From a virus, in the IMG/VR virus record IMGVR_UViG_3300036818_000105, positions 32,001 through 96,000 of that record: 64,000 bases of DNA; one strand, given 5' to 3'. The position numbers and the translations under genes are program-made. Of this stretch, positions 1 to 64,000 are shown piece after piece; positions within the stretch are counted from its first letter, which is position 1, and every line of letters begins with the position of its first letter. The notes beneath the pieces were generated by a model, which was not told where the DNA came from, did no database searches, and saw only the letters and a program-made list of their open reading frames with translations.

Positions 1-95
1 GTGCCGGCATTGCCGCTGACGACGTACGTCAGCGTGATCGTCTGACCCGAGGCGGGCGCGCTCGGGCTGACGGTGAGGGCGACGGTTACCGCCAT
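1..95 (-). CDS. Partial ORF running off the window (MAVTVALTVSPSAPASGQTITLTYVV...), beta-rich protein
   Basis: ATG at 95 on the minus strand, preceded by GGGAGAA; open to position 1. Confidence 0.6.
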   Translation of the reverse strand, partial: MAVTVALTVSPSAPASGQTITLTYVVSGNAG

Positions 96-123
96 CTGAT
101 TCTCCCTGGTCCTGGTCTTCTGC

Positions 124-873
124 CTAGACGCCGAGCAGCGCGGGCCATGTCTGGGGCCCGACGGTGCCGTCGACGGTGATCTTCGCCGCCGCCTGCACGG
201 CCTTGACCGCGGCGAGGGTCGCGGGCCCGAACGACCCGTCGACCGTGACCGCGTGCCCCCGCTGGCCGCACTGGAACTGAGCGGTCCGGACGAAGGTCCC
301 GGTCGCTCCCTGCCTGAGCTCGGGAAGCTGCTGCATGAGGGTCTCCGTCCAGGCTGGCGTGGGCGGTGCCGCCGGGGCGCCGAAGAAGTTGCCAAGCAAG
401 AGCGACTGGTCGAGGACCCGCCCCATGGCGCTTGACGTCCACTGGGTTCCGTCCATGGCGACCGGCGTCATGCGGCACGACGACGGGCCGCAGACGTGCT
501 CGCCGGCCCCGTAGTGCGCCGACCAGAGGCGCACCGAGGGCCGCTCGATCCCGGAGCGGTCGAGGACGGGCAGTACCTGCGCCTCCATCGTGTACGCGCT
601 GGCGTAGACGACCGGCCTGGCAATGCCCCGTGCCACCTGCCGGGCGTGCCAGCCGGGGACGTCGGACGCGCTCGCCGCGCCGCTCTCGACGTCGAGGGCG
701 TCCGCGTTGCTGCCGGCGAGCAGGGCGATCGACAGGTGCTCCGCCTTCGGGAACGCCGCGACGACCCAGTCGTAGTTCGGCTGGTTGCCGACCGACCCGT
801 CGACGTAGGCGGCGTAGGCGGCGGCCCCGGCCGGGAACTGGCCGTTCAGCGCCGTGTCGTACATGGTGATCAC
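124..873 (-). CDS. Endolysin: GH25-like glycoside hydrolase plus C-terminal peptidoglycan-binding domain
   Basis: Motifs ADALDVESG, PVVYAS, LWSAHY and TQW; PG-binding repeats VDGSFGPATLAAVKAVQ and VDGTVGPQTW; GTG start overlaps the upstream stop. Confidence 0.85.
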   Translation of the reverse strand: MITMYDTALNGQFPAGAAAYAAYVDGSVGNQPNYDWVVAAFPKAEHLSIALLAGSNADALDVESGAASASDVPGWHARQVARGIARPVVYASAYTMEAQVLPVLDRSGIERPSVRLWSAHYGAGEHVCGPSSCRMTPVAMDGTQWTSSAMGRVLDQSLLLGNFFGAPAAPPTPAWTETLMQQLPELRQGATGTFVRTAQFQCGQRGHAVTVDGSFGPATLAAVKAVQAAAKITVDGTVGPQTWPALLGV

Positions 874-1190
874 GGCGCGTCCCCGCATCCCAGGTCCTGG
901 CGAAGCTGGTGGATCTCGGCGACGAGCGCGGCCGTGAACGTCCCCGAGGCGGGCTTCTTCGGCGCGGCGGCGTCCGCCCGGTCGAGGGTGACGACCAGGC
1001 CGCACCACTTGCCCTGCTCGGAGTTCACCTCGTGGGAGGTCCAGAGCAGGTTCCCGACCCCGGCGAGGGCGGCGATGAGGAACAGGACGACGACCGCCCG
1101 GCCCTGCAGCCGCGACAGCCCCCGTTCCCCGCGCTCTCCCTGCACGCCCCGGGGGCCGACGGGGAACCTCTCGCCAGCCTCGTTACTCAT
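870..1190 (-). CDS. Lysis-cassette membrane protein (one TM helix, short GxY collagen-like stretch)
   Basis: GPRGVQGERGERG followed by hydrophobic AVVVLFLIAALAGVG; adjacent to the lysin. Confidence 0.6.
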   Translation of the reverse strand: MSNEAGERFPVGPRGVQGERGERGLSRLQGRAVVVLFLIAALAGVGNLLWTSHEVNSEQGKWCGLVVTLDRADAAAPKKPASGTFTAALVAEIHQLRQDLGCGDAP

Positions 1191-1452
1191 GAGCGCCACC
1201 CTCCGAAGGCAAGGGCGGCGAGGACGGTGAGGGCGGCTCCTCCTGCGGGCGCGGTGAGTCCGACAATGACCCAGGCCCGGACAAGATGGTGGCGACGGCG
1301 GAGCGCGCGGCAGGTGCGATGCACCCAAGCGCGACGACGAGCAGGGCCGCGTTGGGGGACAAGGACTCCACTTGCTTCCAGATCACCCAGATACCGAACC
1401 CGGTGAGCCCCACGTCCCGTAGCAGCGGCCATGCTTTCTGGAGCCACCCCAC
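1183..1452 (-). CDS. Holin-like small membrane protein
   Basis: 89 aa, two hydrophobic segments, in the lysis cassette. Confidence 0.55.
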   Translation of the reverse strand: MGWLQKAWPLLRDVGLTGFGIWVIWKQVESLSPNAALLVVALGCIAPAARSAVATILSGPGSLSDSPRPQEEPPSPSSPPLPSEGGAHE

Positions 1453-1473
1453 GTCGCCTCGCTTCCCCGCTGA

Positions 1474-1725
1474 TCACGAACTTCCCGGAGGGGAACTCCC
1501 CGGCGGGCCGGCCCACTTCGCGCCTGTCATCGGGTCAGCGTGCGGGTCGAGGGTCTTCTCCGGCCGCGGGACGGTGCCCGGCCCGGCGCCGAGCAGTTCC
1601 AGCACGTCCGCGACTGGCACCTCGGCAGCGTCGGCCCGCTGGTAGCTCCGCATGATCGCGACGGCCCGGTCGAGCGCCTGCCGTGCCTCGTCGTCCTGCG
1701 CGGGCCGCTTCCGGCCCCGGATCAC
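1474..1725 (-). CDS. Hypothetical protein
   Basis: GTG start coupled to the stop of 1722..2066. Confidence 0.5.
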   Translation of the reverse strand: MIRGRKRPAQDDEARQALDRAVAIMRSYQRADAAEVPVADVLELLGAGPGTVPRPEKTLDPHADPMTGAKWAGPPGSSPPGSS

Positions 1726-2066
1726 AGAAGGGCCTTCGCGAAGCTCAGCATCGACCTGACGGCGGGGCTTTCCACGACAGCGAGGACCGCGTTGAAGTCG
1801 GGGACGTGCGCGGTGAGCATTCCCCGCAGGGTCTCCGCCTGGGGGGCGGTGACGGTGAGCGTGGAGCCCTCCGGCGGGTTGGAGGCGAGGGACTTGAGGA
1901 AGTCGGCTGCCTCGCTGATCTCGGGGGCCACGTCCTTCGAGAACCACGACTCCGCCCGGGTGAGGGCCGGAATGTGGGCTGCGGCGAGCGCCTTGAGTCC
2001 TGCCGTCTCCGCCTGGCTGATCGTGATGCTCGCGCCGCCGTCGGGGGTCGCGGTGATGTCGGCCAT
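1722..2066 (-). CDS. Hypothetical protein with an internal duplication (SITISQAET / TLTVTAPQAET)
   Basis: AAGGAG RBS; GC3-rich codons. Confidence 0.7.
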   Translation of the reverse strand: MADITATPDGGASITISQAETAGLKALAAAHIPALTRAESWFSKDVAPEISEAADFLKSLASNPPEGSTLTVTAPQAETLRGMLTAHVPDFNAVLAVVESPAVRSMLSFAKALL

Positions 2067-2116
2067 GGGCAGGCTCCTTGTGGGGCGCGCGGGGAAGGCG
2101 GGTTGTCTTGGGCATC

Positions 2117-2163
2117 AGCCTAATCCCGTGCACGTGCTAATGCACGCGACGTCTGCACGTGCG
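2117..2163 (-). promoter_or_regulatory. Late-promoter-like motif, copy 1 (points into the lysis cassette)
   Basis: Minus strand reads CGCACGTGCA-N7-CGTGCA-TT-AGCACGTGCA-N6-TAGGCT. Confidence 0.75.
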
Positions 2164-2203
2164 TTATGCCTGCCAGCCCTCGGCCGGCCTAGGATCGGGG
2201 AGC

Positions 2204-2504
2204 ATGGACACGGGCAAGCTGACGTGGGGACCCGGCTGGCTTGCCACCGTCCCGCAGGAGACGTGGACGCTCACGGGAACTTACGGGCCAGGGGCCGCAC
2301 CGCACTGCCGGGTCTTCTGGGGCTCCCACGGCTGCCAGCACCCGCGCGGCCACCCTCCGGAGGACCCGCACTCGTGCGACTGCTGCGAGTGCCCCGATGA
2401 GGCGTGCAAGCCCGTCCTGCGTGGCTAAGCCCCCGTACTACGGGCCGACGACGCACTTCTACGGCGAGGACGCGGAGGCGCTCGGCCTGCCGATGGTCAG
2501 CTAG
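2204..2504 (+). pseudogene. Cys/His-rich small protein, apparently split by a frameshift near 2400-2425
   Basis: MDTGKLTW...HSCDCCEC ends at 2428; an overlapping frame continues CVAKPPYYGPTTHFYGED to 2504. Confidence 0.4.
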
Positions 2505-2507
2505 CCG

Positions 2508-2768
2508 CTAGTGCGAGCAGTTCGACGTGCCCGCACCGAAGCCGGGGATGCCGTGCGCCGTCCACGCCGGCTCAGCCGGCGGTGCCACTGTCCCCTCCGG
2601 CGCGTACTCAGCCTGCCCGCCGGCGACTAGGCCGGGGGCCTCGCGGGAACTGGCCCAGAACGCCTCGCCGACGGACACGTTCGCTAGCCTCCCGGACCAA
2701 GCGCTCTGGACCATCGGCTGGAGGGCCAGCAAAAGGATCGGCTGGTTTGGCGGAAGCGGAAACCCCAC
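2508..2768 (-). CDS. Hypothetical protein
   Basis: Starts MGFPL like its neighbour; ends GFGAGTSN. Confidence 0.65.
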   Translation of the reverse strand: MGFPLPPNQPILLLALQPMVQSAWSGRLANVSVGEAFWASSREAPGLVAGGQAEYAPEGTVAPPAEPAWTAHGIPGFGAGTSNCSH

Positions 2769-2772
2769 CTGA

Positions 2773-3090
2773 TCAGGCTACTTCCCCGGGCGCACCGAGG
2801 ACGGTAACGAAGCCGCCCCCCGCGTCCGCGACGACCTGCCAGCCCGCGTCCCGCAGGACGCCCGTATAGCGCTCCAGCGCGGCGTCCGTCGTCGACTGAA
2901 GGGTCTCGCCAGGCCCCGTGGACATGTTCACGCGGGTGACACGGACCTCTCCCGATTCCTGCCACGCGCGCCAGCCGGAGGCGATGACCTCGCCGCCCAC
3001 CGTGACCGCCTCCAGGTACCGCGCCTTTTGCATGGCACCCGACACGGCCTCAACGGTCGGAGGGTTCGTGTCGGTCAGTGGAAATCCCAT
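2773..3090 (-). CDS. Hypothetical protein
   Basis: Starts MGFPL; GC3-rich. Confidence 0.65.
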   Translation of the reverse strand: MGFPLTDTNPPTVEAVSGAMQKARYLEAVTVGGEVIASGWRAWQESGEVRVTRVNMSTGPGETLQSTTDAALERYTGVLRDAGWQVVADAGGGFVTVLGAPGEVA

Positions 3091-3106
3091 GATCCAACGC
3101 TAACCC

Positions 3107-3394
3107 TCAGATCAGGCGACCGCACCTCGTGCAGAATGAGCCGGGCGGGATGCGGTGCTCGCACGGGGCCTCGCTGGCGGGCTCGGCCGCGCCCGTGCCG
3201 ACGTCCGTGTGCGCCGTGCTGGCCACGGGCTGGCCATCCCGGTCAAAGCGGCTGAGTTCAGCATCAATGGCGCCCTCGACCCAGACTGACCGGGGCGTCT
3301 CGCCGCGCGCCTTGTCGATCGCTTCCGCCTTCGGCTCGCTTACGCGGACCGGGATGACAACTCGCTTGCCCTCAGGGGTCCGTTCTCTCGCCAT
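3107..3394 (-). CDS. Ribbon-helix-helix-like DNA-binding protein with C-terminal Cys/His motif
   Basis: VVIPVRVSEPKAEAIDKARGETPRSVWVEGAI fits the RHH pattern; divergent from tnpB. Confidence 0.65.
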   Translation of the reverse strand: MARERTPEGKRVVIPVRVSEPKAEAIDKARGETPRSVWVEGAIDAELSRFDRDGQPVASTAHTDVGTGAAEPASEAPCEHRIPPGSFCTRCGRLI

Positions 3395-3400
3395 GGAAGG

Positions 3401-3416
3401 AGTATACGCGTATACT
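3401..3416. promoter_or_regulatory. Perfect 16-bp palindrome forming back-to-back -10 boxes for two leaderless genes
   Basis: AGTATACGCGTATACT; TATACT lies 6 nt before GTG 3423 on + and 6 nt before ATG 3394 on -. Confidence 0.75.
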
Positions 3417-3422
3417 GATTGA

Positions 3423-4685
3423 GTGACTATACGGAACCGGCTATACCCCGACGCACGGGCGGAAGCGATCATGCGCGACCTGCACTGTGCGCAAGCCCGG
3501 TACGTGTGGAACCTCTGCGTCGAGCAGGAATCCTGGTGGCGGCGGGACCGCGGGAAGATGCCAACCTGGGTAGAGCGATGCCGCCAGTTGGCTGAGGCGC
3601 GGACTGAGTTTGAGTGGCTTCGCGCGGGCAGTAATGCAGTCCAGCAGCAGGCCATCAGGGACTTCGGACGGGCGATGACCGCCTTCCTTGATCCGAAGAA
3701 CCCGGCTAGAGAGCCAACGTTCCGGAAGGCGGTCCGCGATGAAGGATTTCGCATCGTCGGGGAGCGATCGGGACCGCACGTTTCCTGGGGCCTTCGGCGC
3801 CTGAACCGCAATTGGGGCGAGGTCCGCATCCCGAAGGTCGGCTGGGTCCGCTTCCGCTGGTCTAGGCCAGTTCCGGGAGATGTGAAGTCCTTCCGGGTCA
3901 CCCTTGACCGCGCAGGCCGATGGCACGTCTCGTTTCCGTCTCCGCAGGGCGCCGTCGGCCGTCGGCCGACCGGGGCGGCCGTCGGCATTGACCGGGGCGT
4001 CCGAACTGCCCTGGTCACCTCAGAAGGCCAGCATTTCCGAGTGCCCAGAATTGGCGACCGTGCTGCAGGGCGGTACGTCGCCCTGCAGCGGCGCATGTCC
4101 CGCCAGCAGAAGGGCTCGCGCAAGAGGGAGAAAACCCGGCTGGCAATGGCCCGGATCGCGGTAAGGGTTGCCGACCGGCGCAAGGACTGGGCAGAGAAGG
4201 TCTCCACGCGACTTGTTAGCGACTACGACCTGATCGTGTTCGAAAAGCTGAACGTGGTCCGCATGACTCGCAAGTCTGCACCCAAGTCCGATCCTGATCA
4301 GGTCGGTGCATTCCTTCCCAACAAGGCCCGCGCGAAGGCTGGGCTGAACCGAGGCATCCTCGCGGCATGCTGGGGCATTCTGGCCGCCCGTGCCGAGGAG
4401 AAGGCTGTCGCATCAGGCGTGAGTGTCATCTACGTCAACCCGAGATTCACCTCGCAGCAGTGCCATGCGTGCGGCCACGTGAGCCGGAAGAACCGCGAGA
4501 GCCAAGCGGTATTCCGGTGTGAGTCCTGTGGCCACCATGATCATGCTGACGCGAACGCTGCGAAGAACGTACTTGCCCGGGGGCTAGGCACAATGGCGGT
4601 CCCTGCGCACGCCCCGGGTCACGGGGTGCAACGCCCGCATAAGTCCGCGAGAGCGGCGGCGGGAACCACCCGGAGTGCGACATAA
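3423..4685 (+). CDS. tnpB: RNA-guided endonuclease TnpB (IS200/IS605 family), copy 1
   Basis: ARYVWN N-terminus; RuvC motifs GIDRG, VFEKL, HADANAAKN; zinc finger CHAC...CESC. Confidence 0.93.
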   Translation: MTIRNRLYPDARAEAIMRDLHCAQARYVWNLCVEQESWWRRDRGKMPTWVERCRQLAEARTEFEWLRAGSNAVQQQAIRDFGRAMTAFLDPKNPAREPTFRKAVRDEGFRIVGERSGPHVSWGLRRLNRNWGEVRIPKVGWVRFRWSRPVPGDVKSFRVTLDRAGRWHVSFPSPQGAVGRRPTGAAVGIDRGVRTALVTSEGQHFRVPRIGDRAAGRYVALQRRMSRQQKGSRKREKTRLAMARIAVRVADRRKDWAEKVSTRLVSDYDLIVFEKLNVVRMTRKSAPKSDPDQVGAFLPNKARAKAGLNRGILAACWGILAARAEEKAVASGVSVIYVNPRFTSQQCHACGHVSRKNRESQAVFRCESCGHHDHADANAAKNVLARGLGTMAVPAHAPGHGVQRPHKSARAAAGTTRSAT

Positions 4686-4745
4686 GCACTCCGGGAAATC
4701 CCCGTCCATCAAGTCGGGGAGGATGTCAAATCCAGTACTTCGCGT
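4600..4745 (+). ncRNA. omegaRNA of tnpB #1: scaffold, right end and guide (5' boundary approximate)
   Basis: Stem CCCGGAGTGC/GCACTCCGGG; right end ATCCCC...GGGGAGGATGTCAA ending at 4729; guide from 4730. Confidence 0.75.
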
Positions 4746-4775
4746 GGCAGTGCCCGAGGTGACAGGAGGATCGCC

Positions 4776-5360
4776 ATGAGCAACCCAGACATTCAGTATT
4801 TCGGCAGTTCCGGCACGTGGGTAAAGCCCCCGAACGCCGTCCGCGTTGACGTGGTGCTCAAGGGCGGCGACGGCGCCGCCCCCGGCACCGTGCCGGGCGG
4901 AGGCGGCGACCCGCTCTCGGGCCCTGCGTTTACAGGCACCGGAACCCTTAACGGCAGCACGGGCGGTGGGGGCGGCGGCGGTACGGCCGTGTATCCCGCT
5001 GCCCGGGGAGGCTCCGGGCCGCGCGTCAGCGTGGTCTGCAGCCCGAGCCCGGCCGCGTCTCCCGTAGGAATCCTAGGCTCGCTGAGCGTGGATTCTTACG
5101 ACGCCGATGACTTTCCCGCCGAGCTTCACGTCGAGGTCGGCAAGGGCGGCAGGCCCGGAGGCCGGGACGGGTACGCGCTGATCGTCACTCACCTGGCCTC
5201 GCCTAGCCTGCCGTCAGTTCCGCCGCATGACCTGATGCTTCACGCCCACTCCCGCGACCACCCGGACGACGGGGAGCCGCACGAGCACCTTCACGCCGGG
5301 CCCGGTCACATGGGACTTGAGCACGTCCACCCGCACCGGCATGCCTCGGGAGAGCAGTGA
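4776..5360 (+). CDS. Glycine-rich domain protein with a His-rich tail
   Basis: QYFGSSGTWVKPPNAVRVDVVLKGGDG resembles the Gly-rich module of tail proteins; AGGAGG RBS. Confidence 0.65.
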   Translation: MSNPDIQYFGSSGTWVKPPNAVRVDVVLKGGDGAAPGTVPGGGGDPLSGPAFTGTGTLNGSTGGGGGGGTAVYPAARGGSGPRVSVVCSPSPAASPVGILGSLSVDSYDADDFPAELHVEVGKGGRPGGRDGYALIVTHLASPSLPSVPPHDLMLHAHSRDHPDDGEPHEHLHAGPGHMGLEHVHPHRHASGEQ

Positions 5361-8300
5361 TGAATGACGTCACTAACCAGATCACGGCTCACCTGATGGA
5401 CGCCGCCAAGCTGGCGATCGAGGCAGGCGGCAACTACACCGGGAAGTACGCGATCATCGCCCAGGCGACGGTTGACTCTGACGGGTCGATCATTCTCACC
5501 TGGGAGCGGTACGGCCCGAACGGGATGGACAGCGGAGGCGGCCAGGGATGAGCACGGAGCACCAGATCACCAAGCGCGCCGCTGACGGCACCCTGACCAT
5601 CGCCGAGCTGCGGGAGTTCATTGACGAGTTCGAGAAGGCCGCCGACGCGGCGTTCGCGTCACCAGCCGACGGGACGGCAGCGATCCCAGACTGGTGGGGG
5701 CTCAAGCCGAAGGCCCGGATAGCGTTCGGCGGCGGGATCAAGTCGATAAGCGTCACCATCCCCGGAGAGGCGGAGTAGCGGTGAGCGCAGGCCTTTACCT
5801 TGGATTGGTCGGCATGGTCATCTGCGCTGTCGCGGCGGCCGGAAGCGCATGGGGGGCGGTACGGGAGATCCGGGGTTGCCCGGGCGGGGCGGCGCTGATT
5901 GCCGCCTGCCTGGCGCTTGCAGTAGTCGGGGTCGCAGCCGTGGTCTCGGGCATGCTCGTGGCGATGGGAGAGGTGCGATGAGTGTCACCATCCCCGGAGG
6001 GGGCGATAAGCAGTGAGCGACGTTCAGGACCGCATCGAGCGGACGCGCGCCGTCCGCCGCACCACTGTTCTCGTTGTCGCCCTGAGTGCCGTTGCCCTCG
6101 TCGTGAACCTCACGGAGGGATCGGCCGGGGTAGCGGCGGTGGCGGCGGTTGCGATCACCTTCCTCCTGGTGCTGATGGCCATCCAGACGCGCCAGATCGG
6201 GGCCTTGCGGCGGCGGGAGCGGGAGCTTAACCGCCCGCGCATGACCCCCGGGGACTACCGGCGGCTACGGGAGATGGAGACCGAGCTCGGCTGGGAGCCG
6301 AGCGAGCCGCCCCCCGGGGCTGAACTTCCGCCGGCGGCCGTCCCGGGGCGGATAACCGCCGTGGCGGGGCCGCTGCCGGGGGTGGCTGCCCTGTGCGGCT
6401 CCGGCAGCCTGTCCGCCCCGATGACGGGACCGGGCGGTCGCTGGCGCCCGCTCAGTGAACTGCCCAAGGCCAAGGCGGCCGAGCACTTCGCGCAACTGGC
6501 CAGGGTAGGCCGGGAGTCCTGCATCTCGTACTGTCCGGTCTGCGAGCGGCGAGGCCGGGACCAGGCAACGGCCGAGGGCATCCCGGCCGCGCCGCCGGTC
6601 GAGAAGATGTGCCGGGAGCTTGAGGACCAGCGGCGGCTTGAGGAAGATCGGTGGGAGCAGCAATGAGGATCGGCTGGCATGTTCACCTGCTCGGCCCCCT
6701 CGACCTGGGCGGCACCGTGTGGCGGTCGAAGCCGCGCCGTAAGCGGCGGCAGGTGTACCACGGGACACTGACAGGCTGGCGTTGCCAGCACAACCACAGC
6801 CGGATGGACCTCGCGGTTGAGTGCGCCCGGCGCGAGGCACGGAGGAGGGCGCGGTGAGCGAGTGGTGGTACCCGACCAGGGACCTGCACGCTCTGCTGCG
6901 GGACGCACCCGACGATGCCCTGGTCGCCGGCTGGGACAAGGATTTTACCGACAGCGAGCACATGGCCTACGCGCCGGACCTTGACGGCCTGCGGAAGCTC
7001 GCGGCGGAACTCAACATCTCCTGCCAGGGTGACATCAACCCGGATTACCTGGAAAGCCAGGTGCTCCACGAGCACGAGCACGCCGAGGCGGCGCAGGCGG
7101 CCGGGTTCGCGAAGGTCCGCTACGGGCTGTATGCCCGGCGCGAGCGGGAAGGTTTGCCCGGCGGCGGTTACAGCGTCACAACGCACTGGCAGACGAGGAT
7201 CGAGCACGCTGCCCCGTCGGGGCCGGTGACGAAACTGGCTTACGCGGGGATCCTGATCGCTCCCTGCCGCCTGTCGCCGAGTGACGAGAAGGGGCTGCGG
7301 GTGATGGGCTACCGGGACGCGGAAGACGTACGAGAGCGCCTGAGCAGACTCAAGGGAGCACGGCGATGAGCGAGAGTAACTACGGGCAGGTCACTGGCCA
7401 TGCGGTGACCGGCGGCGTCACGATCGGTGAAGGCACCGAACTGGGCACGGCGTACCTCGGCGTACCCCCGCACGACATGATGAGCGAGGAAGACTGCCTC
7501 CGGTACGGCGGCCACTGCTTCGAGGGCACCGGCGAGGTGAAGGCATCGATCCCGCCGCAGTACGTGCAGAAGTGCAGGCACTGCGGCAAGGGGCGGGTGG
7601 CCGTACCGCGTGAGCCGTTCGAGTACCGGGACTGGCCGCTGAAGGGAGCGGGGCAGTGAGGGTCCTCATCGAGAAGGACGTCGAGCTGTACCCGGAGACG
7701 GTGCTGCTGTTCGGGGACAGTGAGATCGTGTTCCCGTCGGTGCCGAGGAACTGGGAGAAGAAAGCAGGCACCGAGGTGCCTGATGACGTGGCCGCACGGT
7801 GGAAGACTGCCCGTGACGCGTGGCGGCGCGCGCAGCAGGAGGCAGAGGCATGGCCCGCTCCCGTGAGCGAGGAGGCACCGTGACCGTTCAGCGGTACCGG
7901 CGCAAGCCGGTGCAGGAAGACCGTGAGGACCAGTTCGCGGCCCGGTATGAACCGGGAAGGCCGCTCGACGACCTCGCCGAGGTCGCGCGCATGGCTGACG
8001 GCGACGCCGTGCTCACAGAAGTCAGCTACCGCAGCGGTCTCTTTCGTAACCTCGCGGGACCGTACCTGGTCGTGCTGTACTCGCGCGTTCCCGACGAGCA
8101 CGCGGCCGAGGTGACCGCTCAGCTGGTGAAGCCGGGCGATTACCTCGCCTACAGCTCCGGAAACGAGTTCCTGTACGAGTCAGACGAGGCCGGCTGGCGG
8201 CAGTTCTACGACCTGGTGACCGGAGAGGACGGCGGCCGGTGAAGCCGGTAATGATCCACGCGGACGGCACCGACTGCCTCCATGAGGGGACGGCGCAGGC

Positions 8301-11300
8301 GACGGTGGCCGACGAGGGCGGCCCGGTCTGCGCGGGCGGCCAGCCGGTCACCCGCGTCCGCTTCAACGGCCAGGTGCTCACCGTCGAGGAGGCATGCCAG
8401 GCCCTCAAGAACATCGCCGACGTCTTCGCCAAGCAGCTGACCCCGGCGATTACCTCTCTCGCCAGCCTGGCCAGCCAGATCGGCGCGGCCATGGAGCCGG
8501 CGATCCGCGCGCTCGCCGCCGCAGCGCAAGTAGTTGACGAGGAACGGCAGGCGGACGACGACGACGAGGAACCGTGGTCCACCCCGTTCACGATGACGTT
8601 CGGGGAGACGCCGTGAGCGGGGACCTGACTGCCCGCGTAGCCGGGCTGGCCGCCGCGATTGAGGCCGGCCTTGCCGAGGACGAGGCCGCAGCGAAGGCGT
8701 GGGAGCGCGCACCGTGGCCTGAGCCCGGCGAGAGCGCGATGCACTGGCGCCCGGTCGGCAAGCGCTGCGTCCGCTACGACAACGGCCGGGACGAGCCCTT
8801 GCAGGCGATCGACGTGAGCGGCCGGGTGGCCCTGTACGCCGAGGCGATCTGGGTTAAGTGGGACGCCACGGGCGAACGGGCCGTCCACGTCGCCCGCAAC
8901 GACCCCGCTCGCGCTCTCCGGCACGTTAAGGCCACCCGTGACCTCGTTGCCGAGATCCTCGCTGAGCGGCACGACTACAACGTCGGGGACGAGTTCTACT
9001 CCTGCTCGCAGGCGGTTGAGTACGGTACGGACGGCGAGCCGGGATCGGGCTGCTCCGACCAGGAGCGGGCGGGCAAGCCCTGCGACTGCGGACGGGACGA
9101 GAGGGTAGCCCGGATGCTCGGCATCATCGCTACTGAATGGGGAGAGTGAAAGGCGACCGTGGACTTCAACGACGACAGCTTTACGAGGCTGGTCGGCGGG
9201 GCGGTAAAGCTCGCCTGCCCGTTCGCGGACGAGGTCACCACCTACTCCGGGACAGGCTTCGTCACCCTTGACAGCGGGCAGGTGTTCCGCTTCGAGGTCA
9301 GGGAGGTGACCCCGGAGGACGCGGCCGGCGAGTCCGCCGCGTGGCCCGAGGATTCCGAAGCGCCCCCGGGTAATTCCGGGCCGGCCTTGGACGACGACCT
9401 CAGGACGCCGTGGCAGGCTGACCGCGACAAGGCCGAGCGAGCCGGCAAGTGGCCGGAGTCGTGGGGGCCGTTCCACCGTCACTTCGCCAGTGACGCGGTC
9501 CACCGGGACGGGGGCCCCGAGTGCGACCAGCCGGGGACGCCGCGCCGGGTCTACCTGTTCGACCCCGATTACCTCCGCGAGCACGAGATAGCGGTTGCCC
9601 GGTACGCCATCGCCCACCCGGAGGAGTTCATGCCTGAAGGAGGCACCGATGCGACGTGATCCCTTCACCTGGCCCCGCGAGGAGTGCCCGGTAGAGTCCG
9701 CTTCCCTGGTGCTGCGCCTGAAGGACGGCCGCAGGGTCGAGTACGCGGTCAGCGAGCCCGACGCGGCCCGCCTGCTGTGCGACTACGCGCCCGGCCGCTA
9801 CCCGGGCGACGACGACATCCTGTACGGGAACCTTCCGATCGTGCCCGACCCGCGCGTTACCGAGCCCCGCCCGCCGCTCCAGTTCACGGTGACGTTCGGG
9901 TTCCGGCTCATGAGGCGGGATGAGTTCCTGCGGGTCGCGGAGACGCCAGCCGAGGAGGCGGCCCGTGATCAGGGTTGAAGTCACGAACGAGCCCGACGTA
10001 ACCCGCATGGTGGCCGCGTTCACGACCCTGCCGGTACTGCTGGACTCCGACTACGAGGTGTTCCTTGCTGGCGGGTTCGGCCCCGGCGGGAATGCGGCGA
10101 TGCTCCGGGCGTGGCGCAGGGACGGCCAGCGAGGCGGCAGCGGCGGGAGCGCGGGCATCATCCACCACGGGCCGGGCGCGCTCGGGGGATTCGACGGCAT
10201 GGGCGGCGGGGGCGGAACTGGCGGCGGCGGCCGGGTAGAGATGCACAACCACGGACTCGCCGGACCCTGCCTGCCGGGATGCCCGAGCTATGCGGCAAGG
10301 GAGTCGTGATGGGCCACCAGGTCATTAAGCAGCCGGACGGCCTGTACGCGATCTTCTCCAGCTTCTCGGATACCTGGATCGTCTACGACGCCCCCCGGCA
10401 GGAAGTCATCGACTACTACGCCGAGAAGGCCGCGAGGGAGGCGCGAGAGAGTACCGCCCGGTTGCTGGACGACGTGGACGAGAACCCCCGCAAGGCGTAC
10501 TGCCAGTTCGCCATGACCTTCGCCGAGGCCAACGCCAAGAGCAAGGCGCACGGCGGCGAGGTACTTGACGGGCCGGTCGACGCGGAGCTGCTGGCCGAGA
10601 TGACGGCCGCGTGGGGCGACGCGGAGGACGATGGCGATGGCTGAGCCGTGGTACTGCGAGGCGTACGGCCCGCGCGCCCCGAAGGCGGAGACGCTCTGCT
10701 TCATCGCGCCCGGCCCGGTCCCCCGCGCCTGCGCCTCACCGGAGACGTGCCGCGAGACGATGGCCGCCGAGCGGCAGCGGGTATGGCGGCGGATCAACGA
10801 GATGGCGGCCAGCGGCGACCCGGACGGGGAGTTCCTCGCCGGAGAGTTCACTGACCCGGCGCAGATCCTGGGCGGCGGTGACGATGGACAGGCGTAAGCC
10901 TGGCTGCCAGGGCGCTAGCTACGGCACCGACTACTCGGCGGCACCGCACGGCGCGCACGAGTTCCTCGCGTCGCGGTACGCGGAGCCGGGCGAGTGCTAC
11001 GGCTGGACTCAGCAGGAAGGGGACGCCAGCACCCTCGCCGACCGGCTCGACCAGGTGGCCCGCGACAACGCACGGCCGCTGAAGATGCCGCCTGGTATCC
11101 GCCTGGAGTGCCACCCGCTGGTGGTTCACGTCCTGCAGCAGCTGTTCGTCCCGTCATACGGCGAGTTCACCGCTAGCCTGAGCACGGGCGAGGACATGAT
11201 GAAGCCGCAGATCCCGGTCGTGGTCACGGCGGGGATGGGGCGCGGGCAGTGGCGGATCACTGCCGATGACGGGCTCATCGCAGAGGGAGCGGTGCGCGAT

Positions 11301-13864
11301 GGCTGATTCCCTGGAAGAGACTAAGCGGTACATCGCCGAGTACGAGGCCCGCGAGCGCGCCCTCCGCGACTGGACGGCACGAAGCCAGGACACCCCGCTC
11401 GGCCGCGTCGCAGCCCTCATCCTCGCCGAGGACGACGAGGCCGCGAACCTGTCGGGCGGCCAGGGACCCGAGTACTACTCGGGACTGGCGTTCGCACTCG
11501 GCGCGATCACGGACGAGGTGCTAGGCGATGGCTGACGAGGACGACCCGCTAGCGGGCTTCAACCCGGACGAGGCACTCGGCCAGATGCGGGAGCTGGCAG
11601 GCGGCGAGGACAACGCGAACGAGGTAGTCAGGCTGTTCACGCGGGTGAAGGTGCGGGCGAAGGCGGAAGAACTCTGGCAGCGCGCCGAGGCTGACCCGGA
11701 GTTCGCCGCCGAGCTAGGCGAGGAACTCGCGTCCCTCCGTGAGTCCGGGCCGTATATCACCTACCCCGGCGGCATGAGCAAGCCGGAGAAGTGCGAGGTG
11801 TGCGGCACCCTGGTTATCGTCGTTCCTGAGGTGCCCGCCAGCGCCCGCACCGAGCCGGAGCCTGCGCTGTGGGAGTCCGGGCAGTGGCGCAAGCACACCC
11901 CGCGCCGCTGCAAGGCGATGCGGAGGGAGACATGATGGCCGAGATGACACAGAAGTTCTACCTCCTGGTCTGCCGGGAGTGCGGCAACGGCGACCTCGTG
12001 ATGCCCTTCGGCAGCGCAGAAGAACGCGGCAAGTGGGCCGGGGGGCACACGAGAGGCACCGGGCATGACCGCTGGTTCGTCACCGAGTCGGACCACCGGC
12101 TGTCCGGCCAGGAGGTAGCCGGGATGCTGGCCCGCGCCGGCGAGGCGCTGCGGGAACTCGCCCTGCCGGAGGATCCCCGGCTCGCCGAACTCCGCCACCT
12201 CGCCGCCGACCTGGTTGAGCTGCACGCGGCGGGCGCGCTGGCGGGAGTCCGGGCGGTCGTCGCCGAGCGGCTGCGTCAGGTACGCGGAGAACCCGCTGAG
12301 GGCATCGACGGAAGGGCGTACCAGGCCGCCATGCTGGCCGGGGAGATCGACCGGGAAGGAACCACGTGACCGCCTTCGCCCGGTGGAGCATCGCGGCCAC
12401 GCACCGCCTCCACGGCCTCACCGAGGGCCCGTGCACGCCGCACACGGCCCGCTACGACCTCGCCGGGGGCGGAACCGCGATCGTTACCCTGGAACTTCCC
12501 CTCGGCCCTCCTGCGTCGGCCGGGAGGACCGTGATGATGCTGCCCGCGCCTCCCGCCGGAAGCCTCGTCGAGCACGTGGCCCTGTTCGCCGAGGACGGGA
12601 CCGAGTTGATCGAGATCCGGTGCGACCCGCCGGAGGCCGCCGGTGACAGCGGGACGTGGCAGGTTGCCGTCGCGGCCCCGGACCTGGACGAAGGCGCGGT
12701 CGCCGAGGCCCCTGAGGATGTCCGGCTGGTCATCGGCGACCGGGAGTACCCGTGCGACGTGCTGCGCGACCCGGAACAGGACAGCGACGGCTGCGCGGCA
12801 TGGGTCGTGGTGCCCCGCGAGGCGCTCCCGCCTCTCGGAGACGGCGCGTGCGTGCGCGCCGCGGTGCTCCCGGCCAGAACACTGCTGGTCCTCGACCTTG
12901 GGCTGACGACGTGACCGCCTCTGAGCCCGAGTACGACTACCCGCGCACCGGCAGCGGCCCGCTCTGCGCCGCCGAGGAGAGCGGGTACCTGGACAGCACC
13001 GACGTGTTCTGCCCGTTCCTGCCGGGCCCGGACTACAGGTGCACATCGGGATGCCCGACGAACCGGGAACGGGTCTGCATCAACGGACTGGACGGTGAAT
13101 GAACGCATGGCCCTTGCAGTGACATCCGACGGCCGCCGGTACGCCGCGCCCGGCTTCAACCATGAGGCGCACGACCGCTGGGTACTGGCGGGGAACTGCC
13201 CTGTCATCAGCGTGGCGAAGTCGTGGTGCGACAAGAAGGCCGGGCATGACGGCCGCCACGGGTCGCCTCTCGTGCTTCCGCCGGGACCTGGCGAGGTACC
13301 AGGGGGCGCGCTGCTGCCGGGCAAGCCTGAACCCGGCATGCGGCCGTCCCCCGTCCGCTACGTCGAATGGGACTGGTGATGGCGCACGAGATCGTGATCC
13401 GCCTTGGCCGCCCGTTCGGCGTGCAGACGGACCACGGCGCGTTCCTCGCTGGCGTCCGCGAGATAACGATCCCGTTCGCCGACCGGGAGTCCGCTGAGGC
13501 CGCCCAGCGCGAGGTCGGGGTGTTCGTCCGGGAGGTGCACGACGCTGGCGGGGAGGACTACCTGCCTGTAGTAGCGGGCGAGGTGGTGCCGGAAGATTTC
13601 GAGCGGGTGCTCAGGGAGCAGGCGGGGCAGATGCGCGCCTCGATCCTCGCACCCAAGCCCGACCTCGGCGACGTGCGCGGCGACCTGGCCCGCGACATGC
13701 GCGACCTGCGGGAGCTGGACGAGATCAACGCGATCATCCCGCTTCCCGCCCGCTGCCCCGCCTGCGGGATACGCGACGACGTGCCGATGGACAGTTCCCC
13801 GCTGCCGGAGACTGACGACGAGGCCCGCAGTTACTGCACTACCTGCGGAAGGCGGGTGGACTGA
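5357..13864 (+). other. Array of about 30 small, translationally coupled hypothetical phage genes
   Basis: Back-to-back ORFs with GTGA/ATGA overlaps and RBSs, e.g. 5357-5551, 5548-5778, 6013-6666, 7366-7659, 7656-7883, 8239-8616, 9159-9659, 10631-10897, 11528-11935, 12366-12914, 13095-13379; many carry CxxC motifs. Confidence 0.75.
9405..9623 (+). repeat. 219-bp near-identical segment, inverted copy at 19293-19511
   Basis: Both copies encode TPW.ADRDKAERAGKWPESWGPFHRHFASDAVHRDGGPECDQPGTPRRVY.FDP. Confidence 0.9.
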
Positions 13865-13867
13865 CGG

Positions 13868-14101
13868 CTACGAGCCGCCCATCTTCGGTCCGCAGGCGAT
13901 GCCCGCATTGGCCCACATGACCGCGGCGCGGACGTGCCTGAGCGCCTCGTCCCGCTCTACGCCCTCGGGCACCTCGTCAACGATCAGCTCGGCTAGCTCC
14001 CGTCCGCCCTTGCGGATCTCCTGGTAGACCGCCACCTCGCCCGGCCCTGACGGCGGGTGGTGCGTGAACCAGTTCTCTAGCTGCTGGCCCTGCTCTGACA
14101 T
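13868..14101 (-). CDS. Acb2/Tad1-like hairpin protein, candidate anti-defence sponge (alternative start 14182)
   Basis: FTHHPP...YQEIR...LAELI...P...ERDEAL...VMWANAGIAC pattern. Confidence 0.6.
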   Translation of the reverse strand: MSEQGQQLENWFTHHPPSGPGEVAVYQEIRKGGRELAELIVDEVPEGVERDEALRHVRAAVMWANAGIACGPKMGGS

Positions 14102-14195
14102 CGCGCCTCGCCCTCCTGGCCTGATTACCCACTTGCGGTCAATTCTGAAGGCGGTGATCGGCCCGTACCGGACCTCAGCCATCCCGCCTCCCTCG

Positions 14196-14241
14196 TGCAC
14201 GTGCAGGCATCTCGTGCATTGGCACGTGCATGCGGCATCAT
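14196..14241 (+). promoter_or_regulatory. Late-promoter-like motif, copy 2 (terminase operon)
   Basis: TGCACGTGCA-N7-CGTGCA-TT-GGCACGTGCA-N5-CATCAT. Confidence 0.7.
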
Positions 14242-14248
14242 AGGGGAC

Positions 14249-14701
14249 ATGGCCACCTCCCGTCCCGGCACGCGCGCCGACCTTACCCGTGTCGCGATCT
14301 TCGGATCGGTAGACGGCCTCGGCCTGTACCTCGGCATCGTCGCCGGCCTGATCGTCGCCCGCCAGCAGCCGTCAGCCGTCTGGGTCGCCGCAGTGTCCGG
14401 CGGAACCGCCGAGCTCATCAGCATGGCCAACGCGCAGCGCCTCAGTGACCGCAAGTCAGGCGTCACGGCCGCCCTCGTCGTCGGGGCCGCGTCGTTCGCC
14501 GGGTGCGTCGCCCCTGCCGTCCCGTACGCGGCATGGCGGGGCGAGTGGGCGCTCGCGGCCTCCCTCGCCCTCGCCGCCGCCGTCGCGGGGGTCATCAGCT
14601 GGCTCCGGCCCGAGCGCGGGGTCCTGGCCGTCGCGGAAACCTATGCGCTGCTCACCGTGACCGCCGTCGCGTGCGGGCTGATCGGGCTGTGGCTGCGGTG
14701 A
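14249..14701 (+). CDS. VIT1/CCC1-like membrane protein (compact)
   Basis: IFGSVDGL in TM1, ELISMA in TM2, about five hydrophobic helices. Confidence 0.6.
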   Translation: MATSRPGTRADLTRVAIFGSVDGLGLYLGIVAGLIVARQQPSAVWVAAVSGGTAELISMANAQRLSDRKSGVTAALVVGAASFAGCVAPAVPYAAWRGEWALAASLALAAAVAGVISWLRPERGVLAVAETYALLTVTAVACGLIGLWLR

Positions 14702-14711
14702 GGCGGCGGCG

Positions 14712-15164
14712 ATGGTGAAGCACGGCGGCCACCTGTGGGCAAGGCACCCCGCGGTCCGCAGCGGCAGCGACCTCAGCACCGGGGAACGGGCGGCGGACGG
14801 CCTCAAGGCAATCTTCGGGACCTGGACCCTCCTGTTCGCCATCATCATCGGCATCATCTTGTGGATCACCCTGGTCACCGACCCCGGCGAGCTCCGCCTG
14901 AACCTCGGCCTGTCGTTCCTCGCCAGCGTCCAGGGGGTGATCCTCCAGATCGCCGCCAACCGCGGTGACCGGATCGCCGGGGAAGTCGCCCTGCACACCG
15001 CGGGCAACACGGACGCCCTGAAGCAGCAGAGCGGGGAGATCCTGACCCTGCAGAAGCAGCAGATGGACCTGCTGTCCGGCATCGAGCACGCCAACTCCGA
15101 GCTCGCCCTCATCCGCCAGGCCGTCGCCGCGCGCCCGCAGTCACCCGAAGGAGGCGGCACGTGA
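14712..15164 (+). CDS. DUF1003-like membrane protein
   Basis: GERAADGL...FGTW, LNLGLSFLASVQGVILQIAANR, coiled-coil tail. Confidence 0.65.
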   Translation: MVKHGGHLWARHPAVRSGSDLSTGERAADGLKAIFGTWTLLFAIIIGIILWITLVTDPGELRLNLGLSFLASVQGVILQIAANRGDRIAGEVALHTAGNTDALKQQSGEILTLQKQQMDLLSGIEHANSELALIRQAVAARPQSPEGGGT

Positions 15165-15439
15165 GCCGCACACGAGACCAGCTAACCCGCCTCGAGGCAT
15201 CCGTCGCCCGCCTCGAGGAGGCCCTCGCCGGACACGCCACCCACCTCCGCGAGCAGGCCGCCGCGACCCGCATCGAGGTCAAGAACGCCGGGGCATCCGC
15301 TGACGCCGCCCACGCCGGGGTCCAGGCCCTCGCAGACATGCTCCCCGTCCCCGTCCCGGTCGACCCGGTGACAGGCGGGCCGGCCGTGCAGCCGCCCGCT
15401 GCCCGGCGCGCGGTCAAGCCGCCGAAAGAGCAGGCGTAG
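15161..15439 (+). CDS. Hypothetical coiled-coil protein
   Basis: AGGAGG RBS, coupled start. Confidence 0.6.
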   Translation: MSRTRDQLTRLEASVARLEEALAGHATHLREQAAATRIEVKNAGASADAAHAGVQALADMLPVPVPVDPVTGGPAVQPPAARRAVKPPKEQA

Positions 15440-15484
15440 GTGCGCGGGCCCGGCGCCGAGATCACAACCTGACCAGGAAAACCC

Positions 15485-16078
15485 ATGACCACGCAAACAC
15501 CCCGCAGCCGCGGCGGCAACGGCAAGTTCACCCGCGCCGCCGAGAGCCGCAAGCGCGACTGCCGTGCCGCCGAGCTCCACGGGCAGGGCTGGTCCTACCA
15601 GCGGATCGCCGACGAGCTCGGGTTCGCGTCCAAGGGCCACGCGCACAACGGCGTGATGCGCGCCTACGCCGACATGTGCACCGAGGAGGCGGGGCAGGCC
15701 CGGCAGGCCGACCTTGACCGCATCGACCGGCTCATCGAGCAGGCGTGGCAGGTGATGCTGACCCCGCACCTGACCGTGAACAACGGCAAGGTCATCCGCC
15801 ACTTCGCGGGCTTCGAGCGCGACGAGGACGGCATCGAGCGCCTCGACATGGACGGCAAGCCGATCCCGGTCTTCGTGGACGTGCTCGACGACGGCCCGAG
15901 GCTCGCCGCGGTCGGCGTCATCAAGGGGCTGCTCGAGCGCCGGGCGAGGATCTTCGGCTACGACGCCCCCGCCAAGTCCCGCGTCGAGGTGATCACGGCC
16001 GACATGGTCGAGTCGCAGATCGCCGACCTCGAGTCCCAACTGGCCCGCAATGACCCCGCTGGTCCAGGCACCCCCTGA
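15485..16078 (+). CDS. terS: Terminase small subunit
   Basis: HTH GWSYQRIADELGF; LLERRARIFGYDAP; directly upstream of terL. Confidence 0.8.
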   Translation: MTTQTPRSRGGNGKFTRAAESRKRDCRAAELHGQGWSYQRIADELGFASKGHAHNGVMRAYADMCTEEAGQARQADLDRIDRLIEQAWQVMLTPHLTVNNGKVIRHFAGFERDEDGIERLDMDGKPIPVFVDVLDDGPRLAAVGVIKGLLERRARIFGYDAPAKSRVEVITADMVESQIADLESQLARNDPAGPGTP

Positions 16079-18818
16079 CCGCCTGCGGTACCTGCTGGAG
16101 CTCCAGCGCCGCGCCGCGAGGATCAAGCACGGGATCACCAGGTACTACGACGACCCGGTCGGCTTCGCGCGTGACTGCATCGACTGGGGCGACAGCGAGG
16201 GCCTGACCGAGTACCAGGAGGAGATCCTCGACGGGATTCCCCGCCGCAAGCGCGTCGCGGTACGAGGCCCCCACGGGCTCGGCAAGGCGCTAGAATTGAG
16301 TGTGCGCATACCCACCCCTTCCGGCTGGTCGACCATCGGCGGCCTGCGCGTCGGCGACGAGGTTTTCGACGAGCACGGCAAGCCCTGCCGGGTGACGGGC
16401 AAGTCGCCCGTATGGCACGGCGACACGTACGAAGTCGAGTTTGCGGACAAGACCGTCATCACCGCTCACGGCGAGCACGAGTGGAACGCAGTCGACGTCT
16501 ACCACCGCCCGAAGACACCGAAGCCAGACCGGCGGCCTGTGCCCGTTTCGGACTGGCGCGACCACTGGGTATCGACTAGGCGCGTCACTACCGCGTACAT
16601 GGCGGAGCACATGCTCTCGCCTGGCGGTCAGCTTCGGTGGCGCATCCCGGCAGCACGCCCGCTGGAGCTACGTGCCGCCGACCTGCCGGTTGACCCGTAC
16701 ATCCTTGGGTACTGGCTCGGTGACGGATCGTCGAGGGGCGCCCAGATAACGATCTGCGCCAGCGACTGGCCGAGCCTGCAAGAGCGCCTGAAGGATGCCG
16801 GGTATCACCATGGCGAGCCCCGGCCGCATAAGGCCAGCCCGTCAACCTTCTCAGTGGGCGTCTCCACGCAGCCGGTGCGCCGTGGCGGCGGCCAGCATGA
16901 CACGCTGGCGCTCAGGCTCCGCAATCTCGGCGTCCTCGGCAATAAGCACATCCCGGTGATCTACCAGCGGGCATCCGCGGCGCAGCGCATGGAGGTTGTG
17001 CGCGGACTGTGGGACTCGGACGGCTACCGGCAGGCTGGCGGCAGCGACGAGATCACGCTCACCTGCAAGCCGCTAGCGGATGACGTAGCTGAGCTGCTGC
17101 GGTCTCTCGGCCTGGTGGTCCGGGTAAGCGAAAGCGACTCCAAGATTGACGGGCGCGTGGTCGGCCGCAGGTGGCGCATCGCCGCCCGGTTCGACTTCAA
17201 CCCCTACCGTCTTGCGCGCTACGACTGGGAGCCCCGCGGCCGGCAGTCCTCTCGCCACACCCAGCGGACGATCACGGATATCCGCAGGGTGGCCGACAAG
17301 CCGACCCAGTGCATCGAGGTGGACTCGCCGTCGCACCTGTACCTCGCTGGCGACTCAATGATCCCGACGCACAACTCCGGGATAGCGGCCATCGCCGTCC
17401 ACTGGTTCGCCCTGACGCGGGACGCGGCCGGCGTCGACTGGAAGATCCCTGCGACCGCCGGGTCATGGCACCAGCTGACCCAGTACCTGTTCCCTGAGAT
17501 CCACAAGTGGGCCGGGCGCCTGCGATGGGACAAGGTGCGGGACGGCCGCCCGTTCTCCCGCGCGCACGAGCTCCAGAACCTGAACCTGCGCCTGGCGCAC
17601 GGCTCCGCCTTCGCGGGGGCATCGGCGAACGCGGCGCTGATCGAGGGCGCGCACGCCGACTCGCTGCTGTTCCTGTTCGACGAGGGAAAGGCCATCCCGG
17701 CCGCCACGTTCGACGCATGTGAGGGCGCCCTCGGCGGCACGGGCGAGGCCTTCGCCCTGATCCTGTCAACGCCGGGGGCACCGTCAGGGCGCTTCTACGA
17801 CATCTGCGCGCGCAAGCCCGGCTACGAGGACTGGCACCCTGTCCACGTCACCCTCGAGCGCGCGATCGCCGCCGGGCGCATCAGCGAGGAGTGGGCTGAG
17901 CAGCGCGCCCGTCAGTGGGGCACCGAGTCGGCGATCTACCAGAACCGCGTCCTGGGCGAGTTCTACGCCAGTGACGAGGACTCGGTTATCCCCCTCGCGT
18001 GGGCGGAGGCGGCGGTTGCCCGCTGGCACGCCTGGGACGAGGCCGGGCGTCCGGAACCGGGCAGGCCGCGCACGGTTGGCGTGGACGTGGCCCGCACCGG
18101 CCAGGACCGCACGGTCCTCGCCCTCCGCAACGGCCCGGTGATCACGGAGCTGCGCCGGTCGGTGAAGGAAGACACGATGCAGACCACCGGCCGCGTGAAG
18201 GGCATCCTTGACGCCGACGACTCGGTTACCGCCGTGGTCGACGTGATCGGCATCGGCGCAGGCGTCGTTGACCGCCTCCGCGAGCAGCACGCCCGGGTGC
18301 TGGCTTTCAACGCCTCCCGCGGGTCGAAGGCGAAGGACAGCACGAGGGAGTTCGGCTTCGCGAACCGCCGGAGTGAGGCGTGGTGGACGATGAGGCAGGC
18401 GCTGGACCCGTCGAGCGACCCGGATATCTGCTTCCCTGACGACGAGATGCTGCTCGGTGACCTCTCGGCACCGCAGTGGAAAGTCACGTCATCCGGAAGG
18501 ATCGCGGTGGAGACTAAAGAGGAGATCGCCAAGCGCCTAGGCCGGTCAACTGACGACGGTGACGCGGTAATTCAGGCTTTCGTCCCGCACCTCGGCGAGT
18601 CTTCGCCGGGCACCGTCCGCAAGTGGGCCGGGTCCGTCGAGCTCGACAGCATGGGCGTGAGCGAGGAAACGAAGGCTCACCGCCGCATGAGGGAGATCGC
18701 GGGCAAGGCGGCCGAGGGACTTGAGGACGCGCCGTGGGATCTCGACGGATTCTCGCCGCAGGACGGCGATGACAGACCGCAGGGCGGGCGACGGGGCAAC
18801 GTCCGGACGTGGCAGTAG
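16050..18818 (+). CDS. terL: Terminase large subunit containing an intein
   Basis: Walker A GPHGLGK|S split by the intein; Walker B LFDE; ILSTP; nuclease motifs GVDVARTGQD and RSTDDGDA. Confidence 0.93.
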   Translation: MTPLVQAPPDRLRYLLELQRRAARIKHGITRYYDDPVGFARDCIDWGDSEGLTEYQEEILDGIPRRKRVAVRGPHGLGKALELSVRIPTPSGWSTIGGLRVGDEVFDEHGKPCRVTGKSPVWHGDTYEVEFADKTVITAHGEHEWNAVDVYHRPKTPKPDRRPVPVSDWRDHWVSTRRVTTAYMAEHMLSPGGQLRWRIPAARPLELRAADLPVDPYILGYWLGDGSSRGAQITICASDWPSLQERLKDAGYHHGEPRPHKASPSTFSVGVSTQPVRRGGGQHDTLALRLRNLGVLGNKHIPVIYQRASAAQRMEVVRGLWDSDGYRQAGGSDEITLTCKPLADDVAELLRSLGLVVRVSESDSKIDGRVVGRRWRIAARFDFNPYRLARYDWEPRGRQSSRHTQRTITDIRRVADKPTQCIEVDSPSHLYLAGDSMIPTHNSGIAAIAVHWFALTRDAAGVDWKIPATAGSWHQLTQYLFPEIHKWAGRLRWDKVRDGRPFSRAHELQNLNLRLAHGSAFAGASANAALIEGAHADSLLFLFDEGKAIPAATFDACEGALGGTGEAFALILSTPGAPSGRFYDICARKPGYEDWHPVHVTLERAIAAGRISEEWAEQRARQWGTESAIYQNRVLGEFYASDEDSVIPLAWAEAAVARWHAWDEAGRPEPGRPRTVGVDVARTGQDRTVLALRNGPVITELRRSVKEDTMQTTGRVKGILDADDSVTAVVDVIGIGAGVVDRLREQHARVLAFNASRGSKAKDSTREFGFANRRSEAWWTMRQALDPSSDPDICFPDDEMLLGDLSAPQWKVTSSGRIAVETKEEIAKRLGRSTDDGDAVIQAFVPHLGESSPGTVRKWAGSVELDSMGVSEETKAHRRMREIAGKAAEGLEDAPWDLDGFSPQDGDDRPQGGRRGNVRTWQ
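16287..17375 (+). mobile_element. Class 3 intein (363 aa) with LAGLIDADG homing endonuclease
   Basis: Starts ALELSVRIPTPSGW, ends IPTHN/S; W-C-T triad (HEW, TQCIEVD, PTHN); YILGYWLGDG and RGLWDSDG. Confidence 0.9.
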
Positions 18819-18832
18819 GCAGGCCGACCCGC

Positions 18833-19237
18833 CTACATGAACTCCACGTCCTCCCCGGCCGCCGCTGCCTTCCGTAGCCCGTCGATGAACCGCTCAGTGT
18901 TTTCCCGCGCGCGGTAGACCGCGCCGTCCAGCAGCGGCAGCAGCTGCTCTAGCCGGTCCGCGAGGTGAGCGCCGTGCTGCGGGTGAATGACCCCGTCGCA
19001 GTCCGAGTGAACGAGCAGGAACAGCAGCGGGTCGTCTCCGGGGATGGCGTCCCACTCGCCCAGGTAGTTCTTGTCCTCGAACATCTCCCACGGCAGTTCG
19101 TAGTACGCCTCGCCGCGCAGGACGTTAGGCGTTCTGTCGCTGACCTGGTACCCCGCCGCCCTGGCCACCTCGCGCCGCCACCGCTGGAACCCGCCGTACG
19201 GCCCGTGCCAGCACTCGTGACTGGTGTCTAGTCCCAC
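18833..19237 (-). CDS. Conserved hypothetical phage protein
   Basis: MGLD...GPYGGFQRWR...LLVHSDCDG. Confidence 0.7.
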   Translation of the reverse strand: MGLDTSHECWHGPYGGFQRWRREVARAAGYQVSDRTPNVLRGEAYYELPWEMFEDKNYLGEWDAIPGDDPLLFLLVHSDCDGVIHPQHGAHLADRLEQLLPLLDGAVYRARENTERFIDGLRKAAAAGEDVEFM

Positions 19238-19259
19238 GCCCGGCAGCCTACATGCGCGC

Positions 19260-19550
19260 TCAGGCCGGGCCCTCCCCTTCCGCCGCGAACTGCTCCGGGT
19301 GGGCGATGGCGTACCGGGCCACTATCAGCTCGTGCTCGCTCAGGTATTCAGGGTCAAAGACGTAGACCCGGCGCGGCGTCCCCGGCTGGTCGCACTCGGG
19401 GCCCCCGTCCCGGTGGACCGCGTCACTGGCGAAGTGACGGTGGAACGGCCCCCACGACTCCGGCCACTTGCCGGCTCGCTCAGCCTTGTCGCGGTCGGCC
19501 TCCCACGGCGTGCGGGTGTCCTGGTCGTCCTCTGGGTCCGGGGTGCTCAT
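19260..19550 (-). CDS. Hypothetical protein, paralog of the C-terminal half of 9159..9659
   Basis: Sequence near-identity to 9405-9623. Confidence 0.75.
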   Translation of the reverse strand: MSTPDPEDDQDTRTPWEADRDKAERAGKWPESWGPFHRHFASDAVHRDGGPECDQPGTPRRVYVFDPEYLSEHELIVARYAIAHPEQFAAEGEGPA

Positions 19551-19801
19551 GACTTCCTCCGGTTGCTGGTCACCACGGGCTCGAACTCGGCCGTCCAGCC
19601 CTCAGTGCCACGGTAGACGGTAACCGGGGCGTTCTTCGGCGCGAACGCCGCGCCTTCCATGCGGACCACCCCGATGCCGGGCAGCGTGATGCCGTCTCCG
19701 GCTAGGGCGTACTCGCCCGGGAGGTAGCGCGTCCCGCACCGTTCGTGACCCGGCCCTTGGCAGCGTCCCGTCCCGGCGACACGGCAGCGCCACTCAGGCA
19801 T
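19547..19801 (-). CDS. Hypothetical protein
   Basis: Coupled within a leftward operon. Confidence 0.5.
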   Translation of the reverse strand: MPEWRCRVAGTGRCQGPGHERCGTRYLPGEYALAGDGITLPGIGVVRMEGAAFAPKNAPVTVYRGTEGWTAEFEPVVTSNRRKS

Positions 19802-20156
19802 TGCCGTCAGCCCCTTCCCCCGGCGCGAACTTAGCGGCCTCTCGCTCGATGTCCGGGTTGTCCTCAGCCGACTCCAGTACGAGCGATGCGCCGCGCTGGA
19901 GCCGGTTGGCGAGCACGAGCGCGTCTTCGGCCGTGAGCAGGACAGAGGAGACGCTCGGCGTGCCGTCCCCGTCCTCGCTGTTGATGACCAGTCCGACCAT
20001 GCCGGGGTCATGTGCCGCGTCCCCGCAGTGCTCGCAGGTAGACGCGCCCTCAGGCTCGTAGACGTGCTCGACGATGATCACGGTGTCTTCGTCAGGGTGG
20101 ACGCACCCGAGGATGCGTGAGCGGATTCTGATGCCGCCGGGCTCGTTGTCACTCAT
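19794..20156 (-). CDS. Hypothetical protein, probably leaderless
   Basis: TATACT lies 7 nt before ATG 20156 on the minus strand. Confidence 0.65.
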   Translation of the reverse strand: MSDNEPGGIRIRSRILGCVHPDEDTVIIVEHVYEPEGASTCEHCGDAAHDPGMVGLVINSEDGDGTPSVSSVLLTAEDALVLANRLQRGASLVLESAEDNPDIEREAAKFAPGEGADGNA

Positions 20157-20225
20157 AAGCCAGAGTATACCCGGATATTGCCGCTTCACTGTGTAGTGCG
20201 CACGTTCATCATGTAGAATAAGGTC

Positions 20226-20471
20226 ATGACCGACGCTAGCCCGGTTGCCATCCAGCGAGCCATCGCGGCCAACATCCGAGCCGAACGCGCCCGCGCCCGG
20301 CTCTCTCAGCAGGCCGTGGCAGACGCCATGCAGAAGCGCGGGTTCGCCTACTGGCGCCAGCAGACAACCGGAGCGACCGAACGCGGCGAGCGCCGGATAA
20401 CCGCCGATGAACTGACCGCACTCGCCGCCGTATTCGGCACCGCGCCGGAGACGCTCTGGCGGATGCCGTGA
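20226..20471 (+). CDS. XRE-family HTH regulator
   Basis: NIRAERARARLSQQAVADAM...ERGERRITADELTALAAVFG; TAGAAT lies 6 nt before the ATG. Confidence 0.85.
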   Translation: MTDASPVAIQRAIAANIRAERARARLSQQAVADAMQKRGFAYWRQQTTGATERGERRITADELTALAAVFGTAPETLWRMP

Positions 20472-21658
20472 GGCGGGCCTACAAGTTCCTCGCATACCCG
20501 ACGCGACCCCAGGAGGGCCGCTCGGGCGCGCTGCTGCGCGACCACTGCGACCTGTACGACGCCGCGCTCGAGGAACGCCGCGAGGCGTGGCGGATGCGGA
20601 AAGCTCCGGTGTCCTACGGCATGCAGTCTGCCCAGCTCAAGGAGATCCGAGCGGCCGACCCGGACGGGCAGGGGAGGCACTCGTTCACCGCCCAGCAGCA
20701 AACCCTGCGCAGGCTCAACGACGCGTTCGTTATGTTCTACAAGCGGTGCAAGATCCCGGGCAAGAAGCCGGGCTACCCGAGGTTCAAGCCGTACGCCCGG
20801 TTCGATCAGGTCCGGTTCGTCGCCGGAGACGGTGCGAAGTGGACCCCGGCGAACGGCATTGGCTGGGCACGCGCCTACTTCCAGGCGGTCGGCTCGGTCA
20901 AGGTGAAGCAGCACCGGCCGGTGACGGGCACCGTCAAGGCGCTCCAACTCAAGCGGGAGCACCGCCGCTGGTACGTCATCGTCATCACCGAAACTGAGCC
21001 GGTGCCGCTGCCCCCGGCGGGCCGTGAAGTCGGCGTAGACGTGGGGGTGGTGCGGTTCCTGACCACCTCGGACGGCGGGATCGTGGCCAATCCGCGTTTC
21101 TTCGCCGCGTCGGCCGGGGTGATCGCGGACTTGCAGCGCCGCATGAACCGCGCCAGGCCGGGTTCGGGGAACCGCAAGCGGATCAGGCGCGCCCTGGCCC
21201 GGGAGCACCGCAAGGTCAGGAACTCCCGCCGCGACTTCCACCACAAGACCGCGCGAATTCTCATTGACGAGTGTGACGTGATCGCCCTGGAAGACCTCAA
21301 CACGGAAGGGATGACCAGGCGTCCCAAACCGAAGCCCGACCCGGACAAGCCGGGCGAGCACCTCCCGAACGGGGCCGCCTCCAAGGCCGGCCTGAACAAG
21401 TCGATACGCGACGCGGGCTGGGCACAGTTCATGAGCATCATCGTCGGCAAGGCTGAGAGCGCCGGCCGGCGAGTGATCCTGGTGGACCCGCGGAACACGA
21501 GCATCGACTGTCACCAGTGCGGGCGAAGATGCGAGCGCCCGCAGCAGGACACGGTTATCTGCCCCGCGCACGGCGCGATGGACGCCGACGTGAACGGGGC
21601 CAGAAACATCGCCAGCAGGGCCGGGCTGGGCTCTGGTCAGGCCGCGCGAGCGGCCTGA
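20468..21658 (+). CDS. tnpB: RNA-guided endonuclease TnpB, copy 2
   Basis: RAYKFLAYPT; RuvC motifs GVDVG, ALEDL, DADVNGARNI; zinc finger; GTGA-coupled to the XRE gene. Confidence 0.93.
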   Translation: MRRAYKFLAYPTRPQEGRSGALLRDHCDLYDAALEERREAWRMRKAPVSYGMQSAQLKEIRAADPDGQGRHSFTAQQQTLRRLNDAFVMFYKRCKIPGKKPGYPRFKPYARFDQVRFVAGDGAKWTPANGIGWARAYFQAVGSVKVKQHRPVTGTVKALQLKREHRRWYVIVITETEPVPLPPAGREVGVDVGVVRFLTTSDGGIVANPRFFAASAGVIADLQRRMNRARPGSGNRKRIRRALAREHRKVRNSRRDFHHKTARILIDECDVIALEDLNTEGMTRRPKPKPDPDKPGEHLPNGAASKAGLNKSIRDAGWAQFMSIIVGKAESAGRRVILVDPRNTSIDCHQCGRRCERPQQDTVICPAHGAMDADVNGARNIASRAGLGSGQAARAA

Positions 21659-21711
21659 GAAGGTGGCGGAGCGATCCGCCATAGCAGTCACCCAGTTTTC
21701 CAGATACGTCG
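21590..21711 (+). ncRNA. omegaRNA of tnpB #2 (5' boundary approximate); right end at TCAC 21691, guide from 21692
   Basis: Hairpin TGGCGGA-GCGA-TCCGCCA followed by TAGCAGTCAC. Confidence 0.75.
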
Positions 21712-21727
21712 ACGACTTCTTTCTCTC

Positions 21728-21774
21728 CTCCCTGCTGCACGGCGGCGAAAGCCCCGCCGCCAGGCAGCAGGGAG
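21728..21774 (+). terminator. GC-rich hairpin just downstream of the guide
   Basis: CTCCCTGCTGC...GCAGCAGGGAG with an inner GGCGG/CCGCC stem. Confidence 0.55.
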
Positions 21775-21812
21775 CGTGACCGGCACTGCCTCCGCACGCT
21801 AGCCTGTGAGCG

Positions 21813-21847
21813 TGCACGTGCATTCGTCGCGTGCAGATGCACACGCT
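21813..21847 (+). promoter_or_regulatory. Late-promoter-like motif, copy 3 (portal; third box degenerate)
   Basis: TGCACGTGCA-N7-CGTGCA-GA-TGCACAC. Confidence 0.65.
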
Positions 21848-21875
21848 AGCGGCGGAGAGGAGGTGATGCTTGGGT

Positions 21876-23492
21876 ATGGTCGACACTCGCTCCGCAAATG
21901 TCGTCGCCTTCCCCGACCTCGCGCCGAAGGGCTCTCGCGGCCCCAGCGGCAAGCGGGCCCTTTTGGGTCCAGAGGTAGGGACGTCGTTCGATTACGGACA
22001 GCGCTTGTTCGCCTACTATTAGTTAAGGCGAAGGAGATGTGTTCGACTACGGCTTAGCGAATTTTCCGCTCGTGACTACAAAACGATGTTGTCCCGTAAC
22101 GGAATGTGCGCGGCCATCGAGCAGGTACTCACTCTCCCGATCAGGGGCGCCCCGTACACCATCGAGCCCGCCAAGGGTGACCAGGGCGAGGCCGAGTTCG
22201 TGACCAGCGTTCTCATGACAGCCGACGAGGACGGCGGCATGAAAACACCTATCAGCACGCTGGTCGGCCAGATTACGAGCGCGCAGATTTTCCGTCGCGC
22301 CTTCTTCGAACGTACTTACAAGGTTCGCGAATCCGACGGCAAGATCATTTACGACAAGGTGGCCTTTCGCCCCCCCGCGACCTGTCAGGCCAGGTACAAC
22401 GACCGTACGGGCGAGCCGAACGGGTTCCGTCAGCAGGTCTGGTTGTTCGGCGGGAACTTGATGCTCAACCGCACTCAGAAGGTTCCCGGCTACGTCGACA
22501 TCCCGAAAATCAGGAGCTACATATACACCCACGGGAAACACAGGGAACCTCTCACTGGTGTCAGTGAGATGGAAACGGCCTACTGGTGCTACCAGACCCA
22601 GGCGAAGCTAGCCTACCTATGGCTCAGCTTTCTCGAGGGAATGGCGATGCAGCGCCTCGTCGTCTACGGCAACGACCAGCCGGAGGCATCCCAGCGAGCG
22701 GATGACATCTCCCAGCTGCGCGGTTCCGGCATTGTCGGCCTTATCCACCCGATCGACGGGCAGAAGTCGTTCGAGGCCCTCCCCACGGCCGCGGACGCGG
22801 GCGCCCAGTTCGCGGCGTGCATGACGTACCTGGAGAACTGGGCAGCCAGCAGCGTCCTCGCCGGCTTCCTGCAGCTTTCCGGCGCGGCGGCGAAGGGCAC
22901 CCGGGCGGGCGGCGGCGCCAGTGCCGGCTCCTACGGCATGAGCGAGGACCAGAGCTCGTACTACCTGGCCTCCCGTGAGGCGGCGGCAACGGAGATAGCG
23001 GACAGTATCTCCCATGACCTGATCCGCCCCCTGGTGACCCTGAACTTCGGCGCGGACGCGGCGTTCCCGAAGTGGAAGTTCGGCCCGTTGCAGGAGGCCA
23101 TGACGGCCGTACTTTTCACCATGTTCGGGCAGCTAGCCGCCGCCCCCAAATTGAACCTGCCCCTCGCGTTCGTGGACCTCCTCACCGAGCGGATGGCGGT
23201 GATCCTGAACCTGGACGCGGACCAGATTCACGAGTCGCTGGTGAATACCGCGTCGCAGCGGGCGGAGGCGCTGGCGGGCAATCCCCCGCCCGGCATACCC
23301 CCGGAGGCCGCGGCGGGACTGGGGCAGTTGCAGGGGCTGGCGCAGGCGGGGACGTCGATCGCGCAGCAGGCGATAGCGAGGAACGGCGGGCCGCCGACGC
23401 CGCCGAAGGTGACCATGCCGCCGGCCGGGCCGCCCGCGCCCCCGCCCAAGCCGCCGATGGCCGGGGGACTCGCGGGGGCGGCGGCGCAGTGA
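21876..23492 (+). CDS. Portal protein; 5' part interrupted by 7-nt and 5-nt inserts (uninterrupted ORF is 22086..23492)
   Basis: Position after terL; ISHDLIRPLVTLNFG typical of Mu gp29/DUF935-type portals; AGGAGG RBS before ATG 21876, in frame with 22086. Confidence 0.8.
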
Positions 23493-24978
23493 CCGGGTGC
23501 GCGAGGTGCAACGGCGAGGGGTGGACGTGCGAGTCGCATCCCCGCCGCGCGTGGGGTGACATGTGCTGCGACGGGCCACGCCGGGCGGCGATCGTGCACC
23601 AGTTGCACCGCCTGCTGCCGTACGGCGGGCCATTCCGGCTGGCGTGGCGGATCCGCGTGCTGTGCGAGCACGGCGCGTGCCACTGCGGCGGCGCCGGCGA
23701 CCCGTGCCCGGACTGCAATTCCACGGCTGACGTCAACTGGGCCGACAATCATTGCGGAGGCGTCCTGATGACCCCGGAGGAGGCCGCGAACTTCTGCGAG
23801 GACGACGAGGACCCGCGCGAGGTCTTCGCCCGGTTCGACGCCGGGCCGCACGTCGTCACCGGCCAGGCGTGGTACGAGGCGGGCGGCACGCTGCCGCTTG
23901 CCCTTACCGCCGTGCGCAACGGCACGGGCACGGCCGAGCGGGTCCGGCGGGGACTGGACTACATCAAGGCGACATACGGGCCGGGGGCGAGCCAGTGAGC
24001 CTGACGATGCTGACGGAGATCGCAGACCACTGCACCGTGCGGACTCCCCTCGGCGAGACCGAGTTCGCCGACGTCACCGTGATGGTCGTCGAGAACGTAC
24101 TGACCGTGAACCGCGACGGCCGCACGCTGGCGTGGTTCGCGGCCGGGTCATGGCGGGTGAGCTTCCTGTGAGCGAGTGGCGGCGCGACCCGGTCAAGTAC
24201 TGGTGGGAACTCGGCTACTGGGACGAGCCCCGGCAGGAGTTCATCGGCGTGGCGTGGGTGACTGACGAGGTGATCGCCCGCGCCGACCCCAGGATGACCG
24301 CCGCGTACCTGTACCGCAAGCTCGGCACCGTGCCGCCGCCGCTGGCCGGGTATCCTCCGCCGCCACCCGTGCCGGTGACGGTCGTGTACGCGGAGGGATC
24401 GCGGTGAGCGACTACAAGATCGCGAAGACGCTGCGGGTCGTCCGGGAGGGCGCCGGCGGTGCGTCTCGCCTCTACATCGACGGCGAGCCGTTCGACTACG
24501 CGACGGTCGACGGGTACACGGTCCACCCGAGGCGGGGCGAGATGCCGGGCGTTACCGTCACGATCGCCGCGTGGCGGGTCGAGCTCGTGGACGACACCGA
24601 CGCGAAAGCCGGGCGAGTTGTCGCCGGCCGCGCCAGGTTCCGAACCAGATCAGGAGAGTTAGCCCAGTGACCGAGAGCAAGCCCGGTGCCGTTGCCGTCA
24701 TCGACCAAGCCGGCCGCCACCACCACTTCGACGCGGACGACTGGCTCGTAGACCTGAAGGGCTACCTGCACGTCACGAAGGACGGCAAGAACGACGATCC
24801 TGTCGCCTTCTTCACGCCGGGCTTCCTCGGCGTCTACAGGGTCAGCGCCCGCGCCGCCGCGCCGGTAACGGTCATCGGTTCACCCCGAACCGCTGCCGCA
24901 AGCGCCGCCATCGAGACCTTGCGGCGGGAAGTCGAGGCGGCGCCAAGCGGAGAAGGAAAGGCGGGTGATGCCCTGTGA
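23489..24978 (+). other. Cluster of small coupled hypothetical genes after the portal
   Basis: GTGA-coupled ORFs ending at 23998, 24171, 24407, 24670 and 24978. Confidence 0.6.
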
Positions 24979-25036
24979 TCGACGATGACCCTCAAGACGG
25001 GCACCGTGGCAGGGCGGGCGGGACCGGGGGCGTGCC

Positions 25037-25516
25037 GTGAGCGAGAAGAGGCGAACCGAGAACGTGCTGTCCGTCCGGCTTGACGACGAGACCTCGGCCG
25101 AGCTTAAGTGGGCGGCCGGCGAGTCCGGCGTCAGCGCGTCTGAGCTAGCCCGCCGCGGCCTTCGCCCGGTGCTGTCCTATATCCGCGCTGAGTGGTACGA
25201 GAAGCACGGCAGCGAGGACGACTGGGGTGAGGTGGTTGCCGCCGGGCCGGTGCAGCCGCGCAAGCTCGACGCCTCGTTCGGGGTGCGCCTCGCTTACGAG
25301 CAGGTGCTTGAGGTCGCGCAGGCCGCCGAGGCATGCGGCGTGACGATCTCCGCGTACCTGCGGGAAGCCGGGCTTGCCCTTGCCGCGGCCCAGCGGGCAG
25401 GCGGCACGGCCAGGTGCTCTCACCTGAGCATCGGCGGCGCGGTCAGCGCGGAGTGCGGCACTTGCGGCTCGCTGCCGGTTGCCCTCACGGTGCACGCCCC
25501 GGCGAGGCGACCGTGA
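25037..25516 (+). CDS. Tandem RHH/CopG-like DNA-binding protein
   Basis: LSVRLDDE...GVSASELAR and FGVRL...GVTISAYLREA. Confidence 0.65.
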   Translation: MSEKRRTENVLSVRLDDETSAELKWAAGESGVSASELARRGLRPVLSYIRAEWYEKHGSEDDWGEVVAAGPVQPRKLDASFGVRLAYEQVLEVAQAAEACGVTISAYLREAGLALAAAQRAGGTARCSHLSIGGAVSAECGTCGSLPVALTVHAPARRP

Positions 25517-26055
25517 CCGCCGACAACCGGGTTACCGCGCTCCGGTTCGCGATTGACGCGATGGCGGTCGACGGGAACCTGTCCGCCGCCCGCGCCGGGG
25601 ACGTCACGGCTACCGCCAGTGTCTTTTACCGCTGGCTGGAGGGCCCGGCCGTCATGGTCCTGGCCCTCGGCCCGTTCACCTACCAGCAGGCCGCCCCGGA
25701 AGGACCGGGGACGCCGACTCTTACGAAGGGAACCACAGTGCAGCTCACCGATACCCAGCAGGTCACCCTGTCCGTTGCCGAGCAGGACAGCAAGGGGCAG
25801 CCGGTCACGGGCGACGCCCTCGCCTGGTCGGTTGACAACCCGGCGGTGATCGCGGTCACCCCGTCGGCTGACTCCTACTCGTGCCTGTGCGTCGCGGGAA
25901 CGGACGGGACGGCGACGGTCACCGTGGCGGACAACAGCGTTAACCCGCCGCTGACCGCGACGGACGTGCTCACGGTCGTCTCGTCGGCCGCGACCGCCCT
26001 CGTGATCAGTGAGGGCACGGCAGAGGACCAGGCGCCGGCGGCCCCGGCGGCCTGA
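25513..26055 (+). CDS. Protein with a C-terminal Ig-like domain (possible internal start 25738)
   Basis: QQVTLSVAEQDSKGQPV...WSVDNPAVIAV...GTATVTV. Confidence 0.6.
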   Translation: MTADNRVTALRFAIDAMAVDGNLSAARAGDVTATASVFYRWLEGPAVMVLALGPFTYQQAAPEGPGTPTLTKGTTVQLTDTQQVTLSVAEQDSKGQPVTGDALAWSVDNPAVIAVTPSADSYSCLCVAGTDGTATVTVADNSVNPPLTATDVLTVVSSAATALVISEGTAEDQAPAAPAA

Positions 26056-26657
26056 GCCGGGCAGCCCGGGCGGCGGGGGGGAGCAGCGCAGTGCCGCCGC
26101 CCGGGCGCGCCTTGGCCCCGCTGGTCAGCCGTAATGCCACGATAGGCCTGATACGGGAGGATGCCCGGCAGGAGGCAGGTGAAGGCGTGATTACTGATAC
26201 GGCCGCGTTCGACGCGGTAACTGACCTGATGGACGAGGTCCAGCGGGGGAACCAGATGCTCGCGAGGCTCTGCGAGAAGGCGGGCATCGACGTGGCGGAG
26301 GCACGGAGGCTGCCGGGCGAGGTGCCGTCGCCGGCCAGGGCCGCGTGATGCGCCGCGTGCTGTCGCTGGCCGCGATCCTGGCTGCCGCCGTGGGCGGCCT
26401 GCTGCTGACTGGCGGCGGCGTGCACCAGGCGGTCACGTACGGCTTCGGCGCGCTATTCGGGCTCGGCGTCGGCATGGCGTGGCGGTCTCGGTGAAGGCGC
26501 GGATCTGGAAGGACCCGGAGACCGGCCGCTGGTGCTTTAACGTGCAAGGCCACGGCCTGCGCTCAACCGGCGACCGGGCAGTTTGGCGTAGCGCGGTCGA
26601 CGAGGCACTGGACGACATGCGGTGGATCGAGTCGCGCCGGCACGCGTGGAGGCGGAC

Positions 26658-27380
26658 GTGACCACCCCGCTTCCGCCCCGGCAGCCGTACCCGCCCGGCC
26701 AGCCGCCGCCTCCCCAGCAGCAGCAGCAGGACGACGCACTGGACGACGCCGCCCTTGCCGTGGCGGTCGCCGCCTTTCTCGCCGGCGCTACCGCCGCTGC
26801 CGCGGGCGGCGGGGTCGCCGTGATGCTCGCCGCGCTCAAGCTCCGGTTCGCCCTGACGTCCGCCGCGTGGTCGGCGCTCGGCGCGGTGCTGACCCTCGTC
26901 ACCGAGCACCCCCCGGCGGTTACCGGCATCATCGGGCCCGCGTCAGCGCAAACCTCGCGGATGAACACGGCACGGCGGGCCCAGTACGTGATCGCGGCGT
27001 CTAAGCGGGTACTCGGGGCGGCGCGGGGGGCGCGGTCGAAGGGCCTGCCGGTGATCGCGGCGGTACAAGCCCAGCTCGCTAAGGAGCGGCGGTTCTACTC
27101 CCAGCACATGGCGGCGATGTGGAACCGGGCGGCAGCGGCGGGGAAGACAGACATGGCGGCAGCGGAACACGGGGACCTGCTTGGTTGGCTGGCCATGAAA
27201 AGCGCCACTACGTCGCCCGAGTGCAAGGCGGCCTCGGGGTGGAACTACCACGCGTCAGCCATGCCGGACATAGGTTACCCAGGGTCAGTACATCCTCACT
27301 GTAAGTGCATACCTGTTGCTCCCTGGCCGGGCGGGAAGCTGCTGCCGAGCCGTGGTGCAAGGTTTGCGAGGGCGGCATGA
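26658..27380 (+). CDS. MuF-like minor head protein
   Basis: GW...TSPECKAASG...PGSVHPHCKC C-terminal motif. Confidence 0.75.
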   Translation: MTTPLPPRQPYPPGQPPPPQQQQQDDALDDAALAVAVAAFLAGATAAAAGGGVAVMLAALKLRFALTSAAWSALGAVLTLVTEHPPAVTGIIGPASAQTSRMNTARRAQYVIAASKRVLGAARGARSKGLPVIAAVQAQLAKERRFYSQHMAAMWNRAAAAGKTDMAAAEHGDLLGWLAMKSATTSPECKAASGWNYHASAMPDIGYPGSVHPHCKCIPVAPWPGGKLLPSRGARFARAA

Positions 27381-28701
27381 CGACATCCGGCCGGATCGTG
27401 ATCTCTGTCGGTCCCGGCGATGACCTGGCCGACGTCGCGTGCGGGCTCGCAGCCGAAGCGGGACTGCCGCTCGGTGAGTGGATGAGGGACAAGGTAATCG
27501 AGCGGCGTTATCCCGGGCGGGGGCACCGGCAGGTACCCGTCGTGGACGCCGGTCACGGTTTCGAGGCCGAGGTAGACGAGGGCATCGCGTCGGACATCCT
27601 GCTGCTGTGGCGGAACGGCATCGAGACGGTGTTCTCCTGCCAGCACCTAGCCCGCGACGGCCGCCAGGTTGTAATCCGGCATGTCAGCGACCTGCGCCGT
27701 GCCGCAGCCCTGCTGCCGTGGGCGACATGCGGCACTTCCAACCTGCTTGAGTACGCCGCTCTGACCGAGCACTGCCAGGGGCAGTGGCTGGACTGGCCTC
27801 ACGTCTGGGAGAGGAGCGCGCCGTGACCTGGCGTGACCTGAAGCCGCTTGACGGCTGGTACGAGCTGGAGCGCCCGGAGGTGTCGGAGGAAAACGGTTCC
27901 GCCCTCGCCGGGTTCCCGCATGGCGGGCACATCGCGCTGGACTTCAACGACCCCCAGTCCCGTGAGTGGTTCGCTGAGTGGCTGCGGTCTAAGCGGGGCT
28001 GGACGGCGTTCATGGCCTGGGTCGATGAGAAGCGGTGACGCACATGAGCCAGCGCATCTGGAAAGACCAGGAGACCGGCATGTGGCACTTCGACGTGCAA
28101 GGCCACGGCCTGCGAGCCGCCGGTGTCCGCAGTACCCGGCAGGCCGCACTCGCTGAGGCGCTCGACGGTTTCTGGAAATTCTGCGCCGGCATAGGAGAGC
28201 TTGCCGAGGCGGGCACGCTGCCGCTGGCCGTGAGACGCGAGTCTGTGACGGTGAGGTCCGCATGAGCGCTCAGGTCATCGCCGCGCTGCGCAGGCGCGCG
28301 GACACGCTGGAAGCGGACGCGAAGGTCTTCCGCGCTGACCGCGAGGTGGCCTTCAGGTACGCGCCCACCGTCGGGGATGCAGCGGCAGTGAATCCCGGCC
28401 TGCTGCGGTTCGTTGCTGCCGAGTTCCGCAAGCTGGCCGACGAGGCCGAGGGGTACGAGCTGCAGGCCGGAAGCGGGGGCGCAACGTGATCAAGGACCCT
28501 GAGGCCGGCGACTTCGTCACGCTGTCCGGCCGGATCGTCAGCGTCAACAGGGGCACGGCGCTGGTAGAGGTCTACCGCTCCGACCCGGTTGGCCTGCGCG
28601 TCCCGGTGCAGTGCGGGGCACTGGAGCACGTTGAGCCGGTTGCGGACGCTGACCGTCCCGCCGAGCGCGTGCCGCTAAGTTCCATGGACTGGGAGTAGCC
28701 G

Positions 28702-30696
28702 ATGACCGTCACTGCCCGGCCTAAGCCCGTGATTGCGGCCCCTGTCGCCCCGCCTCCGGCCCCGCCCCGCCGCCGCGGCATGACCCCGCTGACCCCGATG
28801 CGGGTGCAAACCGCGAAGTCGATGAGCAGGCTCGCCGACCACCTGCAGAAGGACAGCCCGGACCTGCCCGCGCACCAGCACCTGCGCGACGCGGCGAGGA
28901 CTCTCCGGGCCGGGAACGAGGAGGCGTCGCAGCGGCACCTGCGCGCGGCCATGTTCTCCCTCACCCCGCAGAGCTTGATGCGGAACGGCCAGCACACCGA
29001 CGACGCGCACCTCGCGGCACGGCAGGCCATGCACGGGCTTCACCGGCATCTCCTGCTGGTGAAGGACATCAGCGATGTCGCGGCGAGGAACCAGGCGGCT
29101 ATCCGGCGGGACTCCTACGACGACGACTCCTCCTCCCCGCCCCCCCTGACCTCCCCGGTGCGAGCCGGCCCGAACGCGGGGTACGGTCCCGGTGCGCTGG
29201 CGCAGAAGCCGGCCGTCCGGCAGCCACCGGGGAACCAGGCGCTGAACGCCCCGGCGAGGGCGGGAACAGGAAAGCCGGACCCCAACGTTGCCGACCCGGT
29301 CGGGCCGCAGCCGAGGGGATCGAAGCAGTTCGCGTACGGGTGGGATGACCTGTCGGCAGTTGTGGAGCTGGCGAGCCGCCCGAAAGTCACTGAGCTGAGC
29401 GCCGCTTCCCGTCTCAAGGCACATGACACCGCGTCGGCTACCGCGCACCGGACCGCGTCCGAGCACGCGAAGATGGACGAGGCGCGCAACGCGCACGGCG
29501 AGTTCGCCAAGGTCGGCGTAGCGGACCTCGTGCTGCACCATGACGGCACGGTGGGAAGCAAGAAGACCAAGGCCGCGATCGGCAGCCTGGCCCATGAGGA
29601 CGGTAAGTGGGCCGCGACCCACGCTGACGGGACCGTCACTAAGCACGCCACCAAGCAGGCCGCCCTCGCGGCGATAGTCACCCGCCACAACAAGGCCGGC
29701 AAGGCGGCGGCGATCGCGGCCCCGGGGAAGCCTGCAACGGCCGCCGTCCCTCCTGACTCGCACCCGGCCGGCGATCTCGCCGCGCCGGGCAAGCCAGCCG
29801 CGGCGAAGGCGGGGCCGGCACCGCAGGCACCCGCCCCGGCGGCCGCGAAGGTGCCCATCGTGCACGCGGCCGACCTCACTGTCCACAAGGACGGGTCGGT
29901 TACCAGCAAGAAAACCGGCGCCCAGGTCGGCGCGATCAGCAAGGCCGGGGCGGGTTACAGCGCCACGCACGCTGACGGCACGGTCACCCAGCACGCGACG
30001 AAGGTCGCTGCCGTCAAGGCCGTCGTGACCAGCCACAACAAGGCGGCCAAGGGCGCGGCAGCCGGGAATGCCGGCGCCTCCTCGCTAAAGCCGAAGCCGT
30101 CAGCCCCGGCAGCGGCGGCAAAGGCCGCCGCCGCGCAGCCGCCGCAGCCGAAGCTGTCCCAGGCGGAGAAGCGGCGGCTCACCGGTATCTGGTCCGTCTC
30201 GTACCGGTACTCAGGCAAGTCGGGCGGGGCAGGCAAGGAAGGCCAGGATTTCACTGACGAACTGCACCGGCTGCTGTCCACGAACAAGCCGCCGGACGTA
30301 TGCGGGAAGGGCTGCCAGGAAGCGCACAAGTTCCTGTCCATGGTCGACCAGGATGCCACCGTGCAGCACAAGGAACTGCGGCGCGGCATCACGCTGGACG
30401 CCGCGGACGCGAAGCGGATGTTCACCCCGGGCAAGACCATGGACATGCCAGCCGCGTCATGGACAACCAAGGCCTCTACCGCAGTGCAGTTCTCGAAAGG
30501 CGACGCGGGGCCGGGAAAAACGAAGGTCATCCTGCACACGGCGCCGCCGGCGAAAGGCCTGGACATAGCCGGCATGTCGAATTACCCGACGGAAGCCGAA
30601 GTGGTCACCGGCGGCCGGTACTCGGTGGACTCGGTGAAGACCGTGAAGGGAGTCATGCACGTGTACGTGACCCAGGGGGACTTCAGTGCTCACTAA
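28702..30696 (+). CDS. Modular head-associated protein with a C-terminal R-S-E ADP-ribosyltransferase domain
   Basis: ELRRG, ASWTT, YPTEAEVV; internal duplicated domain of about 58 aa (HxDGTV..KKT). Confidence 0.7.
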   Translation: MTVTARPKPVIAAPVAPPPAPPRRRGMTPLTPMRVQTAKSMSRLADHLQKDSPDLPAHQHLRDAARTLRAGNEEASQRHLRAAMFSLTPQSLMRNGQHTDDAHLAARQAMHGLHRHLLLVKDISDVAARNQAAIRRDSYDDDSSSPPPLTSPVRAGPNAGYGPGALAQKPAVRQPPGNQALNAPARAGTGKPDPNVADPVGPQPRGSKQFAYGWDDLSAVVELASRPKVTELSAASRLKAHDTASATAHRTASEHAKMDEARNAHGEFAKVGVADLVLHHDGTVGSKKTKAAIGSLAHEDGKWAATHADGTVTKHATKQAALAAIVTRHNKAGKAAAIAAPGKPATAAVPPDSHPAGDLAAPGKPAAAKAGPAPQAPAPAAAKVPIVHAADLTVHKDGSVTSKKTGAQVGAISKAGAGYSATHADGTVTQHATKVAAVKAVVTSHNKAAKGAAAGNAGASSLKPKPSAPAAAAKAAAAQPPQPKLSQAEKRRLTGIWSVSYRYSGKSGGAGKEGQDFTDELHRLLSTNKPPDVCGKGCQEAHKFLSMVDQDATVQHKELRRGITLDAADAKRMFTPGKTMDMPAASWTTKASTAVQFSKGDAGPGKTKVILHTAPPAKGLDIAGMSNYPTEAEVVTGGRYSVDSVKTVKGVMHVYVTQGDFSAH

Positions 30697-32206
30697 ATCA
30701 GGACTGCCCGGCTGGTTCCCGGAGGACTTCAAGACCGACCCGGCACTGCTGGCGGCGTTCGAGGACGACGCAGAGTGGCACGCGACGGGCAGGAAGCAGG
30801 ACGGCCACGCGCATGCCCGCACCTGGGATGAGCTCGCCGCCGTCATCGAGCTGTCGGCCAGGACGGCCGCACTTGAGGTGACCCCGGCCCCGTACGGCAA
30901 GCCAGGCGGCAAGGGCCTGTATGACGTGAAGGGGCTCAGTCACACCCCTTACTTCGAGCAGGTCGTCAAGGCGCTGCGCGGGCGCGGCATGGACAAGGGC
31001 AAGGCCTCAGCGGTCGCGTACGGGGCGCTGCGGAAGTGGGCGGCGGGCGGCGGCAAGGTCCATCCCGAAGTCCGCGCTGCGGCCACCGCCGCACTGGCCG
31101 GGGAGAAGGCGATCGGCGCGTCCGCTAAGGCGGTCCACGGGCACGCCAACCGGCCGCGCCGTGTCATTGACCTCGACTGGGCGGCGTGGGACGCCGGCCA
31201 CGGCGAGGCGTCGGTTAAAGCCCACGACACGGCCAGCGCCACGGCGAGCAGGGACGCGAAGGCGAAGATGGCGGCGGACCACCTCCACGCGGCAGCGGAC
31301 CAGGCGGACCGGAAGTTCCCGTCCGCCAGCGCGGGCAGCGACATCCACGCGGCCGCCGACTCGTTCTCCGCCGGCGACGCGCAGGGGGCGCACCAGCACC
31401 TCGCCGACGCCCGCTCGAAGCTGAGGGGCGCGAGCGAGGCCAAGGGAAAGGTCCCCGGCCGCGATCCCGTCGCCAATGACTTCAGCGGCCTCGACAGCAC
31501 CCTGAAGCAGGGCCAGGGCCAGGCGCAGATGATGGCCCAGCAGCAGGATGACGACGCGAAGGCGGCAGCGAAGATGGCGAAGAAGGCGGCGAGGGCGCAG
31601 AACCACGCGGTGACGTGGGCTGACGTGGCGAGGGTGGTCGAGCTGGCCGCTAACCCGGCCCAGCCCAGGGTTGCCTCCGGGAGCACAGGGGCGGGGCAGT
31701 TCACGTCCGGGGCCAGCACCGCCCCGGCGGCCGCGCCGCCCCCGGCCGGCGGGAAGAGCGTCGCCAGCCAGACGGCCAGCGCCACCGCCAAGGCGACGAT
31801 CGCCAAGAAGGCGCAGCAGAAGGCGGCGCTGATGAAGACGGCGGCGCAGGCCCGTGCTAAGGCCGACGCCCTCGAAGCGCAGATGCACACGCTGAAGCAG
31901 GAACTGGCGAGCGCGTCCGGGGCGACGTCCAGCGGCCAGTCCGGCAGCACCACGTCCGCCGGCAGTTCCACGACCAGTTCCGGCGCCTCCACCACGGCGA
32001 GCACCGCCCCTGCCACGGCCAGTACGGCGGCGGCGACTCCTGCGGCGAGCACGACGGCTGCCGCCCCGGCAGCCAGCACGAGCACCCCGGCGCTGACGAC
32101 AGCCCAGACCGCGCAGATCACCGCCCAGATCGGCCAGCTCACCACGCAGATCCAGGCGTACCAGAAGGTGATCCAGCAGGCGACTGCGCAAGCGGCGAAG
32201 CTGTAG
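30686..32206 (+). CDS. Modular Ala/Thr-rich head-associated protein
   Basis: Shares KAHDTASATA and WxxxxxVxELA modules with the upstream gene. Confidence 0.65.
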   Translation: MLTKSGLPGWFPEDFKTDPALLAAFEDDAEWHATGRKQDGHAHARTWDELAAVIELSARTAALEVTPAPYGKPGGKGLYDVKGLSHTPYFEQVVKALRGRGMDKGKASAVAYGALRKWAAGGGKVHPEVRAAATAALAGEKAIGASAKAVHGHANRPRRVIDLDWAAWDAGHGEASVKAHDTASATASRDAKAKMAADHLHAAADQADRKFPSASAGSDIHAAADSFSAGDAQGAHQHLADARSKLRGASEAKGKVPGRDPVANDFSGLDSTLKQGQGQAQMMAQQQDDDAKAAAKMAKKAARAQNHAVTWADVARVVELAANPAQPRVASGSTGAGQFTSGASTAPAAAPPPAGGKSVASQTASATAKATIAKKAQQKAALMKTAAQARAKADALEAQMHTLKQELASASGATSSGQSGSTTSAGSSTTSSGASTTASTAPATASTAAATPAASTTAAAPAASTSTPALTTAQTAQITAQIGQLTTQIQAYQKVIQQATAQAAKL

Positions 32207-32227
32207 CGACACCGATATGCTCGGGTA

Positions 32228-32446
32228 ATGGCCGGCATCGAGGCGAACAGCGACGAGCGCTACCCGTACGTCTGGGTCAAGTTCCGGGATGACCCCGCCG
32301 CCCCGTACTCGTCTATGTTCGGTGACGGCAGGACGTTCAAGCCGAACGTGGAGCTGACCGCTGAGGAAGAGTCGGACCTGAAGGACTTGCGCGACCGCTG
32401 GGAAGCGTGGCAGGGCAGGCTCCGGGTGATGCTGGGAGAAGACTGA
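32228..32446 (+). CDS. Hypothetical protein
   Basis: TATGCT about 6 nt before the ATG (leaderless). Confidence 0.6.
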   Translation: MAGIEANSDERYPYVWVKFRDDPAAPYSSMFGDGRTFKPNVELTAEEESDLKDLRDRWEAWQGRLRVMLGED

Positions 32447-33066
32447 TGATGAGCGGCGAGGACAAGGTCCGGGAGGCCAGGCTCCGGCGCGTTGCCGACC
32501 GAAGGGGCCTGCGGCTAGTCAGGTCCCGCCGCCGCGACCCCGGCGCGCTCACCTACGGGCGCTACTTCGTGCAGGCGCAAGACGGGCGCGTTCCGGACGG
32601 CTACCAGACCGTCCGGGGCTTCACCCTCGACGAGGCAGAGGAACGGCTGGCGATGGCCGTCACGGCCGGCGAGATCGAACGGCGAGGCGAGTACGCGCCA
32701 GAGCGCCCGTTCCCGCCCGAGAGCACGGGCGGCGGCCGACAGCGCGGCTACGGCTACGGCTACTCCGCTGCCCGCAAGGCCGGGGAACTGGACCCCGAGT
32801 GGGTGATGGCGGGCGTTGACGTCCCGGCCGGGAAGCGGCTGTACGCGAGCAGGGAGCTGAAGGGCTCGGCGTTCGCGGTGGCCGTGGACGAGAACTGGAA
32901 CGGCGACGGCTGGCACCTCACTACGACCATGTGCCGGATGCTGGTGGTCACCAAGCCCACCTACGCGGAGTGCCTGGCTGAGCTGATGACGATCTGGCAG
33001 AACTGGGACAACGCGGGCCGGGAACTGCCCGCCGCGAGCTCGGGTAACGGAAGGGCGCTGTCGTGA
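32446..33066 (+). CDS. Hypothetical two-domain protein
   Basis: N-terminal REARLRRVADRRGLRLVRSRRRDP module. Confidence 0.6.
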   Translation: MMSGEDKVREARLRRVADRRGLRLVRSRRRDPGALTYGRYFVQAQDGRVPDGYQTVRGFTLDEAEERLAMAVTAGEIERRGEYAPERPFPPESTGGGRQRGYGYGYSAARKAGELDPEWVMAGVDVPAGKRLYASRELKGSAFAVAVDENWNGDGWHLTTTMCRMLVVTKPTYAECLAELMTIWQNWDNAGRELPAASSGNGRALS

Positions 33067-33205
33067 CCTTGCACATGGCACCCGTCAAGCGGTCCCGGCT
33101 GCCCAGGTGGATCGGCCGCCTCATCGCCCGCTGGCAGCTGCGCAACTGGCACTACACCGGCGTTGTGGAGGACGACCCGTACGAGAATGACGGGGAAGGC
33201 GACGG

Positions 33206-33961
33206 ATGACGATCACAGAGCAGGTGCTTGACCTCGCCGAACCGGCGGATGACGCTGGCGATTCCAGCGGCGCGGACCTGGCGTCGGCAACAGTCAGCCC
33301 GGCGGCGATGAAGTCGCCCGGCCTTCCCGTCCCGGACGACCCGGCGGCGATCTCCATCTTCACCGCGCACCGGGTTGACGAGGTGCTCCACAAGCTCTCT
33401 CACGCCGCCGAGCGGATGAAGGCTTCCCGCTCCGCTTCCGGGGACCTGCGGAAGTACCACGCCTCCCTCCTCGCCGGGCACCTGCAGTCAGCCCTGAAGG
33501 CCGGGCATGACCTGGTGGCGAACATCCGCGAGCACTACCCGGACGAGGCTAAGGAACTGGACGCGGTCGGGGAGTCGGTAGGTCTGGCGAAGGCGGTCAG
33601 TTCCGAAGCTAAGGCGGCCACGACCGCGCACCTCCTCGAGACGACGCTGCACGAGCTGACTCACGGCGCCCGGCACGCCCTGCAGATGACGGAGGACACG
33701 CCGGAGGACGAGCAGGAGTTCAACGCCGACCACGCGGAGAAGCACCTCGGCGGGGCGGTGGAGCACGCGGGGAAGCTTGAGGAGCACTTCAAGGACAATT
33801 ACCCGGACGTGGCGGGGTGGCTGAACGGGCTCACCGAGGTCACCGAGGACGCTGAGGAGAGCGACGGGGACGCCGAGCACGCCCGGTACAGCAAGGCCGG
33901 CGGCGGGACGATCGCGGCGCAGCTGGCGAACGCGGGGACGATCGGCGGGCAGCTGCTCTAG
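33206..33961 (+). CDS. His-rich helical protein with an internal duplication
   Basis: Paired segments AHRVDEVLHKLSHA / AHLLETTLHELTHG and EHYPD / DNYPD. Confidence 0.7.
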   Translation: MTITEQVLDLAEPADDAGDSSGADLASATVSPAAMKSPGLPVPDDPAAISIFTAHRVDEVLHKLSHAAERMKASRSASGDLRKYHASLLAGHLQSALKAGHDLVANIREHYPDEAKELDAVGESVGLAKAVSSEAKAATTAHLLETTLHELTHGARHALQMTEDTPEDEQEFNADHAEKHLGGAVEHAGKLEEHFKDNYPDVAGWLNGLTEVTEDAEESDGDAEHARYSKAGGGTIAAQLANAGTIGGQLL

Positions 33962-34017
33962 CTGCCCGCATTTCGGGTGGCCCCGACCCGCATGCTCCGG
34001 TATCGTCTGGGGCAGCA

Positions 34018-34092
34018 CCTCTCCCGAAGTGCTGGCGCCGGTTCCTTCTCTTGCGTTGAAAACGACCCGCCGCCGATCCGTTGTCGGGAGGG
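34018..34092 (+). ncRNA. Small Y RNA (Ro60-binding stem, no tRNA-like domain)
   Basis: 5' CTCCCGAAGTG pairs with 3' GTTGTCGGGAG; same signature as the next RNA; upstream of Ro60. Confidence 0.7.
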
Positions 34093-34106
34093 ATCAACTT
34101 CATGAC

Positions 34107-34254
34107 GGCGTGCCCGAAGTGCAGGCACCGGCTACTTCTTGGGAACTGAGAGTTGCGGGTTCAAATCCCGTCCGGACGGCCATGCCGCCCGGTGGCGCAA
34201 CCTGGTAGCGCATCAGTACGAAAATGCCGGCACCGACTCGTTATCGGGCACGCC
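34107..34254 (+). ncRNA. yrlA: YrlA-type tRNA-like Y RNA
   Basis: GGCGTGCCCGAAGTG / GTTATCGGGCACGCC terminal stem; T arm GCGGGTTCAAATCCCGT precedes a closed acceptor-like stem and D arm TGGCGCAACCTGGTAGCGC (permuted order). Confidence 0.85.
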
Positions 34255-34295
34255 AGTCGTGAAGTCAGGCCCTCCCCCTCACGTGAGGGGTTGAG

Positions 34296-35960
34296 ATGAG
34301 CAAGAACAACCGGGGAACCGTCCTCGCGGCCGTATCTAGCCCGGTCGCCAGCGAGGCTCGCCCGTCAGCGTCTACCGCTCTCGGCGCGCCGGGGTACGCC
34401 CGCGACGTGCAGTCAGAGCTGTTCCTTCTCGCCGCGTGCAACCTGCCCGGCGAGAAGGCGTTCCACGAGGGCACCGACGAGCGGGTGAAGCGGTTCCGTG
34501 ACCTGGTGCGCGAGGCCTCGGCGGTCAGCCCGGACTGGACCGCCGCCCTGCTCCCGTACCTGCGCGGCCCCGGTAACCTGCGGCTCGCGCCCGTGGAGGC
34601 GGCGGCCGAGTACGCGTGGGCGCGGCGGGACGAGGCGGGAACGGGCCGCGAGGTCAGTAACCCGCCCAAGGCAACCGTCCGGCAGGTTGTCAACTCAGTG
34701 CTTCAGCGCGCCGACGAGCCCGGCGAGATCATCGCCTACTGGCTGGCCCGCTACGGCCGGAAGATGCCGATCGGCTTCAAGCGCGGTGTCGCCGACGCGG
34801 TACTGCGCCTCTACACCGAATGGTCGCTCCTGAAGTACGACACCCGCGAGGCCGCGGTGCGCTTCGGTGACGTGATCGAGCTGGTGCAGCCGCGGTACGT
34901 CAGCAAGGAGTACGGGACCTGGCGGGACGCCCTCTACAAGCACGCGATCGAGCGGCGCCACAACCGGGACAACCCGATCCCTGAGCCGCTGGCGATGATC
35001 CGGGCGAACGCGGCGCTGAACGCGGCGGCGGCCACCGACCCGAGGGTGCTGCTCGACACGGAGCGGCTGCTGGCCGCTGGGATGACGTGGCAGAACGCGC
35101 TGTCCATGGCGGGCGACAAGGTCGACAAGGGCAAGCTGTGGTCAGCCCTGGCCCCGATCATGGGCTACGACGCGCTGCGGAAGAACCTCCGCAACTTCGA
35201 CCAGTCCGGCATGCCGGACGAGGTGGCCGAGGCGGTCGCGGCGCGGCTGTGCGACCCGGAGCAGGTGGCGAAGTCGCGCCTCTTCCCGTTCCGGTTCCTG
35301 TCCGCCTACCGCGCGGCCCCCTCGCTGCGGTGGGCGTACCCGCTGGAGAAGGCATTGAACGCGTCACTGTCGAACGTCCCCGCACTCAAGGGGCGGACGC
35401 TCGTGCTCGTGGACCGCTCGCCGTCGATGTGGGACCAGAAGTTCAGCGAGCACTCCGACATGCCGTGGGCGGACGCCGCGGCCTTGTTCGGCGCGGCGAT
35501 CGCGCTGCGGGCCGAGCAGGCGGACCTCGTGGAGTTCTGGGGGATGTCGCGGCCGGTGCCGTTCCAGGCGGCCGACTCGGTGCTGAAGCTCACGGAGCGG
35601 TTCAGCTTCCAGCCCGCGCCGGGCGGGACCGACATCCCCTCGGCGGTCGTCGCCCACCTGCGGCCCGATCACGCGCGGGTGGTCATCGTCACCGACGAGC
35701 AGACGCAGGCCGGCTACCTGCCGTCGAACATGCGCTACCAGGGCGGCAGGCCCCCGATGCTGATTGACGACCTGGTGCCGAAGTCCAAGCCGCTCTACAT
35801 GTGGAACTTCGGCGGTTACAAGCACGGCGCGGCGCCGTCCGGGACGGGAAACCGGGTCACGCTCGGCGGCTTGTCGGACTCCGCCTTCCGCCTTATCCCC
35901 ATGCTTGAGGCGGGACGTGAATGCGACTGGAACGCCCTCTTCGGCGTCACTGCGGACTAA
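34296..35960 (+). CDS. rsr: Ro60/TROVE-domain RNA-binding protein
   Basis: SELFLLA, QRADEPGE, ALRKNLRN, KSRLFPFRFLSAY; vWA motifs LVDRSPSM, GGTD, IVTDEQ. Confidence 0.92.
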   Translation: MSKNNRGTVLAAVSSPVASEARPSASTALGAPGYARDVQSELFLLAACNLPGEKAFHEGTDERVKRFRDLVREASAVSPDWTAALLPYLRGPGNLRLAPVEAAAEYAWARRDEAGTGREVSNPPKATVRQVVNSVLQRADEPGEIIAYWLARYGRKMPIGFKRGVADAVLRLYTEWSLLKYDTREAAVRFGDVIELVQPRYVSKEYGTWRDALYKHAIERRHNRDNPIPEPLAMIRANAALNAAAATDPRVLLDTERLLAAGMTWQNALSMAGDKVDKGKLWSALAPIMGYDALRKNLRNFDQSGMPDEVAEAVAARLCDPEQVAKSRLFPFRFLSAYRAAPSLRWAYPLEKALNASLSNVPALKGRTLVLVDRSPSMWDQKFSEHSDMPWADAAALFGAAIALRAEQADLVEFWGMSRPVPFQAADSVLKLTERFSFQPAPGGTDIPSAVVAHLRPDHARVVIVTDEQTQAGYLPSNMRYQGGRPPMLIDDLVPKSKPLYMWNFGGYKHGAAPSGTGNRVTLGGLSDSAFRLIPMLEAGRECDWNALFGVTAD

Positions 35961-35982
35961 AGGGCCCGCGCGCAAGAAGGGC

Positions 35983-36031
35983 AAGCCCCGGATGCCCGGC
36001 CCCGTAAGAGGGCCGGGCATCCGGGGCTTTT
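35983..36031 (+). terminator. Intrinsic terminator
   Basis: AAGCCCCGGATGCCCGGCCC / GGGCCGGGCATCCGGGGCTT followed by a T run. Confidence 0.9.
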
Positions 36032-36093
36032 GCTTTTGAGCGGGGACCGGCACGGCAGGGGCTGCGTGTGCCGGACCCCGCCAGAAATCCTAG

Positions 36094-36140
36094 TGCACGT
36101 GCATCCGCTCCGTGCATCTGCACGTGCATGAGGCTATGCT
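36094..36140 (+). promoter_or_regulatory. Late-promoter-like motif, copy 4 (capsid operon)
   Basis: TGCACGTGCA-N7-CGTGCA-TC-TGCACGTGCA-N6-TATGCT. Confidence 0.8.
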
Positions 36141-36180
36141 TGCCGCTAGGCAGGGGTGCCAGCCGTTTGAGAGGACGGAC

Positions 36181-37146
36181 GTGGGCACATCCCTGGACTT
36201 CGCCGCACCCAAGCTCGGCAGCGGCACCCGGTTCAAGAAGCTGTCCGCGACCCTCGCCGCCCGCGGCGCCCACGACCCCGACGCCCTCGCGGCCTACATC
36301 GGCCGGAAGAAGTACGGCTCGGGCATGGGCAAGCTCTCCCACCACAAGTCCCTCGCCGGCGACGACCTCGGCATCTACCTGTCCGAGACCACGAAGGACG
36401 ACCAGGGCAAGACCCTGACCTGCCCGGAGTGCAACTACTCCGGCCCCGCGAACCGCTTCGGTGCCTCCGGCGCGTCCCTCCAGAGCGCCCCCGGTGACCT
36501 CCGCACCCCCGCGCCCGGCACCGGCGGAGTCCGCAAGGGCGTGCCGCTGACGGTCAAGTCCGGCGCCGCCCACGCCCTCGCCAACGGCACCCGCGGCGCG
36601 GTCGAGCTCGCCACCGGCACGGCCCGCCGCCCCATCCGCGGCCCCATGGACGTGCTCGCCTCCCGCGCGGAGGACGGTGTCGCGGTCCTCAGGCACCGCA
36701 ACGGCGGCGCGACGATCGCCACCCTCCGCAAGACCGACGGCGGCAAGTGGGTCGCCAACGTCAACGGCCGTGACCTCGAGCCCCGCGACCACCAGCGCAC
36801 CGCCCTCATGGAAGCGGTAGGCCAGTGGAACGGGTCCATCAGGGGCGCCGTCCGCCCGCAGGAGGCCCCTCTCCAGCACGAGCCCGTGCAGACGCCGCTG
36901 ATGGCCGAGTACGGCATCCCCGCGATGCGCTCCGCCGCGTTCGCCACCCCGACCACGGGAGCGGGCGACGGGCCGAGGATGACCAGCGCTGACGGCGGGG
37001 GCACCGACGAGAACGGCCTGACCGCCAAGGGCCAGGGCATCTACAAGAAGCTGCTCGCCAAGGGCTTCCCCCAGGCCAGGGCGCTGAGCTTCGCGAAGAA
37101 CAGCCAGAAGACGAAGGCCGGCACGTTCGGCAAGGTCGCGGCCTGA
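36181..37146 (+). CDS. Modular head-associated protein
   Basis: GAGGA RBS; KLGSGTRFKKL...ALAAYIGRKKYG; zinc ribbon; GAVELA motif. Confidence 0.7.
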   Translation: MGTSLDFAAPKLGSGTRFKKLSATLAARGAHDPDALAAYIGRKKYGSGMGKLSHHKSLAGDDLGIYLSETTKDDQGKTLTCPECNYSGPANRFGASGASLQSAPGDLRTPAPGTGGVRKGVPLTVKSGAAHALANGTRGAVELATGTARRPIRGPMDVLASRAEDGVAVLRHRNGGATIATLRKTDGGKWVANVNGRDLEPRDHQRTALMEAVGQWNGSIRGAVRPQEAPLQHEPVQTPLMAEYGIPAMRSAAFATPTTGAGDGPRMTSADGGGTDENGLTAKGQGIYKKLLAKGFPQARALSFAKNSQKTKAGTFGKVAA

Positions 37147-37421
37147 TGACCACGCTCACGCACACCTTCACGCGGACCCACATCGTCATCACGCCCGCGA
37201 ACCCCTTCCTCGCCTGCCGGACGTGCCGTAAGCGCGTCGAGGCGTTCCACGATGACGAGTGCGGCTGCGATGAGAGCGGCGGCCCGCTGCTCCTGATGCC
37301 GTGCTTCCACCGCGGCGAGTACGACGACCTGTGCCCGTCATGGAGCCCGGTCGACGGCTGCACCTGCCGGGAAGTGCTCGGCCGCGTCCCGCACCCGGCA
37401 GAACTGCCGAGGACCGCCTGA
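37146..37421 (+). CDS. Small Cys-rich protein
   Basis: Coupled ORF with several Cys pairs. Confidence 0.55.
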   Translation: MTTLTHTFTRTHIVITPANPFLACRTCRKRVEAFHDDECGCDESGGPLLLMPCFHRGEYDDLCPSWSPVDGCTCREVLGRVPHPAELPRTA

Positions 37422-37422
37422 C

Positions 37423-38703
37423 ATGACCCTCGCCGTCCTGACCCCGTTCTCGACCGCTGGCGCGGTAGAGCTCGGCAACCGCGTGTGGCGCAAGAAAGTG
37501 CTGCCGGTCGGCGACGTCGAGTACAAGGGCCGCACCCTGCACTTCAACCGCGACTACCTCGGCAAGCTCGTCACCGCGTTCCAGAACCGCGCCTACGACC
37601 AGGTGCCGTTTCAGCTCGCTGACGCGCAGAACACCCACACCAACGACCCGGAGCGCACTCGCGGCGAGATCGAGTCGATGGAGCTCGGCGACGACGGCCT
37701 GTACATCACGGCCCGGCTCACGCCCGAGGGCGAGGCGGTCCTGTCCGCCAACCCGAAGCTCGGCGTGAGCGCCCGGATCGTCGAGGGCTACGACCGCAGC
37801 GACGGCAGGCACTTCCCGGCCGCCGTCCAGCACGTCCTGGGCACCCTTGACCCCCGCATCCCCGGCCTCGGCGCGTGGACGGCGATTGAGGCGGCGTCCC
37901 CGCAGCCCGACCAGGTGATCGACCTGTCCGGCTTCTCATTCTCCGGCGGGGAGACTGACGGCTCCCTGACGGACCCCGCTCCCAACGGCCAAAGGACGGA
38001 CGGCATGGCGGATCTGAATGCCCTGAACGACGAGCAGAAGGCCCGGCTCGCGAAGCTCCTGTCCCTGCCCGACGACGCCCTCGACGCCCTCGCGAACGGC
38101 GGCATGGTGATGACCCCCGACGAGCTGGAGGCCCTCACCGCCCCCGACGCCGGAGACGACGACGCGGACGGCGAGGACGCGCTTGCCGCCGAGATCGACG
38201 CGATGACCGACGAGGAGCTCGCCGGGCTGGAAGCCGAGTTCGAGACCGAGACCGAGGGCGAGACCCCGGGTTACGCGCCAGAGGGGGAGCCCGTGGCTGC
38301 AGGACTGTCCGCCGAGGCCCAGTTCAGTATCGACCTCGCCAACGCCAGGGCGGACGAGACCGCCCGGGAGCTGGCCGTCGTCACCGCGCGGCTGCGCGAG
38401 GAGGACTACCAGGCGGAGCGGCGCCGCCTCGCGGATACCGGGGTGCCCCCGTACATCACGGAACTGGCGAGGCCGCTCCTTGAGGGCGCCGGCCACGCGG
38501 TGGAGCTGAGTAACGGCAAGACGGTCGACGCCGGGGCGATCATGCGCCGGGTCCTGACCGAGTACGCCCGCCAGGCCCGCCTCCTCGACCTCGACGTCGA
38601 GCTCGGCAGCCCGATGGACGAGCCGGAAGAGGCCGTCACCGAGCAGCAGGCCCAGTCCCGTCAGGACACCGTCAGCAAGTTCAAGTCGATGACCGGCCTC
38701 TGA
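37423..38703 (+). CDS. Mu gpI-like prohead protease/scaffold (probable internal scaffold start ATG 38005)
   Basis: DDGLYIT...TPEG...GVSARI...HVLGTLDPRIPGL; acidic helical C-terminal half; RBS before 38005. Confidence 0.8.
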   Translation: MTLAVLTPFSTAGAVELGNRVWRKKVLPVGDVEYKGRTLHFNRDYLGKLVTAFQNRAYDQVPFQLADAQNTHTNDPERTRGEIESMELGDDGLYITARLTPEGEAVLSANPKLGVSARIVEGYDRSDGRHFPAAVQHVLGTLDPRIPGLGAWTAIEAASPQPDQVIDLSGFSFSGGETDGSLTDPAPNGQRTDGMADLNALNDEQKARLAKLLSLPDDALDALANGGMVMTPDELEALTAPDAGDDDADGEDALAAEIDAMTDEELAGLEAEFETETEGETPGYAPEGEPVAAGLSAEAQFSIDLANARADETARELAVVTARLREEDYQAERRRLADTGVPPYITELARPLLEGAGHAVELSNGKTVDAGAIMRRVLTEYARQARLLDLDVELGSPMDEPEEAVTEQQAQSRQDTVSKFKSMTGL

Positions 38704-38739
38704 CCGCCGTGTCCCGCTATGTAGGAAAGGTGGCCTGAC

Positions 38740-39237
38740 ATGACCGCGGTTCTGCCGCATTACACCCGGGGGCCGGCGAACTACCAGGTCTCCACGCTGG
38801 TCTACGGCGGCCAGTTCGTGATGCCGACCACCCAGTCGTACGGGACCACCGACCTGACCGTCAAGGTGGCCACCTCCGCGACCGTCTACTCGCTTGGCGT
38901 CGCCGGCACCGACGCCAACGTGATCACCACCCAGACCGGCGCGGCCAACAGCTACGGCCAGCCGCTGATCGACATCTCGGTGCTGACCGACTACGCGGCC
39001 GTCTACGCGGGCGGCTGGGACATCTGGTGCTGGTACGTCGGCCAGGCGTACTGCGGCCAGAAGCTCATCATCGGCGCGACCGGCGGGGCGGTCACCGGGG
39101 CCGGCGCAGGCCCGGCCGCCGACCAGGTGGTGGGCACCTGCACCCAGCCCGGCGGCGTGTCCAGCGCGATGCTCACCCAGCAGATCGGCGGCTCAGGGTC
39201 GGCGGTCTACTACCTCGGCCGCGTCCGGGTCTTCTGA
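38740..39237 (+). CDS. Capsid decoration/cement protein
   Basis: Lies between scaffold and MCP; beta-rich, LGVAGTDA. Confidence 0.65.
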   Translation: MTAVLPHYTRGPANYQVSTLVYGGQFVMPTTQSYGTTDLTVKVATSATVYSLGVAGTDANVITTQTGAANSYGQPLIDISVLTDYAAVYAGGWDIWCWYVGQAYCGQKLIIGATGGAVTGAGAGPAADQVVGTCTQPGGVSSAMLTQQIGGSGSAVYYLGRVRVF

Positions 39238-39251
39238 GAAGGGACTGACAG

Positions 39252-40163
39252 ATGCCCACTGGCGCGAGAGGCTACAGCGACTCCCCGCGGCTTACCGTAT
39301 CCGAGCTGCTCAAGGACCCGCTTGTCATCCCGGCGCTGATCCTCGACATCACGCAGAACGAGTTCATCATGGACTCCGTCCTGCGGATGGGCGGGGCGGC
39401 CCCCTCCGGCGCCGTGCGGTACTCGGAGAGCACCCCGCTGTACGCGGACGACTTCCCCGAGATCCGGCCCGAGTTCGGCGAGGTGCCGGTCGTCCCGACC
39501 TCGATCGGCGTGCCCCGCGTGGTGTTCTCCCACGAGCGGGCCATGGCGATCATGGTGTCCGACGAGATGCGCCGCCGTCAGGCGATTGACCCGGTAACCC
39601 GGCAGTTGCTGCAGGTCAAGAACACGATGGTCTACTCGTGGAACACCGCTTTCTACTCGGCGGTGGTCGCGAACGCGTCCATTCAGACGCTTGCCGTCGC
39701 GAACCCGTGGGCGTCCGCCGCGGCGACGACCCGCGCGGACATCGCGCAAGCGGTCTACCTGGTCGAGAACGCGAACATCGTCTCGCCGTCGGGCGTGACG
39801 CAGTGGCTGGGCTTCGAAGCCGACACGATGATCATCAACCACGGCACGAAGAACACGCTGCTGCAGTCGAGCACCTTCGCGGCGCCGTACATCGGCGACA
39901 TCGCGAGCGAGAACCTGCAGTACACCGGCGTGCTGCCGAACAAGATCTTCAACCTCGACGTGCTCGTCTCACGGCAGGTGCCCGCGGGCAACGCGATCGT
40001 CATGCAGCGGCACCGCTGCGGCGGCTATGCCGATGAGCTGCCCTTTATAGCCGGACCTTTGTACCGGTCCGAGGAGCGCAAAGTCTGGCGCAGTGACACA
40101 CAGCGATCTTCTGCGATTTTTCTGGACCAACCGTTGGCCATAGCGTTGCTGAGTGGCGTCTAA
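39252..40163 (+). CDS. Major capsid protein
   Basis: 303 aa; PEFGEVPV, VSDEMRRR, DQPLAIALLSGV; expected position. Confidence 0.85.
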   Translation: MPTGARGYSDSPRLTVSELLKDPLVIPALILDITQNEFIMDSVLRMGGAAPSGAVRYSESTPLYADDFPEIRPEFGEVPVVPTSIGVPRVVFSHERAMAIMVSDEMRRRQAIDPVTRQLLQVKNTMVYSWNTAFYSAVVANASIQTLAVANPWASAAATTRADIAQAVYLVENANIVSPSGVTQWLGFEADTMIINHGTKNTLLQSSTFAAPYIGDIASENLQYTGVLPNKIFNLDVLVSRQVPAGNAIVMQRHRCGGYADELPFIAGPLYRSEERKVWRSDTQRSSAIFLDQPLAIALLSGV

Positions 40164-40197
40164 ATTCGAATACATATACGAATACGGAGCGTAACAA

Positions 40198-40764
40198 ATG
40201 GCGCAAGCCGTAGCCGACGAGCAGGCCCGTCCGCTCACCGAGGACGAGAAGAAGGTCCTCCGTGACCTGATGACCCGGGAGAACGCCTGGGCGGGCCCGG
40301 CGACCCGGGTCGGCGAGCCCTACATGGCCCTGGTCAACTTGTCCGTCCCCCGCCGGGGCGACAAGGACCGCAACAGCGACCTCGTCATGGCCGGGGAGAC
40401 GGTCTACCTGACGGCCGAGGAAGCGCGGGCGTTCAACCGGCACGGCAGCCGCGACGGCCGGCAGGTCAGCGTGCTGCAGAAGCTGTCCGGGCCTGACGGC
40501 TCCCGTGAGGCGCCGCCGCGGGTCCCGCCGCGCGCCGTGTCGGGGCGCCTGTTCCGGCCGCCGGTGCCGGAGCCGGGCGACGTCGCCCCGCGCCCGGACC
40601 CGCCGGAAAGCTCGGCTATCCAGGTCATCGAGGACGGCCGCGCGCCGGAGGCCGAGGGTGCCATGACCGCGGACCCGTCCGAGATGGCTGACCAGCTGCG
40701 CTCCGCGGCGGCGCCTGACGCCCTCGACCTTCCCCCGTCCCGTAGCCGGTCAAGGTCGCGGTAG
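40198..40764 (+). CDS. Hypothetical virion-associated protein
   Basis: Follows MCP; GC3-rich. Confidence 0.65.
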   Translation: MAQAVADEQARPLTEDEKKVLRDLMTRENAWAGPATRVGEPYMALVNLSVPRRGDKDRNSDLVMAGETVYLTAEEARAFNRHGSRDGRQVSVLQKLSGPDGSREAPPRVPPRAVSGRLFRPPVPEPGDVAPRPDPPESSAIQVIEDGRAPEAEGAMTADPSEMADQLRSAAAPDALDLPPSRSRSRSR

Positions 40765-40767
40765 CCG

Positions 40768-41406
40768 ATGCCGACGACCACCTACACGCCGGCGACGGTC
40801 CAGCCAGCAGAGGTACCCCAGCTCAGGTGCCCCCGCTGCTGGTTTCCCGCGCCCATGGTCCCGGTCGCGGCGCTGACGTTCCGCTGCAACCGGTGCGAGT
40901 GGCCGTTCACGCTGGCCGCGCCGGCCCTGGCCGCTGCCCCGGCCTTCCCTGCCGCCACGGTCGCGGTAACGAACCCGTACGCCACGCCGGTCGCAGCGGC
41001 GATCACGGCGAACGGGGCGACGATCACCAACGTCAGCGTCAATGCCGTCACAGCGGGCACCGCCGCGGGCACGTACGTCATCCCCGCGGGCGGGACGATC
41101 TCGTGCGCGTACACGGTGGCGACGCCGACGTGGACGTGGGCGCTTCCGGCCATCAGCGCGGGGGTGGCCGCGGGCGGGACGGCGCTGCCGTTCGCCTCCG
41201 GCGGCACGAGCTTCGCGCAGGGCCAGGTGCTCATCGTCGACCCGTCCGGCACCAGCGACGTCGTGGTCGTCACCGGCACCCCCACGGCTACGTCCGTGCC
41301 GGTGAACGCGCTGAACTCCGCGCACCTGTCCGGCGTGCAGGTGACCGTCGCCCAGGTCGCCCCGGCGCACTCCAGCGTCCAGGTAGTCCCGCAGGCCAGC
41401 TACTAG
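40768..41406 (+). CDS. Virion structural protein with an N-terminal zinc ribbon
   Basis: CPRC...CNRC, then Thr/Val/Ala beta repeats. Confidence 0.65.
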   Translation: MPTTTYTPATVQPAEVPQLRCPRCWFPAPMVPVAALTFRCNRCEWPFTLAAPALAAAPAFPAATVAVTNPYATPVAAAITANGATITNVSVNAVTAGTAAGTYVIPAGGTISCAYTVATPTWTWALPAISAGVAAGGTALPFASGGTSFAQGQVLIVDPSGTSDVVVVTGTPTATSVPVNALNSAHLSGVQVTVAQVAPAHSSVQVVPQASY

Positions 41407-41427
41407 CAGCGAAGGGAAGGTGACCTC

Positions 41428-41961
41428 ATGGCGACGCTCAGCCGGTACGTGCTGACCGCCGATGTCACGATGCCCTGGCCCGCTACCTGGTCGGAGATCA
41501 TCCAGGGCCAGGCGAACAGCCCGGTGGTCACTCCCGCCGTGCCTGGCACCACGGTCGCGGTGACCAACGGCAACCCGCTCCCGGTGCTGGTCTCGGTCAC
41601 GGGCGGCACGGTCACGCTGGTGCAGGTCGGCAGCGCCACGGTCGCGACCTCCTCGCCGGCGACAGCGGTGGTCGAGCCGGGCGGTTCGATCACTCTCACC
41701 TACTCGGCCGCGCCCGCCTGGGCATGGGCGACCGCGCAGCTCCCGCACTCCGGCTCCTCGTCCATGACCGCCGCCGTGTCCGCCACCGCCCCGGCAGGCG
41801 GGCAGGCCGGCATCATCCCGGAGTTCACCTGGTTCGCCGGGCAGCCGCTGGTCCTGGACCCGGACGGCCAGCTGTACGCGGCGCTGAGCGGCAGCCTGCG
41901 CGAGTGGACCGACGGCACCGACAACGTCTCGCATTACGGCCTGAGCAACTTATGGGAGTGA
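41428..41961 (+). CDS. Virion structural protein
   Basis: Shares the GGTVT..V / ITLTYS.AP.W.W module with its neighbours. Confidence 0.65.
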   Translation: MATLSRYVLTADVTMPWPATWSEIIQGQANSPVVTPAVPGTTVAVTNGNPLPVLVSVTGGTVTLVQVGSATVATSSPATAVVEPGGSITLTYSAAPAWAWATAQLPHSGSSSMTAAVSATAPAGGQAGIIPEFTWFAGQPLVLDPDGQLYAALSGSLREWTDGTDNVSHYGLSNLWE

Positions 41962-41965
41962 CGCC

Positions 41966-42571
41966 ATGATCACCCAGCCCGCGGTTCCGGCCACCGGGAC
42001 GGCCAGCACTAACACGGTCACGAATAACACCGGGAACACGGCGTACGTGACGATCAGCGCCAACGGCGCGACCATGAGCAACTACTACGTCAACGGCACG
42101 TCGGTGGCCACGACCGCGTCGATTTACACGGCCACGCTCACCCCCGGCAGCTACATCAGCCTCGCCTACACCGTCGCGGTCCCCGTCTGGTACTGGTCGC
42201 CGTTCACCCCGGCCGTCCCCGCCTCCGGCACCCCCGTGGCGAACCCGACCGGGCAGGACGTCAGCGTCGTCCTGCTCGGCGGCACCGTCACCCACGTCAC
42301 CGTCAACGGCACCGACCGGGCCACCTCCAGCCCGGCGAACGTGATGCTGCCAGCCGGGGAGAGCGTCACCCTGACCTACTCCGGCGCACCGGTGTGGGCG
42401 TGGATGAACTTCCTTGACCTGGCCACGGGCGACAGCCTCGGCACCGCCTACGCGCAGGCGGACACCATCCTCGCCACGGGAGCCTCCGGCTACAACCCGG
42501 CCAGCGCCCTGCCGTACGCGCAGCACGCGGCGACCGGCGAGTCCGGCTTCGGAACCGGGGTCAGCAACTGA
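41966..42571 (+). CDS. Virion structural protein (two copies of the same beta module)
   Basis: PAVPATGT...P.WYW and PAVPASGT...P.WAW. Confidence 0.65.
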   Translation: MITQPAVPATGTASTNTVTNNTGNTAYVTISANGATMSNYYVNGTSVATTASIYTATLTPGSYISLAYTVAVPVWYWSPFTPAVPASGTPVANPTGQDVSVVLLGGTVTHVTVNGTDRATSSPANVMLPAGESVTLTYSGAPVWAWMNFLDLATGDSLGTAYAQADTILATGASGYNPASALPYAQHAATGESGFGTGVSN

Positions 42572-42795
42572 TGTCCCAGTACCCGCGCCGCGTGCTGTCT
42601 GACGTTGATGTCGCCTGGGACCCGCACGCCAACGGCGCCGGGCGGGCCACGTTCACCAGGCACGGCACCGTCGTCGACATCGAGCCCGGCTCCGTGCTTG
42701 AGGCTGCCTACGGCGACGAGAACCTGTCCGGCGTCATCCCCGTCAGCCAGCGCGGTAACGAGAGCTGCCTTTCCCGCGCGGCACAGAGCAACTGA
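42571..42795 (+). CDS. Small virion protein
   Basis: Paralog of 42807..43091. Confidence 0.65.
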   Translation: MSQYPRRVLSDVDVAWDPHANGAGRATFTRHGTVVDIEPGSVLEAAYGDENLSGVIPVSQRGNESCLSRAAQSN

Positions 42796-42806
42796 GGGGG
42801 CAACTG

Positions 42807-43091
42807 ATGGCAGGCAACCCGCGCACTGTGACTGCGGACGTTGTGTTCACCTGGGATGGCGTATCCCAGCGGCTGCCTCGCGGCCAGGCCATCGACGTGA
42901 CGCCGGGAAGCGCACTAGAAGCCGCCATCGGACGTGACCGGCTCGTCCCGCTCGGCCTCACCTCCGCACTGCCGCCGGTAGAGCCGCCAGCGCGTAAGCC
43001 GCAGCAGGAGGAGCCCCCTGCCGCCCCGCCCAAGGCTGCCGCGGCGAAGAAGCAGGATGCCGGAACCGACGGCAAGGACGGTGCCCCGTGA
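42807..43091 (+). CDS. Small virion protein
   Basis: GQAIDVTPGSALEAAIG. Confidence 0.65.
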   Translation: MAGNPRTVTADVVFTWDGVSQRLPRGQAIDVTPGSALEAAIGRDRLVPLGLTSALPPVEPPARKPQQEEPPAAPPKAAAAKKQDAGTDGKDGAP

Positions 43092-43288
43092 CCGCCCCGT
43101 CCCAGCAGCAGCCGCCCCCGGTGGTCGTCACGCCGTTCTCGCTGCGCCGCATCCTGCTCGTCGTCGGCGCCGTCCTGTTCGCCCTCGCCGCGTTCTCGGC
43201 CGGGGGTGACGCGCTCGGGCACGTTCCCGCCTGGTCGTGGGCGTTCGGCGCGCTCGGTGCCTGGTGCTCGTCCGGGGCGGTCCCGTGA
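43088..43288 (+). CDS. Small two-TM membrane protein
   Basis: ILLVVGAVLFALAAF and WAFGALGAW. Confidence 0.6.
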   Translation: MTAPSQQQPPPVVVTPFSLRRILLVVGAVLFALAAFSAGGDALGHVPAWSWAFGALGAWCSSGAVP

Positions 43289-43830
43289 CCGCGCCCGCGG
43301 CCTCCGGCACCCTCTACGCCACGGTCGAGGACCTGCGCGCCGTCATGTCCGGCACCGACTCCGGCGCCGGCACCGCCGCGAAGCTCACCACTGAGCAGCT
43401 CGAGCTTGCCCTGTACTCGGCCTCCAACCGCGTCTCGGTGTACGCCGGGAACGTCTACGACAGCTCCACCCCGCAAGCCGTACCGCCCGCGATCCTGCAC
43501 GACCTGACGCTTGACCTCGCGCGCTTCTGGGCTGCCGTCACGTACCTGAAGTTCAAAGAGATCCCGCAAACGAGCCCCATCTACATCGCCTACCAGAGTG
43601 CGATGACGATGCTCAACGCGGTCCGAGCCGGGACGATCCTGCTCGACCCGGTGACGGCACCGGGCATCGGGTCTGAGACGGGCGTGATTATCAATCGCGT
43701 CCCGCCCGTGTTCACTGGCCGTGATTCGAACACGCATATTGACCCGATCACCGGCACCCTTGAGAGCGATTCCCCCTTCTGGACCGCTCGCACTGGCGGG
43801 CTGGTTGACGGGGGGGCGATCTACCAGTGA
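43285..43830 (+). CDS. Head-tail adaptor (Mu gp36-like)
   Basis: YATVEDL...ASNRVSVY...P.IL...DLA...YQSAM..L. Confidence 0.75.
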   Translation: MTAPAASGTLYATVEDLRAVMSGTDSGAGTAAKLTTEQLELALYSASNRVSVYAGNVYDSSTPQAVPPAILHDLTLDLARFWAAVTYLKFKEIPQTSPIYIAYQSAMTMLNAVRAGTILLDPVTAPGIGSETGVIINRVPPVFTGRDSNTHIDPITGTLESDSPFWTARTGGLVDGGAIYQ

Positions 43831-44333
43831 CCGGAACCTTCAGCGAGCACATCGACGAGCTGCGGAAGATGGTCGGATCCGGCCAGAAACTCACTGGGTC
43901 GGTCGTAGTCGATCAAATTTACGCACATTTCCAGAGTGAACGGCTCGACCTGCACCACCCTCGTGGCGGCGGCCCGAAATTCCTCGAGCGCCCGCTCATG
44001 GACGGCTACCGCGACTACCTGAGCGACTACGCCCGCACGGTGCTCACCGACGGCGGCCAGCCGGCGATGAAGCGGTCAATGGAGCACCTCTCCGACCAGG
44101 TCGAGCTGACCGCGCCGGTTGAGTTCAGCGACCTGCGCCGCTCCGGTCACCCGTCGGTGACGCTCGGCGGCCGGACGGTCTACGACCGGGCACCCAAGGT
44201 CGCGCGGCTGACCACCGAGGAACTGAAGGCCAGGGGCCGGGCGCGCATAGGCGAGCTGATCGCGGCCGGGCTGCCGTGGTTCTTCACGCGCCACGGCAAG
44301 GTCATCCGGGTGCCCGGCAAGGGCGGGCGGTGA
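43827..44333 (+). CDS. Neck/tail completion protein
   Basis: YAHFQSERLDLHHPRGGGPKFLERPL; APVEFSDLRRSG. Confidence 0.7.
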   Translation: MTGTFSEHIDELRKMVGSGQKLTGSVVVDQIYAHFQSERLDLHHPRGGGPKFLERPLMDGYRDYLSDYARTVLTDGGQPAMKRSMEHLSDQVELTAPVEFSDLRRSGHPSVTLGGRTVYDRAPKVARLTTEELKARGRARIGELIAAGLPWFFTRHGKVIRVPGKGGR

Positions 44334-44337
44334 GCGC

Positions 44338-44772
44338 ATGACCACTCCCCTTGCCATCACCACGCCGCGCACCCGGATCGCCATCGACTGGCTGACCCTG
44401 GCGGGCTGGGACGTCACCCAGGAGAGCGGCTACCCGCTCCTGCCGGGCCCGGAGATCGTCGACGAGCCCGACAAGGCGGTGTTCCTCACCCCGTCCGGCG
44501 GTCCGGGCTACACGACCGAGGAAGCCGGGACGGACGCCTGGAACGTGCAGGCGCGGCTCCGGGGAGCGGCCGACGACCCCCTCGGCGCGCAGGCGGCGGC
44601 GCAGCTCCTGGACTACGTGATCCTGCACGGCCCGCGCCGGGTGACGGTCTGCGGCGTGCCGGTCCTGAACGTGCAGCGCCTCGGCTCGCCCCCCACGTCG
44701 CTTCCCCTTGACCCCAGCGACCGCCGGTTCGAGTACACGGCCACCTATGTCATCACAACCGGAGGCAGCTGA
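44338..44772 (+). CDS. Tail terminator-like protein
   Basis: PDKAVFLTPSGGPG...VQARLRG...RRFEYTATY. Confidence 0.7.
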   Translation: MTTPLAITTPRTRIAIDWLTLAGWDVTQESGYPLLPGPEIVDEPDKAVFLTPSGGPGYTTEEAGTDAWNVQARLRGAADDPLGAQAAAQLLDYVILHGPRRVTVCGVPVLNVQRLGSPPTSLPLDPSDRRFEYTATYVITTGGS

Positions 44773-45281
44773 TGTCCGGAGGACTGCTCACCACGCCGCT
44801 GGTCCCGGTGAACTTCAGCCAGGCGGCGCTCGCCGGCACGTTCTGGGGCACCGGCGGCAGTGCTCCTCCTTCCAGCGGCATCGACCAGGCCGGGGCGGGA
44901 GGGGCCACCTTCGGCACGGCCTGGAGCACCACCTACAACGTGGTGCTGGTGCCGAACCTGTCCGGCAACACGGTCCTCTGGTACTACTGCGGCACCGCGG
45001 CGGCCGGCATCGCGCAGGTGCTTGTCGGGGGGGCGCTAGCCGGGCAGGTGCTGCCCGCGTCCACGGCGCAGACGATCGCCGCGAACTCCTCCGGCTGGCT
45101 CGGCCCCTTCAGCCCCGCCACGTACAACGTCCGGACGGCGAACCCGGTGCCGACCGGGATCGCCGGGTCACCGGCCATCGCGTCCTGGCCCGCCGCCGCC
45201 GCGAACTGCTTCGCCGTGGCGTTCACCACCGTCACCGACCTGTACGTCCGCGCGTACACGTTCTCGAACGTCCAGCCCTAA
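44772..45281 (+). CDS. Virion structural protein
   Basis: GWLGPFSPATYN; coupled in the structural operon. Confidence 0.6.
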   Translation: MSGGLLTTPLVPVNFSQAALAGTFWGTGGSAPPSSGIDQAGAGGATFGTAWSTTYNVVLVPNLSGNTVLWYYCGTAAAGIAQVLVGGALAGQVLPASTAQTIAANSSGWLGPFSPATYNVRTANPVPTGIAGSPAIASWPAAAANCFAVAFTTVTDLYVRAYTFSNVQP

Positions 45282-45289
45282 GGAGGCCA

Positions 45290-45586
45290 GTGCCCGTGAC
45301 AGAGCAGCCAGCCACCGCGCCTTCGCCCGGCAAGCAGCCGCCGCCTCCCGCCGCGCCCGGCGACCCGCAGGACCGCGTCGACAAGCTCCGCGCGCAGCTC
45401 ACCGAGGCCGAGGCGGCGCTCCCGGCCGAACCCGGAACGGTCCGCCTGCGGGTCATGAAACCGCACGACAGCTTCACCGTCGCCGGGGTCACCGTCGGCA
45501 AGGACCCGACCAGCGTCCCCTCGTGGGCCGTCACGCGGCTGATGTCCGCGGCGGCCGGCGCGGGCGTTGCCCTCACCGTGGAGTAA
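45290..45586 (+). CDS. Hypothetical protein
   Basis: AGGAGG RBS. Confidence 0.6.
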   Translation: MPVTEQPATAPSPGKQPPPPAAPGDPQDRVDKLRAQLTEAEAALPAEPGTVRLRVMKPHDSFTVAGVTVGKDPTSVPSWAVTRLMSAAAGAGVALTVE

Positions 45587-45590
45587 GAAA

Positions 45591-46085
45591 GTGCAGACTA
45601 AGCGCCGGATCGCGATATTCGCGGTAGCGGGCACGCTTCTCGCGGGCGCCGCGGGAGTAGGCGCCGGAACCGCGATGGCATCCATTCCAGACTCGTCGGG
45701 GACTATTCACGGGTGCTATCAGACCTCCGATCCCGGCGAAGGCCAGCTTTTTGTAATCGACTCCGATAACGGCGGTGCCTGCTCTAGCGGTCAAACCACC
45801 CTGAGCTGGGCGTCTAGCGCTACCGCGGGGCCGTCCGGCCTGGATGTCACGGTCGTCCAGGCTGTCGGCACGAGCACGAATCTCGCGGAAGCCACATGTC
45901 CTTCCAGTCATCCCTACCTTCTCGGAGGCGGGGGAAGCGTGACCTCTGGATTCGGAAACCTCGAGACATACCCGAGCCCAGGGTCCGGCGAGGAATCGGC
46001 AAGCAATCCCGGCTCGTGGATAGCCGCGATCTATAGCCCTAGCGGGTCAGCGACGGTGGACGCGAATGCCATCTGCGCCAAGTAG
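45591..46085 (+). CDS. Secreted protein with a signal peptide (lower-GC insertion)
   Basis: KRRIAIFAVAGTLLAGAAGVGAGTAMA|SIPDSSGTIHGCY. Confidence 0.65.
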   Translation: MQTKRRIAIFAVAGTLLAGAAGVGAGTAMASIPDSSGTIHGCYQTSDPGEGQLFVIDSDNGGACSSGQTTLSWASSATAGPSGLDVTVVQAVGTSTNLAEATCPSSHPYLLGGGGSVTSGFGNLETYPSPGSGEESASNPGSWIAAIYSPSGSATVDANAICAK

Positions 46086-46110
46086 CAAAAGGGAAGGGGC
46101 TGGCTGAGTT

Positions 46111-46731
46111 ATGACCGGCACGCTTACTTACGCGCCGCCCGCCTACGGGACGACGGACGTCCTGTACGGGACGGGGATCCTGTTCACCGCGCCTAACCCC
46201 TCGCCCGGCACCGGGGCCACGGTGCCGGGCGACGCCAGCCTCGGCGTCGGGTCCGCGTGGCTCGGGCTCGGGTGGAGCTACGTCGGCTCGACCGAGGCCG
46301 GGGTCACGCAGACCTACAACCCCACGATCCAGAACATCTCGATCGAGGAGCAGCCGACTCCCGTCGGCGTCGCGGTGTCCACGGCGACCCTGCAGTTCAC
46401 CACGAACCTCAGCGAGGAAACGCTGGCGAACATCAACCTCGCCTACGGCAACAGCGGGGCGATCGCCACCACCGCCGCGGGAGCAGGGCAGCCGGGCAAG
46501 AGCGTGCTCACCCTGTCGACCACCTTCGCGACGCTGACGGCCGCGCTGGTCGCCCAGAACGAGTACGGGTACGCCACCGTGCTCTACATCCCCGTGGTCG
46601 TCTCCGCCGGGCAGGTGCAGACCGCGTTCCGCAGGGCGGCGCAGCAGCGGCTTTACCCGCTGACCCTCTCGGCGATCTGCCCGTTTGACGACATCTCGTT
46701 CACCGAGCTCACCGCCCCGGCCACCAGCTAA
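46111..46731 (+). CDS. Major tail (tube) protein
   Basis: VLYGTGILFTAP, WSYVGSTEAGV, LSEETLANI. Confidence 0.8.
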   Translation: MTGTLTYAPPAYGTTDVLYGTGILFTAPNPSPGTGATVPGDASLGVGSAWLGLGWSYVGSTEAGVTQTYNPTIQNISIEEQPTPVGVAVSTATLQFTTNLSEETLANINLAYGNSGAIATTAAGAGQPGKSVLTLSTTFATLTAALVAQNEYGYATVLYIPVVVSAGQVQTAFRRAAQQRLYPLTLSAICPFDDISFTELTAPATS

Positions 46732-46756
46732 CCCCAGAAGTCAGGAGAGTGAAGGC

Positions 46757-47206
46757 TTGGCCAAGTTCAACGCGGCCGGCGTTGTCGAGGGCCTCGACTA
46801 CGAGTTCGAGGCGTTCGTGCCCGGCTGCAACGGCACCATCAGGGAACCGACCGACACCCAGATCACGGCGTTCCTCACCGAGCGGCAGAAGATCAACGCG
46901 GAGGCCCGCCGGCAGATCGAGGCGGCCGGGAAGGCGATCGAGGCGGCCGGGGAGTCCGGCAACCCGGAAGAGGCCATCGCCGCCCTCGACGACACCGAGG
47001 CCGCCCTGGAGATGCACCGGCGGACGGCGGACGCCTACGCGGCGCTGTGCTCCGGCGCCCCGTCGGCGGCCGACATCCTCCGGCTCCCGATGCGGATCCG
47101 CGTCCTGTTCTACGCCTGGCTCAGCAAAGAGGTGATGAACCCGGAAGCCGTGCCCGGCGGTGGGAGCTCGCAGGTGAAGACCCTGCGGTCCGTAGCCGCC
47201 GGGTAA
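46757..47206 (+). CDS. Tail assembly chaperone (G-like)
   Basis: Lies between tube and tape measure; TTG start after an AGGAG RBS. Confidence 0.7.
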   Translation: MAKFNAAGVVEGLDYEFEAFVPGCNGTIREPTDTQITAFLTERQKINAEARRQIEAAGKAIEAAGESGNPEEAIAALDDTEAALEMHRRTADAYAALCSGAPSAADILRLPMRIRVLFYAWLSKEVMNPEAVPGGGSSQVKTLRSVAAG

Positions 47207-47463
47207 TCCTCTACGCCGTCCGCAAGTACCTGCAGATCTGGCCGGACGAGTGGGCGGACCTGTCGTGGGACCTGAGGGAGATGTACCTGGACGGCCTGAG
47301 CGAGGACGAGAGCGTGCCGTTCCGCCTTGAGCGGCGGGCGGTCCCGGCGGCCGGGGCCGGCGGCCCGAAGGTCCGCAAGGTGGCCGGCGGCGCGGACGTG
47401 ATCGACATCGGCGCGATGATCGCCGACCTGGAGGCCAACCCGGCGGCGCGCAGGCGCCAGTAG
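47200..47463 (+). CDS. Tail assembly chaperone extension (T-like, -1 frame)
   Basis: VILYAVRKYLQIWPDEWADLSW overlaps the G stop; no clear start of its own. Confidence 0.55.
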   Translation, partial: RVILYAVRKYLQIWPDEWADLSWDLREMYLDGLSEDESVPFRLERRAVPAAGAGGPKVRKVAGGADVIDIGAMIADLEANPAARRRQ

Positions 47464-47478
47464 AGGGAGGTGTGAGCG

Positions 47479-50400
47479 GTGGCCTTTGACGCGGGTGCCA
47501 TCGAGGCGCGCCTCACCGTTGACACCTCGGCCGCCGACCGGGACCTCGACACGTTCGAGGCCAGGGTCAGGGCGCTTGAGGGCGACCACAGGGTCAAGAT
47601 CACCGCCGACCTGGACACCTCGTCCCTCGGCCGTGCCCGGCAGATGTTCGCGGACCTGGACAACAGCATCTCCAAGGACGCGATGAACCGCCTGCGGTCA
47701 AGCCCGCAGGGATCGGTCCTCGGGGCGCTCAACGCCCTGTTCAGCCCGCACCCGGTGACGGGTGCCCCCTCGGCGCAGCAGGCGGCGAGCCAGGGCCTGC
47801 TGGGGCAGATGGTCGGCGACCAGGGCTCGGGCGGCACGCTGGCGCCCGGCACCAGCAACGGCGCGGGCGAGAACACCAGCGGGAGCAGCAGCGGCAACCT
47901 GGGCGGCGTCCTTAACCAGGCGCAGAACGAGTCCACCACCGACGACGTCCGCCAGGTGCTGCAGGGCAACGGGCCCGCCGACACCTCCACGACCGACGAC
48001 ATCCGCCAGGTGCTGGAAGGCAGCACGCCGGGGAACCTCGCCACCACCGACGACATCCGGCAGGTGCTGGAGGGCAGCACGCCGGGGAACCTGTCCACCA
48101 CCGACGACATCAAGCAGGTGCTGGAGGGCGCCAGCCCGTCCGACGTCACCACCACCGACAAGGTCAACCAGGAGCTTGCCGGGACGGGCCCGAAGGACAC
48201 CACGACCACCGACGTCATCAAGCAGGAGCTCGAGGGCAACGGGCCGAAGGACAGCAGCACCACCGACACCGTCAAGGAGAAGCTGGACCCGTCATCGGCC
48301 GCCAAGACCGAGGCGGACGCCAAGGCCAGCGGCGGCCGGGCGGGAACCGGCTGGGGGTCGGCGTTCAGCTCGAGCGTCGGCGGGATCCTGTCCGGCCTGT
48401 TCGGCGGCGGCGGGGGCGGAGGGGAAGGCGGCGGAGGGGGCGGGGAGGACTCCAGCTTCCTCGACGAGGGCCTGCTCGGCGGGATCGGCCCCGGCATCCT
48501 CGGCATCAGCACCCTGAAGGCATCGCTTACCGGGCTGGTCAGCGCGGCCGTCGCCGCCCTGCCCGCGCTCGGCGGGGTCGCGGCCGGGCTGACCGCGGTC
48601 GCCGGGGGCGCGGCGCTGCTGTTCACCAGCAACAGCCAGCTCAAGGCGCAGGCGTCGTCCCTGCTGGACAGCCTGAAGAGCGAGTTCACCGCCGCGGCCG
48701 CCCCGATGATCAAGCCGCTGCAGGACGCCCTGACGTCCCTGGGGCAGACGTTCAAGTCGGTCGGTCCCGAGGTCGGCCAGATCTTCTCCGCCGCCGCCCC
48801 GCTGATCATGCCGCTGACCGCCGGGCTGGAAGGGCTGGTCACCGGGCTGCTGCCGGGGCTGCTGACCATCCTGAAGTCCGTAGCGCCCGCTATGGACGTG
48901 TTTGACCAGTTTATCGCGGACGTCGGCAAGGACCTGGGCGTCATGTTCGCCGACTTCGCGCCCGCCGTCGCCGACAGCTCAGTGATACTCAAGGCGCTGC
49001 TCGGCGTCGTGACCGGGCTGTTCCCCGTCCTCGGCGAGCTGGGGTCCACCCTGACCGGGGTGCTCGGGCCGGCCTTCACCGCCTTCGCCGGGGCCATCGG
49101 GGCACTGATGCCCTTTTTGTCCGGAATCGCCCAGATCGTCGGCCAGTTCGCGGGCGCGGTCCTCGAAGACCTCGGCGGCGCGCTGCAGCTCGTCGCCAGC
49201 CTCCTGAAAACAGTTTCGCCCGCCTTCGACACCCTGGCCACAACGCTCGGCAACGTGTTCAGCACCCTCGAGTCCAAGGGCGGGTTCGCGCAGCTCGGCG
49301 ACGTCCTCGAAGGGCTGGCCGCCCCGCTCGGCAACCTCGTCACGTCCCTGGTCACCGGCCTCGCGCCCGCGATACCTCCCCTCCTGACCCTGTTCTCCGA
49401 TTTCGTCAACGTGGCGTCGTCCGTCGCCGTCACGGTCCTGTCGGCGCTGATCCCGCCGCTGACCCAGCTCGCGGCCACCGCGCTCGGCGCGCTGGTCGCG
49501 GTCCTTCCCGTCGTGGTCCCGCTGGTCACCAGCCTCCTGACCTCCTTCACCACCGACGCGGGCAACGCCATCGTCACCATCGGCACCGCCGTGCTCAACC
49601 TTGCACAGGTGTCACTCGACGCGCTGCTCCAGGCCGCCCAGCCGCTCATTCCCGTCATCCTCGACCTGGTCACCGCCTTCACGCCGCTGCTCAACGTCCT
49701 GACCTCGGCCACGGCCAGCACCATCGCCGCCCTGGCCAGCGCCCTGGCGGCCATCGTCACCGCCATCCCGTCCGGGGTGCTGACCGGCGTGTCGGTGGCC
49801 GTGCTCGGGATCGTCGGCGGGTTCAAGCTGTGGGGGACCGCCGTCGCCGGGGTCAGCTCGGCGCTGAAAGCCCTTGACGTCACCTCCGCGGTCTCCGGCA
49901 TCGCCAGCCTGTCGGGGGAGATCGGCGCGTTCGCAGCCGCCGCCGAGGGCGCCACCCTGGCGGAGAAGGGCATGCTCGCGGGCGAGCTGCTGATGGAGGC
50001 GGCCACCCCGTTCGGCTGGGTAGTGGCGGGCGGCGTGGCCCTGGTCGGCCTGGTCGCCCTGCTGCGCCAGACGACGGACGCCGCGCAGTCGGTGACGACC
50101 CAGTTCGCGCAGCAGGACGACGCCACCGGCTACAACATCTCCGGCTACCAGAAGCTCGCCCTCCAGCTGGAGATCCTGTCCGGCCAGTACCAGAAGCTGA
50201 ACGCCGCCCAGTACGCCAGCGACCCGGAGTACGCGTCCACCGTCGCGAACCAGCTGTCCGCCGCCGCGCAGGCGGCCGCGGCAACGGCGGAAACGCTGCA
50301 GGCACGGCTCACCAGCCTCTCGCAGGGCCTCGGGGTGTCGCAGACCGTGATCGAGCAGTGGGCGAGCGCGGCAGGGGTCAGTGCCACCAAGTTCGCCAGC

Positions 50401-52140
50401 AGCGGCGAGAACGTGCAAGACCTGACCGACAAGATCGTCACCTACGTCAACAAGAACGCCTCCGCCGTCACCTCCACGGCGTCCCTGGCCACCAACATCG
50501 ACATCTTCGGCAACGACGTGTTCAGCGCTACCACCCAGCTCGACGCGTTCAACGGCATCTGGAACACGCTCGTGGGCAACCTGCTGACCAAGCAGATGGC
50601 GGTCAGCCAGTCGGCGTCCGCGTTCCAGTCCCTGCAGGCGTCGATCAAGCAGAACGGGACGGCGTCCACCGCGACAGCGCAGAGCTTCCAGGCGTACATC
50701 GAGCAGATCGGCAGCTCGGTATCGACGCTGCTCAAGCAGGGCACCTCGATCGGGTCAGTCAACAGCTACCTCCAGGGCCAGATCAGCAACCTCAAGACCC
50801 TCGGTCCGCTCAACAAGTCCCAGCAGGCCGACCTCAACGGGCTCATCGCCGTGCAGGCCAGCCTCGCCAACAGCACCAAGGGCCTGTCCGCCAACCAGCT
50901 CACCTACATCAGCCAGGTCGAAGGCCACGTCATCCCCGACCTGCAGAAGATGCACGCCGACACGCCGCTGGTCAACACCGACATCGCCAACCTGGCCAAC
51001 TCGATCGCCCAGACCGGGACCAAGAGCGCCAGCACCGAGTCCGACCGGGCACAGCTGATCAAGGACCTGGAGAGCGCCGGGGCCACCGCCCAGCAGGCCA
51101 CCACCCTCGTCAACGGCCTGACCACCTCCCTCGGCAAGGTCCCCAAGAGCGTCACCTCCGGCGTCGCCGTCCGCCTGTCCGGGTCGGGCTCGGTCACTGC
51201 CGTTGTCACCGCCCCCGGCGTCGCCGCCGTCCAGGGCGGCGGGCAGATGGTCCTGGAAACAGCCGCCGCCGGCGGTTACGTCAGCGGGCCCGGCGGCCCC
51301 ACCGACGACGTCATCCCCGCGTTGCTGTCCAACGGCGAGTACGTCATCCAGGCCAGCTCGGTCGACAAGTACGGCAAGGGGTTCCTCGACGAGCTCAACG
51401 CCCAGCGGTTCGCCTCCGGCGGCATCGCCGACCTCAGCGCGGCGGCCAGCTTCGCCGACAGCCAGGCCAACGCGTTCACCAGCTCGGACAGCCAGGCGTT
51501 CGTCAAGAGCCTCGTCGCTGCCTACGAGGCCGCGGCCAAGGCGGCAGCGGCCAAGGCGGCGGCGAACCTGAAGCCGACCGGGTCCGGGGCCACCGTCGAG
51601 GCACTGATGCAGTCCATGGCCGCGAGCGTCGGGTGGACCGGGGCCGAGTGGACGGCCCTGGCGGAAGTCGAGGCACGTGAAGCCGGGTTCTCGCTCACGG
51701 CAACCAACCCCAGCAGCGGCGCCTACGGGCTCGCGCAGTTTATCGACGGGCCCTCAGAATACGCGCAATACGGCGGCAATTCAACAACTGCGGCGGGCCA
51801 AATTACCGCAATGCTGAATTATATATCCAGTCGCTACGGCGATCCAATTGCGGCCGAAGCGCACGAAGTCGAATACGGCTGGTATGACAATGGCGGCTAC
51901 CTAAAGCCCGGTTACACCCTGGCCTACAACGGCACCGGCAGGCCCGAGCCGGTTACCCCCGCCGGCGCGGGCGGGGCGTCGATCAGCGACCTCTCCGCCC
52001 GCCTCGACCAGCTCCACGCCGACATGCGGGAGATGGTCAGCGTCACGCGGCAGGTCCCCGCCGGCGTGGGCCAGCATGTCGGCAGCGCAATCAACGGAGC
52101 CGCGCAGAACGCCTCATTCCGGTCACGGTACCCGCGATGA
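47479..52140 (+). CDS. Tape measure protein with a C-terminal lytic transglycosylase-like domain
   Basis: 1553 aa; amphipathic repeats; GPGGPTDDVIPALLSNGEYV; REAGF...NPSSGAYGLAQF, YISSRYG, GWYDNGG. Confidence 0.92.
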   Translation: MAFDAGAIEARLTVDTSAADRDLDTFEARVRALEGDHRVKITADLDTSSLGRARQMFADLDNSISKDAMNRLRSSPQGSVLGALNALFSPHPVTGAPSAQQAASQGLLGQMVGDQGSGGTLAPGTSNGAGENTSGSSSGNLGGVLNQAQNESTTDDVRQVLQGNGPADTSTTDDIRQVLEGSTPGNLATTDDIRQVLEGSTPGNLSTTDDIKQVLEGASPSDVTTTDKVNQELAGTGPKDTTTTDVIKQELEGNGPKDSSTTDTVKEKLDPSSAAKTEADAKASGGRAGTGWGSAFSSSVGGILSGLFGGGGGGGEGGGGGGEDSSFLDEGLLGGIGPGILGISTLKASLTGLVSAAVAALPALGGVAAGLTAVAGGAALLFTSNSQLKAQASSLLDSLKSEFTAAAAPMIKPLQDALTSLGQTFKSVGPEVGQIFSAAAPLIMPLTAGLEGLVTGLLPGLLTILKSVAPAMDVFDQFIADVGKDLGVMFADFAPAVADSSVILKALLGVVTGLFPVLGELGSTLTGVLGPAFTAFAGAIGALMPFLSGIAQIVGQFAGAVLEDLGGALQLVASLLKTVSPAFDTLATTLGNVFSTLESKGGFAQLGDVLEGLAAPLGNLVTSLVTGLAPAIPPLLTLFSDFVNVASSVAVTVLSALIPPLTQLAATALGALVAVLPVVVPLVTSLLTSFTTDAGNAIVTIGTAVLNLAQVSLDALLQAAQPLIPVILDLVTAFTPLLNVLTSATASTIAALASALAAIVTAIPSGVLTGVSVAVLGIVGGFKLWGTAVAGVSSALKALDVTSAVSGIASLSGEIGAFAAAAEGATLAEKGMLAGELLMEAATPFGWVVAGGVALVGLVALLRQTTDAAQSVTTQFAQQDDATGYNISGYQKLALQLEILSGQYQKLNAAQYASDPEYASTVANQLSAAAQAAAATAETLQARLTSLSQGLGVSQTVIEQWASAAGVSATKFASSGENVQDLTDKIVTYVNKNASAVTSTASLATNIDIFGNDVFSATTQLDAFNGIWNTLVGNLLTKQMAVSQSASAFQSLQASIKQNGTASTATAQSFQAYIEQIGSSVSTLLKQGTSIGSVNSYLQGQISNLKTLGPLNKSQQADLNGLIAVQASLANSTKGLSANQLTYISQVEGHVIPDLQKMHADTPLVNTDIANLANSIAQTGTKSASTESDRAQLIKDLESAGATAQQATTLVNGLTTSLGKVPKSVTSGVAVRLSGSGSVTAVVTAPGVAAVQGGGQMVLETAAAGGYVSGPGGPTDDVIPALLSNGEYVIQASSVDKYGKGFLDELNAQRFASGGIADLSAAASFADSQANAFTSSDSQAFVKSLVAAYEAAAKAAAAKAAANLKPTGSGATVEALMQSMAASVGWTGAEWTALAEVEAREAGFSLTATNPSSGAYGLAQFIDGPSEYAQYGGNSTTAAGQITAMLNYISSRYGDPIAAEAHEVEYGWYDNGGYLKPGYTLAYNGTGRPEPVTPAGAGGASISDLSARLDQLHADMREMVSVTRQVPAGVGQHVGSAINGAAQNASFRSRYPR
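47935..48285 (+). repeat. 54-bp (18-aa) tandem repeat, about 6.5 copies, within the tape measure gene
   Basis: TTDDIRQVLEGSTPGNL(A/S)-type units. Confidence 0.85.
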
Positions 52141-52233
52141 CGCTGAGCCCAGGTCCTACCGCCAATCGCTTGATACATACTTACCTGCCCATTCTAGCGG
52201 ATTCGCTAGCAATTTCGGCTGTCACCGGGCGAG

Positions 52234-55200
52234 GTGACGGCTGAAATGTACGATTCCCTAGTGCTCGGCAATGTTGTTGAATTGCTGAACAATAAGGCAG
52301 TCTCGACCAACCCCGCGTGCCCGGGCGCGATCTTCATGCTTCAGCCGGGCAGCGATCCCGGCGCGCCGCAGCCGACGACTGACTTCGTGGCGAGCCTGCT
52401 GCTCGACGGCGAACGCCCGTTCGGGAGACGTGCGAGCAATCGCACCATCAAGCTCCCGATTTGGATTACGGCACCGAACAGGCAAATTCTAGCCGCCGCT
52501 CGCGAAGTCCTCCAGCAAGTGATTGACCAGGACTATTACACAATTACATGGACCCGCGACCCAAGTAACGGCAATCCCGGCAATGTCGCGCTGCCCTTGA
52601 TTTACGATTGCTTCCGCGCCGAGCCCAGCGTCCCGGTCTTTAATTCCCTCTTCGAGAAAGAAATTCTCGGCACGCAGATCGAGCTCACCATCCCGGCGCT
52701 GCCCTACGGCCGGTCTGACACGCAGACTCAGGTGAGCTTCGCCGCCCCGGTCCCGGCCAACCCGCCTGTCCCGCCGCCGCCGACGTCGGTGGTGCTGGAC
52801 AACTTCAGCTCGATCTCGTCGGTGCAGTGCTTCCAGAGCACCCAGTGCGTCGTCGGCCCGTACACGGCGTGCTGGGACCCGGACAGGTTCGGTGACCCGG
52901 GCGGGCAGGAGACCTCGTTCAGCTACGGGTCGGCGTTCGCTTCCCCGCTGAACCTGACGGACATGACGTCGCTCCAGTGCTGGCTCGGCCTGGGCAGCCG
53001 TTACTACGCGAACCTGGAGTTCCACGGCAAGACCCACGGCGTGTCGGTCTACATGACCCTGACCGATACCAGCGGGAACACGCTTTCCTTCTCGCGCGGG
53101 AACCTCCTCGTGCCGGTGTCGAACTCCGCGCAGGCCCCGGTGTTCTCCCGCCTCACCATCCCGGTCCCGCAGACGAGCTCCACATTCAACTACGCGTCGG
53201 TTGCTTCCTACTCGCTTGAGATCATCAACCGGCAGGACCGGGTCCGGCGCCTGTCCTGGGTCACCGCCTACCTTGACGCCCTGACCGCCTACCCGGGCAG
53301 CCAGTACGTGAGCCCGGTCGTGCGGGGCGCGATCTACACGCTCTACGGGGTGGCGGGGACGGCCAGGGCACCGGTGTCGATGTCGTTCCAGCAGGCGGCC
53401 TCCCCGGGCTCGTCGACGACGGTCACGGCCACGGGGCCGGGCACCTACACGGTCCCGGCGAACACCGCCTACCTCAAGGCGGAGTGCTGGGGTGGCGGCG
53501 GCGCGGGCGCGGGCATGACCGCGGCGGGAGTCGGCGCCGGAGGGGGCGGCAGCGAGCACGCGGCCGAGACCGTGTTCCCGGCCTCGGCCGGCCAGGTCAT
53601 CCCCTACGCGGTCGGCCCGGGGGCGGCCGCCGGGGCATCACCGAACGGCGGCCAGGCGACGTTCTTCGGCCCGGCGCCGGGCGGGACGCTGCAGGTCACC
53701 GCGAACGGCGGCGGGTCGGTCGCCACGAACGGCACCACGGCCGGCCTCGGGGGGGCGGGGTCGCTCAACTCGGTTGAGTACCCGGGAGGGGCCGGGCGGT
53801 CCAACCCGGCCGGCACGTACGGGGGAGGGGGCGGTTCCTCGGCCGGGACGGCGTCGGCGGGCAATACCCCGATGGGCTCCGGGTCGGTGCTGTTCACCGC
53901 CGCCGGCACCTACTCGGGGTCCGGGTCCGGGTGGCTGTGCCCGGCGGGCGTCTTCCAGGTGCTCGCGGAGTGCTGGGGGGCGGGCGGCGGCGGCGCGAGC
54001 GGCAGCAACTCCGGCAACGGCGCGGGCGGCGGCGGCGGGGAGTACCGCAACGCCTTCGTCTCCGTCACGCCCGGCACCTACTACACGGTCGTGGTCGGGG
54101 CGGGAGGCTCGGGCGGGTCGTCTACCGGGAACGGCTCAGCGGGCGGCCTGAGCAGCTTCGCGGGCAACGGCTACACGGTCACCGCGCACGCGGGAGGCGG
54201 CGGCCAGGACACCGGCTACGGCGGGCAGGGCGGCGGCGGGTCGGGGGGGACGGGCACCACCGGGCACAACGGCGGGTCCGGCGGCAACTCCTACCCTTAC
54301 ACCGGCGGCGGCGGGTCCTCAGCGGGCCCGGACGCCCAGGGCAACTCCGGCGGGAGCCCCGGAGGGGCGATCGCCCCGGCGCAGGGCGGCAGCGGCGGCA
54401 GCGGGTCCGGCGCCCAGAACGGCTCGGGGCAGGCAGGGGCGGCGCCCGGCGGCGGCGGGGGCGGCTCGTACAACAGCGCCTACCCGGGCGGGGCGGGCGC
54501 GGCAGGCCAGGTCCGGATCACCTACCCGGCGACGACCGGCGCGCCGACGGCGGCGGGCGGGACCGCGGTCAGCGGCGGGGGCGCAGGCGGGGCGGGCGGC
54601 GCCGCGGCCGGGTCAGCCGGGTCGGCGGGGTCGGCCCCCGGCGGGGGCGGCGGCGGGGCTGACTCCTCGGGCAGCACGCTCGCGGGCGGGGCAGGCGGCA
54701 ACGGGCAGATCCGGATCACCCCGTACGTGCCGAGCGCGTTCAGGTCCCTGATCGTCCACCGGCCGCCGCTGGGGACGCTGAAGACGTTCCAGCCGATGGT
54801 GTCCGTGGGAGGCGGCGGGGACCCGCCGGACGGGACCCACCAGTACACCATGCCGCAGCCTGTGACCGGCGTGAACGCCGACTTCGGCGGGACGTACACG
54901 GTCTACCTGGTCAACGACACGTGGAGCGGCGGGAGCAGTTCCTCGACCGCCAGGACGATCACCGTGACCGTGACCCAGTACGAGTACGCGGGCGGTCCGG
55001 GCTACTCCGTCAGCACGCTTCCCGTCTCCGTGGCGCCGAACCAGGTCAGCAACGGGATCGTCACCGCGGGCGTGCTCACGCTCCCGGTCAAGGCGGTCGC
55101 GCCGGACAACCTCGGCGGCTACTACACGGTGTCCGTCACGGACTCCAACACGTCGGACCGGTTCTTCGACTGCATCTTCCTCGACACCATGGGCCAGACG

Positions 55201-55470
55201 GTCGTGATCAACGAGCCGAGCAGCGGATACGAAACGTATTACATAGATGCCCCTGATCCCAACGTGTCCCTGGGCCGGATCATGGGCAGCCAGAACGGCC
55301 GCCCTAACGCGATCAGCGTGATGGACAACACCCCGTACATCTCCGGCGGGCCGCTCTACGTCGAGCCCGCTGACGGGGACAACCAATTGCTCGTCTATTC
55401 CGCCGACGCCTCTGCGCCCAGCGTGTCCCTGAGTTATTACGCGGCGTACTACTTCGATCGCTATGAGTGA
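52234..55470 (+). CDS. Distal-tail-like protein with a large Gly-rich insertion
   Basis: Follows the tape measure gene; DGERPFGRRASNRTIKLPI; two ECWG.GGGG Gly-rich modules. Confidence 0.75.
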   Translation: MTAEMYDSLVLGNVVELLNNKAVSTNPACPGAIFMLQPGSDPGAPQPTTDFVASLLLDGERPFGRRASNRTIKLPIWITAPNRQILAAAREVLQQVIDQDYYTITWTRDPSNGNPGNVALPLIYDCFRAEPSVPVFNSLFEKEILGTQIELTIPALPYGRSDTQTQVSFAAPVPANPPVPPPPTSVVLDNFSSISSVQCFQSTQCVVGPYTACWDPDRFGDPGGQETSFSYGSAFASPLNLTDMTSLQCWLGLGSRYYANLEFHGKTHGVSVYMTLTDTSGNTLSFSRGNLLVPVSNSAQAPVFSRLTIPVPQTSSTFNYASVASYSLEIINRQDRVRRLSWVTAYLDALTAYPGSQYVSPVVRGAIYTLYGVAGTARAPVSMSFQQAASPGSSTTVTATGPGTYTVPANTAYLKAECWGGGGAGAGMTAAGVGAGGGGSEHAAETVFPASAGQVIPYAVGPGAAAGASPNGGQATFFGPAPGGTLQVTANGGGSVATNGTTAGLGGAGSLNSVEYPGGAGRSNPAGTYGGGGGSSAGTASAGNTPMGSGSVLFTAAGTYSGSGSGWLCPAGVFQVLAECWGAGGGGASGSNSGNGAGGGGGEYRNAFVSVTPGTYYTVVVGAGGSGGSSTGNGSAGGLSSFAGNGYTVTAHAGGGGQDTGYGGQGGGGSGGTGTTGHNGGSGGNSYPYTGGGGSSAGPDAQGNSGGSPGGAIAPAQGGSGGSGSGAQNGSGQAGAAPGGGGGGSYNSAYPGGAGAAGQVRITYPATTGAPTAAGGTAVSGGGAGGAGGAAAGSAGSAGSAPGGGGGGADSSGSTLAGGAGGNGQIRITPYVPSAFRSLIVHRPPLGTLKTFQPMVSVGGGGDPPDGTHQYTMPQPVTGVNADFGGTYTVYLVNDTWSGGSSSSTARTITVTVTQYEYAGGPGYSVSTLPVSVAPNQVSNGIVTAGVLTLPVKAVAPDNLGGYYTVSVTDSNTSDRFFDCIFLDTMGQTVVINEPSSGYETYYIDAPDPNVSLGRIMGSQNGRPNAISVMDNTPYISGGPLYVEPADGDNQLLVYSADASAPSVSLSYYAAYYFDRYE

Positions 55471-55479
55471 CGGGACGCG

Positions 55480-56277
55480 GTGATGAGGAAACTGGCCCTG
55501 CTCGGGATCGCCCTGCTCGCCGCTTACGTCGGCACGCGGGCGCTGAGGCGCAACGCCGAGGTCATCCAGCTGGTGTGCGCGCTGATCGGCATGACCGCCA
55601 CCGCCAGCCTGGCGAACACCCCCAAGGCGCGCTCGGTCGAGGACCGGCTCAACTCCCTGGTACCCGTCGTCTTCCCCAACACCGGCGGCACGGTCAACGG
55701 CTCCATGACGGTCACCGGGAACCACACCGTCAGCGGCAACTCCGTGGTCGGCGGGCAGATCAACGGGTCCGGCGGGGCCCTGGAGAACAGCAGCGGCATC
55801 CACTCCAGCGGGGTCATCGAGGCCGATAACGGCATCAGCACCTCCGTGGTCACCGCGAGCAGCGGCAGCACGAACGAGTTCTCCGGCGCCATTCACTCCA
55901 GCGGCACCGTCGAGGCCGACAACGGCATCAGCACCGGGGGAAGCGTCAGCGCCAGCGGGGGCGGCACCAACGAGTTCAGCGGCGGGATCCACACCGGCGG
56001 GGACTCGGTGACCGACGGGGACCACACCGTCGGCGGCACCCTGACGGTCAACGGCGGCTCCACGGCCGAGATCAACCCGAGCGTGCACATCGGCGGCAAC
56101 CTCGTGGTCGACGGCAGCATCAGCGGCAGCGGGTCCGGGGGCGTAACGGGAGGCCAGGCCGGGGTGTCGACCGTCTCCGCCGCGCCCAGCAGCTACAGCC
56201 AGTCGACCATGACCACGTACGCCTCGGCGATCAACGGGATCATCGCCCGGCTCGAGTCGTCCGGGCTCATCGGCTAG
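55480..56277 (+). CDS. Tail-associated beta-helix repeat protein
   Basis: Repeats IHSSG.(I/V)EADNGIST and GG.L.V.G. Confidence 0.6.
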   Translation: MMRKLALLGIALLAAYVGTRALRRNAEVIQLVCALIGMTATASLANTPKARSVEDRLNSLVPVVFPNTGGTVNGSMTVTGNHTVSGNSVVGGQINGSGGALENSSGIHSSGVIEADNGISTSVVTASSGSTNEFSGAIHSSGTVEADNGISTGGSVSASGGGTNEFSGGIHTGGDSVTDGDHTVGGTLTVNGGSTAEINPSVHIGGNLVVDGSISGSGSGGVTGGQAGVSTVSAAPSSYSQSTMTTYASAINGIIARLESSGLIG

Positions 56278-56295
56278 GCGAGGTGACGTGACGCC

Positions 56296-58551
56296 GTGTC
56301 CTTCACCGCCGTAGGCAGCAACCCGCCCACCACCTCGACCACGTCCAACTCGTTCTCCCTGGCCCCGCACGCCGCCGGCGACTTCATCCTGCTTGGCGTC
56401 CTCGCCGGGTTCACCACGGGCAGCGCCGCCGACTACGCCACCTCGGTCAGCAGCAGCAACGGCAACGTCACCTGGTCCGTCCTCGTCGCCCACACCGCGT
56501 TCGGCACGGGCGGCACCGGCGCGCAGACGGTCTTCATCGGCAAGGTCAACAGCACCACCAGCGGCACCCAGACGATCGGGTTCAACGCGGGCAGCCCGAC
56601 CTGCCGCATCGCCTGGCAGGAGTTCAGCAACACCCTCGGGTACAGCGCCGTCACCCTCGACGGGTCCCCCGGCACCATAGACGTCGGGTCGAGCGCCCGC
56701 TTCCCCTCGCTCACGCCCGGCCACGGCAGCGGCGAGCTGTACTGGGGCTACCTCTGGGACAACGGCACCGCCGCCGCGGGCAGCACCTCCGGGTACTCGT
56801 ACTACTTCGACGCCAACGGCAACCCGATGGCCGTCAACACGGCCTGCGGGACGGGCGCGCAGGCCCCCAACCTCGGGGACACCGGCGACGGCGTCGCCGG
56901 CATAGCCGTCCTGCTCTACGAGGCGGTCACCACCGTCAGCGGCGCTGCCGCCCTGTCCGGGTCGGGCACGCTCGGGGCGGGCGGGCGCGTGGCGGTGCCG
57001 GGCGCGGCCACGCTGGCGGGCGCCGGCTCCCTCGGGGCCTCCCCGGCTGTCGCCATACCGGGGTCCGTGACCCTGCTCGGCACAGGGTCCCTGACCGCCG
57101 GGGGAAACGTCTCCGCGCCAGGGCAGGCGTCCGCCAGCCTGTTCGGGAGCGGGTCGCTGTCCGCGGCTGGCTATGCCGGCTGGCAGCCCGCTGTCACCCT
57201 GTCCGGCACGGGCACTATCGGCGCGCAGTACACGGGGGTCACCCTCCAGGGCGTTACCCTCGCCGGGGCCGGCGCGCTCACCGCCGGCGGGTCGGCAGGG
57301 CTCAAGTTCACCTCAGGGCTGGCCGGGGCCGGGTTCCTGTCCATCCCGCAGGTCAGCGGCGGCCTGGTCCCCGGCGTCGGCGGGGCGGCCGCGCCGCAGG
57401 CGCTGCCCGGGTCAAGCCAGGTCGCCGTCGCGCCGCAGGGATCGGGCAACTGGCAGTGGCTCGGCACGCTCGGGCAGGTCACCGCCCTGACCTACAGCTA
57501 CGTGTGCCCCGGCGGGTGCGACCAGCTCACCATGACGATCATGGTCCCGGCCGCCTACCGGACGCAGCTGTTCAACCCCGGGTGGCAGGTGAAAGTCATC
57601 CGCGGGGGGCACCGGGTCTGGTACGGGAAGCTAGACGAGCCGCAGCCGTCAGCCAGCGGCTGGACGCTGACCGCGGTCGGGGCCGGGAACCTCTCGCAGA
57701 ACTTCGTCGCCTACTATTCCGTGGACGACGTGTGGCCCGAAGACGAGCCCGATGAGATCATCAACCGGGCGATCAGCCGGGGACTCCCGTGGGTCAACCC
57801 AGGGCTCAACAGCGGGCCGTACGCCTCGCAGTACTGGATGGGGCAGGCCACCGACCCCGGCTCGCAGAACGTCTCGGCGTTCCTGAACTTGATCTGCACG
57901 CGCGGCGGCCTGCTGTGGTACGTCAACAGCCAGCCGGGCGGGAGCTACGGCGGGAACAACCTGTCCGTCTTCCCGCTGCCCACCGTGCCGAACCGGCTGC
58001 TGGTGTGCACGACCCCCGTGGCGCGGACGCTCGGCGGCTACGTGAACACGTTGTTCATAAGGTACGAATCGGTCGCTGACAACACAACGACCAACGTGGC
58101 CGCCTCATATGACGTCGTGACCGCGATTAACTCTCAGTCGGTGACCGCTCACGGAACGCTAGAGTCGTACCTGGATCTAAGCGACGCCGGCCAGTTGTCC
58201 TCCGCAGCCGCCCAAGCTGTCGGCAATTCCATACTGAGCATCTACGAGGCCGCCAGCTTCGCCGGGCCGTTCACTGTCTCCTACGGACAGCTGCTCAACA
58301 TGGGCGGCCAGCCAGTGGATATCGCCTGTGACCAGGCCGGTTCTATGGTGAAGTTGGTTCTAACCGACTTTGCGTACGGCGGATCGGTCACACCGAACAT
58401 TCCCGTCGCATTCATCGTAGGGAGCTACGCATATGACGACTTCGCCCAAACTGCGACAATTACTCCGTATCAGTCCCTGAACGAAAGTCTTAGCGGGTTG
58501 CTCTCCATGACGAGCACCGTCATGACTCCACTCACCGTGGCTTCCACCTAG
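56296..58551 (+). CDS. Minor tail protein (SGSGTL spacer plus C-terminal hub-like domain)
   Basis: LTYSYVCPGGCDQL, RVWYGKLDEP; position in the tail-tip module. Confidence 0.7.
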   Translation: MSFTAVGSNPPTTSTTSNSFSLAPHAAGDFILLGVLAGFTTGSAADYATSVSSSNGNVTWSVLVAHTAFGTGGTGAQTVFIGKVNSTTSGTQTIGFNAGSPTCRIAWQEFSNTLGYSAVTLDGSPGTIDVGSSARFPSLTPGHGSGELYWGYLWDNGTAAAGSTSGYSYYFDANGNPMAVNTACGTGAQAPNLGDTGDGVAGIAVLLYEAVTTVSGAAALSGSGTLGAGGRVAVPGAATLAGAGSLGASPAVAIPGSVTLLGTGSLTAGGNVSAPGQASASLFGSGSLSAAGYAGWQPAVTLSGTGTIGAQYTGVTLQGVTLAGAGALTAGGSAGLKFTSGLAGAGFLSIPQVSGGLVPGVGGAAAPQALPGSSQVAVAPQGSGNWQWLGTLGQVTALTYSYVCPGGCDQLTMTIMVPAAYRTQLFNPGWQVKVIRGGHRVWYGKLDEPQPSASGWTLTAVGAGNLSQNFVAYYSVDDVWPEDEPDEIINRAISRGLPWVNPGLNSGPYASQYWMGQATDPGSQNVSAFLNLICTRGGLLWYVNSQPGGSYGGNNLSVFPLPTVPNRLLVCTTPVARTLGGYVNTLFIRYESVADNTTTNVAASYDVVTAINSQSVTAHGTLESYLDLSDAGQLSSAAAQAVGNSILSIYEAASFAGPFTVSYGQLLNMGGQPVDIACDQAGSMVKLVLTDFAYGGSVTPNIPVAFIVGSYAYDDFAQTATITPYQSLNESLSGLLSMTSTVMTPLTVAST

Positions 58552-59501
58552 AAGAGCCTGCCATCCTGCTGCTCCTGCAGCCGCTTGCGATCCTTTGCCC
58601 GGCCGCACTTCCTGCTGCAGTAGAAGCTTCTCCCGATCGTCTTAGACTGGTACTCGCCCCCGCAGACGGTGCAGGTGCGGGTTTCAGGCTCGCGGCGGTT
58701 CCATGTCTCAGCCACAATGGCGCTCATTGCCTGCCTGTGCTCAGGTGTCCCCCAGCCGCTCTCCTCGGCGTGCCACGCGTCCAGCACGGCCTGCGGAGGG
58801 CCGGGGTCGAAGTTGGTGAACGCGAACTCGCCGTACGCCTCCCGGGCGGCCAGGTCGTATGCGTAGGCGGCGCTAAGCTCGCTGGAGAAGACGCCAAGAT
58901 GGCGGTTGCCGAGGTGCGCGATCCAGCGGCCGCTCGCCTTGACCAGCGCAACGCCCTTGTACTGCGAGATGCCGCTTTGCCTCATCCGGCGGTTTGCCGC
59001 GTTCTGCGCCGGCGTGGCCAGCCTGAGGTTTGATCGACGATTGTCGATTCCGTTGCCGTTGACGTGGTCCACCCACGGCTGACCCATGATCAGGACGTGC
59101 ATCAGGAGAGTTGGCGCCTTGCCGCCGTGGTCGCGACGCGACAGCGAGGTAAGCGCGTACGGCCCGGACACATGATGCCCGTTCTTCCACACCTCGCGGA
59201 CGTTCCAGCGGTACGGGGCGACTAGCTCGAAATCTTCCTCGTCGATCAGGGCCACCCGGCCCGCGGCGACCTTGCCGTACAGGGGTATCTCGCCGCGGTC
59301 CGCCGAGGCGAGGTTGATCTCCCAGCGCCAGCAGCCGCACGACTTCGTGTGCCCCGAACGCAGCTTCGCGAGATCGACGACTTTCTGCTTGCTGCATTCA
59401 CACCGGCACAGCATCGCCCGGCGGCCCCCGGCGGTGGTCGTCTCCTCGATCACCGTCAGCCGCCCGAAGACGGTGCCGGGCGGGACGTCTATGCTTCGCA
59501 T
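58548..59501 (-). CDS. Free-standing HNH-AP2 homing endonuclease
   Basis: FGRLTV...CRCEC...TKSCGC; DHVNGNGIDNRRSNLR; SQYKGV...HLGVF...AAYAYD...GEFAFTNF; C-terminal zinc finger. Confidence 0.88.
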   Translation of the reverse strand: MRSIDVPPGTVFGRLTVIEETTTAGGRRAMLCRCECSKQKVVDLAKLRSGHTKSCGCWRWEINLASADRGEIPLYGKVAAGRVALIDEEDFELVAPYRWNVREVWKNGHHVSGPYALTSLSRRDHGGKAPTLLMHVLIMGQPWVDHVNGNGIDNRRSNLRLATPAQNAANRRMRQSGISQYKGVALVKASGRWIAHLGNRHLGVFSSELSAAYAYDLAAREAYGEFAFTNFDPGPPQAVLDAWHAEESGWGTPEHRQAMSAIVAETWNRREPETRTCTVCGGEYQSKTIGRSFYCSRKCGRAKDRKRLQEQQDGRLF

Positions 59502-59656
59502 GTCGGACCTGTCTCTCCAGTTTCAGGTTCGGCCAAAGCCCCGGGGCGTCGCTAGCGCTCGCGGGGCACTTGCGCACATTCTATCGGATTCACCCTTAAT
59601 TGCTGCCGTTTTGTGTCGTGGTGTCAGCAAAAAGCGCCATTGCTCAGGCTTGGGCC

Positions 59657-59685
59657 TCGACAAATCTGGTAACGGTGAGTATTGT
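59657..59685 (+). promoter_or_regulatory. Sigma70-type promoter
   Basis: TCGACA-17 nt-TATTGT. Confidence 0.55.
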
Positions 59686-59850
59686 CACGTATGCGGGAAG
59701 TAAACAACTCCCCGTAACCTCAGAAGGTCTCCGAAAACCTCGGTTCCGTCTGATGCCTGGTTACAGAGGCGGTGCACCGGAGCGGCCCCCGGTCACCGCC
59801 TCACTCATGCCCGGGGTAAGCGGGGGTGCCGGCTCCCCCGAAGATCGTGA

Positions 59851-59897
59851 TGCACGTGCATTCGCAGCGTGCATCTGCACGTGCATGAGACTAACCT
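59851..59897 (+). promoter_or_regulatory. Late-promoter-like motif, copy 5 (tail-fibre operon)
   Basis: TGCACGTGCA-N7-CGTGCA-TC-TGCACGTGCA-N6-TAACCT, 6 nt before ATG 59904. Confidence 0.8.
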
Positions 59898-59903
59898 GAG
59901 GGA

Positions 59904-60179
59904 ATGCGGGTTGGTTGCAAGCAATGTGGCGCGGTCATCGACCTGCCCTCCGGCGCCGACCCCCACGCGACCACCTGGTGCGGGTGCTGCACGGCCAGGC
60001 ACCACCACGGCGAGGCAGCAGCGGCGTGCGGGCCGCACGTCCACGACGGCCCGTGCTGGAACCCGCCCGTCGCCGGCATCCCCCTCGAACTCCAGCCGGG
60101 CGTTGTCCCTGTCCGCCCGGCAGGCTGCACCGTCTGCCGCCCGGTCGCCCATTACGCGGTCGCCGGGAGCCCGTCTTGA
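59904..60179 (+). CDS. Small Cys/His-rich protein, probably leaderless
   Basis: CKQC, CGCC, CTVC. Confidence 0.6.
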   Translation: MRVGCKQCGAVIDLPSGADPHATTWCGCCTARHHHGEAAAACGPHVHDGPCWNPPVAGIPLELQPGVVPVRPAGCTVCRPVAHYAVAGSPS

Positions 60180-60190
60180 CCACCTACGGG

Positions 60191-60649
60191 ATGACCGACC
60201 AGAACCGGGTCAACAGCCTGCTTCAGGCCCTGTTCTCGTCAACAAGTACAGGTGGCGGACTTACGCCGGAGGCAGGCAGCGGCGGGGGCTCAGGGTTCGC
60301 GATCAGCCCGCCGTACCACCTGCGGCTGATGACGACGGTCGGCTCGAACACGGCCTACGGCACCGAGGCGAACGGCTCGAACTGCCCCGGTTACACGGTG
60401 CTCGGCGCGACGCTCGGCACCCAGTTCTGCGCGGCCCCCTCGGCGGGCGCGCAGTCGAATACCAACCAGGTCCTCTGGAACGCGACCGGCACCTGGGCGA
60501 CGGTCGGCGGGCTTGAGGTCTGGGACAACGCCGCCACGCCGCTCCGGTGGCTGCAGGGCCCCCTGTCCAGCCCGATTACCGGCGCGGTCAACGGCGACTC
60601 GATCATCGTGGCGGCCGGCGCGCTGACCCTGAACGCCGGCTCGTGGTGA
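60191..60649 (+). CDS. Tail-fibre-associated protein, paralog 1
   Basis: MTDQ...ALFSST...LRL.TT.G...EVWDNA. Confidence 0.7.
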   Translation: MTDQNRVNSLLQALFSSTSTGGGLTPEAGSGGGSGFAISPPYHLRLMTTVGSNTAYGTEANGSNCPGYTVLGATLGTQFCAAPSAGAQSNTNQVLWNATGTWATVGGLEVWDNAATPLRWLQGPLSSPITGAVNGDSIIVAAGALTLNAGSW

Positions 60650-60680
60650 GCGGCAGGGACCAGGAAAGAAAGGGAACCGA

Positions 60681-60902
60681 GTGATCCACGTTGCTTGCCA
60701 GAACTGCGGCACGTTCGACATCGCGGGGCCGGGTCACCCGGCCGTCACCTACGACACTGAGAAGCAGCAGCACGTGCTGACCGACCGGACGGCGCTCCGC
60801 CACTCGCACGCGGACGACTGCCAGCCGGGCGAGGACGGGAACTACCCGCTGCACTTCACGTTCATGGCGCCGGTCGGCGCGCAGCCGGCAACGGGAGGAT
60901 GA
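60681..60902 (+). CDS. Hypothetical protein
   Basis: RBS AAGGGA; CQNC. Confidence 0.55.
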   Translation: MIHVACQNCGTFDIAGPGHPAVTYDTEKQQHVLTDRTALRHSHADDCQPGEDGNYPLHFTFMAPVGAQPATGG

Positions 60903-60903
60903 C

Positions 60904-61206
60904 ATGGGGACCATTAGCCATTACGGCGTACTCACAAACGGCGTGCCGCCATCAACGACATACCTCACCAGTAACGACGGCTACCTGCATGTCTGGAACT
61001 ACGGGCCTGAGGCGCTGTTCGCGAATTACACGAGCGCAGCCAGCCCTTCAGTGCCCACGGACGGCATCCCCGTGCCTGCCGGGGAGTGGGTCATCCTGCC
61101 CGCAGACGCGTACGGCGCTGGCCAGCGCCTGGCGTTTGGGGTCACGGTAGACAGCTACCCCGGAGGCGGAACGGACTGGCAAGGCATGCACATATGGGTT
61201 ACCTGA
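60904..61206 (+). CDS. Hypothetical beta-rich protein
   Basis: GGAGGA RBS. Confidence 0.55.
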   Translation: MGTISHYGVLTNGVPPSTTYLTSNDGYLHVWNYGPEALFANYTSAASPSVPTDGIPVPAGEWVILPADAYGAGQRLAFGVTVDSYPGGGTDWQGMHIWVT

Positions 61207-61226
61207 GTCAGGAGCGGACTAGATAA

Positions 61227-61712
61227 ATGCCAACCTCGGGAATGACCGACCAGACACTGGTCAACAAGATCCTGTCCGCCCTGTTCACGAGCAGTACGAC
61301 GTTCACCATCACGCCCGGCACCGGCGGCGGGTCCGCGTTCACGATCACCCCGCCGTTCCGCCTGCACCTGTTCTCCACGACCGGGACCGAGACGGCGACG
61401 GGCACCGAGAACGTTGCGGGAACGAGCCCCGGTTACACCAGCGGTTACCCCTCGGGCGGCATCAGCCTCGGCTCCAGCGCGTTCGGCTCCTTCTCCTCCG
61501 GTGCCAGCTCGAACGGCACCCTCGTGTCGTGGACGGCGACCGGCACGTGGACGCTCGGCGTCGCGGGGATCGAGGTGTGGGACTCGGCGGCCACCGCGAT
61601 CCGCTACCTGTGGGGGCCACTGAACACCGGAATCGGGGCGAGCGTGGTCGTATCGGGCGACACTGTCTCCTTCGCCATCGGTGCCGTCACAGTGTCCGGA
61701 GCCGCGTGGTAG
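61227..61712 (+). CDS. Tail-fibre-associated protein, paralog 2
   Basis: Aligns with 60191..60649 (WTATGTW, IEVWDSA). Confidence 0.7.
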   Translation: MPTSGMTDQTLVNKILSALFTSSTTFTITPGTGGGSAFTITPPFRLHLFSTTGTETATGTENVAGTSPGYTSGYPSGGISLGSSAFGSFSSGASSNGTLVSWTATGTWTLGVAGIEVWDSAATAIRYLWGPLNTGIGASVVVSGDTVSFAIGAVTVSGAAW

Positions 61713-61751
61713 GCCCCTGACCTGCTCTTACCGGATGACGGGCAGGACGCG

Positions 61752-64000
61752 ATGACGACCTACCGGCTGTTCCCGTCCGCGAACGGGCCCTCGGCCGCCA
61801 CCAGCTTCAGCGGCGCGTTCGGCCCGGGAGTCAAGTTCAAGGTCACCAGCGGCGGCCTGTGGCTGAACGGCTTCTGGTGGTGGGTGTGCAGTACCGGCGG
61901 CCAGTCGGCGAGCGCGCAGAAGTTCGCCCTCTGGCAGGTGTACGGGAGCGCGGCGGGCCTCATCGTGCCAGGCGCGTCGGTGACCTCGGGGGCGCTGTCC
62001 GCCGGGTGGAACTACGTCGCCCTCGCAACCCCGGTCGCCCTCACCGCAGGGGCCACCTACCAGGCGGTGACGGCCTTCAGCGGCGCGTTCCCGCTGACCA
62101 GCAGCCAGTTCGCCAGCGGCGGCACCTACGCGGCGGGGATCGTGAACGGCCCGCTGACCGCGTTCAGCGACGGCACCGGGTCCAACCCCGACCCCTACAG
62201 CAACAGCCAGTGCACGTACCAGACGGCGTCCACGGACCCGGCGGTCACCTTCGCCAGCAACGCCGACGCCGGGTACAACGGCTGGCTCGACGTCCAGGTC
62301 TCCGACACCGCGCCCTCGGGTGCGAGCTACCGGATCTGGCCTGACCTCCCCGACGTCCTCGTCGGCGTGAGCAGTGACACGACCGGCTACCTGCTCGCCA
62401 CCGAGTTCTCCCTGTCGGCCGCCTGCGCGCTGGACCGGATCTGGCACTACTCGCCGTCCGGCGCCGCGTCCCTGCCGACCCGCTGCAGCATCTGGAACGT
62501 CTCCACGACGACGGAGGTCAGCGGGGCGGGCAACACCTCCCCGACGTGGCTGCTGCCCGGCGGCGCCAGCGCCTCGGCCGGGGGCGGGTGGGTGTACTGC
62601 GACTACACCTCCGCCGGGGTGAGCCTGTCCGCCAGCACGAGCTACAAGGTCGCCACCTACCACGCCAGCGGGTCGGAGTGGATGGCGGTCACCCCGTCCT
62701 ACTGGTCGACCGGGGCAGGCGGGCCCGGGATCACCAACGGCGTCATCACCGCGCCCGACAGCGCGTCTGCTACTCCAGGCCAGGGGTCCTACGAGACCAC
62801 CTGGTCCTACCCGGGCCTGTTCATCACGGGCGGGGAGAACTACTGGGTTGACGTCGAGGTCACCCCGTCAGGCGGGGGAACGGCCAGCGGCGCGGCGTCG
62901 CTTTCCGGGTCGGGCGCCCTCACCGCGGGCGCGGCCGTCACCCAGCCGGCGGCAGCGTCCTTGTCCGGGTCGGGAACGGTCGGGGCGACGCCGGCGCTGA
63001 AGCTCGCCTCCGGTGCGTCCCTGTCCGGGACGGGGACGCTGGGGGCCGCGGGGACCCCGGCCGTTCCCGCCTCCGCCGCCCTCGCCGGCACCGGGCAGGT
63101 TACCGCCGCCGCCGCCCTGAAGCTCGCCTCCGGCGCCGCCCTCGCCGGGTCAGGGTCGCTTGCCGCCGCCGCGATCGCCGTCCAGCCTGCCGCCGCCTCC
63201 CTCGCAGGCTCCGGATCGCTCGGGGCCTCGGTGTCCGTCGTCCTCGCCAGCGCCGCGGTACTGTCCGGCGCGGGGACGCTGACCGCCGCCGGGACCGTCT
63301 CCGGGCTCACCTCAGGCGCCGCCGCCCTGTCCGGCTCAGGGACGCTCGCGGCCGCCGCCTCCCCCGTGCTGCTGCAGGCGGTCACGCTCTCGGGCTCGGG
63401 GGCGGTAACGGCTGCGGGCGTGGTCACCGTGACGTGCGGGGCGGCCCTCGGCGGCACCGGGACCCTGCTGGCCGCTGCCCTCGTGACAGCTCCCGCGTCG
63501 GCCGCCCTGTCCGGGCAGGGGGCGGTCTCGGCCGCCGCGTCGTCCGCCGGCCCGGCGAGTGCCGCGCTTTCCGGTTCCGGGTCGGTGACGGCCGGGGCGT
63601 CCCTCGCCTTCACGGTGGCCGTGTCCCTCGCCGGTTCCGGCGTGCTCACCGTGTCCGCGCAGGTCCTCACGCCCGTCAGCGAGCCGCCGGTTACCTGGCT
63701 CGCGCAGCCTGCCGCGCCCCGCTGGCGCTGCGGCCCGTCACTACCCAGATGGAGGGTTTCCGTGACCTTGTTCAGCCCGGTATCGGCGCTGTCCCTGGAG
63801 TGCGTCAACGTCACCTGGTTCTCTGACCTGGACGGGACGTCCGTTGACCCGACGGGGCAGGCGGAGAACCAGCCGGCGCTCCCGGTGTACCTCGCGTTCC
63901 CGCCCACCAGCGGGACCTACACCGCGCCAGCCCAGCCTGTGACGTGGTTCACGGCGTCGTGGCTGCTCGGCGGGACGGGCACCGGGTACATAGCGCAGGC
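61752..64000 (+). CDS. Tail-fibre/receptor-binding-like protein with two DUF4082-like domains and SLSGSG repeats; runs off the window
   Basis: MTTYRLFPS...GVKFKVT...GWNYVAL..PV; NYWVDVEVT; absent from the ORF track because it has no stop in the window. Confidence 0.7.
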   Translation, partial: MTTYRLFPSANGPSAATSFSGAFGPGVKFKVTSGGLWLNGFWWWVCSTGGQSASAQKFALWQVYGSAAGLIVPGASVTSGALSAGWNYVALATPVALTAGATYQAVTAFSGAFPLTSSQFASGGTYAAGIVNGPLTAFSDGTGSNPDPYSNSQCTYQTASTDPAVTFASNADAGYNGWLDVQVSDTAPSGASYRIWPDLPDVLVGVSSDTTGYLLATEFSLSAACALDRIWHYSPSGAASLPTRCSIWNVSTTTEVSGAGNTSPTWLLPGGASASAGGGWVYCDYTSAGVSLSASTSYKVATYHASGSEWMAVTPSYWSTGAGGPGITNGVITAPDSASATPGQGSYETTWSYPGLFITGGENYWVDVEVTPSGGGTASGAASLSGSGALTAGAAVTQPAAASLSGSGTVGATPALKLASGASLSGTGTLGAAGTPAVPASAALAGTGQVTAAAALKLASGAALAGSGSLAAAAIAVQPAAASLAGSGSLGASVSVVLASAAVLSGAGTLTAAGTVSGLTSGAAALSGSGTLAAAASPVLLQAVTLSGSGAVTAAGVVTVTCGAALGGTGTLLAAALVTAPASAALSGQGAVSAAASSAGPASAALSGSGSVTAGASLAFTVAVSLAGSGVLTVSAQVLTPVSEPPVTWLAQPAAPRWRCGPSLPRWRVSVTLFSPVSALSLECVNVTWFSDLDGTSVDPTGQAENQPALPVYLAFPPTSGTYTAPAQPVTWFTASWLLGGTGTGYIAQ

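What the first reader, a model, noticed from the sequence alone, without database searches (positions are those of the whole stretch)
21876..22088. Portal 5' end is split by two tiny TTA-containing inserts: candidate translational bypassing
Seen: an RBS-preceded ATG at 21876 reads MVDTRSANVVAFPDL...QRLFAYY and then hits TAG. Removing TAGTTAA (22020-22026) and TTAGC (22054-22058) gives a continuous FAYY-GEGDVFDYG-EFSARDYKTMLSRN that joins ORF 22086, which has no RBS of its own. The inserts total 12 nt, so the outer frames match. Each has near-matched take-off/landing codons (TAT..TAA, GGC..AGC) with a stop or TTA codon in the A site. Established: TTA is the rarest, bldA-dependent codon in streptomycetes; ribosomal bypassing is known from T4 gene 60 and has been proposed at UUA codons in Streptomyces phages. 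Inference: a double hop gating portal synthesis on host tRNA state. Alternatives are TAG readthrough, nuclease-repair scars, a defective prophage or an assembly error.
Basis: partly seen in the sequence, partly recalled or inferred. Interest (0 to 1): 0.75.

Follow-up and report, generated by a model that had tools for sequence, protein, structure and literature searches.

The report
Ribosome hops in phage portal gene
The essential portal gene of this complete 124-kb high-GC soil phage is broken by a 7-base and a 5-base insert that ribosomes most likely hop over, and dozens of differently built inserts of the same design in related phages, often beside a selfish DNA-cutting gene, turn a rare decoding curiosity into a large natural series.

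Summary
ATG 21876 opens a frame that ends at TAG 22020. GEGDVFDYG lies in the +1 frame at 22027-22053. The outer frame resumes at 22059 and runs into the Portal_Mu ORF.

Among 71 unique relatives, 41 carry one to four such inserts, giving 50 distinct inserts of 2-15 nt in the N-terminal core plus five more at a further site in the gene body. Every insert opens on TTA, TGA or TAG. In 42 of the 50 core inserts the last triplet matches the preceding codon at two or more positions. The insert-free reading is under strong purifying selection (dN/dS 0.11). TTA is almost absent from the phage's other coding frames.

The best reading is translational bypassing triggered by a hungry or stop codon, as published for the phiHau3 terminase. 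I also found that the inserts sit in a recoded, low-GC3 patch of about 250-300 nt. An HNH-NUMOD3 homing endonuclease gene lies just upstream in 15 of 41 interrupted sequences and 0 of 30 intact ones. This parallels T4 MobA/gene 60. The window itself has XRE-TnpB in that slot.

There is no protein, RNA or read evidence for this exact phage. Gating by host tRNA state is untested. The scan has already reported TTA-led portal hops on at least 17 other genomes.

The parts
21859..21867 (+). Shine-Dalgarno-like GGAGGTGAT ahead of the portal start
   Evidence: Read. It lies 8 nt before ATG 21876 and 2 nt before the alternative in-frame TTG 21870.
21876..22019 (+). Portal segment 1: codons 1-48 (MVDT...GQRLFAYY). 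The last codon, TAT 22017-22019, is take-off codon 1.
   Evidence: Translation. It aligns with the N-termini of intact homologues.
22020..22026 (+). Insert 1, TAGTTAA (7 nt). UAG sits in the A site, followed by UUA. The landing triplet is TAA at 22024-22026.
   Evidence: Absent from intact homologues in the DNA alignment and in the frame-aware alignment. A relative's contig in run X4 lacks the TAG and so has TAT|TTAA|GGC.
22027..22053 (+). Portal segment 2: GEGDVFDYG in the +1 frame. GGC 22051-22053 is take-off codon 2.
   Evidence: Translation. Seven of its residues are invariant in 44 of 44 intact homologues.
22054..22058 (+). Insert 2, TTAGC (5 nt). UUA sits in the A site. The landing triplet is AGC at 22056-22058.
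   Evidence: Relatives have inserts of 11, 13 and 14 nt at this site, all opening on TTA.
22059..23492 (+). Portal segment 3: EFSARDYKTM... to the stop codon. It contains the called ORF 22086..23492. The hop-restored product would be 534 aa.
   Evidence: Portal_Mu PF06074, E 1.5e-25. The frame is open for 454 codons from the LTLPIR anchor.
20226..21710 (+). XRE-type HTH gene plus TnpB (OrfB_IS605 and Cas12f1-like TNB domains) and the stretch after its right end. This unit occupies the slot between terL and portal where relatives carry an HNH-NUMOD3 endonuclease.
   Evidence: Pfam hits. The reverse complement of 21692-21710 matches portal 22823-22841 at 17 of 19 positions. It also matches relatives' portal genes.

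Best explanation
The portal protein is made as one chain of about 534 residues by two short translational bypasses.

First hop: with peptidyl-tRNA-Tyr on UAU (22017-22019), the A site holds UAG, followed by UUA. Nothing decodes this quickly. The tRNA lets go, the ribosome slides 7 nt, the tRNA re-pairs with the near-cognate UAA (22024-22026), and decoding resumes at GGC.

Second hop: nine codons later, peptidyl-tRNA-Gly on GGC (22051-22053) faces the almost unused UUA. It hops 5 nt to AGC, and decoding resumes at GAA (22059).

Shown here: the inserts are real features of a whole phage lineage, they follow a strict grammar, and the insert-free reading is under purifying selection. Inferred: the hop itself and its efficiency.

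On origin: the inserts belong to a recoded, AT-shifted patch of about 250-300 nt at the 5' end of the portal gene. In relatives this patch travels with a free-standing HNH-NUMOD3 homing endonuclease gene. By analogy with T4 MobA/gene 60, the inserts most likely spoil a nuclease recognition site in the most conserved stretch of the gene, and bypassing keeps the protein intact. In this window the nuclease slot is held by XRE-TnpB. The origin step is inference from association.
For: 1. Intact homologues read the three pieces contiguously.

2. Counts. 143 held loci collapse to 77 unique core sequences. After dropping 6 (listed under Tried and rejected), 71 remain. 41 are interrupted, with one to four inserts each, and 30 are intact.

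3. Grammar of the 50 distinct core inserts (2-15 nt, at least 10 sites). The A-site codon is TTA in 43, plus one TT|A case, TGA in 5, and TAG in 1. The landing triplet equals the take-off codon at two or more positions in 42 of 50 and is fully cognate in 18 of 50. At the 12 shifted control offsets the figure is 1-10 of 50.

4. A further site in the gene body, after RRAFF, carries TTC|TTA..GTC|GAG inserts in five loci.

5. Some in-frame inserts contain stops, for example TTATAAACC and TTAGAACGCTAATTC. Reading through or a one-base shift cannot rescue these.

6. With inserts removed, dN/dS over the 41 codons upstream of the internal Met is 0.113 in interrupted genes (243 usable pairs of 780) against 0.224 in intact genes.

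7. TTA is nearly absent elsewhere. There are 7 in 27,926 codons of 118 sense-like ORFs of this genome. There are none in portal bodies outside the five loci with the body site. The genome has no tRNA genes.

8. Take-off codons shift to U-ending forms.
- Tyr: TAT 11 to TAC 1 in interrupted genes, against TAC 29 to TAT 2 in intact genes.
- Asp: GAT 6 to 0, against GAC 55 to GAT 9.
- Thr: ACT 4 to ACC 2, against ACC 22 to ACT 2.

9. Identical designs occur in many assemblies, up to 12 held loci per pattern, though some loci are the same record held in two collections. Contigs from four further public runs carry new variants at the same sites.

10. In the quick tree, all 18 rows of the window's clade are interrupted, with differing patterns. 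Near-identical pairs differ by presence or absence of inserts.

11. Origin.
- The HNH_3 + NUMOD3 gene lies upstream in 15 of 41 interrupted against 0 of 30 intact sequences (Fisher p 7.6e-5, not corrected for phylogeny).
- Identity profiles show a divergent 5' patch (47-88%) beside 90-100% identical gene bodies in three pairs.
- GC3 of the core is 0.63 against 0.87 in the same genes' bodies. For intact genes the figures are 0.90 and 0.96. For the window they are 0.63 and 0.86.

12. Precedents read in print. UUA-led 10-nt and 7-nt blocks in phiHau3 and prophage terminases, with a junction peptide by mass spectrometry in E. coli (PMC10732093: section 3.4 and passages of the introduction, 3.5, 3.6 and discussion). 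The MobA element, whose bypass insert blocks self-cleavage (bioRxiv 2022.08.31.505936: abstract and passages).
Against: - There is no protein, ribosome or RNA evidence for any of these genes.
- The exact pair TAGTTAA and TTAGC is seen only in this one assembly. No public run holds this phage (best share of words 0.07), so its reads could not be checked.
- The host is unknown, so scarcity of tRNA-Leu(UAA) is assumed. It rests on codon avoidance and on published Streptomyces biology.
- Insert 1 opens on UAG, where release factor competes.
- Both landing triplets in the window match at only two of three positions.
- Two hops in series multiply any inefficiency.
- Local RNA structure is not significant: window z -1.45; 50 sites mean z -0.58 against -0.02 for intact controls.
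- The frame-aware alignment was guided by protein similarity, which biases dN downward. 537 of 780 pairs were unusable, mostly from saturation.
- The HNH link is absent from 26 of 41 interrupted sequences and from the window itself (no hit).
- The window's TnpB-adjacent stretch matches a portal site about 770 nt away from the inserts, not the inserts themselves.
- The counts of variants are not phylogenetically independent.
Confidence: 0.75

Rival explanations
1. The hops occur, but their purpose is regulatory. Full-length portal is made only when the host's tRNA-Leu(UAA) is scarce (vegetative growth). When UUA is decoded, the ribosome runs into out-of-frame stops. The link with endonuclease genes would then be incidental.
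For: - This is the published model for the phiHau3 terminase (PMC10732093, introduction and discussion passages).
- All 18 rows of the window's clade keep at least one insert although the sites differ. This looks like selection for having an insert.
- A hungry-codon attenuator would suit a protein needed at 12 copies per virion (established knowledge).
Against: - Six of the 50 distinct inserts open on a stop codon, including the window's first. A stop codon cannot sense tRNA-Leu.
- One insert would suffice for sensing, yet 27 of 41 interrupted sequences have two to four.
- The inserts lie in mosaic recoded patches linked to HNH genes. A pure sensor does not predict this.
- The host, and any lysogeny decision, are unknown for this 124-kb phage with terminal repeats.
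Confidence: 0.25
2. The portal starts at ATG 22086 (468 aa, as gene callers annotate it). The upstream pieces are decaying remnants of a dispensable N-terminal extension.
For: - Gene callers start many relatives at this Met (N-termini).
- The Pfam Portal_Mu profile begins only about 6 residues upstream of it.
- The AlphaFold2 model of an intact relative gives the N-terminal 60 residues pLDDT below 50. That model is too poor to weigh.
Against: - dN/dS is 0.11 on the insert-free reading.
- Within the N-terminal core of the 71 retained sequences, the only frame breaks are the TTA/TGA/TAG-led inserts. Two of the six dropped sequences show other defects: L080 has a 2-nt frame break without a hungry codon, and L048 has an in-frame TGA.
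- Insert lengths are conserved while their letters vary.
- No SD precedes ATG 22086, while a strong one precedes 21876.
- All intact homologues, including cultured Streptomyces phages, carry the extension.
Confidence: 0.07
3. Recoding happens by one-base frameshifts or by stop readthrough rather than by hopping. The junctions would then carry a few extra or different residues.
For: - Insert lengths of 4 and 7 nt (a +1 shift) and of 5 nt (a -1 or +2 shift) could in principle be passed by shifts.
- Antonov et al. could not formally exclude +1 events at every site in Streptomyces (PMC10732093, section 3.5 passage).
- Gene callers read two relatives, P0017 and P0026, straight through in frame 0.
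Against: - There is no slippery heptamer at either site.
- The P-site tRNA has no matching triplet at +1 or -1, but it has a near-cognate one at the hop distance. The shifted controls show this.
- Frame-0 readthrough would replace seven invariant residues.
- In-frame 9- and 15-nt inserts contain stops.
- Mass spectrometry showed hopping for the phiHau3 g6/7 cassette in E. coli (PMC10732093, section 3.6 passage).
Confidence: 0.07
4. The inserts are removed or absent at the nucleic-acid level (RNA processing, DNA heterogeneity by slippage between the flanking 3-nt repeats, or an assembly error in this record), so normal translation suffices.
For: - The window's exact inserts occur in one assembly only, and its reads could not be examined.
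- Many inserts are flanked by identical triplets, such as ACC..ACC and GGC..GGC.
Against: - The same designs recur in many independent assemblies and in four further public runs.
- From established knowledge, I know of no bacterial or phage mechanism that splices 2-15-nt pieces.
- Three-nt repeats are too short for efficient precise deletion.
- An assembly error would not open on TTA or a stop, nor end on a near-cognate triplet.
Confidence: 0.04

Closest known systems
UUA-led coding gaps in the large terminase of Streptomyces phage phiHau3 (g6/g7/g8) and of two Streptomyces prophages (Smith et al. 2013, recalled through its citation; Antonov et al. 2023, PMC10732093, read)
   Same: - Short frame-breaking inserts inside a highly conserved stretch of an essential DNA-packaging gene of a high-GC actinophage.
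- UUA is the first codon of the insert.
- The phage otherwise avoids TTA.
- The flanks are contiguous in homologues.
- A landing codon is proposed.
- A stop codon can stand in for UUA. UAA did so in the E. coli assay of that paper, and TGA or TAG do so in nature here.
   Different: - The gene is the portal, not the terminase.
- In print there are 3 genes of 100 examined, with 4 sites of 10 or 7 nt. Here there are 50 distinct core inserts of 2-15 nt at 10 or more sites, plus a body site, with up to four per gene.
- The window's first insert opens on UAG.
- The inserts lie in a recoded low-GC3 patch linked to an HNH-NUMOD3 endonuclease gene. I did not see this reported for phiHau3 in the parts that I read.
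- There is no experimental evidence here.
Phage T4 gene 60 50-nt bypass and the MobA mobile element (Manning and Atkins, bioRxiv 2022.08.31.505936: abstract and passages read)
   Same: - A stop or hungry codon follows directly after the take-off codon. It is UAG in T4 (recalled) and UAG in the window's insert 1.
- The landing triplet is matched or near-matched.
- The insert sits in a conserved stretch next to a free-standing HNH homing endonuclease gene.
- The endonuclease can be lost or replaced by another nuclease while the bypass stays.
- Gains are recent, as shown by near-identical genomes with and without the element.
   Different: - The gaps are 2-15 nt (20 nt in one loose contig end), not 50 nt.
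- No significant take-off stem-loop was found.
- No gene split, and no added N- or C-terminal extensions.
- There are many sites per gene rather than one fixed site.
- The hosts are high-GC actinomycete-type, not gamma-proteobacteria.
- The HNH protein here carries NUMOD3. Its relation to MobA was not tested.
Laboratory 'hops' at hungry or stop codons in E. coli (Weiss et al. 1987; Gallant and co-workers; known to me from the reference list of PMC10732093 and from recall)
   Same: Short forward hops of a few bases, with the peptidyl-tRNA re-pairing to a matching triplet when the A-site codon is slow to decode.
   Different: Those are low-level events in reporters. Here the design is fixed in an essential gene and kept by selection across a phage lineage.

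Membership tests
UUA-led translational bypass inserts of actinophage genes (phiHau3 terminase type) | A short frame-disrupting insert that is absent from homologues, whose flanking coding sequences are adjacent | tested here: met
   Both inserts are absent from 30 intact unique relatives, and the flanks align codon for codon.
UUA-led translational bypass inserts of actinophage genes (phiHau3 terminase type) | UUA is the first codon of the insert (A site at take-off) | tested here: inconclusive
   Insert 2 (TTAGC) meets this. Insert 1 opens on TAG with TTA as the next codon. Among 50 distinct inserts in relatives, 43 open on TTA (plus one TT|A case), 5 on TGA and 1 on TAG.
UUA-led translational bypass inserts of actinophage genes (phiHau3 terminase type) | The phage otherwise avoids TTA codons | tested here: met
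   7 TTA in 27,926 codons of 118 sense-like ORFs. 2 in 8,625 codons of 19 long ORFs.
UUA-led translational bypass inserts of actinophage genes (phiHau3 terminase type) | The landing triplet pairs with the peptidyl-tRNA that left the take-off codon | tested here: inconclusive
   In the window the pairs are TAT to TAA and GGC to AGC, each matching at two of three positions. At family level 42 of 50 match at two or more positions and 18 of 50 are cognate, against 1-10 of 50 at shifted offsets.
UUA-led translational bypass inserts of actinophage genes (phiHau3 terminase type) | A host in which tRNA-Leu(UAA) is scarce or developmentally limited | not testable with these tools
   The host is unknown. 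The only cellular-genome relative is a contig in a Streptosporangiaceae MAG, which carries the intact form.
UUA-led translational bypass inserts of actinophage genes (phiHau3 terminase type) | A contiguous full-length protein is made | not testable with these tools
   No RNA holder was listed, and no proteomics is available.
T4 gene 60 / MobA-type bypass cassette | A gap of about 50 nt with identical take-off and landing codons and a take-off stem-loop | tested here: not met
   The gaps are 7 and 5 nt. The triplets are near-matched only. The fold z-score is -1.45.
T4 gene 60 / MobA-type bypass cassette | Linkage to a homing endonuclease gene whose self-cleavage the insert prevents | tested here: inconclusive
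   Linkage holds in relatives: an HNH-NUMOD3 gene lies upstream in 15 of 41 interrupted against 0 of 30 intact. The window has TnpB instead. Protection from cleavage cannot be tested here.
Portal_Mu (PF06074) portal proteins | A match to the Pfam profile above the gathering score | tested here: met
   90.7 bits against a cut-off of 23.9, E 1.5e-25, profile positions 7-321 of 336.
Programmed -1 or +1 ribosomal frameshift sites | A slippery heptamer, or a shift-prone P-site codon with a matching triplet one base away | tested here: not met
   Read: C TAC TAT TAG and TAC GGC TTA have no X XXY YYZ pattern and no re-pairing triplet at +1 or -1.

The most novel reading that the evidence does not exclude
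The inserts are immunity marks in a war between phages. Homing nucleases (an HNH-NUMOD3 enzyme in relatives, an RNA-guided TnpB in this phage) attack the most conserved DNA of rivals' portal genes. The element that carries the nuclease also carries a recoded 5' portal patch, whose TTA- or stop-led micro-inserts destroy the recognition site. Hungry-codon hopping acts as a general tolerance mechanism for such insertions, so that an essential, invariant protein motif can be rewritten at the DNA level. The roughly 55 natural variants would then be a record of repeated escape, and a ready-made rule book for short-range hopping.
Probability: 0.3. Interest if true: 0.9.

Novelty: new variant of a known kind. 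Interest (0 to 1): 0.7.

Why it matters
In the parts of PMC10732093 that I read, UUA-triggered bypassing rests on four sites in three terminase genes. Its authors call it largely overlooked and not yet proven in Streptomyces.

This lineage offers dozens of natural variants in a second essential gene. They show clear regularities: a hungry or stop codon first, a near-cognate landing triplet, U-ending take-off codons, lengths of 2-15 nt, and restriction to the first 135 or so codons. These regularities turn the question 'what makes a ribosome hop, and how far?' into a set of ready reporter constructs.

The link to homing-endonuclease genes and to a mosaic recoded patch extends the T4 MobA/gene 60 logic to high-GC actinophages. 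It suggests that bypassing is a recurrent answer to nuclease pressure on invariant coding DNA.

There is also a practical point. Gene callers truncate these portals or read them through wrongly, so such genes are mis-annotated in metagenomic catalogues.

Tried and rejected
- Reads of this phage. The look-up of sequencing runs listed 15 DNA holders, each holding at most 0.07 of the sampled words, and no RNA holder. The insert-bearing reads and expression could therefore not be checked. The contigs laid are relatives, none spanning the stretch.
- Structure of the N-terminal extension. AlphaFold2 on the intact relative P0032 with 44 homologues (alignment A1) gave mean pLDDT 57.8, with the N-terminus below 50. 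This is uninformative, and no fold search was made.
- RNA structure. The window fold has z -1.45. The 50 insert sites have mean z -0.58 (5 below -2), against -0.02 for 132 intact control windows (6 below -2). This is weak. I only note that the Phe-Ala and Gly-Glu codons around YY are mutually complementary, so they form a small native hairpin.
- SD-like signals were not tested systematically. The GEGD codons are SD-like by necessity.
- Genome-wide search for other hop sites. Three crude codon-usage scans were run, on the genome and on all held loci. They recovered only known portal sites. The first version of the loci scan found nothing, not even known sites, so this test is weak and is no evidence of absence elsewhere.
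- A nuclease guide aimed at the insert region. A blastn-short search of intact core DNA against the genome and the loci held at that point (through) gave only 13-14-nt chance matches. The stretch after the TnpB of L049 gave no convincing portal match.
- TnpB as the general partner. tblastn with the window's TnpB, run on the loci held at that point (through), hit only the window, a paralogue in the same genome and L049.
- Cultured phages. blastn of 21660-22400 against the phage collection found nothing. tblastn found 13 records at 26-37% identity. The two that I opened have intact N-termini.
- Tree. The careful tree did not finish, so the quick tree (SH-aLRT only, midpoint root) was used.
- Rows dropped before the counts: L050, L155 and L165 (distant homologues, unreliable alignment), L048 (in-frame TGA, long branch), L080 (a 2-nt break without a hungry codon) and L088 (rearranged body).
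- Loci that could not be used: 13 without the LTLPIR anchor and 6 with under 215 nt upstream.
- Seven in-frame codon indels without TTA or a stop were treated as ordinary indels.
- Site F in L149 and L095 was re-parsed by hand from the printed letters.
- Supplements of PMC10732093 (site sequences and structures) were closed. They may hold details on landing codons and on any endonuclease neighbours of phiHau3 that I could not see.
- The claim that no portal example is in print rests on searches, and on a 'portal' word search inside PMC10732093.
- A PNAS 2025 paper (PMC12646305, passages read) suggests a possible UUA-linked bypass in the Bxb1 primase genes 50/51.
Full report
**What is in the sequence**

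The window is bases 32001-96000 of a 124,491-bp virus record. The record has direct terminal repeats and is rated complete. It is 70.7% G+C and has no tRNA genes.

- Frame 0 from ATG 21876, with GGAGGTGAT at 21859-21867 ahead of it, reads MVDTRSANVV...GQRLFAYY and stops at TAG 22020.
- The +1 frame reads GEGDVFDYG at 22027-22053.
- After TTAGC (22054-22058), frame 0 resumes with EFSARDYKTM and runs into the 468-aa ORF 22086..23492. This ORF is a Portal_Mu protein (PF06074, E 1.5e-25).
- Nothing SD-like precedes ATG 22086.

The neighbourhood is a packaging module. The large terminase at 16050-18815 contains a LAGLIDADG intein. An XRE-type HTH gene and a TnpB gene lie at 20226-21658. The portal follows.

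A protein search with the 468-aa ORF gave two length classes.
- Proteins of about 520-547 aa read, without a break, the N-terminus that the window encodes in three pieces (...GQRLFAYY, then G-E/D-GDVFDYG, then E-W/F/Y...).
- Many proteins of about 465 aa are called from the internal Met.
- Two relatives were called straight through in frame 0, giving a nonsense stretch in place of GEGDVFDYG.
- Cultured Streptomyces phages at 36% identity also carry a contiguous 58-residue extension.
- In 44 of 44 intact homologues, G51, G53, V55, F56, D57, Y58 and G59 are invariant.

The portal therefore does not start near 22086. Frame-0 readthrough of TAG would destroy invariant residues.

**The inserts recur**

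I fetched DNA of relatives from the viral, metagenome and genome collections. I aligned each 5' region to the intact relative P0032 with an alignment that lets the DNA skip bases.
- 143 loci had the anchor and enough upstream sequence. They collapse to 77 unique sequences.
- 6 were dropped (see Tried and rejected), leaving 71. Of these, 30 are intact and 41 are interrupted.
- Inserts per sequence: one in 14, two in 22, three in 4, four in 1.
- A plain nucleotide alignment shows the inserts as clean gaps in the intact genes.

The catalogue holds 50 distinct inserts of 2-15 nt at 10 or more sites within about 45 codons. Another site after RRAFF in the gene body carries 8- or 10-nt inserts in five loci. 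Apart from these, the bodies are open for 446-468 codons from the anchor.

Contigs of relatives in four further public runs break at exactly 22018-22020 and 22052-22057. Their loose ends show still other variants, including a 20-nt one. One contig lacks only the TAG, so its first insert is TTAA.

**The grammar**

- First codon of the insert: TTA in 43, plus one TT|A case; TGA in 5; TAG in 1, which is the window.
- Last triplet of the insert against the codon before it: mean 2.04 identical positions, two or more in 42 of 50, fully cognate in 18 of 50. The same comparison at twelve shifted offsets gives means of 0.36-1.00 and 1-10 of 50. Examples are ACY to ACC at every variant of the EIGT site, GGC to GGC, AGC or TGC, and TTC to TTC, TTT, GTC or CTC.
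- Take-off codons favour the U-ending synonym far more than the same codons do in intact genes. This would weaken P-site pairing.
- Lengths are conserved among variants whose letters differ.
- Some in-frame inserts carry stop codons. Neither simple decoding nor a one-base shift can rescue these.
- TTA is otherwise almost unused. There are 7 in 27,926 codons of this genome's sense-like ORFs, several of them probably upstream of true starts. There are none in portal bodies outside the five loci with the body site.

**Selection**

With the inserts removed, the 41 codons upstream of the internal Met have dN/dS 0.113 among interrupted genes. For intact genes the value is 0.224. Two caveats apply: only 243 of 780 pairs were usable, and the alignment was guided by protein similarity.

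In the quick tree, all 18 rows of the window's clade are interrupted, but with different patterns. Four interrupted genes sit beside intact sisters, three of the pairs close and one (L117/L114) more distant. The inserts are thus kept, and they turn over quickly.

**How it most likely works**

The data fit translational bypassing triggered by an A-site codon that is not decoded promptly.
- First hop in the window: peptidyl-tRNA-Tyr leaves UAU, the ribosome passes UAG-UUA-A, and the tRNA re-pairs on UAA.
- Second hop: peptidyl-tRNA-Gly leaves GGC, faces UUA, and re-pairs on AGC five bases on.
- The product would be 48 + 9 + 477 = 534 residues, within the range of intact homologues.

This is the mechanism proposed for the phiHau3 terminase. 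In that case a junction peptide was found by mass spectrometry in E. coli after UUA was replaced by UAA (PMC10732093: section 3.4 read in full, passages of other sections). The hop here is inferred. I have no RNA or protein data, the host is unknown, and local RNA structure is not significant.

**Where the inserts come from**

Earlier notes of this scan on other genomes said such inserts often lie next to homing-endonuclease genes. I tested this on the loci held here.
- A stop-to-stop ORF of 402 aa with HNH_3 and NUMOD3 domains lies directly upstream of the portal in 15 of 41 interrupted unique sequences and in 0 of 30 intact ones. Fisher p is 7.6e-5, not corrected for shared ancestry.
- Two of the pairs with intact sisters differ in both features at once. 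L031 has HNH and two inserts, while L026 has neither. L145 has HNH and one insert, while L151 has neither.
- Sliding identity shows that in these pairs the portal bodies are 90-100% identical, but the first 250 nt or so are only 62-88% identical.
- In L032 against L033, a patch of about 300 nt at 47-87% identity is flanked on both sides by 93-100% identity, with no HNH gene present.
- The patch is also shifted at synonymous sites. GC3 of the 41-codon core is 0.63 against 0.87 in the same genes' bodies. In intact genes the figures are 0.90 and 0.96. In the window they are 0.63 and 0.86.

This is the architecture described for the T4 MobA element. There, an HNH homing endonuclease travels with a recoded homologous region and a bypass insert that blocks self-cleavage. 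The endonuclease can be lost or replaced by another nuclease while the bypass stays (bioRxiv 2022.08.31.505936: abstract and passages).

The window has no HNH homologue. It has XRE-TnpB in the same slot. The stretch after the TnpB right end matches the portal's own TYLENW codons at 17 of 19 positions and matches relatives' portals. That site lies about 770 nt from the inserts. For this phage, therefore, the nuclease link to the inserts is by descent and analogy, not direct.

**Purpose**

Three findings argue that sensing is not the main reason for the inserts: some open on stop codons, many genes carry several, and they sit in mosaic HNH-linked patches.

Their restriction to the first 135 or so codons fits both closeness to the upstream nuclease gene and low cost of failure. 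A failed hop yields only a short peptide rather than a truncated portal subunit. This last point is inference.

**Comparison and novelty**

- In the parts of PMC10732093 that I read, UUA-led gaps are reported for three terminase genes of 100 examined (four sites).
- A PNAS 2025 paper mentions a possible case in the Bxb1 primase genes (PMC12646305, passages read).
- Five literature searches and a word search in the key paper found no portal example.
- The scan itself has reported the same phenomenon in portal genes of at least 17 other genomes.

I class this as a new variant of a known kind. The decoding principle is the same. The gene is different, the gaps are much shorter and more varied, one opens on a stop codon, there is a multi-site hot spot, and there is a documented link to homing-endonuclease cassettes.

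**Verdict**

- The decoding mechanism is likely (about 0.75-0.8).
- The nuclease-immunity origin is plausible (about 0.5 for the lineage, 0.3 for the full phage-war reading).
- tRNA gating is unproven (about 0.25 as the main purpose).

Noticed in passing
window 21692-21710 and 22823-22841: The 19 nt after the TnpB right end are the reverse complement of the portal's own TYLENW codons at 17 of 19 positions. The same stretch matches relatives' portal genes at 17-18 of 19 and at 21 of 24. This fits a TnpB guide aimed at rival portal alleles, as two other first-reader notes proposed.
   Followed up: partly
window 16050-18815: The large terminase gene (PHROG terminase hits on both halves) carries a LAGLIDADG-type intein (PF14528, PF05204) in its middle. 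Terminases upstream of the portal in relatives also show intein domains (L027:529-2772).
   Followed up: partly
window 3444-4592: A second TnpB paralogue (34% identity to the one at 20468-21655) lies in the same genome. A 31%-identical TnpB also lies upstream of the portal in L049 (1385-2266).
   Followed up: no
window 21813-21842 and 59851-59880; L005 1548-1570: A palindromic GC-rich motif just upstream of the portal start recurs once more in the genome (87% over 30 nt) and upstream of the portal in a relative. It may be a shared regulatory or terminator-like element.
   Followed up: no
protein P0025 (815 aa); loci L086 and L087: One close portal homologue carries a LAGLIDADG_3 domain (PF14528) inside the portal, probably an intein. 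The portal gene of this lineage therefore hosts several kinds of selfish element.
   Followed up: no
L026:595-2379 (also the L030, L073 and L075 group): In one intact clade the gene just upstream of the portal is a Ro60/TROVE protein with a vWA domain.
   Followed up: no
L048 (core segment): One distant relative has an in-frame TGA exactly where the first Gly of the G-S-GDVF motif should be (TAT TAC TGA TCC). It could be a 3-nt hop, a readthrough site or a dead gene. Its body sits on a very long branch.
   Followed up: no
genome base 24099 (7,901 bases before the window's start): A 511-codon sense-like ORF holds an in-frame GCC TTA CTT at codon 128. It is one of very few plausible in-frame TTA codons in the genome, and may be an ordinary Leu codon or a 3-nt hop.
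   Followed up: no
window 21876-22085 and the same region of 36 interrupted relatives: Synonymous sites of the portal's first 41 core codons are strongly AT-shifted (GC3 0.63) relative to the rest of the gene (0.87), but only in insert-bearing genes. The cause is open: a co-conversion patch, escape from a nuclease, or selection on translation.
   Followed up: partly
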